Notes under the pieces: generated by a model
The model's database searches: none
What the model saw: only the letters and a program-made list of their open reading frames with translations
What the model was told of the DNA's origin: nothing
Shown: in pieces, positions 1 through 64,000 of the stretch
Layout: every line of letters begins with the position of its first letter
Position numbering within the stretch: position 1 is the stretch's first letter
Position numbers and translations under genes: made by a program
Source: a virus
Taxonomy: Duplodnaviria > Caudoviricetes
IMG/VR virus record: IMGVR_UViG_3300032007_000055
Location: 26,044-90,043 of that record
Strand: one strand, 5' to 3'
DNA length: 64,000 nucleotides

Positions 1-703
1 TTGTATAGATAATGTTATAAACACATATAAAATGCTTAAAAATATACTCAAAAACCTTGTTATAGAGATTCATAATGGTATTTGTTTCACCAAAAATCAT
101 TTCTTCATTGTTGAAAAGTTTTATAGAATTCTTGAGATCGTATACGTCATCAAAATAATATCTCTTAAGAGTGTCAGGTTTAGCATTACCAATATCTTTC
201 TTATCGATAAGAGTCAACGATTTATTGATGTGTATCCAACCACTATTGTGGATAAGTGTTTTCAATGTCATCACATCAGAACGAATATGCATCGATGTCC
301 AACTATAATGGTTCAACATATCACGAATTTTACAAAATGTGTCATCCGTTATTTTTTTATCTTTGATTACTTCAAGCTTGCTGAATGTACTGCTAACGTA
401 GTTTATATATTCATCGAATTGGAAAATCATATCTTTTAATAAAGACAATGTATTTTCTATATCTGGAAGTTTCAAGAACAATTGCTTAATTAAATTGAAT
501 TGCTTATGGAAATCGTTTTTGCTTATCTTACTAGAAGATCCAGTTCCAAACAATAAAGTTTTTATGATGCTGACTACATTGTCATCTATAAGATTCGGAG
601 AAACTCCGTTTTCTTTCATCTTTGTTTTGAAAAATGTTTCGAATCTATCTCTGATATTCGTGGATTTTGTCAGAATATCGTCGTATATATTTTTCTCTTT
701 CAT
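1..703 (-). CDS. hypothetical protein, 3'-truncated by window edge
   Basis: ATG at 703 after GGGGGA RBS; frame (MKEKNIYDDILTKSTNIRDRF...) stays open to position 1; absent from ORF track because it has no stop in the window. Confidence 0.75.
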   Translation of the reverse strand, partial: MKEKNIYDDILTKSTNIRDRFETFFKTKMKENGVSPNLIDDNVVSIIKTLLFGTGSSSKISKNDFHKQFNLIKQLFLKLPDIENTLSLLKDMIFQFDEYINYVSSTFSKLEVIKDKKITDDTFCKIRDMLNHYSWTSMHIRSDVMTLKTLIHNSGWIHINKSLTLIDKKDIGNAKPDTLKRYYFDDVYDLKNSIKLFNNEEMIFGETNTIMNLYNKVFEYIFKHFICVYNIIYT

Positions 704-730
704 TAATATTCCCCCACAAAAAAAAAACAA

Positions 731-769
731 AAAAGAGACGCAGTTGTTTTGAACAACCACGTCTCTTTT
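731..769 (-). terminator. intrinsic terminator
   Basis: AAAAGAGACG...CGTCTCTTTT inverted repeat followed by a U-tract on the minus strand. Confidence 0.75.
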
Positions 770-771
770 AA

Positions 772-924
772 TTACAAGTACGACGAATAATCGTTTACGT
801 CGTAGATCTGTCCCGATTCAAATCCATCGGGGCATTCGTAGTCGGCGTCCACATGGGACACATCCATGTTCGACACCGGTTCATCGAAATCAGTTATACG
901 AAAATTCGTATTCTCTGTTTCCAT
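772..924 (-). CDS. 50-aa highly acidic protein
   Basis: AGGAGG RBS, own promoter motif (944-955) and terminator; METENTNFRITDFDEPVSNMDVSHVDADYECPDGFESGQIYDVNDYSSYL. Confidence 0.75.
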   Translation of the reverse strand: METENTNFRITDFDEPVSNMDVSHVDADYECPDGFESGQIYDVNDYSSYL

Positions 925-943
925 AGTTTCCTCCTGTCATGAT

Positions 944-955
944 TATAATATGTAA
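944..955 (-). promoter_or_regulatory. putative early promoter (TTACATATTATA)
   Basis: copy of a motif recurring about 18 times just upstream of RBSs or RNA genes. Confidence 0.7.
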
Positions 956-978
956 TCACGATAAGAAGGTTAAATAAC

Positions 979-3054
979 TTAACGTTGCATGTAAGCAGCA
1001 CCGGTTTCTAACTGACGTCTCTGGATTTCCTCAACGTCGATATTTGGTGAGAACAATGTGATCATGTTACCAACATTAATCAAATCGCTTACTGTTTCAG
1101 TAATGATGTTCAACAAGCACTTGTCAGTGTTTCTAGGAACGATCAAAGTTGTACACTTTTCTGAATCCAAGCAATTAAACGGTTCCATCTGATTACTCAT
1201 GATGTTGTAAATTACCGGAGATTCGGAAGTAATACACTCTTCCCATTTCTTGAAAGCCTTTGTAGAATCACGATACATATTGTACAACGCATAGCGATAT
1301 GCATTACCAAATGCAAATTCAATAGCTTCAAGAATCACTTCAACAATGTGCTTAAGGTTATCAAAGTTTTCAGCGGCTGTAATGTTGATTTTGATCTTGT
1401 AAATATCATCAAGAACACGGTCTGTCAAATCATAGAAATTATTGTAAATATAGTGACAGATAGCCATATTACCACCGATAGATACACCGCCACTCTTAAT
1501 GGCAGCAGCTACAGCGGCAGCAGCATCTTCTACTACAAGACGTCTTGAAAGTTTTGTCTTTTCTGAACGTCCGCCACAATAATAGAATGTTGTACGAGCC
1601 TGAAGATTATCGATTCTTCCAAACAAGTCATCTGCGGTATAATCTGTTCTGTGATGCTTAATTCTCTTAAGCTTTTCAGCCTGAGATTTCAAATCTTTGA
1701 TCAATGCATCAAATTCTTCTGTATCAGGTTTACAACCAATGAAGTTTGTTTCTGCCTTTCCAGAAGATATGTGATCACAAGTACCAAGCATGTTTTCAAG
1801 CTGTTGTTTTCTAACATTCTTGTCAGGAGACAATTCTGTCATCTTTGTGAGTTCTGTGCTGAAGGGATGTGACTTAGTCATAAGACGGAGATCACTAAAC
1901 CTGAACTGCTCTTCGATTTCCTTATTCTTAAGAATAATTGCACAAATGTTTAACTTGTGAGGTTTAGCAGCAGGATTTGCTTTAGGATCAGCAATGTCTT
2001 CACCAAGTTCATTATAACGAGTACCTTCAATACATTCACGAAGATATTGAGCAATGTTGTAATTGTATGAACTAGCAACAAGGAGCAATGGTTGTTTAAA
2101 ATCAAATGCTACAGATTCAACAATTTGCTTCAAAGCAGGAAGATCTGTTTCAAGAAGCATACCATCAAACATAGCAACCAAAGGTTTATCTGCTTCCCAT
2201 GTGAAATGATCAGCAGAATTATTCATTCGAGATTCATCCAACGGACCAACAGGAACGATAAACGCGTTTGTACCTTCAGAATATTCTTCTTCAGTCTTTG
2301 ACATTGTAACAATTACGTTTCCTCGTCCATCCAACTTATCACGATACAATTCGGCAATCTTTTGACCTGTAACATAGTCATTATTTGCAGAAATAGTCGC
2401 TACCTTTGTGAGCCATTTAATAATATCGTCTTCGTCTTCTTTTGAATACGTTCCGTCAGCATTCGGTTCAGGGAATTTCTTCTGGTAAGCTTTATTGTCG
2501 GTAATTCCTTCAATAATATTCTTTACACAAATGTTTGTGATATTCTTGATACCTACCGGAGAGAATGTCCATTTGCCTTGTTTTGTGTCATTGAAAATTT
2601 CGATATACTTCTTAAGAAGAGCATGTTGAATCGGAATTCCAGATGATGTAGAATCGCCAACTTCAGACTGCATATACTCAGAAGCTTCACGAATAATCTT
2701 AAAAATTCCATTAGGAATCGGTTGTGTGAATTTCATGTTCTGGAGAATAGTGAAACCATCACGAGTATAATAAACAGGAACATTGCGATCGGGTTGTGTC
2801 TGGATCAATGTACCATCAGCATAAGGTCCAATTGTATGACCAATAGCTGTTTCTGCAGCAGCAGAAATGTTTAGAATCTCGTCGACCACAGCATCATTCT
2901 TCAAAATATTCGGTTTAGAAGTTTTGTATTCATTCTTACCGAAACCAATGTCGGAAATAGCCATATCAGAGAAATCGCCAGTGAACTTAGAAACCACGTT
3001 AACATTTTCGGGATTCTTTTTCATATTCTCGAATTCTTCTTCTATTTTTTCCAT
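979..3054 (-). CDS. groEL: phage chaperonin, GroEL/Cpn60-like
   Basis: HTIGPYA, TRDGFTIL, VGDSTSS (cf. TLGPKG, TKDGVSVA, GDGTTT) and VVEDAAAAVAAAIKSGGVSIGG (cf. [21 protein letters not shown]). Confidence 0.92.
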   Translation of the reverse strand: MEKIEEEFENMKKNPENVNVVSKFTGDFSDMAISDIGFGKNEYKTSKPNILKNDAVVDEILNISAAAETAIGHTIGPYADGTLIQTQPDRNVPVYYTRDGFTILQNMKFTQPIPNGIFKIIREASEYMQSEVGDSTSSGIPIQHALLKKYIEIFNDTKQGKWTFSPVGIKNITNICVKNIIEGITDNKAYQKKFPEPNADGTYSKEDEDDIIKWLTKVATISANNDYVTGQKIAELYRDKLDGRGNVIVTMSKTEEEYSEGTNAFIVPVGPLDESRMNNSADHFTWEADKPLVAMFDGMLLETDLPALKQIVESVAFDFKQPLLLVASSYNYNIAQYLRECIEGTRYNELGEDIADPKANPAAKPHKLNICAIILKNKEIEEQFRFSDLRLMTKSHPFSTELTKMTELSPDKNVRKQQLENMLGTCDHISSGKAETNFIGCKPDTEEFDALIKDLKSQAEKLKRIKHHRTDYTADDLFGRIDNLQARTTFYYCGGRSEKTKLSRRLVVEDAAAAVAAAIKSGGVSIGGNMAICHYIYNNFYDLTDRVLDDIYKIKINITAAENFDNLKHIVEVILEAIEFAFGNAYRYALYNMYRDSTKAFKKWEECITSESPVIYNIMSNQMEPFNCLDSEKCTTLIVPRNTDKCLLNIITETVSDLINVGNMITLFSPNIDVEEIQRRQLETGAAYMQR

Positions 3055-3416
3055 TCTCTTTCCTCCAAAACACCCTTAGTGTTTTTAGTAATAGTGATTG
3101 ATTTTAGTTTGCCTTTTGAAATATCATAATCGATGTTATTCGTATCACAATATTCCTTAATGTGTTCCATTTCATCGCGTTTGATGCTGGAATTCAATTC
3201 AACGTCAATTTGTTTTGTTTTCTTGTCTTGTACAATTTGATCTATTTTAAAATCATTAGTCATCTTTCCACAACTTTCTTCAAAATTGTGTAAAGCGATG
3301 TAATGATTTGTAAAGTTAACATCATATGGGCTTTCTTGCTTTCCGTTGGGATTGATGATAGCATCGGCAATACTTACGATGAAATCAATAAGCGAAAGAC
3401 CACTTCCTTTCTTCAT
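3042..3416 (-). CDS. hypothetical protein
   Basis: 124-aa ORF overlapping the chaperonin start by 13 nt. Confidence 0.75.
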   Translation of the reverse strand: MKKGSGLSLIDFIVSIADAIINPNGKQESPYDVNFTNHYIALHNFEESCGKMTNDFKIDQIVQDKKTKQIDVELNSSIKRDEMEHIKEYCDTNNIDYDISKGKLKSITITKNTKGVLEEREWKK

Positions 3417-3467
3417 ATTAAGTATCTACCCTCAATATATTTTTAAATTGAAATAGTATTACACCAA

Positions 3468-3917
3468 TTATTGTTTACCGTATTTTCTATTCATTTCTTT
3501 TAAGAATCGATCATCTAGCTTTGTTGTTTCGTTTTTGGTATATGCATTTATTGTACCGTTCTGTTTAAAAGCAGCATATGAACGATCTATGTTTTCAAAT
3601 TCGTTATTTACTATGTTTTCAAATGTCGGTATATCCAACGTTAATAATTGTTCGAATGTAATACGTCCCTCAAGCAATTTTGACGCGTTCAAAATATTTT
3701 GCATAATGCGATCTGCTTGTCGATCCATTACTTCGCGTTGTACCTTTTGTTTAACGGTATTCTTAGCAACCGAAAATAAGTTGTTAGTTACTTTCGGTTC
3801 TTCTTCCGGTTCGTCTTCAGCAATAGAATTTTTTATTTTGTTTCGATCGTCGTCTGTTTTCTTATTTAGCGCAGCAGTTTCACGTTCTTTTATACGAATT
3901 CTTGCCGCGCGATCGTA
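3468..3917 (-). CDS. -1 frame extension of the upstream tail-chaperone-like protein (includes the 86-aa ORF 3468-3728)
   Basis: frame is open for 63 codons upstream of Met 3728 with no ATG/GTG/TTG and runs back to a T8 slippery run inside the 679-aa gene. Confidence 0.65.
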   Translation of the reverse strand, partial: YDRAARIRIKERETAALNKKTDDDRNKIKNSIAEDEPEEEPKVTNNLFSVAKNTVKQKVQREVMDRQADRIMQNILNASKLLEGRITFEQLLTLDIPTFENIVNNEFENIDRSYAAFKQNGTINAYTKNETTKLDDRFLKEMNRKYGKQ

Positions 3918-5929
3918 AAAAAAAGCGGCTCCGGTTCTACCGGAATATTTCCTATTTCTGATTCACATGTAGGTTCGGCACATATGCCACCATTGATTGC
4001 GTGTCGAATACCAGTTACTCGGATAAGTTTATTCAAGTTCTCATCGTTCAAGAATGTTCTATAGTCTTCAGGTGAAAGGTTGTAAATGCTATTGATAATA
4101 GCAGGTTTTTCTGTAAATTCAACAAAAGAAACCTGAGCTTTGTTGTTTTCTTTATCTTCACCAATAACTCTAGCAACAATCAATGATTTGATGTAAAGAT
4201 ATGAACGAAGTTCGATAAGTTCCTTAGTCAAACCAAATGAAGAATCGATGTAAACTGTTTCACCAGATTCAGGATCAGTGTATGAAAGATCTCTATCCTT
4301 GAAAGTAACAATCATTTCTTTCATAGTGTTGAGAGCATCAAGTACTGTCGGAATCTTAAGATCGTAAATGAATGAAGAATTCGGCAAAGTTCTCTTTGTA
4401 CGGTATGTTGATTTTGCAAGATCAACAATCTTTTCTTTCTGGAATTCTTGATATACTTTGCTTGATTCACTTGCATCCAAACTAGATCCATGTTCGATGT
4501 AATGATTTAATTGATTAATGTTAATGTTATTATTCAACAAGAAGCACAAATCTTTAGAATTTACTTCGCGCTTGTTAAGAGTTCCACACTTAGGACAAGG
4601 AATTTCAAAAGCATAATTCTTGTGGAAACTAGCAACATAAGCAGCAAAGAATAATTGTTGGAAATCAGGGAATGAAATGATCTTACCGAACAAATCTTCA
4701 TAAGACGGTTTCATTTCATAACCAGATACACGGATTATATGCTTATAGAACATTTCAAGTTCTTTTTCTCGTTTCTGAATAAACAACAAATTCTTTTCGT
4801 ATGTATAATCCTGAGCATTAGGATCGAGATCAGCAAGTTTATCTTCAATAGCACAAATGTCACGAACATCTGGCCATGAGAAAGCGCTCATTGTAATAAC
4901 TGTTCCAGAGATAATAAAAGGTACAACTGCCATAGTAGGCTGTAATGTCGGGAGAACAGTCTTTAAATAAATATCTTGTCGTTCTTGTTTTGTTTTTAAA
5001 TCGATATTCGCAGCTTCGATATTCGTAGTATCTTCAACATTCATATTGCGAAGAACTTTTGCTGTCTTAGCGCTACGAATCTTAAAAGCATTGATGTTTC
5101 CATCGCCACCATAATACTGATAATCTTTCTTCTTAGGTTCTGCAGTAGTTCCATCTTGTTCAGAAGTAGTTTCAGTTTCTTTTGTTTCTGTTTCAGAAGT
5201 TTGAATTTCTGATTCTTTAACAATAGAAACTTCCATCTTTTCAGATGACTTATCTTCTTCAGTAGGTTTCTTAGCAGATTCATCTTCGTAAGCATTATCG
5301 ATAGTTTCGTTTATTTCTTTGATATCTAGATTCTGGAATTCTTCTTCAGAATCATCTGCAACATCGGCTTCGGCATTTTTCATGATAATGTCTTTATTGC
5401 TTTGATAAAGTTTTTTATCCAAATCATCAGCAATTTCAACATTTTCTTTTACCGTTATCGGTTTGACAGTATTTTTCTTTTCGAGTTCTGTAGCTTCTTT
5501 AGGTGTCAAAATTTCAACACCTTTAGATTCTGCAGGTTTCTCTTCAACTTTCGGTTCTTCCGATTTTGTTTCAACTTCGACCGAAGGCGCAGGTTGTTTT
5601 TCAGTTTCATTTATAGATTCTGGTTCTCCAGAATCCTTTGTTTCGATAACTTGCTCTTGCTTTTCGCTAGCTATGATAGAGTTTTCAAACGAATCATCAA
5701 TAGGTTTAGCTTCATCCACAGCAGGTTCATTTTCAACAACCTCTTCTTTTGGAGTAGGTTTATTTTCATAATATTCCTTTTCCTTAAGATTTGTCATAAG
5801 CTTATCTCTTTCAATTTCTTCAAGAGATTTCTTTTTTGGTTGCGAACTTGTATTGTCTGCTGAAGATGTTAATTCTGTAAGAAAATTGTCATTAGCTGTT
5901 TCGTTTTCAGGTTTATTTAAATTTTCCAT
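3890..5929 (-). CDS. tail/baseplate assembly chaperone-like protein with Cys pairs and acidic N-terminal extension
   Basis: FEIPCPKCGTLNKREVN and GICAEPTC Cys motifs, LKIPTVLDAL; architecture recalls T4 gp26-like / TAC proteins; slippery site at 3' end. Confidence 0.55.
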   Translation of the reverse strand: MENLNKPENETANDNFLTELTSSADNTSSQPKKKSLEEIERDKLMTNLKEKEYYENKPTPKEEVVENEPAVDEAKPIDDSFENSIIASEKQEQVIETKDSGEPESINETEKQPAPSVEVETKSEEPKVEEKPAESKGVEILTPKEATELEKKNTVKPITVKENVEIADDLDKKLYQSNKDIIMKNAEADVADDSEEEFQNLDIKEINETIDNAYEDESAKKPTEEDKSSEKMEVSIVKESEIQTSETETKETETTSEQDGTTAEPKKKDYQYYGGDGNINAFKIRSAKTAKVLRNMNVEDTTNIEAANIDLKTKQERQDIYLKTVLPTLQPTMAVVPFIISGTVITMSAFSWPDVRDICAIEDKLADLDPNAQDYTYEKNLLFIQKREKELEMFYKHIIRVSGYEMKPSYEDLFGKIISFPDFQQLFFAAYVASFHKNYAFEIPCPKCGTLNKREVNSKDLCFLLNNNININQLNHYIEHGSSLDASESSKVYQEFQKEKIVDLAKSTYRTKRTLPNSSFIYDLKIPTVLDALNTMKEMIVTFKDRDLSYTDPESGETVYIDSSFGLTKELIELRSYLYIKSLIVARVIGEDKENNKAQVSFVEFTEKPAIINSIYNLSPEDYRTFLNDENLNKLIRVTGIRHAINGGICAEPTCESEIGNIPVEPEPLFFTIARQEFV
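3917..3924 (-). other. putative -1 ribosomal frameshift site (T TTT TTT) with downstream stem
   Basis: CTT TTT TTT ACG; 6 nt later GCGCGGCA (3903-3910) pairs with TGCTGCGC (3869-3876). Confidence 0.65.
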
Positions 5930-5951
5930 TTTAAACTAAATCTCCTTAAAT

Positions 5952-5986
5952 AAAAAAAAATACCAAATGATATTTCACATTTGGTA
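5952..5986 (-). terminator. intrinsic terminator
   Basis: TACCAAATG/CATTTGGTA stem plus U9 tract on the minus strand. Confidence 0.75.
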
Positions 5987-6003
5987 TTTGGATGTATTTT
6001 CAA

Positions 6004-6738
6004 TTAGAACGGATCATAAGATTCAGAATTGTATGAATCTCCAGATCCTCCCGAATTGTTTTGAGAATAAGAAGCAGAATCACCGCCTCTATTTCTATTT
6101 CCGCTAAAGCAAGCAGAAATGTATTTTGTAATGCTGTTAACTGCAGCATCCTGGATGCGATACATAATCGGAACCATCGGATTCTGCAATTCTTTAAGAA
6201 TGTTAATGAAGTCGAATGCCTGGATGTCAGCATAATCGATTTTGTTAAGCTTGCACTTAGCTTCAATCTGTCCACTAGGAACACGACTGTTGAAAACAAC
6301 TTCGATTGTATCATTCTTCTCATAGTCTGTGTAAGAAACACGAACACGAGGAATTCCATCAAACATTTCTGTGTCAATTGTCAATAGACCGGTAGATACT
6401 TCCTTTCCACCATCACGCATAGAAGTTGTAGGAACTTTGATAACTTCATCGACATCATAGTTCTTTCCTTCAGCGAATGCATCACGGCGACGAGCCATCA
6501 TACCTTCAAGAAGTCTTGACAAGTCAAAAGCTTTGGCATCTGGCAAGTAACAGTTCAAATCAAGAACATTTTCACTTGTGATTCCACGCTTAAAGTGCAA
6601 TGTCAAAAGACCATTGTAATAAGAAACGTACATCATAGCGTATGCTTTGTCATCGCCAGGTTTCTTATAACTAAAATATGTCTTAGACATCTGAACGCTT
6701 AAATGATAAGCGTTATACTTCTTCTTTTCTTCAGCCAT
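6004..6738 (-). CDS. putative single-stranded DNA-binding protein
   Basis: beta-rich body, Gly/Ser/Asn linker and acidic-aromatic tail ending SESYDPF, as in SSB C-termini (DDIPF). Confidence 0.5.
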   Translation of the reverse strand: MAEEKKKYNAYHLSVQMSKTYFSYKKPGDDKAYAMMYVSYYNGLLTLHFKRGITSENVLDLNCYLPDAKAFDLSRLLEGMMARRRDAFAEGKNYDVDEVIKVPTTSMRDGGKEVSTGLLTIDTEMFDGIPRVRVSYTDYEKNDTIEVVFNSRVPSGQIEAKCKLNKIDYADIQAFDFINILKELQNPMVPIMYRIQDAAVNSITKYISACFSGNRNRGGDSASYSQNNSGGSGDSYNSESYDPF

Positions 6739-6755
6739 TTATTTGCTCCTTTTAT

Positions 6756-7385
6756 TTATTTATCGGAAACCCATCCACAGTGCATCGAAGAGAAATCTTT
6801 TCCGCACAAACATAATGAATCTTTACGTAAATTCGCATGCAATCTGTCAACAAGAACCAACTTGAGTTTTTCTGTCACTGCGTATTCATCGACCAACGCA
6901 TTGAAATGTCCATTGGGCATATCTTTGAACCGTTCGAAATCACAAGCAATATCAAGAATTTCTTTCTGACGTTCCATGTAAGCGTTAATTTTGTTTCTGA
7001 GCTTTTCAAGCTCTTCCGGAGTCAACCATTTCTTGTTGGAGTTTATTTCACTGATAGGTTCATCAGCTTCTTCAGTAAGTTCATCACCGTTTTCATCACG
7101 ATTTCTTAACCAAGCTAAATCGTTTCTACCAATTCTAAATATATGATTCTTCTTTTCAGTTGTGAGGTTTTTGAATTCTTTCACAAAATCAGGATATTTT
7201 GCAACGAATTGTTCTTGAGCCTTTCTTTTGCATTCACTATAGCGATTTTCTTCACGCCAAGTGTTCATTGCATTTTCATATTCTTCAAGACGTTGTTTGA
7301 TGATTTGTTCATCTGTCAAGATAGGTTTAGGTGTTTTCGTTTCTTCGCGTTCGCGAGGACACGCTTCTTCCATTACATCTTCCAT
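6756..7385 (-). CDS. hypothetical protein
   Basis: ORF-track 224 aa; start moved to MEDVMEE (7385) behind an AAGGAG RBS. Confidence 0.75.
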   Translation of the reverse strand: MEDVMEEACPREREETKTPKPILTDEQIIKQRLEEYENAMNTWREENRYSECKRKAQEQFVAKYPDFVKEFKNLTTEKKNHIFRIGRNDLAWLRNRDENGDELTEEADEPISEINSNKKWLTPEELEKLRNKINAYMERQKEILDIACDFERFKDMPNGHFNALVDEYAVTEKLKLVLVDRLHANLRKDSLCLCGKDFSSMHCGWVSDK

Positions 7386-7398
7386 GTTTATTGCTCCT

Positions 7399-7557
7399 TT
7401 ATTTGTTTTCGTGACATTCGCACGATTCACAATTTCCAGTACAAGTGTTGCCTTCGGCAGACTGTACTTTACGAGGTTCGTTCAATTTTCCATCCATGCT
7501 ATCACGGATAGATTCATTCGAACGAGCGATCGTTTCATACTCTTTCGGATCTGTCAT
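7399..7557 (-). CDS. 52-aa protein with C-terminal Cys cluster
   Basis: AGGAGG RBS; MTDPKEYE...NTCTGNCESCECHENK; stop abuts the next RBS. Confidence 0.7.
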   Translation of the reverse strand: MTDPKEYETIARSNESIRDSMDGKLNEPRKVQSAEGNTCTGNCESCECHENK

Positions 7558-7599
7558 ATAGAACCCTCCTATTTTTATATATCTATATAGTAGATTTTA

Positions 7600-7989
7600 T
7601 CATTTTTTACTAAGTAAGCGTTTGTGTTCTTCTTCATAATCTATTGGTGTTAATTTATATTGAAATTCTTTTGATAATTTAAAAACCAATTTCTTGATCA
7701 TATCATAATATTGCATTTCAAAGTATTCCATCTTGTCAATGCTTTTTATTCTTGATGAAAGATAATATTTTAAAATTAGCTCCAATCGTTTAGGATTGGA
7801 GCATTTATAAACGTCTTTTATGTATTTGAGAAATCCAACAGTATCACTATTATTGTATTCTCGCATACGTCTCCAGACGTTGTTACTGATACCAAATTTT
7901 AATGTGTCTTCTCCTCTGAAGTTGACACAAATCATATAAAAGTATTTTAATTGTTTTGATTGCTTCGGTATTTTTCTTTTGCGTCCCAT
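7600..7989 (-). CDS. GIY-YIG superfamily (T5orf172-like) nuclease
   Basis: YFYMI...KFGISNNVWRRMREYN...LELILK...EYFE pattern. Confidence 0.7.
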   Translation of the reverse strand: MGRKRKIPKQSKQLKYFYMICVNFRGEDTLKFGISNNVWRRMREYNNSDTVGFLKYIKDVYKCSNPKRLELILKYYLSSRIKSIDKMEYFEMQYYDMIKKLVFKLSKEFQYKLTPIDYEEEHKRLLSKK

Positions 7990-7992
7990 ATA

Positions 7993-9300
7993 TTATTTAT
8001 TTTCTATACATTTTCGATTTTGATTGCTACCAATCATTTCTGTGAGTTTCATCTTACTGTCTTCAGCCGACATAATCAAAGACTGTGCTGCACTATCAAG
8101 TACTTGAATTGCACTCGATATATCACTAACCATTTGCAATCCAGTTACATTGCTTTCAATCATGTCTAACATATCAGACTTAGCAAACTCGCTATTTGAT
8201 TCGATTTCGTTTATGATTTCTTCAGAATCCAAAGCAAATTCACCATATAGTTTATACAACGGTTTGACAATTCGAATTTGTTTATTGCCAGCATCAAAGA
8301 ACGTAATATCTACAATAACTTTCCTCGGATTCAAATACAGAACCATGTAGAAATCTTCATCTAACGTTTTATGTAAATTCGTAAATGTTTTCACAATATC
8401 ATTATAAAGAATGTCTACAAAATGATCTTTTGCAAGATTATGGAACGGATAGAATGTGTTTAATTTTGTAATTCCTAATGGTTTATCAAGTCGTGTATCA
8501 AATATAATTTCTGCAGATTCAAATTGTACAAATACCCATTTGTTAAAGAATGATGTAATAAATTCATTTACAGAAATCAATCTTTTATCAACACAATATG
8601 TTTCTTGTAATTGTCCATTGACTAATGTTGAAACGTCACTGTCAAATACCGAATATTCTACAGTCGTGTGCGAATCATATAATGTACCAACTGAACATTC
8701 TCTCGTTTCATTTTCATATTTAAATGCTTTCGCATCAAAATGATTGTAATATCTTGGATTGTAATCGTTCGAATAAACGATTTCTTTAAACACAGGATCA
8801 CTATGTTTATTATCAGAAAAGTTTATCAAACCATACGTGCTTGACGATGAAAGATTTATGTCAACCATTGTTAAACCAAAATCATATAATTTATCCAATT
8901 CTGGTTTATTTATATCTTCTTCAACTATACAATGATTATTTGAGAACGCATATGTAGGAATAATCTTTGCCGACTCAATAAATGGTTTAATATTCTTTTT
9001 AATGACTTCAACCGAACAATGTTTAGGAAATTCCACATCGCAGAGGTATGTCGTTTTATCATAGACAAATTTACTTGTTTTTCGATTATTGTCAAATGTT
9101 TCAATAACCGATTTGTTTGTTATTAAACAACAAATCTTCGTTATGATATTGTTACCATCGATATTATAAACATTCTTATTTTCTTTCAAGAAGAAATGTA
9201 TATTTCGTTCATATTTCTTAAATCCTAGTTCTTTCATCTTTTCTTCATCTGTTGGGCGATTGTTAAATGCTAAAATGTTGATATTGTTGGTAATGTTCAT
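7993..9300 (-). CDS. hypothetical protein
   Basis: 435-aa ORF. Confidence 0.85.
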   Translation of the reverse strand: MNITNNINILAFNNRPTDEEKMKELGFKKYERNIHFFLKENKNVYNIDGNNIITKICCLITNKSVIETFDNNRKTSKFVYDKTTYLCDVEFPKHCSVEVIKKNIKPFIESAKIIPTYAFSNNHCIVEEDINKPELDKLYDFGLTMVDINLSSSSTYGLINFSDNKHSDPVFKEIVYSNDYNPRYYNHFDAKAFKYENETRECSVGTLYDSHTTVEYSVFDSDVSTLVNGQLQETYCVDKRLISVNEFITSFFNKWVFVQFESAEIIFDTRLDKPLGITKLNTFYPFHNLAKDHFVDILYNDIVKTFTNLHKTLDEDFYMVLYLNPRKVIVDITFFDAGNKQIRIVKPLYKLYGEFALDSEEIINEIESNSEFAKSDMLDMIESNVTGLQMVSDISSAIQVLDSAAQSLIMSAEDSKMKLTEMIGSNQNRKCIENK

Positions 9301-9410
9301 AATATAAAATATTTTCTCCTATTTTAGTATATTCATTATATATAACTTAAAGAAAAATTAAAAGTTAATGTAGTACGGATTTTCACCCGTACTACATATG
9401 GAATTGATTT

Positions 9411-10304
9411 CTATTTGTTAAATCTTGTCTTATAGCGAATGAAGTTGGGAATCAAATACAAATAACATGTTTTGAAATAATGATTGTAATTCCAAATGTT
9501 ATTGTTTTTGATCTTATTCATGTTGCGATTATCTTTAACATCATCCAATGGTGTAGTCCAGTTCTTATTAAGAACTGTGCTTTCATCTTCTTCCCAGCAA
9601 ATGCGATAAATACAAGAAGTCTTTGCGATATTGCTTTCTTTAATCTTCTCGTCATAAACAGGATAATAAATGCTGTTGTCAATTGCTTTTATTGATACGT
9701 CGGTTTCCACATTGTAGAAATCAACCAATGGGTATTTGTAAGTTTTCTTCTTGTTGTCAGTATCATAGAAATGTGTACGGAGTTCGATGTAGTTGATCTT
9801 TTGTTTGTCGAATATCGCACGCTTGCATGTTTCTTTGAAAGCAGTTTCAAGATGAATAAACAAGAAGTATTGCTTTCTGAGTTTGTCTCTGTAAACTGTT
9901 AACAACTCATGATTGTCAACAATGTTATCACTCTTAGTTTTTGTATTTTTTCTGTTTACAAACGTTTTAATAATCTTTTTATGTAGTTTCGAAAGCTTAG
10001 GATTCATAGACTCCCATGGCTCGAAAACTTTCAAATACATGTTGTTTTTGGTTATAATCTTCTGGATCAGTTCAAGATGTCGTTTCTTCAAACCTCCGAA
10101 CAATCCAAACTCAATAGGTACACGCAAAACAAGATTCTTAAAATCACTGATGACATATCGAGTCAAGTTGAACTTTGACAAAAGATTACGCTCTTTTCTC
10201 TTACCGTTGTTATTCGGTCGTCGGTTATTGCTCTTATTACGATCCGACTTATAGTTCCTTGACTGTTCATGGTGATGATGTTTTGTGGTTTTTCTACTTG
10301 GCAT
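9411..10304 (-). CDS. hypothetical protein with basic, disordered N-terminus
   Basis: 297-aa ORF, MPSRKTTKHHHHEQSRNYKSDRNK...; GGAGG RBS. Confidence 0.8.
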   Translation of the reverse strand: MPSRKTTKHHHHEQSRNYKSDRNKSNNRRPNNNGKRKERNLLSKFNLTRYVISDFKNLVLRVPIEFGLFGGLKKRHLELIQKIITKNNMYLKVFEPWESMNPKLSKLHKKIIKTFVNRKNTKTKSDNIVDNHELLTVYRDKLRKQYFLFIHLETAFKETCKRAIFDKQKINYIELRTHFYDTDNKKKTYKYPLVDFYNVETDVSIKAIDNSIYYPVYDEKIKESNIAKTSCIYRICWEEDESTVLNKNWTTPLDDVKDNRNMNKIKNNNIWNYNHYFKTCYLYLIPNFIRYKTRFNK

Positions 10305-10330
10305 TTTGATTTACCCTCCTTTAATACCAT

Positions 10331-12424
10331 TTAGAATTTAATTAATGAAGAAATTCCTAATTTCTTCGTGTTGCTTGTTTCATCAATGTAAGAACATGGT
10401 GAAAGTAGCAATGATGGGAAAAGACTTGTTAATGGTTGTAAATGTTTTTCACACATAGGATCAATCGATATGAATGGAACTATCCACTCTGGTACAGCAA
10501 GGGTATCCCCATATGCCGGAATTGCGAATTTTTTCAATCCAAATCGTGAAAAATCCCAACCATTAGCTTTAGGACGGAATACATATTTACGTATCCGTTC
10601 TTTTATATCATTAAACTTTTCTGGAATCCTATCCAAATCAGCTTCTGATATCAATGTGGTGTCAAATACATAGATTGCATCACCAGGAGATATGTAATCT
10701 TCAGGATACAAATCGTTCCATATAATTGACGCTCTAACATTTGAAGTCGTTTCTGGATCTTTAATGTTTTCGGCACCATTGAATTTAGCATAAATACCAA
10801 ACTCTTTATTTCCAGAACGAAGTTCTTGTTTAATATGATCTTGCAGTTTTACTACATCTGAGAACACAGTTATCGGATTATATTTTTCTGCATGAAGCAC
10901 ATCATCTTGAATAATTCGCAATGTTTCTGACGCAACATACTCGTTTAAACTAGCAGAACCTAATGCTCTACCTGTAATCGCAAGTTGTTTTTCTTTAGGA
11001 AGAAGTTTTCCCTCCTGAATTGTTTGAATACCAATATAATTCTTTTTGACGTTGAATAGAAGTACAATTGGGAAGAAGAATTCATTTTTCATATACATGT
11101 AGAACTTTTCTCCTTCGTTGTATTGATTACATGACTTAACGAAATTCATACAACATTTATCCATAAGATCAGATACCAATGTAAAGTACACCATAACCAT
11201 ACGGATTTTTGTTGAATCATCTTTCATCAAATCTTCACGATTGAATACTTTGAACGTTCTTCGTACTATATCAGACATTGAAGGCATTGTTGAATCTGTA
11301 TCACCAATTACACATACCTTTCGTCTTCTATTTTCATACTTGATAGTTCTATTTGCAACGATAATCGGATCCATTACAAACGCAGCTATAAGTTTTCTAT
11401 ACAAGAATAGTGTTTCATAGAATTCTGTTATATCTTCAGCGATATCTTTTGTCTTTTCATTCTCCTGGAAGAATTTCAAAACATCATCGTGCGTAAATTC
11501 AGGTTTAATCTTTTCGAACATATATGGATTAATGAAATCTATATTTGATGTGATTAATGCTTTAGCAACTTCTGCAACTTTTGGATTCAACGAAACTAAT
11601 GAAATTATATCGTTTGCATAGAAGAATAGAATACGTTTCCAATCTTCCATCATTTCAAACATCAAGAAACATGATTTGTTCATGTCTGAAATATTTTTGC
11701 GAATAAACTTAACATCTTTTGTAACATAAATAAACTTACGTCTACAGTCATCTGGAGTCGGAATATAATCAATGTATCGATTAACCAAATCATTAAATTC
11801 TGGTGTAGGTTGTTTTGATTTAAACAACATATCCAACCAACAGAATATTTCGTTTATATTTTCAAATGTGAAATTACTTCCTAAGAAACGTTCAATATTC
11901 CATACCATTTCAGAAATAAAGTTACGTGCTTGTGAAGTAATAGCTCCAGCCATATCGATATTTGAAATGAATCCGGAACCCATAGTTGAAGCACCATAAA
12001 TTGAGTTTGTGTTTGCTTTAACCTTATTCTGCATGTTATTGTAGTAGAATTCTTTTTCCGAATCACCTGCAGCTTTTGCTTCAAGCATCTTCTTTTTGTA
12101 TTTAGCACGAGAATCCATCCAATCATTGATAACGATGTAGTTGATTGGAAGTTTATTCTCTGTAAAAAGTCCATTTGCTAATATATTCAAATGACCACTT
12201 GCAATATCTCGTAGTACTTCATTTACTTCGATTTCAGAATGATAATTGTATTGATAAAGATTTCTTATATGTGCTTTAAGTTGCACATTTTCTGCAGGTT
12301 TACAGATTTTTTCAATGTAAGAATTTATATAATTCTCACTAACCTGACCATTGTAAGTATTTGTAAGAATATCTCTTACTTTAGATTTATATAATGTTAG
12401 AAATGAGTTTGTGTTTTCAAACAT
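10331..12424 (-). CDS. polB: family B DNA polymerase, split subunit (fingers/palm C/thumb)
   Basis: motif B QNKVKANTNSIYG, motif C IGDTDS, KKNYIG; no exonuclease motifs or motif A (DxxSLYPS) seen. Confidence 0.88.
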   Translation of the reverse strand: MFENTNSFLTLYKSKVRDILTNTYNGQVSENYINSYIEKICKPAENVQLKAHIRNLYQYNYHSEIEVNEVLRDIASGHLNILANGLFTENKLPINYIVINDWMDSRAKYKKKMLEAKAAGDSEKEFYYNNMQNKVKANTNSIYGASTMGSGFISNIDMAGAITSQARNFISEMVWNIERFLGSNFTFENINEIFCWLDMLFKSKQPTPEFNDLVNRYIDYIPTPDDCRRKFIYVTKDVKFIRKNISDMNKSCFLMFEMMEDWKRILFFYANDIISLVSLNPKVAEVAKALITSNIDFINPYMFEKIKPEFTHDDVLKFFQENEKTKDIAEDITEFYETLFLYRKLIAAFVMDPIIVANRTIKYENRRRKVCVIGDTDSTMPSMSDIVRRTFKVFNREDLMKDDSTKIRMVMVYFTLVSDLMDKCCMNFVKSCNQYNEGEKFYMYMKNEFFFPIVLLFNVKKNYIGIQTIQEGKLLPKEKQLAITGRALGSASLNEYVASETLRIIQDDVLHAEKYNPITVFSDVVKLQDHIKQELRSGNKEFGIYAKFNGAENIKDPETTSNVRASIIWNDLYPEDYISPGDAIYVFDTTLISEADLDRIPEKFNDIKERIRKYVFRPKANGWDFSRFGLKKFAIPAYGDTLAVPEWIVPFISIDPMCEKHLQPLTSLFPSLLLSPCSYIDETSNTKKLGISSLIKF

Positions 12425-12571
12425 TATAAACGACCTCCAATTGTGTATACATAATATAGTTGTCTATAAAATAAAACTTTACTTTAAAGTCATATATAAA
12501 CTATATAATTAAAGAAAAAATAGAAAAAAAAACGTGGTGTATAAAACACCACGTTTTAAAGTTTTGGAACC

Positions 12572-13435
12572 TTACGACACTTTCTTGAAAAAATCCTTAA
12601 AGACTTTTTGACGAGCGATATCCTCGGACGATTGGTGGTCATACACAGAAATTTTCAAGAACTTTCTACCAAGATTAGCCAAGTGATCTATTTCGATATT
12701 GTGGGCTATTCTAAGCTGGTTTAAGTTCTCTTTTCCGTATATACAGAACATCCAATTAAGAACGTGCTGAAATCTTCTGTACTTTGTTCCGAGAACAAGG
12801 TCTATCGGGAAGGTGAAATCTCCAAACCATTTGGGAAGGATGACTTCGTTATACCCGATGATGTCAGCGTTGATCTCTCTGTCAATGCATTCTTGGACTT
12901 CCATTCTGTCACCGGTATGAGCGATTTCGTCAGGAAGATCCAACTGATGGATCGGATCGTCGTTAATACAATGCCCGATTTCATGAGATATTGTGAAATA
13001 CTTAACGTACTTAAGAAATTCGTACTTTTCACAATAATCGTAAACATCGGAATTGATTACGATGTAGTAACTGAGTGTTTCGGTTTCTTTATTTTTGTCA
13101 CGCGTCCTTATGCATATTGAAAATGCCCCGGTTGTATCTTTAAACTCATTAATAAAGTCGACATTTTCACATATCAACATCATTTCATGAAATGATGTTT
13201 CGAGCATATAGATATCGTGCCCTTCATTTGATTTGAAAGGTGTTTTCTTTGCCAGATCGTAAATGAAATCTATTGTCGAAATTTTATTGAATTTGAAGAA
13301 TCCGCTACACCCTTCATCCTTCATGACCTTTTTGTCTCTAGCCTTAAAATCTTTTGACAAAAAGTTATAGAGAACACCAGGTGTTCTCTTAGGGTCGTAA
13401 TATTTGTTCCAAAATTGTTTAATGGCTTTATCCAT
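12572..13435 (-). CDS. HExxH zinc metallopeptidase-like protein (ImmA/IrrE-like)
   Basis: ISHEIGHC followed by REINAD; early promoter motif at 13452-13465. Confidence 0.65.
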   Translation of the reverse strand: MDKAIKQFWNKYYDPKRTPGVLYNFLSKDFKARDKKVMKDEGCSGFFKFNKISTIDFIYDLAKKTPFKSNEGHDIYMLETSFHEMMLICENVDFINEFKDTTGAFSICIRTRDKNKETETLSYYIVINSDVYDYCEKYEFLKYVKYFTISHEIGHCINDDPIHQLDLPDEIAHTGDRMEVQECIDREINADIIGYNEVILPKWFGDFTFPIDLVLGTKYRRFQHVLNWMFCIYGKENLNQLRIAHNIEIDHLANLGRKFLKISVYDHQSSEDIARQKVFKDFFKKVS

Positions 13436-13520
13436 TATATACCTCCATTAATATAATATGTAAATATATTCAAGATAAAAAAAGAAGGAGTTAAAAACTC
13501 CTTCTTTTAATGTGTAGGCA

Positions 13521-14219
13521 TTATTGTTTAATAATGTCTTTCCAAGGTCGGACATCCTTATTTGAAGGATCAAGACCGATCTCAGAGCACATTTTTTCCA
13601 TAATGGCCAGTGGTGGAACAGCCAGTGGTGTCAATTTCAGATTGTCGAATTTATTACCGACATACTCACATTCTAAATAAATGAGTCTATTAACTGAAAC
13701 CAACTCATAATGATACTTTGGATCGTCCTGGTCAAAAACAACATTTACTGCAGTTTTTATTTTTCTGAAATACGGTTTGTGGCCTAATCCAGAAAAACAA
13801 TCGTAAATATTGTCATAAACATCATCCGCGATTTCGGTTTCGTATTCGTCGTTAATCTCATTGCCATCAACAACACGTTTAATTTTACGTGTTAAATAGA
13901 AATGCAAATCAAAGTCGCTGTAAATGTCCGAATGCTTCAGGTCAACCCCATAATTACTGGTCGTGAACTGTTTGATGAACAAATCACGACGTGCGTCAAA
14001 TGTTTCTGGTAAGATAACATTATGGTGCACCGCGTCTTTCCTAAGTCTGATGACTTTACCATCGTTAGTAAAATCATTAGCGCTTGAGAAATATGCATCG
14101 CGCTTGAAAGTGATGTCGTTCATTCTCACGAACTTCGGATTACTTTCAATTTTCCCCAACACATTATTACCAAAATTTTCCAAAGAAATTGGAATTTTGA
14201 ATTCAACTTCTTTTCCCAT
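13521..14219 (-). CDS. CYTH-superfamily (class IV adenylate cyclase / triphosphatase-like) protein
   Basis: N-terminal EVEFK (ExExK), RDAYF, IRLRK, LTRK, EYETEI, YLECE; start moved to 14219 behind GGAGGT. Confidence 0.8.
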   Translation of the reverse strand: MGKEVEFKIPISLENFGNNVLGKIESNPKFVRMNDITFKRDAYFSSANDFTNDGKVIRLRKDAVHHNVILPETFDARRDLFIKQFTTSNYGVDLKHSDIYSDFDLHFYLTRKIKRVVDGNEINDEYETEIADDVYDNIYDCFSGLGHKPYFRKIKTAVNVVFDQDDPKYHYELVSVNRLIYLECEYVGNKFDNLKLTPLAVPPLAIMEKMCSEIGLDPSNKDVRPWKDIIKQ

Positions 14220-14267
14220 AGGTACCTCCATTAATATAATATATAAGTCTTTTTTTTGTAGAATAAC

Positions 14268-14302
14268 AAAAAAAAAAGAAAGCCCGAAAAAGCTTTCTTT
14301 TT
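14268..14302. terminator. bidirectional intrinsic terminator
   Basis: AAGAAAGC/GCTTTCTT stem flanked by A and T runs. Confidence 0.7.
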
Positions 14303-14324
14303 CCCACCCTTAATTGTTTCGTAT

Positions 14325-14532
14325 ATACAGTCAACCGTGTCGCAGTGTGCAACATCAAAATGGACTAAGATAACTCCACCCTATTAGGCGAAGCACTCGT
14401 TCATCAGAAGAGACAGGTTAGTCTAAGCACCGTAACCGCGCAGCACGGAATGACTGTCAAATCAAGGATAGTTCAGTTTTGAAAACTGCTATGGACTTGT
14501 CCCAACAGGCCTTATTTGTGATTCGTCCACTT
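14325..14532 (-). ncRNA. candidate ~210-nt structured ncRNA, family not recognised
   Basis: no ORF; lies between promoter motif 14540-14551 and terminator; GC-richer than flanks; several long helices (see findings). Confidence 0.6.
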
Positions 14533-14539
14533 TCAGTAT

Positions 14540-14551
14540 TACAATATGTAA
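14540..14551 (-). promoter_or_regulatory. putative early promoter variant (TTACATATTGTA)
   Basis: one-mismatch copy of the recurring motif, pointing into the ncRNA. Confidence 0.6.
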
Positions 14552-14613
14552 TTCACTTTTTTTCTAACAAATATAGAATAGTGCTAACGTGAGTAGCACT
14601 ATTCTACAAATTA

Positions 14614-14886
14614 TTACTTCTTAAAAGTCTTGTATGTCATATTATTAAGTTTGCGTAAAAGTATCTTTAAAGAACGTCTAGCATCACTCTTTTCTTTAAT
14701 GAATTTTTTAGAATCATTAGCGCGGTACATATCAGCAATATCATCAACTACCACACCAAGTACTTCTGCAAAATCCATATTTTCTGGACTTACATCTTCC
14801 AAAGCTTTTACAGATTCTTTGAATTTTTCATTATCGAATGTTTTTTCGCTCATATTGACTATCTCCCAAGAAAATAAACCAAACAT
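14614..14886 (-). CDS. hypothetical protein
   Basis: 90-aa ORF; true start probably MSEKTFD. Confidence 0.7.
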   Translation of the reverse strand: MFGLFSWEIVNMSEKTFDNEKFKESVKALEDVSPENMDFAEVLGVVVDDIADMYRANDSKKFIKEKSDARRSLKILLRKLNNMTYKTFKK

Positions 14887-14924
14887 GTTTGTTTTCTTCT
14901 TATATAATATATAAAAATGTTAAA

Positions 14925-15332
14925 TTAAAACAAAGTGGCAGTGCACCCAGTCATTTTTCCATAACGATAACGACGTTTGTATTTAAGGGGAGACATATTA
15001 AGCACTTCATATTCGCGCAACAACATATTTCCATCAGTCATACTATCTCGAATTTCAACATACTTGATTTTTCCAAGTTTTCCATTTTTATTATATTCGT
15101 CAATCATTAAAGAAATCATCTTTATTTTTGTTCGATAATCTCCACAATCAGCTACAAATTTAACTGCAGAAATTCCTGATCCTATTGGAACTCTGGTGTA
15201 TGTTGGCGAGGGCATTTTATAAGTCACATAGTTGTCATGTTCGCCAAAGAGATAAACTTTTACTGGTATTGAAGATGGAGGTACATAACTACCACCATCT
15301 CGTTGATCTTCTTTTCTTATAACCACTGGCAT
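14925..15332 (-). CDS. hypothetical protein
   Basis: 135-aa ORF with GGAGG RBS. Confidence 0.8.
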   Translation of the reverse strand: MPVVIRKEDQRDGGSYVPPSSIPVKVYLFGEHDNYVTYKMPSPTYTRVPIGSGISAVKFVADCGDYRTKIKMISLMIDEYNKNGKLGKIKYVEIRDSMTDGNMLLREYEVLNMSPLKYKRRYRYGKMTGCTATLF

Positions 15333-15335
15333 ATT

Positions 15336-15611
15336 TTATTTTTCCTCCTTCAATTTCATTTCATGAGTGAGATAATCTAGTTGTAATTCATGTGCTTGTT
15401 TTAATTTTTCTTCAACATCTTTATTTTCTTGTATCGTTGCAGGATGTTTACACTCTCCAAACATTGGATTTTGCACTTTTTTCTCGTTATAAGTTTCGAT
15501 CATCTTTTTGGTAAAGTAATGTTGTGGAATTGTTATAGAAGAGTTTGGAAATATAAGTGTCGAATGCATCATTTTTGACAACCTCCTTTTATTTGTGCTC
15601 GTTTTTTCCAC
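15336..15611 (-). CDS. hypothetical protein
   Basis: 91-aa ORF in early operon. Confidence 0.6.
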   Translation of the reverse strand: MEKTSTNKRRLSKMMHSTLIFPNSSITIPQHYFTKKMIETYNEKKVQNPMFGECKHPATIQENKDVEEKLKQAHELQLDYLTHEMKLKEEK

Positions 15612-15783
15612 TTACCGCATATAAATTATTTATTCTACGAAATACATCAAATGCATCTTCTGGTGTAGATTCAATATTATAAAAAACTGTCTTGAAATTC
15701 CTTCTAGCGTCAAGGATTTTGCGAACTGTTTCTACCGTGAGCATAGATTTGTGCTGTGATGGCAAATATGGTGATTTGTTCAT
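15589..15783 (-). CDS. hypothetical protein
   Basis: 64-aa ORF, AGGAGG RBS, promoter motif 15811-15822. Confidence 0.7.
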   Translation of the reverse strand: MNKSPYLPSQHKSMLTVETVRKILDARRNFKTVFYNIESTPEDAFDVFRRINNLYAVSGKNEHK

Positions 15784-15901
15784 TGATTAATTCCTCCTGT
15801 ATAGTATGAATATAATATATAACTATAAAAGAAATACAAAATTCTTTACAGTAATATATTATATTAATGATAGTAGTAAATCATTCAAAGGAGGTATCTA
15901 T

Positions 15902-16033
15902 ATGAATGAAAACGAAAACACAACTACTGAATTTTCTCAACAGAAACAAAAACCTTGCATCGTTCCCGCCGGGATGCGTCGCATGATGGAAAAGCTTAAT
16001 GCTCTTCCTAACGATGAAGAAAATTCAAAGTAA
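15902..16033 (+). CDS. 43-aa hypothetical protein
   Basis: GGAGGT RBS, plus-strand promoter-like TAATATATTATA at 15852-15863, terminator after stop; MNENENTT...EENSK. Confidence 0.65.
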   Translation: MNENENTTTEFSQQKQKPCIVPAGMRRMMEKLNALPNDEENSK

Positions 16034-16076
16034 AAAGAAGGGAGCTTTAAGCTCCCTTCTTTTTTTTTATAATTTG

Positions 16077-17048
16077 TTATTTCTTAGCAGGTTTCTTTTC
16101 TTCGGCAGCAGGAGCAGCACCTTTAGTTTCCTTAAGAGTCTGAGCCATTTTTTCGTTGGCTTTGTTAACGAGATCAAGAAGCTCGGTGTCGTCTTTAATC
16201 TGTTTGTCGACAGAAGCTATTGTCTCATTAGCATTGGCAACATCTTCTTTGACAAGCTTTAACATCTTTTCGCGAATCTGCTTTCTTGTGTTATCCGTCA
16301 AGAACTTTTGAGCACCGACAAGAACTGACTTGTCGACTTCGATAGGAGCATTGTTTTTAACAAAATCAGTATCAACAAATTTCTGATCAATAACAGCATT
16401 CTTGTCAGCAGTTCCATTTTTCTTACAAATAGCCAAAGCCAATTTGAAGAACTTAAGAAGACCCATCATATACTGACGATCGATTTCTTGCTGTTTCTGA
16501 AGCATGTTAAGAGCAGTTTTCTTTTCTTCTGTAATTTCGCCGGCACCATTGAGACCGCCGATAAGAGCATTCATATAAAGGTGAGACTGCTGCAACCAAG
16601 CTTTGATCTGTTCGGCGACTTCGCCCTTATACTGAGCAGCTACGATTTTGATACCGATGTTCTTGAAGAACTCAGCGATCTTCTCGAAGATCTCAATGAA
16701 CTTGGCCTTGATCTTGGCAGCAACAGCCTTAACGTCTACGCCTTCAAGAGACATAGCATTGTTGCAGAAAGACTCAACACTGTTAGCAACATTGGCATTA
16801 CCAATCGTCTTAACATTGTAGGCTGTAGAGATCTTCTTGATCATCTTCAACTTCTCAGCAGAGTGAAGAGACTGCAACTTGTCATATGTATCAACAAAAT
16901 GGAGCTGCTCAGAAGTGCGAGCCAAGTCCATATCTACACCATCATTATATCCGTCAAACGGAACACCATTGATCTTAGATTCCTTGCTTTCGGGTGAAGC
17001 CAAGCCAGTACCAACAGCCATCAAAGATTCGAAACTCATTTCATTCAT
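16077..17048 (-). CDS. phiKZ-type internal head protein
   Basis: SFE/SVE/SLE (S/A/G-x-E prohead protease-type sites) followed by amphipathic KIKAKFIEIFEKIAEFFK helix. Confidence 0.7.
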   Translation of the reverse strand: MNEMSFESLMAVGTGLASPESKESKINGVPFDGYNDGVDMDLARTSEQLHFVDTYDKLQSLHSAEKLKMIKKISTAYNVKTIGNANVANSVESFCNNAMSLEGVDVKAVAAKIKAKFIEIFEKIAEFFKNIGIKIVAAQYKGEVAEQIKAWLQQSHLYMNALIGGLNGAGEITEEKKTALNMLQKQQEIDRQYMMGLLKFFKLALAICKKNGTADKNAVIDQKFVDTDFVKNNAPIEVDKSVLVGAQKFLTDNTRKQIREKMLKLVKEDVANANETIASVDKQIKDDTELLDLVNKANEKMAQTLKETKGAAPAAEEKKPAKK

Positions 17049-17271
17049 AATTTTTCTCCTTAAATATGAGTTAAAAAAAATTTTTTGTATATATTCTAAA
17101 AATGAACTTATTGAAAAAATATTTAAAGTTCATTTGTTGTCGTGTCAAAAACATTTCTAAATTCTAGGTTTCAATTCCATTATATTTGTAAACTGTTGTT
17201 TTTCTTAAGTAAATATGAAAACACACATGTTATAACAAACGATAATGAAATAAACTTTAATCTAAAAACGT

Positions 17272-18537
17272 TTAGCGCATTTGCCTATTCAAGTCTTTTG
17301 CAGTATTATTTAAATTGCGATATTGTTGACGTTTTTCTGCTGTAGTACGTCTTCTTGTATCTCCATCATAGTCATCAGCATAGCGATTGTCTTTAGATCG
17401 CTTATGAGCAACATTAAGAGAACTATCGTACTTCTTATCACGAGCAGCATTTTCAACATCAAGCATTTCATTTATCGCTTTAACTGCAAGTTTATCGATA
17501 CGAAGAATCATATCGAAGTAGATATTAATACAATCGATTAAGTAAACTTTTTTATCCAAAAGTTCCTTGCATGACGCATTAATACCTTCCCAAATGGAAT
17601 CGATGATTTTGCCTTCATCTTTTTTATTATCCATAGGGGTTTGTTTAAATTTAGCAATAGCCATCTGCTTACTTGTTTTTATGTCATTCAAAACCTTATT
17701 ATTTACAGTTTTTTCCATGACAGCAGCGACCATATTACTAACATTAAACACGTCTTGTTTATTTGAATCTGCCAAAATATCAAAACTATCAGCAGATTTG
17801 AAAATATCTGTAACACTTTGCTCAACAGGACGTTCTTCTGGATTAGAAACAAATAATGTTACAATAAGATGGTTTGGTTTAGGAAATCCTTTTAAAACCA
17901 TATTCTTAGATGTGTAACCATAAATTCCAGTTTCACGGTGACTGAGCAAAATCTTAGCAATTTTGAATTTTGTTGCATTAAGTATTTTATCTTTCCAAGA
18001 TAATTTATCTTGGTTAACATTTGAACCATTTATATTTTGAGTCAATGCATCTTTACAATAACCTGCAACGACAGCTATTGCTTGATCAGCTGTCATTTTG
18101 GTTTCCAAACTTTTGGACATCTGTACGACTGTTTGATAAAGTTTATTTATATCAGAAACTATAGATCGTATATACGTTTGAGCAGGTCCTGTTAAAATAG
18201 TTACAGGATCATCAATCATCTGATTTTCGACAACTCTAGCTTGACCAGCATAGCGGTCATACAAACCTGATTTTATACGATCTAGATATTTACGATAAAA
18301 CATTAAATTTTTACCTTGTCTAGCCCACAATTGAAATTTCTTACTAATTGTGTTAGCTTTACCAGGTATTTCTTTTATTTTATCAAAAATAGTTTGTTTC
18401 TTTTCATCATTAGCTTCAACCATATGCTTTGAATTGGAAGGAGGTGGTTTGGAAGCTGCGTTATTTACAGGTGGTTTTTCTTGTGAATTTACATCTGCCT
18501 CCACAGATCGACACAAATCAAAATAACTTACATCCAT
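17272..18537 (-). CDS. putative virion (head) protein
   Basis: 421 aa; SVE site near the N-terminus; AACA-N6-TA late motif at 18566-18577. Confidence 0.55.
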   Translation of the reverse strand: MDVSYFDLCRSVEADVNSQEKPPVNNAASKPPPSNSKHMVEANDEKKQTIFDKIKEIPGKANTISKKFQLWARQGKNLMFYRKYLDRIKSGLYDRYAGQARVVENQMIDDPVTILTGPAQTYIRSIVSDINKLYQTVVQMSKSLETKMTADQAIAVVAGYCKDALTQNINGSNVNQDKLSWKDKILNATKFKIAKILLSHRETGIYGYTSKNMVLKGFPKPNHLIVTLFVSNPEERPVEQSVTDIFKSADSFDILADSNKQDVFNVSNMVAAVMEKTVNNKVLNDIKTSKQMAIAKFKQTPMDNKKDEGKIIDSIWEGINASCKELLDKKVYLIDCINIYFDMILRIDKLAVKAINEMLDVENAARDKKYDSSLNVAHKRSKDNRYADDYDGDTRRRTTAEKRQQYRNLNNTAKDLNRQMR

Positions 18538-18637
18538 AATTCTTTTCTACTTATATGTAAAATTATATTATTATGTTCGTTTTTATACTATATATAGAAT
18601 AAATATAAAAAAGAGAGCAAAAACGCTCTCTTTTTAA

Positions 18638-19435
18638 TTAATCGACTTTGACAACTTGTTCAGGAAATAGTCCAATTTCACAATTATTTGGTCTAGGAAG
18701 ATTGCGATATTTGTAAAACATATCGTATAATTCATCATCTATACCATTATGAGCATCTGGACCAATGATAGTTATCTTCTGGAGGTTATTTTTTATAACA
18801 AAATCCAATGTAGAAACAACATTTGGCGTAACAATACTGTTATAATTAGCATCTTTTAACAGATTATTGAAACCAACTTTGTCTTCACTAGCATAATGGA
18901 ATTTGACTTTGTTTTGAGATACGCTTGATGGAAAGAATACCTTTTCAAAATCGCATCGTAGCATTTCACAATTCGGGAATTTATACGGAAAATAGAATCC
19001 AATAGACGAAAAATAATTAGACATTTTAGTTAATCCAATGAAAAGAGATGACTTAAATGATAATTGCATTATTTTCCAATAAAATTGCTGCTTTATTTTA
19101 TTTATAGTCTCTTTTGCCACAGTATTTTTAAATATTTCATAAACGTATTTAATACCAATATCGTATTCATTCGATCGTGTAAAAAAACGTTCTAGATCGA
19201 CTTTATAGTTACCTTCAAACAAAGAATTCATTACTTCAATCAAACCAATTGAAGTAAATTGACATATATCGTCCCAATACACAAGACAATTTATTGGTTC
19301 TTGTCGGCGATTATTGTATATTTCTTTTAACTCACCATAAGTTATTGTATTTTTACCCATTTGTATTTGTGTATCGTCTTTAAGATTAGGATCAGTATGC
19401 ATTTCTAGTTCAGGTATATCTTCTCTAATATCCAT
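18638..19435 (-). CDS. hypothetical protein
   Basis: 265-aa ORF. Confidence 0.8.
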   Translation of the reverse strand: MDIREDIPELEMHTDPNLKDDTQIQMGKNTITYGELKEIYNNRRQEPINCLVYWDDICQFTSIGLIEVMNSLFEGNYKVDLERFFTRSNEYDIGIKYVYEIFKNTVAKETINKIKQQFYWKIMQLSFKSSLFIGLTKMSNYFSSIGFYFPYKFPNCEMLRCDFEKVFFPSSVSQNKVKFHYASEDKVGFNNLLKDANYNSIVTPNVVSTLDFVIKNNLQKITIIGPDAHNGIDDELYDMFYKYRNLPRPNNCEIGLFPEQVVKVD

Positions 19436-19516
19436 AATATTTAAACCTCATATATTTTTATGTGTGGGAATTAATAATGAATTAAAAACCTGGAGCCATC
19501 ATCGACTCCAGATGTT

Positions 19517-40091: not shown

Positions 40092-41315
40092 CTAGTTCTT
40101 GGCAGGCTGTTCCTGAACAGATTCTTCAGGAGCTTCTGATGCTTCGGCAATAAGATTGTCGTTGAGCATCTGGATTTCGGTCGCGAACGTTTCTGATTCG
40201 TAAGAATCTGCTTCGAAACCAGTGAATCCGGTAAGAACATCGCCGCTGAACAGATCCTGGAGACTCTTGATTTCGAAATCTGAAGATTCCTTGTTCAAGA
40301 GAATTCCTGTAGCGATCTTTCTTGTGCTCTTCAAGATTGAAGAATACTTCAAACTGATCGTTACGACTGTTCTGTGGGCCTTCAAAGTTGTTCCTTCAAG
40401 ACCTACGCCGTATGAAATTACAGCGAACTTCTTCTTGAAATTCATGAAGAAGTCGCAACCCTTGCCCTTGCGCTCGTTCTCCTTTGATTCGTCAAAGAAG
40501 TTGAGCTTTGAAAGAGTCAAGTTGTAGCGGTTGAACAAGCTGATGTCCTTTCCAGTCAAACCCGCATCTTTTGAGATGTAGGCGGCAGCACGAAGGTAGT
40601 TGCGAGCCAATCCCTTGCGGCCATCAGGAGTTTCAAATCCGTTTTCATGAGAAACACCAACAAATCCCTTGAAGAAGAAATCCGTGTCTGTTGTTTCATC
40701 GTAGTGGATTTTCACCATATCCTTGGACTTCATACGGAAGTTGACGCCCTGAGACTGGTACTCCTGGTTCAACTTGTCCAGAATTCTGGTCAAGTTGGTG
40801 ACGGTCAGCGTCGTTCTTTCGGAATACGGAATCATGACCGTGTGGCCAATGTTGACCTTTCCGTATTCCAGAGCCTTATGATTTTCGAAGACGATGACAT
40901 CTTCGCATTTCAAGACTGTCAGAATGCGATGAACCTGGCCAGCGATAGTTTTCGCAATGGCTTCAAGATCAAGTTTCGTTTCAGTCTTAAACGTGAAGTC
41001 GATCTTTTTGAAGACCGATACGCTCAGAGTCTTTCCGTCAACACAGAACATTTTTTCCTGCGTCTTATCGAACGGGAACACTTTGAGCTTTGACTTTTTC
41101 TCGTCGTCTTCCTTCTCCGATGTTTCTTTTTCAGAAGAATCTCCCTCTTCTTCTGAACCCTCCACTTCGTCCGAAACCGTTTCTTCAACCGCTTCAGTAG
41201 ATTCGTCTTGTTCATCCTCAACAAGAGAACCCACTTCAACAACGCTTGAATCCACAACCTCGGTTGTACCGTTTTCGGAAGCTGCCTGTTCAACTTCCAT
41301 TTCTTCTTTAGCCAT
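40092..41315 (-). CDS. hypothetical protein with acidic disordered termini, probably highly expressed early
   Basis: 407 aa; promoter motif 41413-41424; noticeably more C/G-ending codons than neighbours. Confidence 0.85.
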   Translation of the reverse strand: MAKEEMEVEQAASENGTTEVVDSSVVEVGSLVEDEQDESTEAVEETVSDEVEGSEEEGDSSEKETSEKEDDEKKSKLKVFPFDKTQEKMFCVDGKTLSVSVFKKIDFTFKTETKLDLEAIAKTIAGQVHRILTVLKCEDVIVFENHKALEYGKVNIGHTVMIPYSERTTLTVTNLTRILDKLNQEYQSQGVNFRMKSKDMVKIHYDETTDTDFFFKGFVGVSHENGFETPDGRKGLARNYLRAAAYISKDAGLTGKDISLFNRYNLTLSKLNFFDESKENERKGKGCDFFMNFKKKFAVISYGVGLEGTTLKAHRTVVTISLKYSSILKSTRKIATGILLNKESSDFEIKSLQDLFSGDVLTGFTGFEADSYESETFATEIQMLNDNLIAEASEAPEESVQEQPAKN

Positions 41316-41483
41316 AATAGGCCTCCTTTGTTATGAGTCACAATATTTACATCGCGGCTCTTTTTCATATTGGTATGTATTACTTGTTTTTAAGTTTTAC
41401 ACACCTCATTATTATAATATATAACTAAAAAAAATATGGGCGTCCGAAGACGCTCCATATTTTTTTATTTTTTGTGCATCAAG

Positions 41484-41861
41484 TTAGTCGCGTTTGATTA
41501 CAAGATTGCCATCTTTAAAACTGATTTTTGAATCAAGTTTGACTGCTTTTTTGTAATATTCCCCACCATCATACTTTAAGCAGATCAAATGACAACCATC
41601 ACCCATCGGAACCAGTTTATCAACAAAATATCCTTCCATGTCTTCAGGAAGAGGATCCATCTTATAGATTGAACCTGTTGTTTTGTCGACAACCCAAATT
41701 TGTTCTCGTAGGGCAACCACAGCTTGTCGATCAGAAGAATTCTTCCAAACAACATTTAATTTAACTGTAGTAGGAATATTTTCAGAGATACCAATGATAT
41801 CACTGAAACCCAACGTTCCATTACCAACAATACGTTTGGTATCTTTAATTTTTAAGTCCAT
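41484..41861 (-). CDS. hypothetical protein
   Basis: 125 aa, GGAGG RBS. Confidence 0.8.
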   Translation of the reverse strand: MDLKIKDTKRIVGNGTLGFSDIIGISENIPTTVKLNVVWKNSSDRQAVVALREQIWVVDKTTGSIYKMDPLPEDMEGYFVDKLVPMGDGCHLICLKYDGGEYYKKAVKLDSKISFKDGNLVIKRD

Positions 41862-41896
41862 TGTTCCTCCAATTTATAGACTAAAAAATATAAAAA

Positions 41897-42020
41897 TCAA
41901 ACGGCTGATAATCGACGCAAAAAGCATATATTGCCAAACCATCAGCAACAGGCGAGCCGGGTGGGAGGGGAAAAGCTCACATGCATTAATGCTATCTGCT
42001 ATCAAAAACCAGCCGTTTGA
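41897..42020 (-). ncRNA. candidate structured RNA (124 nt) with C-rich loop
   Basis: 11-bp terminal stem TCAAACGGCTG/CAGCCGTTTGA; inner GTGAGC/GCTCGC hairpin with loop TTTTCCCCTCCCACCCG. Confidence 0.5.
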
Positions 42021-42038
42021 ATTTTTTTCTGAAAAAGA

Positions 42039-42222
42039 TACCGGGACGGCAAGGTCTATAAACCGCCCCGGTAATGTTGGTGTCTAACCCGTTAGACCCA
42101 TGCTATGTATCAATGCCGTCGTTCTCGACACCTTCCTAAGGGACTGTTCATCAATACATAGACCTGCGTTTCCACTCTCCTTGTTTCATGGGACGAGAGC
42201 AATCACGAACTTGCGTAGCAGG
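42039..42222 (-). ncRNA. candidate multi-domain structured RNA
   Basis: consecutive helices CCTGC/GCAGG, CTATGTAT/ATACATAG, GTCTAAC/GTTAGAC, TACCGGG/CCCGGTA with no spare spacers. Confidence 0.55.
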
Positions 42223-42232
42223 AATATTTTCG

Positions 42233-42367
42233 CGTGTTTACCAGGAATTGAACCTAGATCTTATAACCAAACACTTGCGCTATGTCGAACGATACTTTGG
42301 AACTCGGAGGACCAGATAAATTTCGTTCATTGGTTTGGTTTTGCTCTGCCATTTGAGCTATAAACAC
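42233..42367 (-). ncRNA. tRNA-like RNA with ~60-nt insert in the anticodon arm
   Basis: acceptor GTGTTTA/TAAACAC, D arm GCTC AAATGGCA GAGC, T arm CTAGG TTCAATT CCTGG; 85 nt between D and T arms instead of about 23. Confidence 0.8.
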
Positions 42368-42372
42368 AAGTA

Positions 42373-42457
42373 TGCTGAAGACGGGACTTGAACCCGTATG
42401 CTATTTACTAGCCAAGGATTTTAAGTCCTTTGCGTGTTCCAATTTCGCCACTTCAGC
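42373..42457 (-). tRNA. tRNA-Leu(TAA), CCA not encoded
   Basis: GCTGAAG acceptor, AAGGA CT TAA AA TCCTT anticodon arm, long variable arm, ACGGG TTCAAGT CCCGT T arm, A73. Confidence 0.95.
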
Positions 42458-42652
42458 AAAAATAAAGACCCCACACACCTGGCATAGACGGCCGTTACGG
42501 AGGGCGGCTAAAGGCTACACGAGATGTGTGGGAAAAACGAGAAAGAACAGCGCGTATGATGTGTGCATTTACAGTTATGGAATATCGATACTCTTTTTTT
42601 AGTTTGAGGAGTGAAGAGCATCACCCATAAATGTACACCACTGTTCCAGTAT

Positions 42653-42664
42653 TATAATATATAA
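42653..42664 (-). promoter_or_regulatory. putative early promoter (TTATATATTATA) of the RNA cassette
   Basis: consensus copy pointing into the ORF-free 41.9-42.6 kb region. Confidence 0.7.
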
Positions 42665-42671
42665 CTAAATT

Positions 42672-43061
42672 TTATTTACGTAAAAGAATCAGCATTTCAT
42701 AAGTTGTTACTTCTTTTCCGTCCATTATCTTACTGTAAAAGCGTTTTCTATACTTTGTTTTATAATGATAGTATCTATGTTTTTCATCACAAATCCAGTC
42801 ATTAATGTATTTCTGATAGAATTCTTCAAATTCAACATCAGTTTTAGCTGTAGAACGAGGAGCAATAATCAAAACCTTTAGTTCATCATAGTCTTTTATA
42901 TACCGAAATTCAAGAGTCGTTGTTTCATCGATCTTGATTATTTCAGTATTTTCATCAGGAATTACTTTAGTTGGAGATTCACCAAATGCAAGAAGTGCAC
43001 AAGGTAAACCAAAAAACATCAAAATTAAAATAACAGAAAAGATAATAAGTTTTTTATTCAT
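42672..43061 (-). CDS. exported/membrane-anchored protein
   Basis: N-terminal signal/TM MNKKLIIFSVILILMFFGLPCALLAFG. Confidence 0.75.
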   Translation of the reverse strand: MNKKLIIFSVILILMFFGLPCALLAFGESPTKVIPDENTEIIKIDETTTLEFRYIKDYDELKVLIIAPRSTAKTDVEFEEFYQKYINDWICDEKHRYYHYKTKYRKRFYSKIMDGKEVTTYEMLILLRK

Positions 43062-43163
43062 TATATTTTTAATCTCCTTATATATAGATATATTTATTAG
43101 TTTATTAAAAAAAAAATAACCCTACTCACACCTTTCGGTGCTTTCGGGTTGCGGCGTTAGAGA

Positions 43164-43523
43164 TTAGTCTTCGTCAGACATAATCTCTTTGGCAATTTCC
43201 TTGCCTTCCTTTACGCCTACGCGGATCGAATCCGCAAATGTCTTTACAAGACCATCTGTGACGGCCTTAAGCTTTCCGTTCTTGACCCAGTCGTGCAACT
43301 GGTCAAGTCCTTTGGCGCGTTCGTCGAAGAGTTCCTTAAGCTCTTCGACGCTAATTTCGCAGCTGGTTTCGCCGTTTACAACAGCCTTCATGTAGAATCC
43401 GTTTCCAGATTCGTCTCTTGTGGATGAATCTTTTTTAAAGATTCCAAGGACTTTCTCGATAAAGTTATTGTTGATTTTAGCACCAGTTGTAAAAACTCCG
43501 TGATACGCGTTAGAAAGTTTCAT
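43164..43523 (-). CDS. hypothetical protein
   Basis: 119 aa, AGGAG RBS, promoter motif 43636-43647 with ~100-nt leader. Confidence 0.75.
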   Translation of the reverse strand: MKLSNAYHGVFTTGAKINNNFIEKVLGIFKKDSSTRDESGNGFYMKAVVNGETSCEISVEELKELFDERAKGLDQLHDWVKNGKLKAVTDGLVKTFADSIRVGVKEGKEIAKEIMSDED

Positions 43524-43774
43524 AGGTTTCTCCTGTGTTTTTATCTTATGACCACTTCTCTGTGGCGTGTTAAGTTTTCTCTCCTAACCGCTTTAATTTG
43601 TTTTTAAGGAACTCATACGTGTTCCTGTTCATTAGTATAATATGTGATTATGGGAGGGGGTTATAATAACAAAAAAATAAAGAGAGCCGGTTTTAGCCCT
43701 CTTTATCATACACAATTTTACCATAATACAAATAAATTAAAAAAAATTCAGGGTATATTTCAACCCTGAACTCT

Positions 43775-44035
43775 TTATTTTTCTTCCTTCTTGTTATCGT
43801 CTTTCTTTTTAGAAAGAGATTCTAAGATGAAGTATTGCATCGCCAGCGACGTTTTCACTGACGATACTGAAGTCTGAGGAACAGTTTGAGTTTGCTCTTT
43901 TTTAGCAGCTTCTCTCTGTTCCTCTAATCTCTTCGAGAATTCATCAGTGAATCTCGAAGATTTTCCCATGATGGTCTTGTTGATTTGCTCAACATTTTCA
44001 ATAACCATGGGAATAATAGAATTCTCTATTTTCAT
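43775..44035 (-). CDS. hypothetical protein
   Basis: 86 aa, promoter motif 44052-44063. Confidence 0.75.
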   Translation of the reverse strand: MKIENSIIPMVIENVEQINKTIMGKSSRFTDEFSKRLEEQREAAKKEQTQTVPQTSVSSVKTSLAMQYFILESLSKKKDDNKKEEK

Positions 44036-44130
44036 AGTCCCACCTCACTATTATAATATATAAATAAAGGTTTAAATTTACTAACTTAAAATAATTCACT
44101 AGGAATAGAATCCTAGTGAATTTTTATTAA

Positions 44131-45984
44131 TTAACGCTTATGATGCTTCTTCTTATTTTTCTTTTTGTTTGCAAGTTGAGATTGTTCATTAGCAAGTTTT
44201 CTATTTCTCCAACTGATATAAGAATCATTGAAGATAGAAGCCAAGTTATTCTGAATAAGAGACAACATGTCTTGTACAACTTCAAAGTAAGAAGAACGAA
44301 CGACTGACAAATCAACTTCTTTCAAGATGATATCGTCTTTTTTGTCGCCAATGAACATGTCATACTGGTTCTTACCAAATGCTTCTTCACAAAGTTTATA
44401 AAGAGCATCGCCCTTAGAATTTTCTTCGGTAAATGTAACCTTGTATCCCAACTGATGCTGGAGAATAAGATTATTAAACATTGTAGCGAAGATCGTATCG
44501 CGAGTTTCTTTTGTATTCAAGTTAAACTTAATGAAATGTGTCAAGTTAATGATAATTTCACTGAAGATAAACATGTACATTGAATGTACAATAGAAACAA
44601 TTGTGTTAATGCAAGCAGAACGTTTTTCAACTTCTGTCTTTGTTTCATCAGCAATTACAGCCTGAAGTTTAGAATAAGTGATGTAATTTTCATACTTATT
44701 CATGAAAGCATAATGCTTACCCCATTTCTTCAACTGAAGAGCTTCAACAGTCGGGAATGCTTTTGAAATTTCAACAATTGTCTTTGAATAGTCATCAATG
44801 TTAATATCGTTACGAGGATTGAAATCCTTATACAACGGATCTTTTTCGAAAATGTCTTTTGTGATATACTTGATTCTCTCAAGATTGTCAGATCTCATCA
44901 AATCATTAATAATTTCATCAATGATTTTATAGATTTTTTCAAAGATATTTCCACTTTGCGATGTGATAACACCATTATTGTCAAGTTTTTCTTTAAGGAT
45001 ATTTAATTCCTTATCTTCAACCTTTTCAATAGTGGGATCTTTGTTTACGATCAAAGCATAACGAATAACTGTTGTAAAGAAATCCAATGACTGGAAATCT
45101 CTCTTGATCAACAAACTGATATCGATATTGTCTTTTGACTGGATATGAGAAATATAATTCTGCAATCCAAGAATGAAACGATCTTCGGAACGATCAATGA
45201 ATTCATAACCAAAAATGTTGTATTCTTGTGAACTCAAATACTTAACGAAGTAACGTTTAATCTGTTCAGCAAACATCGGAGTAACGTACATCTTCTTAAT
45301 AAGAGATTCGTCAATTTCCTTTGTTTTATCGAGTTCTTTAACGGATTTGTTTTCAGGATTGTACCAAGAATCTGTGAGGCGATATTCGTCAACGATATAA
45401 TCTCTCAACGATTTAAGAGTTACAGCTTTGATGAATTTTTCAGCAACCATAGATTCAGCAAATTCTTTTTCAAGACGTTTTGATTCTTGCTGGATCATAG
45501 CCAAAACAAGACGAGAATCCTCATATCCCACAGTACAAGACTTGAAGTATTCAAGATCGTCTTTATCGGCTTCGCTCTTATCGACTGCTTCTTTAGTTCG
45601 CTTGTAATCTTCGATAGCATCTTTAGCCATATGAATATATGTGTCCAAAGAATTAACATCGAAATAATCACTTACCGCAGCATTGAAAATTTTACAAGTC
45701 TCTTCTGTAACTTTTGGTGTCACACCATCTTCTTCGAATTCGATCTTGTCCCAATCGATATTTGATTCTTTAGCAAGTTTAAGCATATAATCTTTTTGCT
45801 CTTGCTTGATTTGGTCTTTTGTAAGTTCAGCTGATTCTACAGGTTTTGTTTCTGGAGAAACAACTTCAACGATTTCGTTGTTTTCCAAATCCGATGAATC
45901 TTTTTCAGGCATAGAAACATCAATAACTGTAGGATTCTTTACCTCTTCAGTATTTTTCACTTCGGTATTCTGATTCTCACCCAT
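44131..45984 (-). CDS. hypothetical alpha-helical protein
   Basis: 617 aa, AAGGAG RBS, basic C-tail. Confidence 0.85.
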   Translation of the reverse strand: MGENQNTEVKNTEEVKNPTVIDVSMPEKDSSDLENNEIVEVVSPETKPVESAELTKDQIKQEQKDYMLKLAKESNIDWDKIEFEEDGVTPKVTEETCKIFNAAVSDYFDVNSLDTYIHMAKDAIEDYKRTKEAVDKSEADKDDLEYFKSCTVGYEDSRLVLAMIQQESKRLEKEFAESMVAEKFIKAVTLKSLRDYIVDEYRLTDSWYNPENKSVKELDKTKEIDESLIKKMYVTPMFAEQIKRYFVKYLSSQEYNIFGYEFIDRSEDRFILGLQNYISHIQSKDNIDISLLIKRDFQSLDFFTTVIRYALIVNKDPTIEKVEDKELNILKEKLDNNGVITSQSGNIFEKIYKIIDEIINDLMRSDNLERIKYITKDIFEKDPLYKDFNPRNDINIDDYSKTIVEISKAFPTVEALQLKKWGKHYAFMNKYENYITYSKLQAVIADETKTEVEKRSACINTIVSIVHSMYMFIFSEIIINLTHFIKFNLNTKETRDTIFATMFNNLILQHQLGYKVTFTEENSKGDALYKLCEEAFGKNQYDMFIGDKKDDIILKEVDLSVVRSSYFEVVQDMLSLIQNNLASIFNDSYISWRNRKLANEQSQLANKKKNKKKHHKR

Positions 45985-46090
45985 TCTATAACTCCTTTAT
46001 TGTTTTATAGAAAAAAATTTATATAACTATATTCATTATCATTTTAAAAAATATAAAGTCTACCCAAAATAGGGTAGACTTTTAATATAG

Positions 46091-46891
46091 TTAGTCACCA
46101 GAATCGTTATTGTTGTTAGAATTACTATTGCTATTGTTGCTAGAATTGATAAGATTTTCCGTTTCTCTAACAAGTTGTTCATAATATGTGACAGCTTGAT
46201 TGAGACGATTCTCATAATCCTGTATCTGTTTATACGCAGTTTCATACTTTTTCTTAGCAGAAAGCATTTCTTCTCTGGCAGCAATATTTCGTTCAGACTC
46301 TCTGTTCATAAGTTTTGTCTGTTCGTATTCACGATTCAGATAATCTGTGAACATTCGAGTTCGTTCTTTTTCTATTGTATCGATAGATTCTTTCGGAACA
46401 TAGACTGAATCATAAGTAATGTCAACCTCTTTATCAATCAAAACGAAATCTATCAATTCATTCAGTTTGTTTTTGATTTTAGTTTTTATTTCTGTCAAGA
46501 AGTTGTTTCGTTCTTCTTCAGAAGTAAACCGTCGAAGTAGTGGATATACAACAACGTTAAGATTGTCGCATTCCACGTACTCAAACGATTTCGATTTATC
46601 AATCAAGGATTCAGGAATAAAAACTTTTTCGTCATCTAACTGTAAAGGCTCTAATGATGTAACAAGTCGGCAAATGTATATGGTGGTATTAGGACGAATC
46701 GCAGCATAATACGAACCCATTCCCAAACCTATCGGCGAGAAGAATCGTTCATAAATGTTATAATTGTCCTCATTGCTTGCAACGTTGTCGATATTTGTTG
46801 TACCAATAACAGAGCAAATAATTTTTTCACCACCATATATTTCAAGAGTCGAAATGTTGTAGATTTTCGAAAGTTCGATTGAATCCAACAT
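46091..46891 (-). CDS. putative virion protein with C-terminal coiled coil
   Basis: 266 aa; start overlaps the stop of the late 894-aa gene. Confidence 0.6.
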   Translation of the reverse strand: MLDSIELSKIYNISTLEIYGGEKIICSVIGTTNIDNVASNEDNYNIYERFFSPIGLGMGSYYAAIRPNTTIYICRLVTSLEPLQLDDEKVFIPESLIDKSKSFEYVECDNLNVVVYPLLRRFTSEEERNNFLTEIKTKIKNKLNELIDFVLIDKEVDITYDSVYVPKESIDTIEKERTRMFTDYLNREYEQTKLMNRESERNIAAREEMLSAKKKYETAYKQIQDYENRLNQAVTYYEQLVRETENLINSSNNSNSNSNNNNDSGD

Positions 46892-49575
46892 TAGTTATTA
46901 TTTCCTCCGACGGGTTTTCCTGACTCGTCGATTTCGTCAGAAACATTTGCGCCAAAGTTCTTACCAACTTGAGCATAGACATTAAACTGCACAGCGTTCA
47001 ATGTAAATGATGCTTTATTATGATATACAATATCACCACCATCAATCACGTCATCACTGCCGTCAAGTTCTTGATTTTTGCTTGCAATAGACTGATCGTA
47101 TGTCACGTCTTGAGAATACTCAATAGGAATGTTGTACAATACACCATAACGAGGTTTAACTTTGAAAATTCCACCAGTAACACCACTTTGAAACATGTTT
47201 TCAGTGAGTTTAATAAGAATCATCTGCAATGTTTCAGCTGGAGAAGTCGGAGAAATTTTAGAAGCTCTGAACAATTCAGGTCTAAAGTTTTCAAATCCCT
47301 TCAATCCTGTAATAACACGACCATTAGAAGTAGTCAAACCACTTGTGGCAATTGCTACCCACGGGAAGTTGTACGGGAATTTTACGCTATCTCCACCAGA
47401 TGTTTCTTCCAAACCACCAATGTGGAAAATTTCTGTTGGTGGACTTTCAACAATTCCACTATTATCAACAGAAATTGAAAATGACTTGTTGATTAATTTT
47501 GCTGTAGAAACCAATGCCGGCATAGTCATCGCAGCATAGAAGTTATCAGGATTATATAAATCATCTTCTCTAATATAGTGTGAATTTACAACAGGAGCAA
47601 TTGAAATTTCTGCTTCTTTAAACAATGTCGGATACATTTTGGCCAAGAAGTTCGTCAAAGAAACATCATCGGTTTTGTGTCCAATTGTCTTAAATGGCTT
47701 TGTAGGATCATCGTCGACATGAGTGCTGTCATAGCAATCTTTATGCAACTCCAAAAGATAATGTTTTACTGATTCTTTTATTTCTTCTTGTGTCGGTGCT
47801 TTCTTTCCTCTATAGAAGATATAGAAAATCTGATATGAAAGGTTGCCTTGAGTATCATGACCTAAGCTATCAAGCATTCTCCATCCGATTTCTGTTCCTT
47901 CTTGAGCAACTGTTTTTCCATCGTTAGTAAGAAACGGAGAATATCTCGGAACTCTAAGGGTTGTATAATTAGAGTAATCTCCAAGTTGCATCGTTTCTTT
48001 CATCTTGGCGATGAATTGAAGATTAATTTCCTGATCGGCTTCAGCTTCATTTGTAGAATCAGATACTATGAATTTTCCACGTATTGAGAATTCGCCATCT
48101 GCAGGTTTCGGCAAAAGCACATTCTGGTAGTCATTATCATAAAGATTGAACTCATTGTCAGTAGTAGGATATCGATATGCTTCGCCACCAAATTTTACAC
48201 GAAGATCGTTATCGAAGTTTTGATCATTATATGTCCAAACAGGCAATTCTGTAGATCGCTTTGCACCACTTGTATTCAAGTCAAATGCATCAGGATCAAA
48301 ATAAATATCAAAATTTACCTGCTGGCGATACTGAGAACCATTAGCTTCTACCGGAGCTGCAGCAAAGTTAAGAGAGAATTTTATGTGAGAAATTCTCGCT
48401 TTGCCATCAGACTGACGGAAGAAACACTGAGCGCCGCTAATACGACCTGTACCATTATCACTTATCGCACCAGGACGAATATCGATACCTGGTGTTAGTT
48501 TTTCATTTGATATTCCATAAAAGCCTTCACTGGCATTTAAACGATCGATAGTTTTTGCAATAGCAATAGTTTTATTTTCCGAAATATCACTATCAGGATT
48601 ATCAGCAGTTCGCAAGCTTGCAGGATCTTCTGTGCTAAGAGCACTATTAATGAAACTACCACTGAGTGGGTTCCAAGTATATCCATCGCGCAATCGCACA
48701 TTTGCACTACCATTGACTTCACCTTCTCCAGTAGGTTTAGTGCCAACTGTATCAGGTGTCAAGAAGTACAAATATAAAACTTTCTTAAACGCTGAACTTC
48801 TGGTATCACTTGTGAAATTATTCTCAACAAACAATGTTGTCAATACAGCAAGACCATCAGATGAACCGTTTTTATCAGTATACCAATAATTTGCTTTATC
48901 AGAAATTATATCTAACGGTATTATGGGTGAAGATGAAATGCCTTCTACACCACCATTAAGTTCTGCTATTCCAGAACTCTTAGCGATTTCGTTTTCATAT
49001 CTCTTAATAAACTCCAAGAAAGTAATTACTTTCTGCCAGAAGATATGATAACGCAATTCGTTATTATCAAGCAATTGGTCATATGATGTGGAGCCCAAAC
49101 CGGATGCGCTATTTAACGCACTTGAAAGTTTTGCAGTTATTCCACCTTCACCATTGCCCAAAGAATAGTTAGGAGAAATTTTCTTAAAGAATTTTTGTAG
49201 ATTTGTATCTCCATCAGGTTGATGAAGCATCAATGTACTTATGTATTCTTCAGAGCGATCATATCGTAGTTTAGATGAATCATATGTTGTTCCACTAGCA
49301 GGAACTATACCATTGTAAGTATCTTGTTCTCCAGAATAGTTGTTTGAAATTTCAACAATATTCGGGTGATTCATGTAAATTTCGCGCAACGTTGTACCAA
49401 ATACTGGAGTTTCTGAAACTTCAATTTCTCCATTAGGTTTTTGATAAGCATCGAAACCGAATCGTTCATTCAGTTTATGATTTATCGGGTAATCACGCGA
49501 ACCTTTAATAAAGAAAAAACCAGTCAAAGTGTCGTTTTTAGGTATGACTGGGGGTGTGAAATCATTATCAGCCAT
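46891..49575 (-). CDS. putative virion structural protein
   Basis: start moved to MADNDF (49575) behind GGAG RBS; late motif AACA TTAATA TA at 49616-49627 lies inside the ORF-track 5' extension. Confidence 0.65.
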   Translation of the reverse strand: MADNDFTPPVIPKNDTLTGFFFIKGSRDYPINHKLNERFGFDAYQKPNGEIEVSETPVFGTTLREIYMNHPNIVEISNNYSGEQDTYNGIVPASGTTYDSSKLRYDRSEEYISTLMLHQPDGDTNLQKFFKKISPNYSLGNGEGGITAKLSSALNSASGLGSTSYDQLLDNNELRYHIFWQKVITFLEFIKRYENEIAKSSGIAELNGGVEGISSSPIIPLDIISDKANYWYTDKNGSSDGLAVLTTLFVENNFTSDTRSSAFKKVLYLYFLTPDTVGTKPTGEGEVNGSANVRLRDGYTWNPLSGSFINSALSTEDPASLRTADNPDSDISENKTIAIAKTIDRLNASEGFYGISNEKLTPGIDIRPGAISDNGTGRISGAQCFFRQSDGKARISHIKFSLNFAAAPVEANGSQYRQQVNFDIYFDPDAFDLNTSGAKRSTELPVWTYNDQNFDNDLRVKFGGEAYRYPTTDNEFNLYDNDYQNVLLPKPADGEFSIRGKFIVSDSTNEAEADQEINLQFIAKMKETMQLGDYSNYTTLRVPRYSPFLTNDGKTVAQEGTEIGWRMLDSLGHDTQGNLSYQIFYIFYRGKKAPTQEEIKESVKHYLLELHKDCYDSTHVDDDPTKPFKTIGHKTDDVSLTNFLAKMYPTLFKEAEISIAPVVNSHYIREDDLYNPDNFYAAMTMPALVSTAKLINKSFSISVDNSGIVESPPTEIFHIGGLEETSGGDSVKFPYNFPWVAIATSGLTTSNGRVITGLKGFENFRPELFRASKISPTSPAETLQMILIKLTENMFQSGVTGGIFKVKPRYGVLYNIPIEYSQDVTYDQSIASKNQELDGSDDVIDGGDIVYHNKASFTLNAVQFNVYAQVGKNFGANVSDEIDESGKPVGGNNN

Positions 49576-49691
49576 GTTATATCTCCATTTGTTAATATTT
49601 TCGAATAAAATTCTATATATTAATGTTTTTTGCACTTAATTATAAAAAAAAAGAAAGAGGATATTTAATCCTCTTTCTTTTCTGCCGCGTT

Positions 49692-51092
49692 TTAGAACAA
49701 ATCTTTCAACGCGTCATTTGACATGGACTTGGGTTCAAAGCGATCTGCAAGTTCGGCAGCATCGGCGGCTACAGTAGCGAAACCTGTTGAATGTTCCTTT
49801 ACAACTGCAGCTTTCTTGTCGTTTGCAACTTGTGTCCTGTGCAGATTCTCTTTGAGATCTTCAACGATGGCATTCAATGATTTGAAACCAAAGAATCCAA
49901 TCATGGAAGCTCCAATGAGGTCTTCTGTCATTTTGTCAGTGACGATTCCTGACTTTTCAACCTCGAAGAAGATAGGAGTAGTGTCAACACTGGTGACATC
50001 AATTGATGAAATCATGTTGTTTGCATTTTTCTCCTCGACTCCGAGATCGCCGTCATTACGCAGCATTTTCACAGTGCGTGTAACAGACTGTCCACGCGGT
50101 ACCACGTAATTGAATTGATTTTCTTTGGTTATGCTTGTGAATGATGAACATCCACTGATGCGCAATGTGTTGATCTTGTCTTGAAGGTCCATACACTTGA
50201 GAGATGAATTCATCTCTACACCAAAGAATTTCACCCAAGGAGCAGCGGCTCGAGCATTGATAATGTCGAACATCTCCTCAGTGTTGGCGTACTTCACAGA
50301 GCTCGGCAAGTTATTGTCGAGAATGAAGAAGTTACCAATTCCAGCATCGATTGACTTCTGGATGTCCAAGAAGCACTCAATGTTGTTTTGCAAGTTTGTA
50401 ACACCTGAGCTGATCTGACATTTCGGAGTCAAACCAATAACTACAGGGCGAGGAATCTCGTTTGTTACATCGTCGATCGGGAAATCATGTTCACCGATTC
50501 TGAATGATTTAACCGTGTTCATGTAGTTTGCCAAAGAGGCGGTGAACATCGGTCCGAGACCAGATCCAGTACCACCATCAGAACTGAAGACAGTCATAAT
50601 GATTGTCTGCTCTGTCGGATGGAAAAGTACTTCCTCATAGTAAGCGATGAATGTCTGCAAGGCATCCATGGTCTTGTCATCGCTGTACACGTTTGTCGCA
50701 GCGAAGTTTTTGAAATATGCTTTCGCACGATTTCTGTTTTTACCGGCACCGTCAGCATTCTGGCCACCGATTTTAAATTTGTAAGCTTCAGGAATAGGAA
50801 TCTGTGCCAAATCCTGATCTGATGTGTTGACAGCCAAAAGTGTAGGATTGTTCGGAAGAACTCTTGCGAGTGTCATTCCCAAACGTCCACCACCTTGACC
50901 CATTGTTACGATTACAAATCGTAACTTTTCTTTGCTTTTTGCACCATCCAAAACTGTGGGCGATGCTTGTGTTTTAGGAGCAGCCTGAGCCACTTCAACC
51001 TTTTTTTCCTGTGGCTGCTTGGCGTTAGCTACCACGTTTGTTTGAACAGTTTCCTGTTCATTTGAAATGTTGTTGTTTTCCATTGGATCCAT
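49692..51092 (-). CDS. phuZ: tubulin/FtsZ-family GTPase (PhuZ/TubZ-like)
   Basis: MGQGGGRLG, AVNTSDQDL, GAGKNRNRA, signature SDGGTGSGLGP. Confidence 0.9.
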   Translation of the reverse strand: MDPMENNNISNEQETVQTNVVANAKQPQEKKVEVAQAAPKTQASPTVLDGAKSKEKLRFVIVTMGQGGGRLGMTLARVLPNNPTLLAVNTSDQDLAQIPIPEAYKFKIGGQNADGAGKNRNRAKAYFKNFAATNVYSDDKTMDALQTFIAYYEEVLFHPTEQTIIMTVFSSDGGTGSGLGPMFTASLANYMNTVKSFRIGEHDFPIDDVTNEIPRPVVIGLTPKCQISSGVTNLQNNIECFLDIQKSIDAGIGNFFILDNNLPSSVKYANTEEMFDIINARAAAPWVKFFGVEMNSSLKCMDLQDKINTLRISGCSSFTSITKENQFNYVVPRGQSVTRTVKMLRNDGDLGVEEKNANNMISSIDVTSVDTTPIFFEVEKSGIVTDKMTEDLIGASMIGFFGFKSLNAIVEDLKENLHRTQVANDKKAAVVKEHSTGFATVAADAAELADRFEPKSMSNDALKDLF

Positions 51093-51159
51093 TAGAAAAC
51101 ACCTCCTTCATTATTGTTGAATACCCTTAATAAAATATATAATTTATTAATTCTTTATT

Positions 51160-51513
51160 TTATGCGTTTTCTTCTATATTAGATGTATTTTCATGGTCAG
51201 TTTCAAATATTCTTTCAACATTTACTCGAAGTTTGTACTTTTTGTTTAGCTTAGCGCAAATATCCAATACCAGCATATAAACATACAAAGCGAGAAACAA
51301 CGAAACCGACATTGAAAGAATAAAAATTGCACTTCGTATGATATATTCATACCATTGCATTGAAATTGGGATATTATATAAAATTAAAAACCCAAATATT
51401 GCTGTAAATGCAAATGTGATCAAACCAACACATAGAAAACAATGTGATGACCAGAAAACAATAAAGTTTTTGATTCTTTTACGCGTATTGTCCATATTTT
51501 CTCCTCCACGCAT
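51160..51513 (-). CDS. membrane protein, two TM helices
   Basis: two long hydrophobic segments. Confidence 0.7.
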   Translation of the reverse strand: MRGGENMDNTRKRIKNFIVFWSSHCFLCVGLITFAFTAIFGFLILYNIPISMQWYEYIIRSAIFILSMSVSLFLALYVYMLVLDICAKLNKKYKLRVNVERIFETDHENTSNIEENA

Positions 51514-51556
51514 TTATAAAATATATAATTTTATTTCCTTTTATATTATGAGTAAA

Positions 51557-51568
51557 AACATGTCAATA
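51557..51568 (+). promoter_or_regulatory. putative late promoter AACA-N6-TA
   Basis: AACA TGTCAA TA 26 nt upstream of the overlapping gene pair. Confidence 0.65.
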
Positions 51569-51593
51569 TAGTTTAAATAATAAAGGAGTCACA

Positions 51594-52400
51594 ATGTGGA
51601 AATTAAAATTACAAAATTTACGATTATTCGTATTGTTGTCGTTGTTGTTCTCTGCGTCGGTTGTTTTTGCGCAGGAAGATTTATCCGATTTGGAAGAGTT
51701 TCAGGCGCTAGCGAACAGCTTATCAGCGGAATCGTACAAGCAGGAAATGACACAAATAAAATCATTGACCAGCTTGTTGCTTCAGGAGCTTCAGCAGAAT
51801 CCGCAGCAAGATATGGACAGCTCATTGATGGAGTCATTAGAGAACTGCGAGAAGAAAATGAAAAGCTCGGAGTATCAACAGATGAAGCTATCAGAGCAAT
51901 TGAAAGTAATAAACGAATCGCAGACATTGTCCAATCGGCTTCAGCAAGCCTATCTCAAACAACAAACGATGCTCTCGGAGACGCAATTAAACGCGCTGAG
52001 GATTACGAGCGACTTATTGCAACATTACAAGAAGCTGTTCGAAATTCTTCAGAAAATAATAACAAGTCAGAATGATGACATCAAAAATGTTGTCGAATCA
52101 ATGCAGCAAGCGTTAAATAATGCGAATAATGTCAAAACACAACTCGATTCTTGTTTGATTCTTTCTAAAAAACAAGCTGAAGAAATTGAAGCTTTAAAGA
52201 AAAAAACAAAAGGATTGAAACGAGCTAGAATAGCGTCACTATGTATTACTGCTACAGGTTTAATTGTTGGTGGAATTGGTGTATTGCTAAAACAAGATGA
52301 TGCTACAAGAAACATCGGTAATTCTTTAGTAATTTGTGGTGCTACTGCTATAGGTGCGGGTGCTACAACATTCGCTATTTCGATAACAATTCCTTTTTAA
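51594..52400 (+). CDS. exported coiled-coil protein with C-terminal hydrophobic hairpin (spanin-like candidate)
   Basis: signal peptide ...LFVLLSLLFSASVVFA|QE, long Q/L/E coiled coil, two C-terminal hydrophobic segments, ends IPF. Confidence 0.65.
   Translation: MWKLKLQNLRLFVLLSLLFSASVVFAQEDLSDLEEFQALANSLSAESYKQEMTQIKSLTSLLLQELQQNPQQDMDSSLMESLENCEKKMKSSEYQQMKLSEQLKVINESQTLSNRLQQAYLKQQTMLSETQLNALRITSDLLQHYKKLFEILQKIITSQNDDIKNVVESMQQALNNANNVKTQLDSCLILSKKQAEEIEALKKKTKGLKRARIASLCITATGLIVGGIGVLLKQDDATRNIGNSLVICGATAIGAGATTFAISITIPF
51596..52075 (+). CDS. membrane-anchored coiled-coil protein nested in another frame (spanin-like candidate)
   Basis: GTG start 7 nt after AAGGAG; N-terminal TM/lipobox-like IVVVVVLCVGC; Ala/Ser/Glu coiled coil. 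Confidence 0.7.
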   Translation: MEIKITKFTIIRIVVVVVLCVGCFCAGRFIRFGRVSGASEQLISGIVQAGNDTNKIIDQLVASGASAESAARYGQLIDGVIRELREENEKLGVSTDEAIRAIESNKRIADIVQSASASLSQTTNDALGDAIKRAEDYERLIATLQEAVRNSSENNNKSE

Positions 52401-52447
52401 TTAAAAAAAAAATACCCCACATTAATATATAATGTGGGAGAAGTAAA

Positions 52448-52600
52448 TTACCTAACATGTTGCCGGGTTACCGGATCGATGTGAGTAATCTTAATAAACT
52501 CTTCGCGAGTCAAGAATTTCACACCGGAAACATGTTCATCTACCGCTCCAGTCGAGTCTGGAATAGGGTAGTGGTACGGATATCCATGGACAGCGTACAT
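52448..52600 (-). CDS. 50-aa hypothetical protein
   Basis: AGGAGG RBS, promoter motif 52683-52694, terminator 52416-52438; MYAVHGYPYHYPIPDSTGAVDEHVSGVKFLTREEFIKITHIDPVTRQHVR. Confidence 0.7.
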   Translation of the reverse strand: MYAVHGYPYHYPIPDSTGAVDEHVSGVKFLTREEFIKITHIDPVTRQHVR

Positions 52601-52758
52601 GTGGTATTCCTCCTGTAACAGGGAGATTTAGGAGAGGTGGTTGCAGCCACCTCTCCTATTTATTTAACCTGTCTACTATTAATATAATATATAATTCAAA
52701 CAGATGACAAAAATATATAAATTCCGATTAAAATCTATGTAAAGGAGTTAAGAAATAT

Positions 52759-53754
52759 ATGATTAACGAGTTTCTTATTGAAAAAAGCGATGTTGTTGAT
52801 ACAAAAGACACAACGATGCAGAATACCAATGATGTCGTGAAAGAGATTTTGGATGGCGTAACAAATCACTACGATTTGATCAAAGCTATCGAAAAATATA
52901 ACGATGATAACAAACTTCCGTTGAACAAACGCGTTAAATATTCAATTTTGGTTGGTGCGGCATACATTAGTGTTGCTAAAGCCACTGAAGTTGGAACAGA
53001 AACATTCCTTGTAACCAGTTATGATTATACTGGTTCTGCTTCTTTTGAATATGATGAAAAAGGTAAAATGACAAAAGGTTCTGCCAGTTTATCAACGCAT
53101 ATGATTAAAGCCGCCGATGTTCTCGATGTCGTAATCAAAGGTTATGATAAAGATGTTATCGATCCTATACAAGGTAATAAAACTTTGGACGAAATCAGCG
53201 AAAGCGAATTGATCCGCAAGATAACTGATCTTGATCAGAATACATTCCATTATGTAACATCTGGTCAGTATCGTTCATATATTGTTGCTATTTGTAATGG
53301 CTTCAAGAAAGAACATTTGAACGAATACTCTTACACGATGAAACCTGCTGCATATAACTTGTATCTCAAGTTGATTACAAAGTACTTCAATGTGCTTAAA
53401 GAAATCGTAATCGATTCTTGTAATGCTACTGAGAAAAACAGTTTCGCGATTAGTGTTCAAATGCAGCGTGACGGACAACCAATTCAAGTTCAAGTTATGG
53501 CTCAGTATTCTACTGGAAACAAGTTTACTATCGTTGATCTAGGAATGAAAACCGATGAAGTATATGAAACTTTCCTGAAGGCGTACTTCGATAAAAAGAT
53601 GAATGAAAATGATCAGTTTGTATTTACTGATGAATGTAAATTAGAACTTTCTCAAAAGATTTTCACTTCTGAAGAAATTGAAAACTACAAGCGTTGTTTG
53701 GATTGGGAACATATAAAGTTCGATTCAAACGGCAATCCTTATTGGACTGAGTAA
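52759..53754 (+). CDS. hypothetical protein (late-motif promoter)
   Basis: 331 aa, AAGGAG RBS, GACA AAAATA TA at 52706-52717. Confidence 0.85.
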   Translation: MINEFLIEKSDVVDTKDTTMQNTNDVVKEILDGVTNHYDLIKAIEKYNDDNKLPLNKRVKYSILVGAAYISVAKATEVGTETFLVTSYDYTGSASFEYDEKGKMTKGSASLSTHMIKAADVLDVVIKGYDKDVIDPIQGNKTLDEISESELIRKITDLDQNTFHYVTSGQYRSYIVAICNGFKKEHLNEYSYTMKPAAYNLYLKLITKYFNVLKEIVIDSCNATEKNSFAISVQMQRDGQPIQVQVMAQYSTGNKFTIVDLGMKTDEVYETFLKAYFDKKMNENDQFVFTDECKLELSQKIFTSEEIENYKRCLDWEHIKFDSNGNPYWTE

Positions 53755-53793
53755 AAATAAAATAGTGGAGACAAATGTCTCCACTATTATTTA

Positions 53794-56700
53794 TTATTCG
53801 CCATTTGAGTTTGGATTTGGATCAGGAATAGGATCTGAAGAAGGCATTTCTCGTGTATGGAAATCGTATTCGTCACTATCCGAGTTCATATATTCGTCAG
53901 AAAGTGTCGAATGCTTTTCGTTAAATGCACTAACTCGTTGAGCGAAATCTTCTTGAGATTCATCTTCTCCCAAAACCGGTACTTCTGCAGCTCTAGAATG
54001 TATAACGTATTCTGTTGAAGATATTGCTGCCATAGCGGCGCTTATTTCTTCATCTCTATTAAGGTTTACACCTTCATAGTCGTAGTTCGTAATAAAATCT
54101 ACAAGTAGGTTATTTAGAACTTCGTTATCGTCAACATCGAATTCTGTACGAGCTTCAGCATAGAACATCAAATCATTGTATATATCAGAAGCTTTTTCGA
54201 TAGAAAGCATAAAAGCGTTTAACAGATCAATGATTTCATACAAGTCTGTAGAAGTCTTTTCGATATCTTGTCTATTATCGTATGCTTTCTCAAGTACATC
54301 ATGAAGAATACCTAAGAAAGAATTGTGGAATTCCCTAATAGTGTATTCTTTTTTCAAATTATGAATACTGTAAACAAACTCATCTATATCGTAACTAATT
54401 TTGTCTATATCGTAAACTAATTTATCACGATAAGAAAGAATGTAAATAATTTTACGATTTGGATCTGTAACAAGTGCTCCAAAATCACCATCTGAGATAG
54501 TTGTATGAGAAATATCTACGAACTGACAAGTATTAGTCTCACCAGTTTGTACCACTCCAACACGAACACCTAAGTTCGAATTATTATTTGAAGCAGCAAT
54601 GATTGTTTTTTCGTAGCTTGAAAGAATCCAAGAACCCTTGTTAATATCTGTTCCAACGAATCCATTTTCAATATTCTGGAAATATCGAATACCAAGAGCA
54701 TTCTTTTTATTCGTAGCAAACAAATGAGTTTCATCAAGAGAAACAAGAGTCCATTCGTCTTTACTCATATCTCCACTAGCAAATGCATCATGAATATGAC
54801 CAGCAGAATCATATGTTTTGTATCCAAGCTTATCTGTTTTAGATCTACTGAACACAATACCATTTAATTCAACAAATTCATTATCAGAAATACTTACTGT
54901 AGGTTCATAAGGTACAAGGTCACCATCTTTTTTCGCCATTCGTCGAATATTATTTGATTGATCATTAAGCATTATGTAGTTATCAAGAATAACGCATTTT
55001 GTTACAGCTATAGAATTTGGTTGTAAACTATTTGATATCGAATTGTGACTTGGATTTGGAGGAGAATTATATCCTATCGAATTGGAATTATTTTCTGTTT
55101 GGAACTGTACCCATTTGACTCCAGTATTTGTCGCAAAAACAAACGTACCATCTCTTTCTTCAATGGTGATCGGTACGATAAGTCCATTGATAATAGAATC
55201 AGGATCATCAAAATTCTCCAACTCGTTAAGATTAAATAATCCCGATGCATGTCGTGTATGCAAACAAATCGGATCTCCAGATGGAGTTCCTCCCATTACA
55301 TATAAATCGTAAGTATGGGCTTCAGATTCTTGTTGTTGTCCATTTTCTCCAGAACCAGTGGATGATCCTGTTCCACTGTTGCTTTGAGTTTTGTATATAT
55401 TGTCTTCAACAAAATAAACCAAGTTTGTTATTGAACGAATAGTATTGTATCTACAAGGTTGGAACTTTTTAGTATAATTAACGGACCATATCGATCCTGG
55501 TGCATCAGAAGCGTAAATCAAATAGCCGCTACTTTCAATCTTTTCAAATTTCCATTCGGAACCTCGATCTGCCCCGTTATTGAATTTTGACATGTCCCAA
55601 TACTTAAAACCGTTGTCATTCGTTCCACAAAGTAGTACTATTCCAAGAGAAGAAATATATTTAAATTCATAATTCTGAGCATCAGAAACATTAGATTTGT
55701 AAATTTTGGAGTTACTGAGGAACCAAATTTCATTTTCGTCATTTATAAAGAATACGTATTTGCCATATTCTTGAATAGAAACCCAATTGCCAGATGTGAC
55801 ATTCATTTGCTCCAATTCGTTTGTAGATTCGTTCAGATGCCAGATACCATTGTTTTTAGTATTATCCGAACCTCCGAAGAATGTTCCGTTTTCTTTAGAA
55901 GCAATACAAGACATCCAGTCCCCAGTTTCAACATTTGTATACTTAATGCGTTTTGTATTCAAATCATATCCGAAGATACCCTTTCTATCAAATCCGACAA
56001 ACTTCGTAGTCATCAAGTCTTTGATACTATACAAAACGTTTACAAACGTATTTGTTTTATCGTTTATTTTCTTAATAACTTTTCTAGCATTATCATACAA
56101 TGTTTTCAAATAAGAAGATAAGAATTCATAATCGTATAAGAATACAGATTTAGCAAAACCTTCATTACGAATGTTGTTTTCAAACAAACGAATAGCCATT
56201 TTGAACAAATGGATAATCTTGTTTTTCTGTTCGTTGGTACCTAAATCGAATACAACTTCTTCATAATTCAAAACATCAATACCGACAAGAATCTTGCAGT
56301 TATCATTAAGAGAAATGTTTGTAGAATAATTAAAACATTGTATGAGAGAACCAGGTTCACGTATATTTTTGTAACCAAATACAAACGTTACTAGAGTTTC
56401 AAACAAGTTTTGATATCCAGTGATAGCATACTTTTCCATTGAGTTATAAAAACGTGTTAACCAAGAAATAATCATATCACGTTTTTCTATCATCGGTATA
56501 TTTGAAACATATCGCATGTATGAGACAAGTTTATTGTTTGCACTCATACTGTTTTTGAGTTTTTCACTAATCGTCACATTTGTGTTATGGTTTACGCCAT
56601 GCACTGAGTCATTATCGGAACTTGTGTCGAATAGATCATATATCTTATCTTGATCACCAAAGATAGTTTCGAGTTCTTCTTTAGTTACAGGATCATCGAC

Positions 56701-64000: not shown

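Follow-up and report, generated by a model that had tools for sequence, protein, structure and literature searches.

Phage-encoded non-coding RNAs are few and mostly without known function, and in jumbo phages that carry their own RNA polymerases small RNAs are only now coming to light. In phage 201phi2-1 eleven sRNAs have been described, three of which are intergenic, and the intergenic sRNAs of 201phi2-1 and phiKZ were found by ONT-cappable-seq and have no known function (PMC11512511). A second point of reference is the jumbo phage AR9, whose early promoter is read by the virion RNA polymerase and has the consensus AAATATATATTAT-(6N)-G+1 with the core ...ATATTAT (PMC5312081).

Our sequence analysis indicates that an uncultured phage genome carries, at 14551-14268 on the minus strand, an insulated, stand-alone cassette for a structured non-coding RNA with its own promoter and terminator, and we consider it very likely that this stretch is a real functional RNA gene. 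Coordinates refer to the window, the whole stretch of 64,000 nucleotides that was analysed, which comprises bases 26044-90043 of the 90-kb IMG/VR virus record IMGVR_UViG_3300032007_000055. That record is estimated to be 32% complete, and 90 kb at this completeness implies a jumbo phage. The closest cultured kin of its DNA polymerase are the Bacillus jumbo phages AR9 and PBS1, at ~25% amino-acid identity, and the source phage appears to belong to an uncultured jumbo lineage distantly related to these two. Identical and related contigs were drawn from ENA, JGI, NCBI and Logan metagenomes, and the sample names STEW19 and WILK20 suggest that the lineage probably originates from the rumen. The cassette lies 2 kb from the DNA polymerase gene, and most of the proteins that neighbor it have no PHROG or Pfam family. 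Auxiliary genes that Pfam does recognize in the window, all on the minus strand, encode a GroEL/Cpn60-like protein (979-3054), a radical SAM protein (21683-22657), a MYG1-type exonuclease (29782-30879) and a GyrA/ParC-like topoisomerase fragment (62424-63944).

Read on the minus strand, the cassette runs from the terminator of an upstream ORF through a promoter, the non-coding RNA and its terminator to a second promoter and the next gene. The upstream ORF (79-90 aa; 14614-14853/14886) ends in an intrinsic terminator at 14608-14572, called by a terminator scan as a 15-pair stem with a T-run, which in the window genome would shield the cassette from upstream transcription. About 20 bases past it lies the promoter motif TTACATATTGTAATACT (14551-14535), with the core ATATTGT at 14547-14541, and the RNA itself closes with an intrinsic terminator called by the same kind of scan (14305-14270), a stem of 14-16 pairs followed by a long U-run. 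This terminator is kept in relatives, where one pair alternates between U-A and U.G. An earlier note on this DNA had described a stand-alone non-coding RNA with its own promoter and terminator, and the two flanking elements bear this out; its length, given there as ~210 nt, has to be revised, since the primary transcript is predicted to span ~265 nt (14534-14268), from G14534 to the U-run near 14268, with bounds set by promoter analogy and by the terminator. Downstream of the terminator a motif search finds a second copy of the promoter at 14248-14229 (motif 14248-14233). The predicted start of this copy, G14229, is the first G of the GGAGG before the next gene, and a start placed downstream of the RNA terminator makes the RNA and the next gene look like separate units. 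The RNA region has a G+C content of 44% against 34% for the window. As had been claimed, there is no credible ORF in the ~230 nt between promoter and terminator, and the indels of 2 nt and 1 nt that distinguish homologues, placed in an internal loop and the loop of a hairpin, rule out a coding frame common to them. The one candidate considered, a 51-codon frame with a TTG start, reads through the terminator and its U-run and lacks a ribosome-binding site, and it was rejected.

Sites of this promoter type recur across the window. Look-alikes of TTACATATTGTAATACT number 11 against 0.7 expected, and a motif search that included the second promoter copy returned 24 sites against 4 expected. A looser form, TTAyATATTATAwTA, has 27 copies on the minus (coding) strand of the window, nearly always just 5' of a ribosome-binding site; examples lie at 13463, 14246, 20391, 29739, 31810, 36481, 41424, 42664, 44063 and 61514. 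At these sites a G follows after 2-3 nt, often the G of GGAGG, and leaders would begin at the Shine-Dalgarno sequence. The promoter motif also occurs at 37684, ~17 nt upstream of a minus-strand tRNA gene (37581-37652) that ARAGORN reports as 'tRNA-???', with an undefined anticodon, and that matches the Rfam tRNA model at 55 bits. The promoter of the RNA is kept in seven of seven homologues and matches the AR9 early consensus in core and spacing (ATATTGT, the 6 nt AATACT, then G14534), which leads us to predict that the RNA starts at G14534 and that the transcript begins GAAAGUGGAC.... The AR9 early units described in PMC5312081 resemble the cassette in having the promoter ...ATATTAT-(6N)-G+1, in many copies on the coding strand, but are protein-coding or tRNA genes, unlike the cassette, and the terms 'noncoding' and 'small RNA' are not found in the text of that paper. 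Early transcription, which the earlier note had assumed, is therefore plausible by analogy: the promoter fits the AR9 early consensus and AR9 and PBS1 are the nearest cultured kin, the analogy being drawn with a phage that is 25% identical in its polymerase.

The predicted transcript folds well, and it does so on the expected strand. The whole RNA folds at -85.7 kcal/mol (z = -3.97). Once the terminator is left out, the minus strand still reaches -66.7 kcal/mol (z = -2.39; 5 of 200 shuffled sequences did equally well), compared with -49.9 kcal/mol (z = -0.17) for the opposite, plus strand. The structure thus belongs to the strand whose transcription the promoter and terminator would direct; the consensus fold also contains 12 G.U pairs that are possible only on the minus strand. 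Individual minimum-free-energy folds and RNAalifold on six sequences agree on the structure, in which two thirds of the bases are paired. Hairpin 1 (14530-14491) rises from a 6-bp base, GUGGAC/GUCCAU (14530-14525 / 14496-14491), through a GA/AA internal loop and an upper stem to the 10-nt apical loop AUAAGGCCUG, which is invariant in eight sequences and includes the palindrome AGGCCU. In the 90-kb record AGGCCT occurs in two copies (window 14507 and 41319) against 7.8 expected by base composition, and one of the two is this loop. Hairpin 2 (14488-14474) pairs CAGUUU (14488-14483) with AAACUG (14479-14474) across a UCA loop. The main domain of ~170 nt (14471-14304) is closed by a 12-bp outer helix, P1 (14471-14460 with 14315-14304), and continues as a paired rod that contains ACAGUCA/UGACUGU (14457-14451 / 14333-14327), CCGUG/CACGG, CGCGGU/ACUGCG and GUGC/GCAC. 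Its distal part is branched and nearly invariant and includes the hairpin GCUUCGCC/GGGUGGAG.

All of the stems named in the earlier note were located at their places on the minus strand, and several of the details attached to them changed. The ~130-nt domain that it had closed with ACAGTCA/TGACTGT misses the outer P1 and becomes the ~170-nt domain described above, and its CCUA/UAGG hairpin is part of a stem of 8-9 bp. The ATAG/CTAT extension proposed for hairpin 2 competes, as AUAG/CUAU, with P1, and the one informative change, a U to C in contig L011, favors P1. Pairing of GACAG with CUGUC, suggested as a switch or pseudoknot, is available only in the window sequence; in five of six relatives the U that it needs is G or A. 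The GACUAA/UUAGUC helix does exist as one of two competing folds, but it is an alternative to the consensus, shows no covariation and is disrupted in L015, where a U has become A.

That the RNA matches no known RNA family, tRNA and tmRNA included, held up in the searches made here. Against Rfam 15 at gathering thresholds the whole window matched only two tRNAs, and ARAGORN placed genes only at 37581-37652 and 42372-42458, with neither tRNA nor tmRNA in the cassette. Rfam had been named as the check on this point; relaxed to E up to 10 across 14150-14700, it returned only terminator-type chance matches (14205-14310 and 14544-14625), none inside the core. At E up to 10 the 6S covariance model was likewise unmatched, as were the T-box and riboswitch models. 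Several specific identities were considered and set aside. There was no match to the SRP RNA model at E up to 10, and none to the pRNA model of Rfam, although one self-complementary loop, AGGCCU, of the kind relevant to a phi29-type pRNA is present. A retron msr/msd RNA was discarded on finding no reverse transcriptase (RVT_1) in the 90-kb record, which covers ~32% of the phage, and no RT domain in the neighboring proteins; a Y RNA or YrlA was discarded on finding no Ro60 (TROVE) homolog in the same ~32% of the phage and no Rfam Y-RNA match.

Homologs of the RNA are carried by seven further metagenome contigs, at 91.7-95.8% identity to the window. These contigs were reached through a 135-aa protein encoded two genes upstream of the RNA, for which there are nine homologs at 68-90% identity, and through a 287-aa protein, for which there are seven. 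Sources of the phage contigs were SRR28204446, SRR34413427, ERZ27291662, ERZ28613739 and JGI 3300026539. Full-length copies come from L006, L011, L012, L023 and L089, with L011 and L012 alike; the copy in L015 is complete except for the end of the terminator, and those in L010 and L007 are partial. Two other contigs with weak protein matches, L002 and L003, are without the RNA. Three more (L008, L009 and L013), whose 135-aa proteins are 69-75% identical, stop before the RNA could appear. These three Logan contigs, from three runs (SRR26713998, SRR29277943 and SRR32918214), share the same final base ...GAAAATGAT inside the homolog of the 79-aa ORF (L008:5060-5256, L009:2500-2648, L013:1680-1838) and have an identical 100-nt tail despite different upstream genes, and their common end may reflect a point, variable or repeated, at which assembly broke off. 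Wider searches added little: blastn against the INPHARED phage collection found no homolog of the RNA, IMG/VR yielded no usable relatives through the 232-aa, 90-aa, DNA polymerase and 287-aa proteins or through two RNA patterns, a 17-mer scan of JGI metagenomes gave 64 stretches of which only L023 was a real match, all nine matches in GTDB genomes were by chance, and nhmmer found no further copies of the RNA in the DNA examined.

The surroundings of the RNA change more than the RNA does. Identity to the window is 86-92% for the 135-aa gene, 79-87% for the 287-aa gene and 95-97% for the DNA polymerase gene, and by these figures the non-coding stretch appears to be conserved to much the same degree as the polymerase gene and more closely than the genes next to it. 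With genes named by the length of their products, the order is 135, 79, RNA, 232, 287, pol in the window and in a 191-kb ENA contig; 156, 82, RNA, 283, pol in L006; and 159, RNA, 287, pol in L023 and L089. The piece that stays constant among relatives consists of the RNA, its promoter, its terminator and the promoter copy that follows, and in L006, L011, L023 and L089 this second-promoter segment precedes a different gene from that in the window. Since the flanking ORFs differ among relatives, the RNA is not tied to one neighbor, and this weighs heavily against its being a leader of the 232-aa gene. Among the contigs examined, the 232-aa gene (13521-14219, minus strand) separates the RNA from the 287-aa gene in the window lineage only, and the promoter segment is duplicated on both of its sides. 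Its product has a single homolog, at 68% identity, on L004 (6424-7110; 228 aa), where it stands in a different, inverted context; in this rearranged contig of ~73% nucleotide identity the RNA is missing beside the homologous gene. The 232-aa gene looks like an insertion peculiar to the window lineage and resembles a mobile accessory gene. The 287-aa gene (12572-13435, minus strand), which adjoins the RNA in most relatives, is the most divergent of the neighborhood; its product has an invariant HEIGH motif, and its nearest named language-model neighbors (3 of 30 matches) are metallopeptidases of the M48, M78 and ImmA-IrrE types.

Substitutions among the homologs were examined in an alignment of eight sequences (A3). 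Standard pairs occupy 97.7% of pair cells in this alignment, the fold being tested here on the very sequences from which it was derived. Covariation, measured among sequences that are all close kin, amounts to 23 extra pair types, equal to the shuffled means, and only two pairs change on both sides. A separate test, on the direction of change, gives support. Of 23 transitions in paired columns, 21 keep a standard pair, against 56.8% expected at random (binomial P = 4e-4, with each variant counted once, for a small number of events, some of them inherited in common), and paired columns have 24 transitions to 8 transversions, unpaired columns 8 of each. The 42 columns of the rod account for about half of all changes, nearly all of which keep the pair; CCGUG/CACGG, for example, appears across relatives with G-C, G.U and A-U pairs. 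In hairpin 1 an A.C mismatch (col20/col43) is replaced by G-C (L089, L015) or by A-U (L023, L007), hairpin 2 has a single A-U to G.U change, in L023 and L007, and L011 has A-U in place of three G.U pairs of the distal hairpin, a replacement that L089 shares for two of the three. By contrast with these helices, a 30-column distal stretch has no changes where ~5 would be expected, and the hairpin-1 loop is also unchanged. All of the homologs are close kin, and the conservation may in part reflect recent common descent.

This last consideration bears on the possibility that the stretch has no RNA function at all and is conserved intergenic DNA, either a site near the replication genes or a remnant kept by common descent, that folds by chance. 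The homologs are all at least 92% identical, the covariation values do not depart from the shuffled means, and the RNA is no more similar among relatives than the polymerase gene 2 kb away. We nevertheless regard this as decidedly unlikely: the fold and its G.U pairs are specific to one strand, transitions are biased toward keeping pairs at the P value given above, G+C content is raised in a genome of 34%, promoter and terminator frame the stretch exactly, and the RNA was retained while neighboring ORFs were gained and lost. A cis-acting leader, whether riboswitch, attenuator or T-box-like element, that governs read-through into the downstream gene would suit the order of the elements, which is of the Firmicute type: promoter, structured region, terminator, gene. 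A lead in this direction is AAUUAAGGGUGG (14303-14316, minus strand), which lies just before the terminator and resembles the conserved T-box sequence AAUUAGGGUGG. Yet AAUUAAGGGUGG is paired within P1, and the best folds of the sequences that reach the terminator combine P1 with the terminator and contain no antiterminator. The gene to be controlled is also not constant, being the 232-aa gene in the window and one for a metalloprotease-like protein of 283-287 aa in L006, L011, L023 and L089, and in all of these a complete promoter copy separates the terminator from the start codon. Together with the blank T-box and riboswitch searches, these features make a leader very unlikely.

Three further readings grant the RNA a function of its own. 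It could be a base-pairing regulatory sRNA in which a conserved accessible stretch, AUAAGGCCUG or CAUUUUGAUGUU for example, binds mRNAs of the host or the phage by base pairing and alters their translation or stability. Its own promoter and terminator are what bacterial and jumbo-phage sRNAs have, and one 10-nt loop is invariant; at ~265 nt and with two thirds of its bases paired, however, the RNA exceeds the usual seed-type sRNA in size and in degree of structure, and its variable helices with fixed loops are not the pattern of that class. Elsewhere in the 90-kb phage sequence the invariant loop AUAAGGCCUG has no complement of 7 nt or more, and when targets were sought among all gene starts by RNA-duplex prediction, only long spurious duplexes came out. 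We think this reading unlikely. A 6S-like decoy, which would bind the host or phage RNA polymerase by mimicking open promoter DNA, would be consistent with the long irregular rod of ~33 bp closed by both ends of the domain and with an 11-nt single-stranded bulge, AUAUACGAAAC, opposite 2 nt, and early expression would fit host shut-off. The large two-sided central bubble is nonetheless absent, its place taken by a 2 x 11-nt asymmetric loop, two positions of the bulge vary, branches replace a simple terminal loop at the distal end, two extra 5' hairpins lie outside the rod, and the 6S model is unmatched even at E up to 10. Modeled on 6S in this way, the decoy seems very improbable to us. Last, a compact branched core with long invariant stretches (the 30 unchanged columns) and the strings CUGAUGA and CGAAAC could hint at a new self-cleaving or otherwise catalytic RNA. 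Known ribozyme models are all unmatched, however, L015 has CUGGUGA for CUGAUGA, four relatives have CGCAAC for CGAAAC, and we would consider a catalytic RNA extremely unlikely. A hammerhead in particular was rejected, as these two strings are not conserved and the sequence between them cannot form stem II.

We favor a model in which the cassette encodes a trans-acting, protein-binding early phage RNA. Variable helices combined with fixed loops and junctions are usual for RNAs that bind proteins or adopt a tertiary fold, and small, variable, unannotated ORFs under early promoters are the typical phage setting of host-takeover and anti-defense genes. The RNA gene has just such neighbors, under early-type promoters, and it is this setting, together with fast-changing helices that keep their pairs, fixed loops, the size and extent of pairing, and the branched core, that leads us to prefer this model. 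Beyond this general pattern of an RNA that binds protein or has a tertiary fold, no specific observation singles out any of the roles offered in the earlier note (protein sponge, RNA polymerase decoy or ribozyme). Read loosely, the combined statement has in our judgement about an even chance of being right; that the RNA works through protein binding is, taken by itself, a tentative suggestion that falls somewhat short of even. We envision a scenario in which the RNA would be transcribed early from the AR9-type early promoter, starting at G14534, probably by the injected virion RNA polymerase, with transcription ending at the RNA's own intrinsic terminator. The transcript would then fold into two 5' hairpins and a closed, branched domain of ~170 nt and would act in trans during host takeover as a protein decoy, a sponge or a scaffold for an RNP. 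Transcription, its timing and the protein-binding mode are what we infer from the features of the locus. The AGGCCU of the hairpin-1 loop is self-complementary, and a kissing dimer is possible. One can go further and imagine the RNA as the first of a new class of early jumbo-phage RNAs that the injected virion polymerase makes within minutes of infection, that self-pair through AGGCCU and that titrate a host protein, such as an RNA-sensing defense factor or the host RNA polymerase. We give this elaboration only a small chance of being correct, but if true, the titrating RNA would be an RNA-based takeover or anti-defense device.

For now the finding is confined to one narrow uncultured lineage. 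Within it, an insulated RNA gene with an early-type promoter, kept amid the turnover of accessory genes, is a tangible candidate for a step of host takeover or counter-defense that works through RNA, and the RNA is short enough to be synthesized.

Comparison with described RNAs places these features in context. T-box leaders share with the RNA the succession of promoter, structured region and terminator, and AAUUAAGGGUGG stands beside the RNA terminator; they differ from it in that the RNA matches no T-box model, has no antiterminator in its best fold and precedes a variable gene with its own promoter. With 6S RNA (RF00013), which is stable, highly paired and ~200 nt long, the RNA shares a rod closed by the pairing of its ends, and a decoy role would suit an early transcript. 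The RNA departs from 6S in its lack of a model match and of a two-sided central bubble, in its branched distal end and in its extra 5' hairpins. The phi29 pRNA is a phage-encoded, structured RNA of 120-174 nt that is made from an early promoter and forms a protein-bound multimer via loop-loop pairing. By analogy, the invariant loop with its self-complementary AGGCCU could support a kissing dimer, a conjecture from one 6-nt palindrome, and pRNA belongs to small podoviruses with protein-primed replication, a phage type unrelated to the jumbo phage considered here.

The intergenic sRNAs of 201phi2-1 and phiKZ come closest. The described sRNAs are under 250 nt and mostly derive from 5' UTRs (PMC11512511), whereas the RNA is larger and has several domains; it shares no sequence similarity with them in the INPHARED search and is known from metagenomic contigs alone. 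Homology to them or to any curated family is not detectable. Like the RNA, they are short transcription units bounded on one side by a phage promoter and on the other by an intrinsic terminator, they occur in jumbo phages that encode multisubunit RNA polymerases of their own, and related phages conserve them. Judged by its sequence and layout, the RNA appears to be another example of this loose kind of promoter- and terminator-bounded intergenic sRNA of jumbo phages.

Follow-up and report, generated by a model that had tools for sequence, protein, structure and literature searches.

The DNA analysed here, referred to as the window, is a stretch of 64,000 nucleotides corresponding to bases 26044-90043 of a 90-kb IMG/VR virus record, whose completeness is put at 32% by CheckV. 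ARAGORN and a scan at the Rfam gathering thresholds, both used at default, detected two tRNA genes in the window, at 42372-42458 and 37581-37652. Both missed a third tRNA-shaped gene, 135 nt long and located on the minus strand (42367->42233), which is found by Rfam models only with laxer filters and is reported by ARAGORN only when introns are allowed. The Rfam tRNA model RF00005 matches this gene over model positions 1-71 with 38.7 bits, against a gathering score of 29; the alignment places the acceptor, D and T arms, and a local insertion of 77 nt replaces the anticodon arm.

The genome encodes the beta subunit of a split multisubunit RNA polymerase (phrog_3015, E = 4e-47), whose best phage matches are 22-27% identical and belong to AR9/PBS1-like and phiKZ-like jumbo phages; a weak match to PhuZ/tubulin was also found. 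The window belongs to an uncultured jumbo phage, one whose RNA polymerase is split and which encodes a PhuZ-like tubulin. Two contigs, of 247 and 282 kb, encode nearly identical neighbouring proteins, and their lengths agree with a genome size of about 280 kb.

The tRNA-like gene is part of an ORF-free unit headed by a copy of the 15-nt motif TTAYATATTATRWTA. The motif occurs 20 times in the window, where 0.28 copies are expected, and 19 of the copies lie on the minus, i.e. coding, strand. Copies are intergenic, as those at 41410-41424, 44049-44063 and 20377-20391 (all on the minus strand) and the one reported in Table 1. The motif is likely a phage promoter. Within the unit, a leader precedes a tRNA-Leu gene; 4-5 nt further on comes the tRNA-like gene and, after another spacer, of about 10 nt, a structured RNA of about 190 nt, which ends in a terminator-like hairpin and a U run (42039-42051). 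This last RNA matches no Rfam family, and compensatory changes are seen at five of its base pairs, among others in L002, a relative with about 50% protein identity. Like the tRNA-like gene, the tRNA-Leu gene does not encode its CCA end.

Table 1. Features of the ORF-free unit containing the tRNA-like gene, listed in the direction of the minus strand. Positions refer to the window.
Feature	Position	Strand	Basis
Promoter-like motif TTATATATTATAATA, head of the ORF-free tRNA/ncRNA unit	42650..42664	-	copy of an over-represented motif
tRNA-Leu(UAA), canonical class II, 4-5 nt upstream of the tRNA-like gene	42372..42458	-	called by ARAGORN; Rfam match of 58.4 bits
Acceptor stem, 5' strand GTGTTTA	42361..42367	-	Rfam alignment; invariant in 6 variants
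D arm GCTC-AAATGGCA-GAGC (A14, A15, G18, G19, A21)	42343..42358	-	Rfam alignment; invariant in 6 variants
Long stem, 5' strand AACCAAAC, anticodon stem continuing without a loop	42333..42340	-	MFE fold, all variants
Hairpin A, with invariant 6-bp base GAACGA/UCGUUC	42287..42328	-	folds and alignment of variants
Hairpin B, GC-GCAA-GU, GNRA-capped mini-hairpin	42273..42280	-	MFE fold
Long stem, 3' strand GTTTGGTT	42265..42272	-	MFE fold; invariant
T arm CTAGG-TTCAATT-CCTGG	42241..42257	-	Rfam alignment; position 57 is A or G among variants
Acceptor stem, 3' strand TAAACAC, and discriminator G; CCA not encoded	42233..42240	-	Rfam alignment and sequence
Downstream structured ncRNA	42036..42232	-	conserved to L002 (L002:57-250), preceded there by tRNA-Gln

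A preliminary description of the gene had reported intact acceptor, D and T arms, with an A15-U48 pair, G18G19 and TTCAA, and every one of these details is found in the sequence, the V region ending in U48. As far as the body is concerned, the gene has the features of a canonical tRNA: an acceptor stem, a D arm with G18G19, a T arm with TTCRA and a score above the gathering level. What is missing is an anticodon stem of 5 bp whose 7-nt loop contains U33 and has a purine as nucleotide 37. The D-arm 19-mer ATAGCTCAAATGGCAGAGC occurs in bacterial tRNAs for Thr, Met, Trp, Lys, Gly and Asn, and the ancestral isotype is therefore not assignable; GTDB genomes contain no tRNA of normal length with the same acceptor stem.

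The same searches brought up other unusual tRNA-related loci. The 19-mer ATAGCTCAAATGGCAGAGC is found in L023 (750-940) and at about 35 other Nostoc loci, which start like a tRNA and continue with a long insertion, and for which ARAGORN makes no call within extracts of 201 nt. At a cyanobacterial locus (L067:2091-2228) the Rfam tRNA match spans 138 nt, while a Chryseosolibacter contig (L043:309-367) contains Rfam tRNA matches of 59 nt, shorter than a normal tRNA, which on direct reading appear to be devoid of the anticodon arm.

The MFE fold of the 135-nt gene has an energy of -32.3 kcal/mol (z = -2.78), not reached by any of 200 shuffled sequences. The cloverleaf is kept and the anticodon stem is continued by 8 bp, AACCAAAC/GUUUGGUU, which open into a three-way junction. 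Its two branches are a long hairpin on a GAACGA/UCGUUC base (hairpin A) and the mini-hairpin GC-GCAA-GU (hairpin B); the branched arm as a whole comprises 76 bases. Above its base, hairpin A has an A/U-rich 5' side and an apex, both of which vary, and a CCUCCGAGUUCCAAAG block that is conserved. The fold thus includes both the extended stem AACCAAAC/GTTTGGTT and the inner GAACGA/TCGTTC helix described earlier. Since the anticodon stem runs into the three-way junction, the RNA has no anticodon loop and would be unable to read a codon.

Relatives of the locus were collected from ENA/Logan assemblies by exact-protein look-ups, using homologues of three neighbouring genes. Six distinct variants of the tRNA-like gene were obtained, namely those of the window, L005 (identical to L006), L010 (identical to L011), L008 (identical to L018 and L019), L014 and L021. 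Scans of IMG/VR at the DNA level, with the exact 5' half of the gene or with a pattern joining D arm and T arm over a gap of 70-100 nt, returned nothing. Similarly, protein scans of IMG/VR and JGI, based on the 407-aa neighbour, on the RNA polymerase beta subunit and on an alignment of 5 sequences, revealed no relatives, and cultured phage relatives show no DNA similarity to the gene.

The architecture is common to all six variants, whose folds have z values between -2.6 and -3.1. When the acceptor, D, T and long stems, the base of hairpin A and hairpin B are evaluated in the alignment, 192 of 192 base-pair cells are paired; as a control, the 3' partner was slid by 1-3 columns, and only 31-41% of the cells pair. 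Five extra pair types are observed, all of them one-sided and all preserving the pairing, with no breaks, in what are six shallow variants. In the long stem an A-U pair is replaced by G-U and a C-G pair by U-G; in L008 and L014 the G-U pair of hairpin B is a G-C; and the T-stem pair 50:64 is found as U-G, C-G or U-A. As to covariation of the insert, proposed beforehand as a check, the one-sided changes preserve the pairs and none breaks a helix, but in none of the six variants, all from one shallow clade, do both bases of a pair differ from those of its commonest form. Covariation support for the structure is weak for this reason, and at this depth a shuffle control of the pairing is uninformative.

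The surroundings of the gene differ among strains. The tRNA-Leu(UAA) allele of the window is only 77-83% identical to those of L005, L006, L010, L011 and L021, within flanks 94-99% identical; the differences concentrate in the D arm, the anticodon stem and the variable arm. This looks like allele replacement, perhaps by co-conversion with a mobile intron. In L008 (around 517-1208), as in L018 and L019, the anticodon loop of tRNA-Leu(UAA) is split by a group I intron containing an HNH_3 endonuclease ORF, while the gene is uninterrupted in the other strains. In L010 (743-816), L011 (748-821) and L014 (2230-2303) a tRNA-Met(CAT) gene separates the ncRNA from the structured element that comes next; the window, L005/L006, L008 and L021 do not have it, so that the array shows a presence/absence polymorphism. 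In addition, an extra element of 97 nt (alignment columns 205-301) separates leader and tRNA-Leu in L005, L006, L008, L010 and L011, and is absent in the window, L014 and L021.

One possible account of the gene is a tRNA with an intron. All single-segment deletions were enumerated, allowing 0-2 nt at position 26 and a V loop of 4-7 nt. In none of the resulting products is a stem of 4 bp or more combined with Y32, U33 and R37, in agreement with the earlier statement that no single segment can be removed to recover a Y32-U33-NNN-R37 loop. With introns allowed, ARAGORN predicts a tRNA-Asn(GTT) with a 63-nt intron at 31/32. The spliced product, the best of those obtained by single deletions, would carry the loop C-U-GUU-U-G, with U37 and G38, would lack nucleotide 26 and would contain an A.A mismatch in the stem. 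The predicted isotype varies by strain between Asn GTT, called in four variants, Asp ATC and Trp CCA, and the sole candidate for U33 is a C in L008 and L014, a change which turns a G-U pair of hairpin B into G-C.

Known routes of intron removal were searched for as well. Bulge-helix-bulge (BHB) motifs, in which a 4-bp helix at the borders of exon and intron lies between two bulges of 3 nt, gave 1, 1 and 0 weak hits in three variants, compared to 2.2 in shuffled sequences, and none of the hits is conserved or placed at a usable border. The group I core model RF00028 does not match the gene at E <= 10, and the insert is only 63 nt long; as a positive control, the same tool detects RF00028 with 55.9 bits in the tRNA-Leu of L008, to whose group I intron the insert shows no similarity by blastn-short. 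The motif search and the Rfam models therefore bear out the initial reading that neither a BHB nor a group I core is present. Hammerhead, twister, twister-sister, pistol, hatchet and HDV-like ribozymes gave no Rfam match at E <= 10 either, and the junction strands CAAU and GACAUA, read directly, are devoid of a hammerhead core. Alleles free of the insert were found neither in IMG/VR nor in GTDB genomes nor in the related contigs. Genes for EndA (PF01974), RtcB (PF01139) or Rnl2-type ligases (PF09414) are absent from the 90-kb record, which covers 32% of the genome.

With no canonical loop recoverable and neither BHB nor group I core, the gene does not look like an intron-containing tRNA of any known kind, in line with the preliminary description. 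A tRNA-Asn GUU whose 63-nt intron is removed by an undescribed route, involving neither a group I core nor a BHB, is considered improbable. This reading would account for the ARAGORN call shared by four variants, and conserved putative exons around a fast-evolving insert form the classic pattern of an intron. The discriminator G73 fits the identity rules for Asn. The same phage clade also contains a mobile group I intron in tRNA-Leu. Phage tRNAs with introns are on record, and a route of this kind has been proposed for the tRNAs of Lak megaphages (PMC6784885). Against an intron stand the defects of the spliced product, the lack of conservation of the candidate U33, the inconsistency of the calls between strains, the missing ribozyme matches and intron-less alleles and, as a weak argument at this coverage of the genome, the missing processing enzymes.

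The rate of change was evaluated separately for the different parts of the gene, by counting minimal substitution events on ungapped columns. The tRNA body accumulated 3 events over 59 sites (0.051 per site) and the arm 15 over 72 (0.208 per site), about four times the rate of the body. In the next gene, 30 events over 126 third codon positions (0.238 per site; P = 0.0005 versus the body) give a rate close to that of the arm. The flanks, which are themselves probably functional RNA and diverge by at most about 14% among the variants, show 131 events over 954 sites (0.137 per site; P = 0.04 versus the body, 0.07 by Fisher test). While 8 events would be expected in the body at the flank rate and 14 at the third-codon rate, the three observed ones all fit the tRNA structure. 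Gap columns are distributed accordingly: 11 of 12 fall in unpaired parts of the arm, one in the unpaired connector between D stem and arm, and none in helices. Loops, junction strands and apex of the arm change at a near-neutral rate, but its helical frame is kept.

These comparisons indicate that the tRNA body is under purifying selection, so that the gene is not a decaying pseudogene, and the arm, whose helical frame is kept, is not junk. An insert made of unconserved junk in a decaying pseudogene had been named beforehand as the finding that would overturn the initial interpretation; it is contradicted by the three events in 59 body sites and by the fact that all changes within helices pair. 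A related possibility is that a tRNA gene was disabled recently by an insertion in its anticodon loop and is too young to have decayed. The distribution of the gene, confined to a shallow clade, would suit such an origin: in L002, L003 and L004, with about 50% protein identity, tRNA-Gln and/or tRNA-Met occupy the corresponding place and the tRNA-like gene is absent, which makes the gene either young or dispensable. The poor conservation of the insert and the flux of the tRNA arrays, in which Leu alleles are swapped, tRNA-Met is present in some strains only and a group I intron has been gained, point in the same direction. The low number of body events, compared to either expectation, and the absence of any indel or substitution breaking a helix of body or arm in the six variants make this explanation quite improbable. 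In addition, the gene persists where its neighbours were exchanged: it differs by one or two bases in L005, L006, L010 and L011, whose tRNA-Leu allele is only 77% identical, and its body is identical in strains where the adjacent tRNA-Leu is the allele 77-83% identical.

The preliminary description also mentioned a second tRNA with a disabled anticodon in the window. Such a gene does exist, at 37581-37652 on the minus strand: it forms a full cloverleaf (Rfam, 55 bits) with a TTCCCC-GAAA-GGGGAA arm, and ARAGORN assigns to it an 'anticodon' of two bases. It stands alone, with a promoter motif of its own (37670-37684, minus strand) and a U run after it, is identical in L005 and is absent in L002 and L003.

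The arm of the 135-nt gene had been interpreted as a cargo and the cargo as the functional element. This part of the interpretation is not supported, since the arm evolves at about the rate of third codon positions, contains nearly all the indel columns and has an apex that is refolded among strains. The part under constraint is the tRNA body together with the helical frame of the arm. A natural tRNA scaffold with an active cargo, for example a CCUCC loop pairing with Shine-Dalgarno sequences or a GNRA hairpin docking on another RNA, is accordingly given a low probability. In its favour, the six variants have in common the block CCUCCGA(A)GUUCCAAAG as well as the hairpin GC-GCAA-GY, and a GNRA loop, GAAA, also caps the arm of the other anticodon-less tRNA. 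However, CCUCC is not kept free: it is predicted to be unpaired in the window and to pair with inserted G runs in L008, L014 and L021, the apical part of the arm folding differently among strains.

Targets and further copies of the cargo were also looked for. In the 90-kb record, the longest matches to an antisense target or to a second copy are 11-12 nt long, at chance level, and provide neither an extended complementary target nor a second copy for a scaffold with active cargo. A mobile mini-element and an antisense regulator were rejected, as no second copy and no complementarity longer than 12 nt occur in that record. No other occurrence of the cargo was detected in IMG/VR, searched with a 17-mer, or in JGI metagenomes, searched with a 21-base pattern; the hits were chance ones only, antisense of ribosome binding site (RBS)/start regions or of coding sequence. 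The 17-mer, TCCTCCGAGTTCCAAAG, matches RBS/start regions in two unrelated viral contigs (L012:6348-6364 and L013:2537-2553) exactly, in antisense; these matches are attributed to chance and yet show an anti-Shine-Dalgarno character of the loop, which would suit an active cargo.

A different role is suggested by the position of the gene. The downstream ncRNA is always directly preceded by a tRNA or a tRNA-like gene, at the same spacing of about 10 nt (AAAATATTCCTGC): the tRNA-like gene in the clade of the window, tRNA-Gln in L002 and L004. The gene might therefore be a processing, or punctuation, element, in which cuts of the early transcript by RNase P and RNase Z define the ncRNA 5' end and, for tRNA-Leu, its 3' side, and the excised RNA has no job. 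RNase P, RNase Z and the CCA-adding enzyme recognise the acceptor/T-arm and the elbow rather than the anticodon arm, and a constrained body with a free arm would fit this recognition; the ncRNA, moreover, is older and more widely conserved than the tRNA-like gene. Nevertheless punctuation is judged unlikely, because the tRNA-Leu located 4-5 nt upstream could provide the same cuts were the gene deleted, the helices of the arm are retained instead of being lost, and the second anticodon-less tRNA, which stands alone, is not punctuation.

In the reading we prefer, which has about an even chance of being correct, the product of the gene is a tRNA mimic that does not decode; it would be released from an early phage transcript containing tRNA and ncRNA and act through its body. 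Transcription from the phage promoter would produce an ORF-free RNA containing leader, tRNA-Leu, tRNA-like RNA and structured ncRNA. Host RNase P and RNase Z would excise the mimic by recognising acceptor stem, D/T elbow and discriminator, and the CCA-adding enzyme would complete its 3' end, as for the adjacent tRNA-Leu. The product, with an anticodon stem that enters a three-way junction, would be unable to read a codon, and its tRNA-shaped body would occupy or titrate a factor that recognises the shape of tRNAs and not the anticodon. Candidate targets are an enzyme that processes tRNAs or modifies their ends, or a host defence protein. The arm would mainly close the anticodon end with a stable, yet evolvable, structure. 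An intron-bearing tRNA, too, would be expected to combine a conserved body and a variable insert.

More speculatively, the clade may keep its two anticodon-less tRNA genes as body decoys, soaking up a host factor directed at the shape or at the 3' ends of tRNAs, for example a toxin used in defence or an enzyme of tRNA processing; the arm, which changes fast, would then be the side of the molecule engaged in an arms race. This version is unlikely but, if true, would define a new class of phage counter-defence RNA. In the literature searched on phage pseudo-tRNAs, tRNA mimics and natural scaffolds, no such gene is described.

Phage tRNA genes are usually taken to assist codon usage or to replace tRNAs that host defences have cut. 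An RNA which is conserved in phages and resembles a tRNA in everything except decoding would direct attention to other uses of the tRNA shape, as a decoy, a processing handle or a stable carrier. Two such genes are found in one genome, and anticodon-less tRNA genes may form an overlooked class. The mimic reading predicts that the 135-nt RNA is full-length, CCA-tailed, uncharged and unspliced, a prediction tractable in principle.

Several known systems share part of these features. The likeness to tRNA scaffolds noted in the preliminary description holds for the architecture: in the engineered scaffolds of Ponchon and Dardel (follow-up paper PMC3753655) the acceptor, D and T arms are likewise kept, the anticodon stem is prolonged and a foreign structured RNA closes it, in a design that relies on processing by the host tRNA enzymes and on the stability of the tRNA fold. 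It is a likeness of shape, which does not speak for a function of the cargo; the phage gene, unlike the engineered ones, is natural, and its arm is the fastest-evolving part. The gene would nonetheless be a natural proof that this design is tolerated in vivo. Similarly, mascRNA/menRNA (RF01684) and the punctuation by mitochondrial tRNAs provide examples of a tRNA-shaped cut site for RNase P and RNase Z beside a longer ncRNA. These systems are eukaryotic and the likeness is one of mechanism only; RF01684 matches the T-arm half of the tRNA-like gene with 16.7 bits, against a gathering score of 42.5.

Among non-decoding RNAs, YrlA has a permuted topology: the stem that binds Ro60 is formed by the 5' and 3' ends of the RNA, and the acceptor-like stem is closed. 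The ends of the phage RNA, in contrast, form an open acceptor stem. YrlA (RF02553) also has a tRNA-like D/T elbow, with a long helix in the place of the anticodon stem, and can be cleaved by RNase P (PMC4201824). That the phage RNA is itself a tRNA-shaped Y RNA, with the arm as docking site for a Ro60/Rsr protein, is very improbable indeed. The CUGGUCC...CCGA sequence of the arm loosely recalls the GGUCCGA strand contacted by Ro60, which in Y RNAs binds a long stem (PMC4201824), and Ro60 genes accompanied by a tRNA-like partner occur in some jumbo phages (PMC7824862). However, GGUCCGA is interrupted by UCC in the phage RNA, the motif GNCGAAN0-1G (PMC4201824) is absent on direct reading, and the region gains G and C insertions between strains. 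Furthermore, a stretch of 151 nt gave no match to the Y_RNA or YrlA models of Rfam at E <= 10, and no gene with a TROVE domain is present in the 90-kb record, i.e. in 32% of the genome.

The closest published cases are the tRNA introns of Lak megaphages and the species 1 and 2 RNAs of phage T4. The latter (rnaC and rnaD) are small, stable RNAs encoded in the phage tRNA cluster and processed together with the tRNAs; neither is known to be a full cloverleaf with an insert. Unexplained for 50 years, they may be the first members of the class suggested here. The 'enigmatic' introns of Lak phages (PMC6784885) likewise reside in oversized tRNA genes of very large gut phages, as inserts of 60-90 nt in the anticodon region which are neither group I introns nor associated with a BHB. 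For Tyr GTA, an example in Supplementary Table S6 of that paper, the anticodon (bases 33-35) comes before the insert (intron 37-129), and the paper placed excision points by comparing alleles with and without the insert. The gene described here differs from those accounts: a canonical loop is not obtained by any single excision, the collections searched contained no allele free of the insert, and the candidate U33 is not conserved.

Follow-up and report, generated by a model that had tools for sequence, protein, structure and literature searches.

The genome of a large uncultured gut or rumen phage, relatives of which have genomes of 260-400 kb, contains a locus that is very probably a genuine case of dual coding on one strand, with the same nucleotides specifying two different envelope proteins. 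It lies within the 64,000 nt stretch of viral DNA that was analysed, hereafter the window. The longer protein, F1, starts at an ATG and the shorter, F3, at a GTG in the +2 frame, the two codons overlapping as ATGTG downstream of a single Shine-Dalgarno sequence. About 480 nt would be read twice from this one initiation site, in an arrangement kept across many lineages of these phages. Our preferred explanation as a whole, in which the dual coding yields a co-initiated envelope pair, is judged likely with good confidence. To our knowledge, long same-strand overlaps are almost absent from prokaryotic genomes; in the textbook phage exception, Rz/Rz1, the second start is internal. The dual coding of F1 and F3 is apparently undescribed in the literature searched. 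The features of the locus are as follows.

51557-51568, plus strand: AACA-N6-TA motif, a putative AR9-type late promoter (pattern read in the sequence)
51583-51588, plus strand: Shine-Dalgarno sequence AAGGAG, common to both starts (read in the sequence)
51594-52400, plus strand: F1 gene, 268 aa, encoding a signal peptide, a helical rod and a hydrophobic C-terminal domain with a terminal Phe
51594-51671, plus strand: F1 signal peptide, residues 1-26, with a cleavage-type site between VFA and QED (from alignments)
51596-52075, plus strand: F3 gene, 159 aa, in the +2 frame relative to F1, encoding an N-terminal transmembrane anchor and a helical domain
52224-52397, plus strand: F1 C-terminal hydrophobic domain, residues 211-268
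52415-52439, minus strand: terminator-like hairpin directly past the F1 stop, with its T-run on the minus strand

The spacer TCACA places the ATG of F1 (51594-51596) 5 nt from AAGGAG, and the GTG of F3 (51596-51598), which has one base in common with this ATG, 7 nt from it. These elements, spacings and product lengths had all been reported in the initial annotation, and can be read directly in the sequence and in its list of open reading frames. The F3 frame opens at 51584, following a stop, and offers no other standard start upstream of the GTG. Shine-Dalgarno sequences are used widely in the window, preceding about 34 of its 49 genes. The start region was compared across 32 distinct complete homologous loci, which group into 14 clusters at a 70% threshold of F1 identity, the most distant being 29% identical to the window. 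Most of these homologues have an AGGAG-like Shine-Dalgarno sequence in the final 20 nt or so upstream of the start, and 28 have the ATGTG context. Three loci have the sequence ATGGATG, with the F3 ATG 4 nt upstream of the F1 ATG, whilst L012 has ATGGATA at this site and its F1 begins at an ATG farther upstream; a GTGTG context occurs in one additional locus outside this set. The proposed layout, comprising two proteins in two frames with overlapping starts behind one Shine-Dalgarno sequence, is thus one that homologues have kept. A NACA-N6-TA motif is also found upstream of the pair in eight of the 32 loci, these being the ones that have an intergenic region.

Both frames are open in all 32 loci, with F1 being 231-268 aa long and F3 139-168 aa. 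As a null model we used synonymous codon shuffles with the codon usage of the phage, in which the protein of one frame was held fixed. When the F1 protein of the window is held, there is a mean of 12.9 stops per 159 codons in the +2 frame and a minimum of 4, such that an open frame arose in 0 of 20000 shuffles; when the F3 protein is held, 8.4 stops are expected in the F1 frame. Given that these shuffles predict many stops and none are observed in either frame, the overlap in the window is far beyond chance. Across the 32 loci, the expected numbers are 13.7 (10.7-18.3) in the F3 frame and 7.2 (5.3-9.8) in the F1 frame, with none observed, and the F1 tail outside of the overlap is interrupted, over 106 codons, by nine stops in one off-frame and 11 in the other. 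Homologues with a stop in either frame were what the initial annotation had set against its own proposal, and there are none among the 32 overlapped loci. The overlap has also been retained in the clade L053-L056, in which the middle of both proteins has been replaced.

An OLGenie-style count was used to study selection within the overlap. F1 has a dNN/dSN of 0.26 (0.19-0.34) and F3 a dNN/dNS of 0.41 (0.30-0.54), compared with 0.66-0.69 for the same ratio in the non-coding frames of the F1 tail, which served as a control. These values indicate purifying selection on both frames, albeit by a modest margin, since the control frames themselves are under 1. Suppressed synonymous variation, as anticipated for a dual-coding region, should raise the share of identical residues that use the same codon; this share is 0.60 for the overlap and 0.53 for the tail, a difference too weak to use, probably as a consequence of mosaic recombination. 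Codon usage bears on the history of the locus when the criterion of PMC3494269, in which asymmetry between the frames indicates their relative age, is applied. In the overlap F3 resembles the rest of the genome (codon r 0.62, RSCU r 0.58, GC3 0.25), whereas F1 does not (codon r 0.36, RSCU r -0.14, GC3 0.55); the F1 tail is again genome-like, with values of r of 0.71 for codons and 0.77 for RSCU. This asymmetry identifies F3 as the older of the two frames and indicates that the first 160 codons of F1 arose by overprinting.

In one lineage, the two genes are found apart. L020, L058 and L059, which represent 41 protein clusters on contigs of up to 290 kb, have F3 (150 aa) and, past an inserted gene of 311 aa, a free-standing F1 (243 aa); the latter has a signal peptide of its own, which has kept its canonical form despite release from the overlap. 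The freed N-terminal half of F1 has a pN/pS of 0.24-0.39 and the freed C-terminal end of F3 one of 0-0.22, whilst the freed +2 frame has accumulated more than 20 stops. Hence the sole lineage with a stop in the F1 frame has a full-length F1 adjoining it, and supports the dual coding rather than refuting it. This sister lineage also constitutes a natural control for the cost or benefit of the overlap.

Public gene calls contain either F3 and a truncated 'F1 tail' (many of these, at 100-130 aa) or F1 alone, and never both, exposing a blind spot of annotation for genes in two frames. Database homologues of F3 form 87 clusters; those of F1 include 14 full-length sequences at 37-72% identity and 16 full-length clusters. 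An exhaustive profile search with F1 yielded 68 representative clusters, a small family that connects to none of the known ones. A shorter F1 translated from an internal start was also considered and ruled out, the Met concerned being unconserved and the whole N-terminal half being kept in the separated lineage.

That gene prediction reports just one protein of the pair, and that codon usage is atypical in the overlapped part of F1, would be expected were a single frame translated and the other long open reading frame a by-product of composition or recent common descent. We regard this as highly improbable: each of the 32 loci, spread over 14 clusters, lacks the seven to 14 stops expected, the ratios of both frames fall below the control, the separated lineage retains both full-length proteins under purifying selection, and the internal Met that gene callers choose is not conserved. 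Programmed frameshifting near the F3 stop, which lies within the open F1 frame such that a shift there would be productive, could alternatively generate a single fusion in which the anchor and rod of F3 are continued by the tail of F1. Such a mechanism would require F1 to be open near the shift site only, yet it is open from the common start in every locus, its ATG and signal peptide are conserved in all 32, and in the separated lineage the two are distinct genes with an unrelated gene between them; a fusion is accordingly very hard to credit. Under the preferred reading, that of dual coding, ribosomes starting at the ATG would produce F1, with a Sec signal peptide, a helical rod of around 180 aa and a C-terminal hydrophobic anchor, and those starting at the GTG two bases on would produce F3, in which a helical domain of around 130 aa follows the N-terminal transmembrane anchor. 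Each base of the 480 nt would serve both proteins on one mRNA, with the common initiation site perhaps setting the F1:F3 ratio.

The expectation that both proteins would be helical and directed to the envelope is borne out by the signal peptide and anchor seen in alignments and by the helical structural models. The bases encoding the F1 signal peptide also encode the membrane anchor of F3 (51617-51673). The cleavable-type signal attributed to F1 is evident in alignments as an SPase I-type site, between VFA and Q. At its other end, the C-terminal domain of F1 comprises a basic cluster, two hydrophobic segments rich in Gly, Ala and Thr (two 19-residue stretches with Kyte-Doolittle values of 1.4-2.1) and a terminal alternating motif with a final Phe. 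This Phe is found at position -1 in 32 of 33 sequences; positions -3, -5 and -7 are hydrophobic in all 33 and position -9 in 32. The last ten residues follow a period-2 pattern in 31 of the 31 sequences scored, with a hydrophobic moment of 1.65 at 180 degrees against 0.42 at 100. In L006-type F1 proteins beta periodicity extends to the preceding hydrophobic segments (p 0.006-0.03), whereas in the F1 of the window it is limited to the last strand (p about 0.63 for the other segments). F1 had been described as ending in Phe and having no lipobox: a lipobox is absent from all 32 F1 N-termini, and the Phe is part of a conserved motif like that of outer membrane proteins. An alternating pattern of this kind, closed by Phe, is reminiscent of the C-terminal signal of outer membrane barrel proteins, and it is the conservation of this motif that keeps alive the idea of an outer membrane location.

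The AlphaFold2 model of F1 is helical throughout (pLDDT 74), with the C-terminus forming a helical hairpin (pLDDT 70-78). Such a hairpin in the inner membrane is inconsistent in its topology, as the signal peptide implies that the rod is exported, yet a basic cluster of approximately +5 precedes the hydrophobic domain, the loop within which is net neutral to acidic. The hydrophobic segment of F3, at residues 8-26, has Kyte-Doolittle values of 2.1-2.8 in almost all of the 32 sequences (the lowest being 1.74), and is flanked by net charges of +0.9 on the N-terminal side and +2.1 on the C-terminal side; past this anchor, the model of F3 has three predicted helices but is poor (pLDDT 47). The lipobox-like VLCVG-C that had been noted in F3 did not hold up, as it is not conserved: the pattern [LVI][ASTVI][GAS]C is found in five of 32 F3 N-termini, as IIAC or LAGC, and the F3 of the window has no canonical match.

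Searches for similar sequences and structures returned little outside of the family. The DNA of the locus has no match among 50,697 GenBank phage records, nor do F1 and F3 at E <= 0.05 when these records are searched with tblastn. Comparison of the pair with Pfam, PHROGs and NCBIfam gave sub-threshold coiled-coil noise only, with no holin, XhlA or BhlA family, and no YadA_anchor or other outer membrane family was detected for F1 in Pfam at E values of up to 0.1. The F1 model has no match at E <= 0.001 in Foldseek searches of the PDB and BFVD, the best rows being subunits of alpha pore-forming toxins, which have a helical rod and a hydrophobic hairpin (E >= 0.17, not significant). Profile matches in the PDB to FlgK and designed helical bundles were discarded, their weak E-values reflecting composition rather than homology. 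An ESM Atlas feature search with F3 recovered unnamed viral clusters only. A search of 185,579 bacterial species genomes with F3 revealed no relative, so that this route provides neither a prophage copy nor the name of a host.

The recurrent neighbours of the pair are a tubulin homologue, a 331-aa protein, a protein of around 1600 aa and a 211-aa multi-pass membrane protein; none of the adjoining genes encodes a Pfam lysin or holin domain. In the complete relative G001, an Amidase_2 gene is found about 86 kb from the pair, among sugar-metabolism genes, and SLT-domain genes lie 8 kb from the pair in G001 and about 170 kb from it in G003. The SLT-domain lysin candidates of two complete relatives have N-terminal signal anchors. 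Amidase_3, Glyco_hydro_25, Phage_lysozyme and PG_binding_1 are absent from the phage's own record and from three complete relatives. Judged from this gene content, the pair lies outside of any lysis cassette, and no lysis-gene neighbour is conserved. Regarding the host, a GGDEF-EAL gene carried by a related phage has its closest bacterial relatives mainly in monoderm rumen Clostridia; some come from Treponema and none from Negativicutes. Together with the Shine-Dalgarno usage, this one host-like gene points tentatively to a host among the Bacillota or Treponema. The hints are mixed, and the diderm host proposed in the initial annotation is at most a possibility.

F1 and F3 may cooperate in the envelope of the host at a late stage of infection, where their most likely role would be to breach or control the envelope at lysis. 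A lysis-related role of any kind falls a little short of an even chance, and is read from the architecture of the proteins, which have no significant family or fold match and no conserved lysis-gene neighbour. In the initial annotation the pair was taken to be spanin-like; F3 has the i-spanin layout and both proteins are targeted to the envelope, but the pair lacks a conserved lipobox, a lysis cassette and linkage to an endolysin, and a true spanin-type bridge from inner to outer membrane seems unlikely. One form that it could take is a two-component spanin free of lipoprotein, in a diderm host, with F3 in the inner membrane and F1 held in the outer membrane by an oligomeric beta anchor. F1 would be exported by Sec and insert its C-terminal strands into the outer membrane, the F3 rod would be periplasmic, and the two rods would connect within the periplasm, leading to destruction of the outer membrane once the wall had been degraded. 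The canonical signal peptide of F1, the N-terminal transmembrane segment and about 130 helical residues of F3, the period-2 ending with its final Phe, the beta-periodic segments of L006-type proteins and the signal-anchored SLT-domain candidates are all consistent with this, and an outer membrane F1 would remove the positive-inside conflict. Against it stand the missing lipoboxes, the helical hairpin in the AlphaFold2 model, the restriction of beta periodicity to the last strand in the window, the lack of an outer membrane family, the distance from any lysin and the largely monoderm relatives of the GGDEF-EAL gene. In addition, spanin function has been linked to intermolecular disulfides (PMC6139136), whilst neither the F1 nor the F3 alignment contains an invariant or near-invariant cysteine. 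We therefore consider this form of the bridge doubtful.

A complex in the cytoplasmic membrane, of a monoderm or other host, is somewhat more plausible, though still tentative. In such a complex the F1 hairpin would be of the holin or pore-former type, made up of glycine-rich transmembrane helices, F3 would be its regulator or partner, and both ectodomains would be outside the membrane; it might serve in the timing of lysis, as a holin with its antiholin, or in another late function such as superinfection exclusion. Gram-positive phages carry membrane-anchored coiled-coil lysis proteins of the XhlA and BhlA types, which between them display both of the topologies seen here. The helices predicted throughout the F1 C-terminus, its two hydrophobic stretches and the resemblance, although not significant, to pore-forming toxin subunits at E values of 0.17 or worse fit such a complex, as the Shine-Dalgarno-rich genome and Clostridia-like GGDEF-EAL gene fit a Bacillota host. 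However, no holin, XhlA or BhlA family was matched, no lysin adjoins the pair, the basic cluster of F1 would face outside, and a strict period-2 pattern with a terminal Phe has no obvious reason to exist in a transmembrane helix. The boldest version of the outer membrane idea, a lipoprotein-free breaching machine in which F1 is an oligomeric beta anchor inserted by barrel-assembly machinery and F3 its inner membrane partner, is in our view improbable; the fixed ratio of the two in such a machine would follow from the initiation of both frames at one ribosome-binding site. It would suit phages of diderms with lipoprotein sorting unlike that of Proteobacteria, such as Negativicutes and spirochaetes, and a lipoprotein-free spanin, if proven, would show that phages can breach the outer membrane in the absence of a lipoprotein subunit.

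Two-component spanins such as lambda Rz/Rz1 and P2 LysB/LysC (PMC6139136) likewise consist of two envelope-targeted proteins encoded out of frame on the same strand, and spanin families (Kongari et al. 2018, PMC6139136) include both overlapped and separated architectures among relatives, as do F1 and F3. F3 is like an i-spanin in having an N-terminal transmembrane segment and a helical domain of periplasmic type. However, the small partner in those pairs, the o-spanin, is a lipobox-bearing lipoprotein whose start is internal and in the +1 frame, whereas here the starts coincide, the nested protein is the anchor-plus-rod F3 in the +2 frame with a 480-nt overlap, the signal of the larger F1 is of the SPase I type and lacks a Cys at +1, and the locus lies outside of a lysis cassette. 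F1 shares a C-terminal hydrophobic domain with unimolecular spanins of the T1 gp11 type, but its SPase I signal without a lipobox sets it apart from them. Neither does a protein of 268 aa with a signal peptide, no family match and no lysin alongside correspond to a recognised holin, although a holin-like mode of action for F1 is still conceivable.

In lambda, a single ribosome-binding site serves two start codons of one frame that are separated by a few bases, yielding the holin and antiholin S105/S107, which differ by two residues. There, as proposed here, two nearby starts set the ratio of membrane proteins, but the F1 and F3 starts are in different frames and yield unrelated sequences. F1 recalls trimeric autotransporter anchors, and the C-terminal signal of outer membrane barrel proteins, in combining a signal peptide with a coiled-coil-like rod and a short hydrophobic C-terminal domain, rich in Gly, Ala and Thr, whose alternating pattern closes with Phe; in contrast to these, F1 matches neither YadA_anchor nor another outer membrane family, is modelled as helices and, in the window subfamily, has no beta periodicity in its inner segments.

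Overprinted viral genes (Sabath et al. 2012, PMC3494269; reviewed in PMC8227390) similarly have a second frame laid over an older gene, and the likeness extends to the atypical codons of the newer frame, here F1, and to the constraint on both frames, the newer at least as much as the older. PMC3494269 analysed 12 validated viral genes, including those of small RNA viruses (influenza A, a picornavirus and a betacoronavirus), whereas F1 and F3 belong to jumbo dsDNA phages with genomes of 260-400 kb, in which saving space is no obvious pressure; this suggests that the overlap is kept for reasons of expression (ratio, timing or co-localisation) or by evolutionary lock-in. A further difference is that overprinting concerns the N-terminal two thirds of the longer protein, F1, which uses the ribosome-binding site of the older gene.

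The GC content of the locus is 0.44 across the overlap and 0.33 downstream of it. Judging by its T-run, the hairpin past the F1 stop probably serves a convergent transcript from the minus strand.

F1 and F3 share a single Shine-Dalgarno sequence, which is followed by TCACA and then ATGTG; the sequence and ORF listing show that the initial annotation described this layout, with its 268-aa and 159-aa frames, accurately:

51583-51588, plus strand: Shine-Dalgarno sequence AAGGAG
51594 (ATG) to 52400, plus strand: F1, 268 aa
51596 (GTG) to 52075, plus strand: F3, 159 aa

The two start codons overlap, at spacings of 5 and 7 nt from the Shine-Dalgarno sequence, and F3 has no other standard start that would take in its hydrophobic segment. 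Synonymous shuffles holding one protein fixed put 12.9 and 8.4 stops into the alternative frame, where none is observed; the off-frames of the non-overlapped F1 tail are ordinary, with 9 and 11 stops per 106 codons. GC content is raised over precisely the overlapped stretch. A 112-aa ORF (51589-51927, minus strand) also lies antisense to the dual-coding stretch, making three long ORFs on the same DNA, and is probably a by-product of this stop-poor, GC-raised composition.

Databases hold 14 full-length homologues of F1, at 37-72% identity, and 87 of F3. For comparison, viral and metagenome contigs supplied the DNA of 32 distinct complete loci, falling into 14 clusters at 70% F1 identity and 11 at 60%, with a lowest identity to the window of 29%. 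Conservation of both frames in homologues had been proposed as a check on the pair, and no closed frame was found among these 32 overlapped loci (F1 231-268 aa, F3 139-168 aa), where the expected number of stops per locus is 13.7 for F3 and 7.2 for F1; the F3 stops themselves fall within about 30 alignment columns. ATGTG is the start context in 28 of the 32, and most have an AGGAG-type Shine-Dalgarno sequence no more than about 20 nt upstream. Three loci have an F3 ATG 4 nt 5' of the F1 ATG; one (L012) has ATGGATA at the start site, with F1 beginning at an ATG further upstream; and an additional locus outside the 32 has GTGTG. Unrelated sequence replaces the centres of both proteins in the clade L053-L056, where the overlapped layout is retained. 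One member of this clade (L056:1908-2648) has an F1 that departs from the family sequence about 27 residues before its end, continuing as an unrelated Arg/Gln-rich tail, which may be a frameshift or assembly error.

An OLGenie-style count over pairs at 80-98.5% DNA identity gave ratios of 0.26 (95% interval 0.19-0.34) for F1 in the overlap and 0.41 (0.30-0.54) for F3; those for the control, the non-coding frames of the F1 tail, were 0.66-0.69, with 95% upper bounds of 1.04-1.08. These substitution counts support selection on both frames, by a modest margin over the control, and we consider the dual coding very probably real.

The strongest argument that both proteins are needed is that both are retained at full length once the overlap is undone. 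In a lineage of 41 protein clusters, on contigs of up to 290 kb, F3 (150 aa) is followed by an inserted 311-aa gene and then by a stand-alone F1 (243 aa), which carries a canonical signal peptide of its own and whose N-terminal half is AT-rich. Three marks left in the sequence show that the separated lineage descends from an overlapped ancestor that received a cassette insertion: the F1 frame within the F3 gene closes at codon 95, the N-terminal half of the stand-alone F1 has more than 20 stops in its +2 frame, and a relic of the former F3 C-terminus is still legible in that frame near codon 125. Values of pN/pS, from few substitutions, are 0.24-0.39 for the freed N-terminal half of F1 and 0-0.22 for the freed C-terminal end of F3, pointing to purifying selection on both. 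The overlap itself is dispensable, as this lineage shows. The inserted gene lies between F3 and F1 at:

L020:5437-6372, 311-aa gene
L058:3064-3999, 311-aa gene
L059:3064-3999, 311-aa gene

It has no match in Pfam or NCBIfam. It contains a PDF...E-x-K type motif, and its C-terminal region is similar to a gene of 157-179 aa, sited about 1.7 kb upstream and in the same blastp cluster. Its sequence suggests a PD-(D/E)XK nuclease; it may be a free-standing homing endonuclease that split the overlapped pair when it inserted.

Codon usage differs between the frames.

Codon usage compared with the genome (codon frequency r; RSCU r; GC3)
F3 in the overlap: 0.62; 0.58; 0.25
F1, overlapped part: 0.36; -0.14; 0.55
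F1, non-overlapped tail: 0.71; 0.77; 0.17
Other window genes: GC3 0.29

Judged by codon usage, the criterion applied to overprinted viral genes in PMC3494269, F3 is the ancestral frame. The first 160 codons of F1 were overprinted on it, lengthening a shorter C-terminal membrane protein as far as the F3 ribosome-binding site. The locus shows all three properties for which it was tested as an overprinted overlapping gene pair, namely openness, purifying selection and codon asymmetry. Owing to that asymmetry, public annotations comprise F3 with 100-130-aa 'F1 tails'; other calls have full-length F1 alone, and public protein collections call F3 about five times as often as full-length F1. The internal Met at which the tails are called was rejected as the F1 start, as it is not conserved. 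The family represents a systematic blind spot of gene callers.

Both proteins are, on their sequences, envelope-targeted products, and family, profile and structure searches matched neither to a known family or solved fold. From its N-terminus, F3 consists of a short Lys-rich stretch, a 19-residue segment of strong hydrophobicity, its best-conserved motif (GRFIRFGR-SG-SEQL) and three predicted helices, in a model of low confidence (pLDDT 47). F1 begins with a typical signal peptide, whose cleavage site is of the V-F-A|Q type, and its mature chain starts acidic; there follow a helical domain, which in the model includes one helix of about 135 residues (pLDDT 74), a basic cluster, and a Gly/Ala/Thr-rich domain of about 55 residues reaching the protein's end. 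The lipobox-like segment that the initial annotation saw in F3 did not hold up, since no canonical lipobox occurs in F1 and in F3 none is conserved.

The evidence on the F1 C-terminus is ambiguous, pointing both to helices and to strands, and its nature decides function. AlphaFold2 models it as two transmembrane helices. Across 33 sequences, the last nine residues have a strict period-2 conservation: position -1 is Phe in 32, position -3 is always Ile or Leu, positions -5 and -7 are always one of Phe, Ile and Leu, and position -9 is hydrophobic in 32, with Thr, Ser, Pro, Ala or Gly in between. Alternating hydrophobic residues leading to a terminal Phe are the hallmark of barrel proteins of the outer membrane. 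The family-averaged hydrophobic moment lies at 170-180 degrees in all three C-terminal segments, a peak lacking in the signal peptide; in the rod the maximum is at 100-110 degrees. Scored singly, the last strand is beta-periodic in 31 of 31 sequences, whilst in the inner segments the periodicity is seen in sequences of the L006 type (p 0.006-0.03) and is lacking in the window's own (p about 0.63). The charges conflict with the positive-inside rule: by its signal peptide the rod should be exported, yet ahead of the hydrophobic domain, whose internal loop is net neutral to acidic, stands a cluster of about +5; an outer-membrane location would remove this conflict.

Ribosomes bound at the one site would use both codons, so the product ratio would follow codon identity and spacing, with ATG against GTG in most loci and two ATGs in some, and the two proteins would act together in the envelope. 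Among known arrangements, embedded or overlapped spanin gene pairs (PMC6139136) come nearest. The sole criterion of membership that the pair shares is the i-spanin-like layout of F3; it differs in having no conserved lipobox and in lying outside a lysis cassette. A literature search found nothing on Negativicutes spanins or coincident out-of-frame starts in phages. A lysis-related role of any kind has slightly less than an even chance, and a lipoprotein-free spanin is unlikely.

The viral contig from which the window comes, a 90-kb IMG/VR record with an estimated completeness of 32%, also encodes multisubunit RNA polymerase beta-subunit genes, a DNA polymerase and a virion protein. The carriers of the pair are a lineage of uncultured jumbo phages, because this locus recurs in relatives from rumen and gut metagenomes, on contigs of 260-400 kb; DNA-level and protein-level searches of GenBank phages returned no match to it. 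Hints as to the host are mixed, and the diderm host of the initial annotation is neither confirmed nor excluded. Shine-Dalgarno sequences precede about 34 of the window's 49 genes, a frequency that speaks against Bacteroidota and is in keeping with Bacillota or spirochaetes. In a related jumbo phage, a GGDEF-EAL gene for cyclic-di-GMP turnover (L059:5966-7603, minus strand) is closest at 33-43% identity to those of rumen Eubacteriaceae, Lachnospiraceae, Ruminococcus and Oscillospiraceae and several Treponema, with no Negativicutes. No prophage copy was found in 185,579 bacterial species genomes.

The pair has no fixed lysis neighbourhood, and its recurrent neighbours have no match in Pfam. The features around it, with two SLT-domain genes of related phages, are:

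49692-51092, minus strand: PhuZ/TubZ-like tubulin homologue
51160-51513, minus strand: 117-aa protein with about three hydrophobic segments, divergent from the pair
52629-52658, plus strand: terminator-like hairpin, strong 13-bp stem and T-run
52759-53754, plus strand: 331-aa protein without family match
53794-58647, minus strand: 1617-aa protein without family match
L006:3303-3938, L020:7116-7751, L058:4742-5377, also L045 and L047: 211-aa multi-pass membrane protein, immediately after the pair
L102:1324-2112, minus strand: SLT-domain protein, 262 aa
L101:1177-1944, plus strand: SLT-domain protein, 255 aa

Recurrent neighbours of the pair across five related contigs (L012, L022, L023, L027 and L005) are the tubulin homologue, the 331-aa protein and one of about 1600 aa. 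[quoted passage not shown] The 117-aa protein has no family match and is not kept beside the pair in other loci. One complete relative (G001) has an Amidase_2 gene amid sugar-metabolism genes, about 86 kb from the pair, and, at a distance of 8 kb, a gene for an SLT-domain protein that bears an N-terminal signal anchor; the equivalent gene in a second complete relative (G003) is about 170 kb off. The two listed SLT-domain proteins, from two complete related phages, have N-terminal signal-anchor-like hydrophobic segments and are candidate exported or signal-anchor-release endolysins. An AACA-N6-TA motif, a late promoter in the initial annotation and proposed as AR9-like, lies upstream of the pair in 8 of 32 loci and, as a candidate only, suggests late expression. 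The hairpin at 52629-52658 lies between a short convergent minus-strand ORF (52448-52600) and the 331-aa gene.
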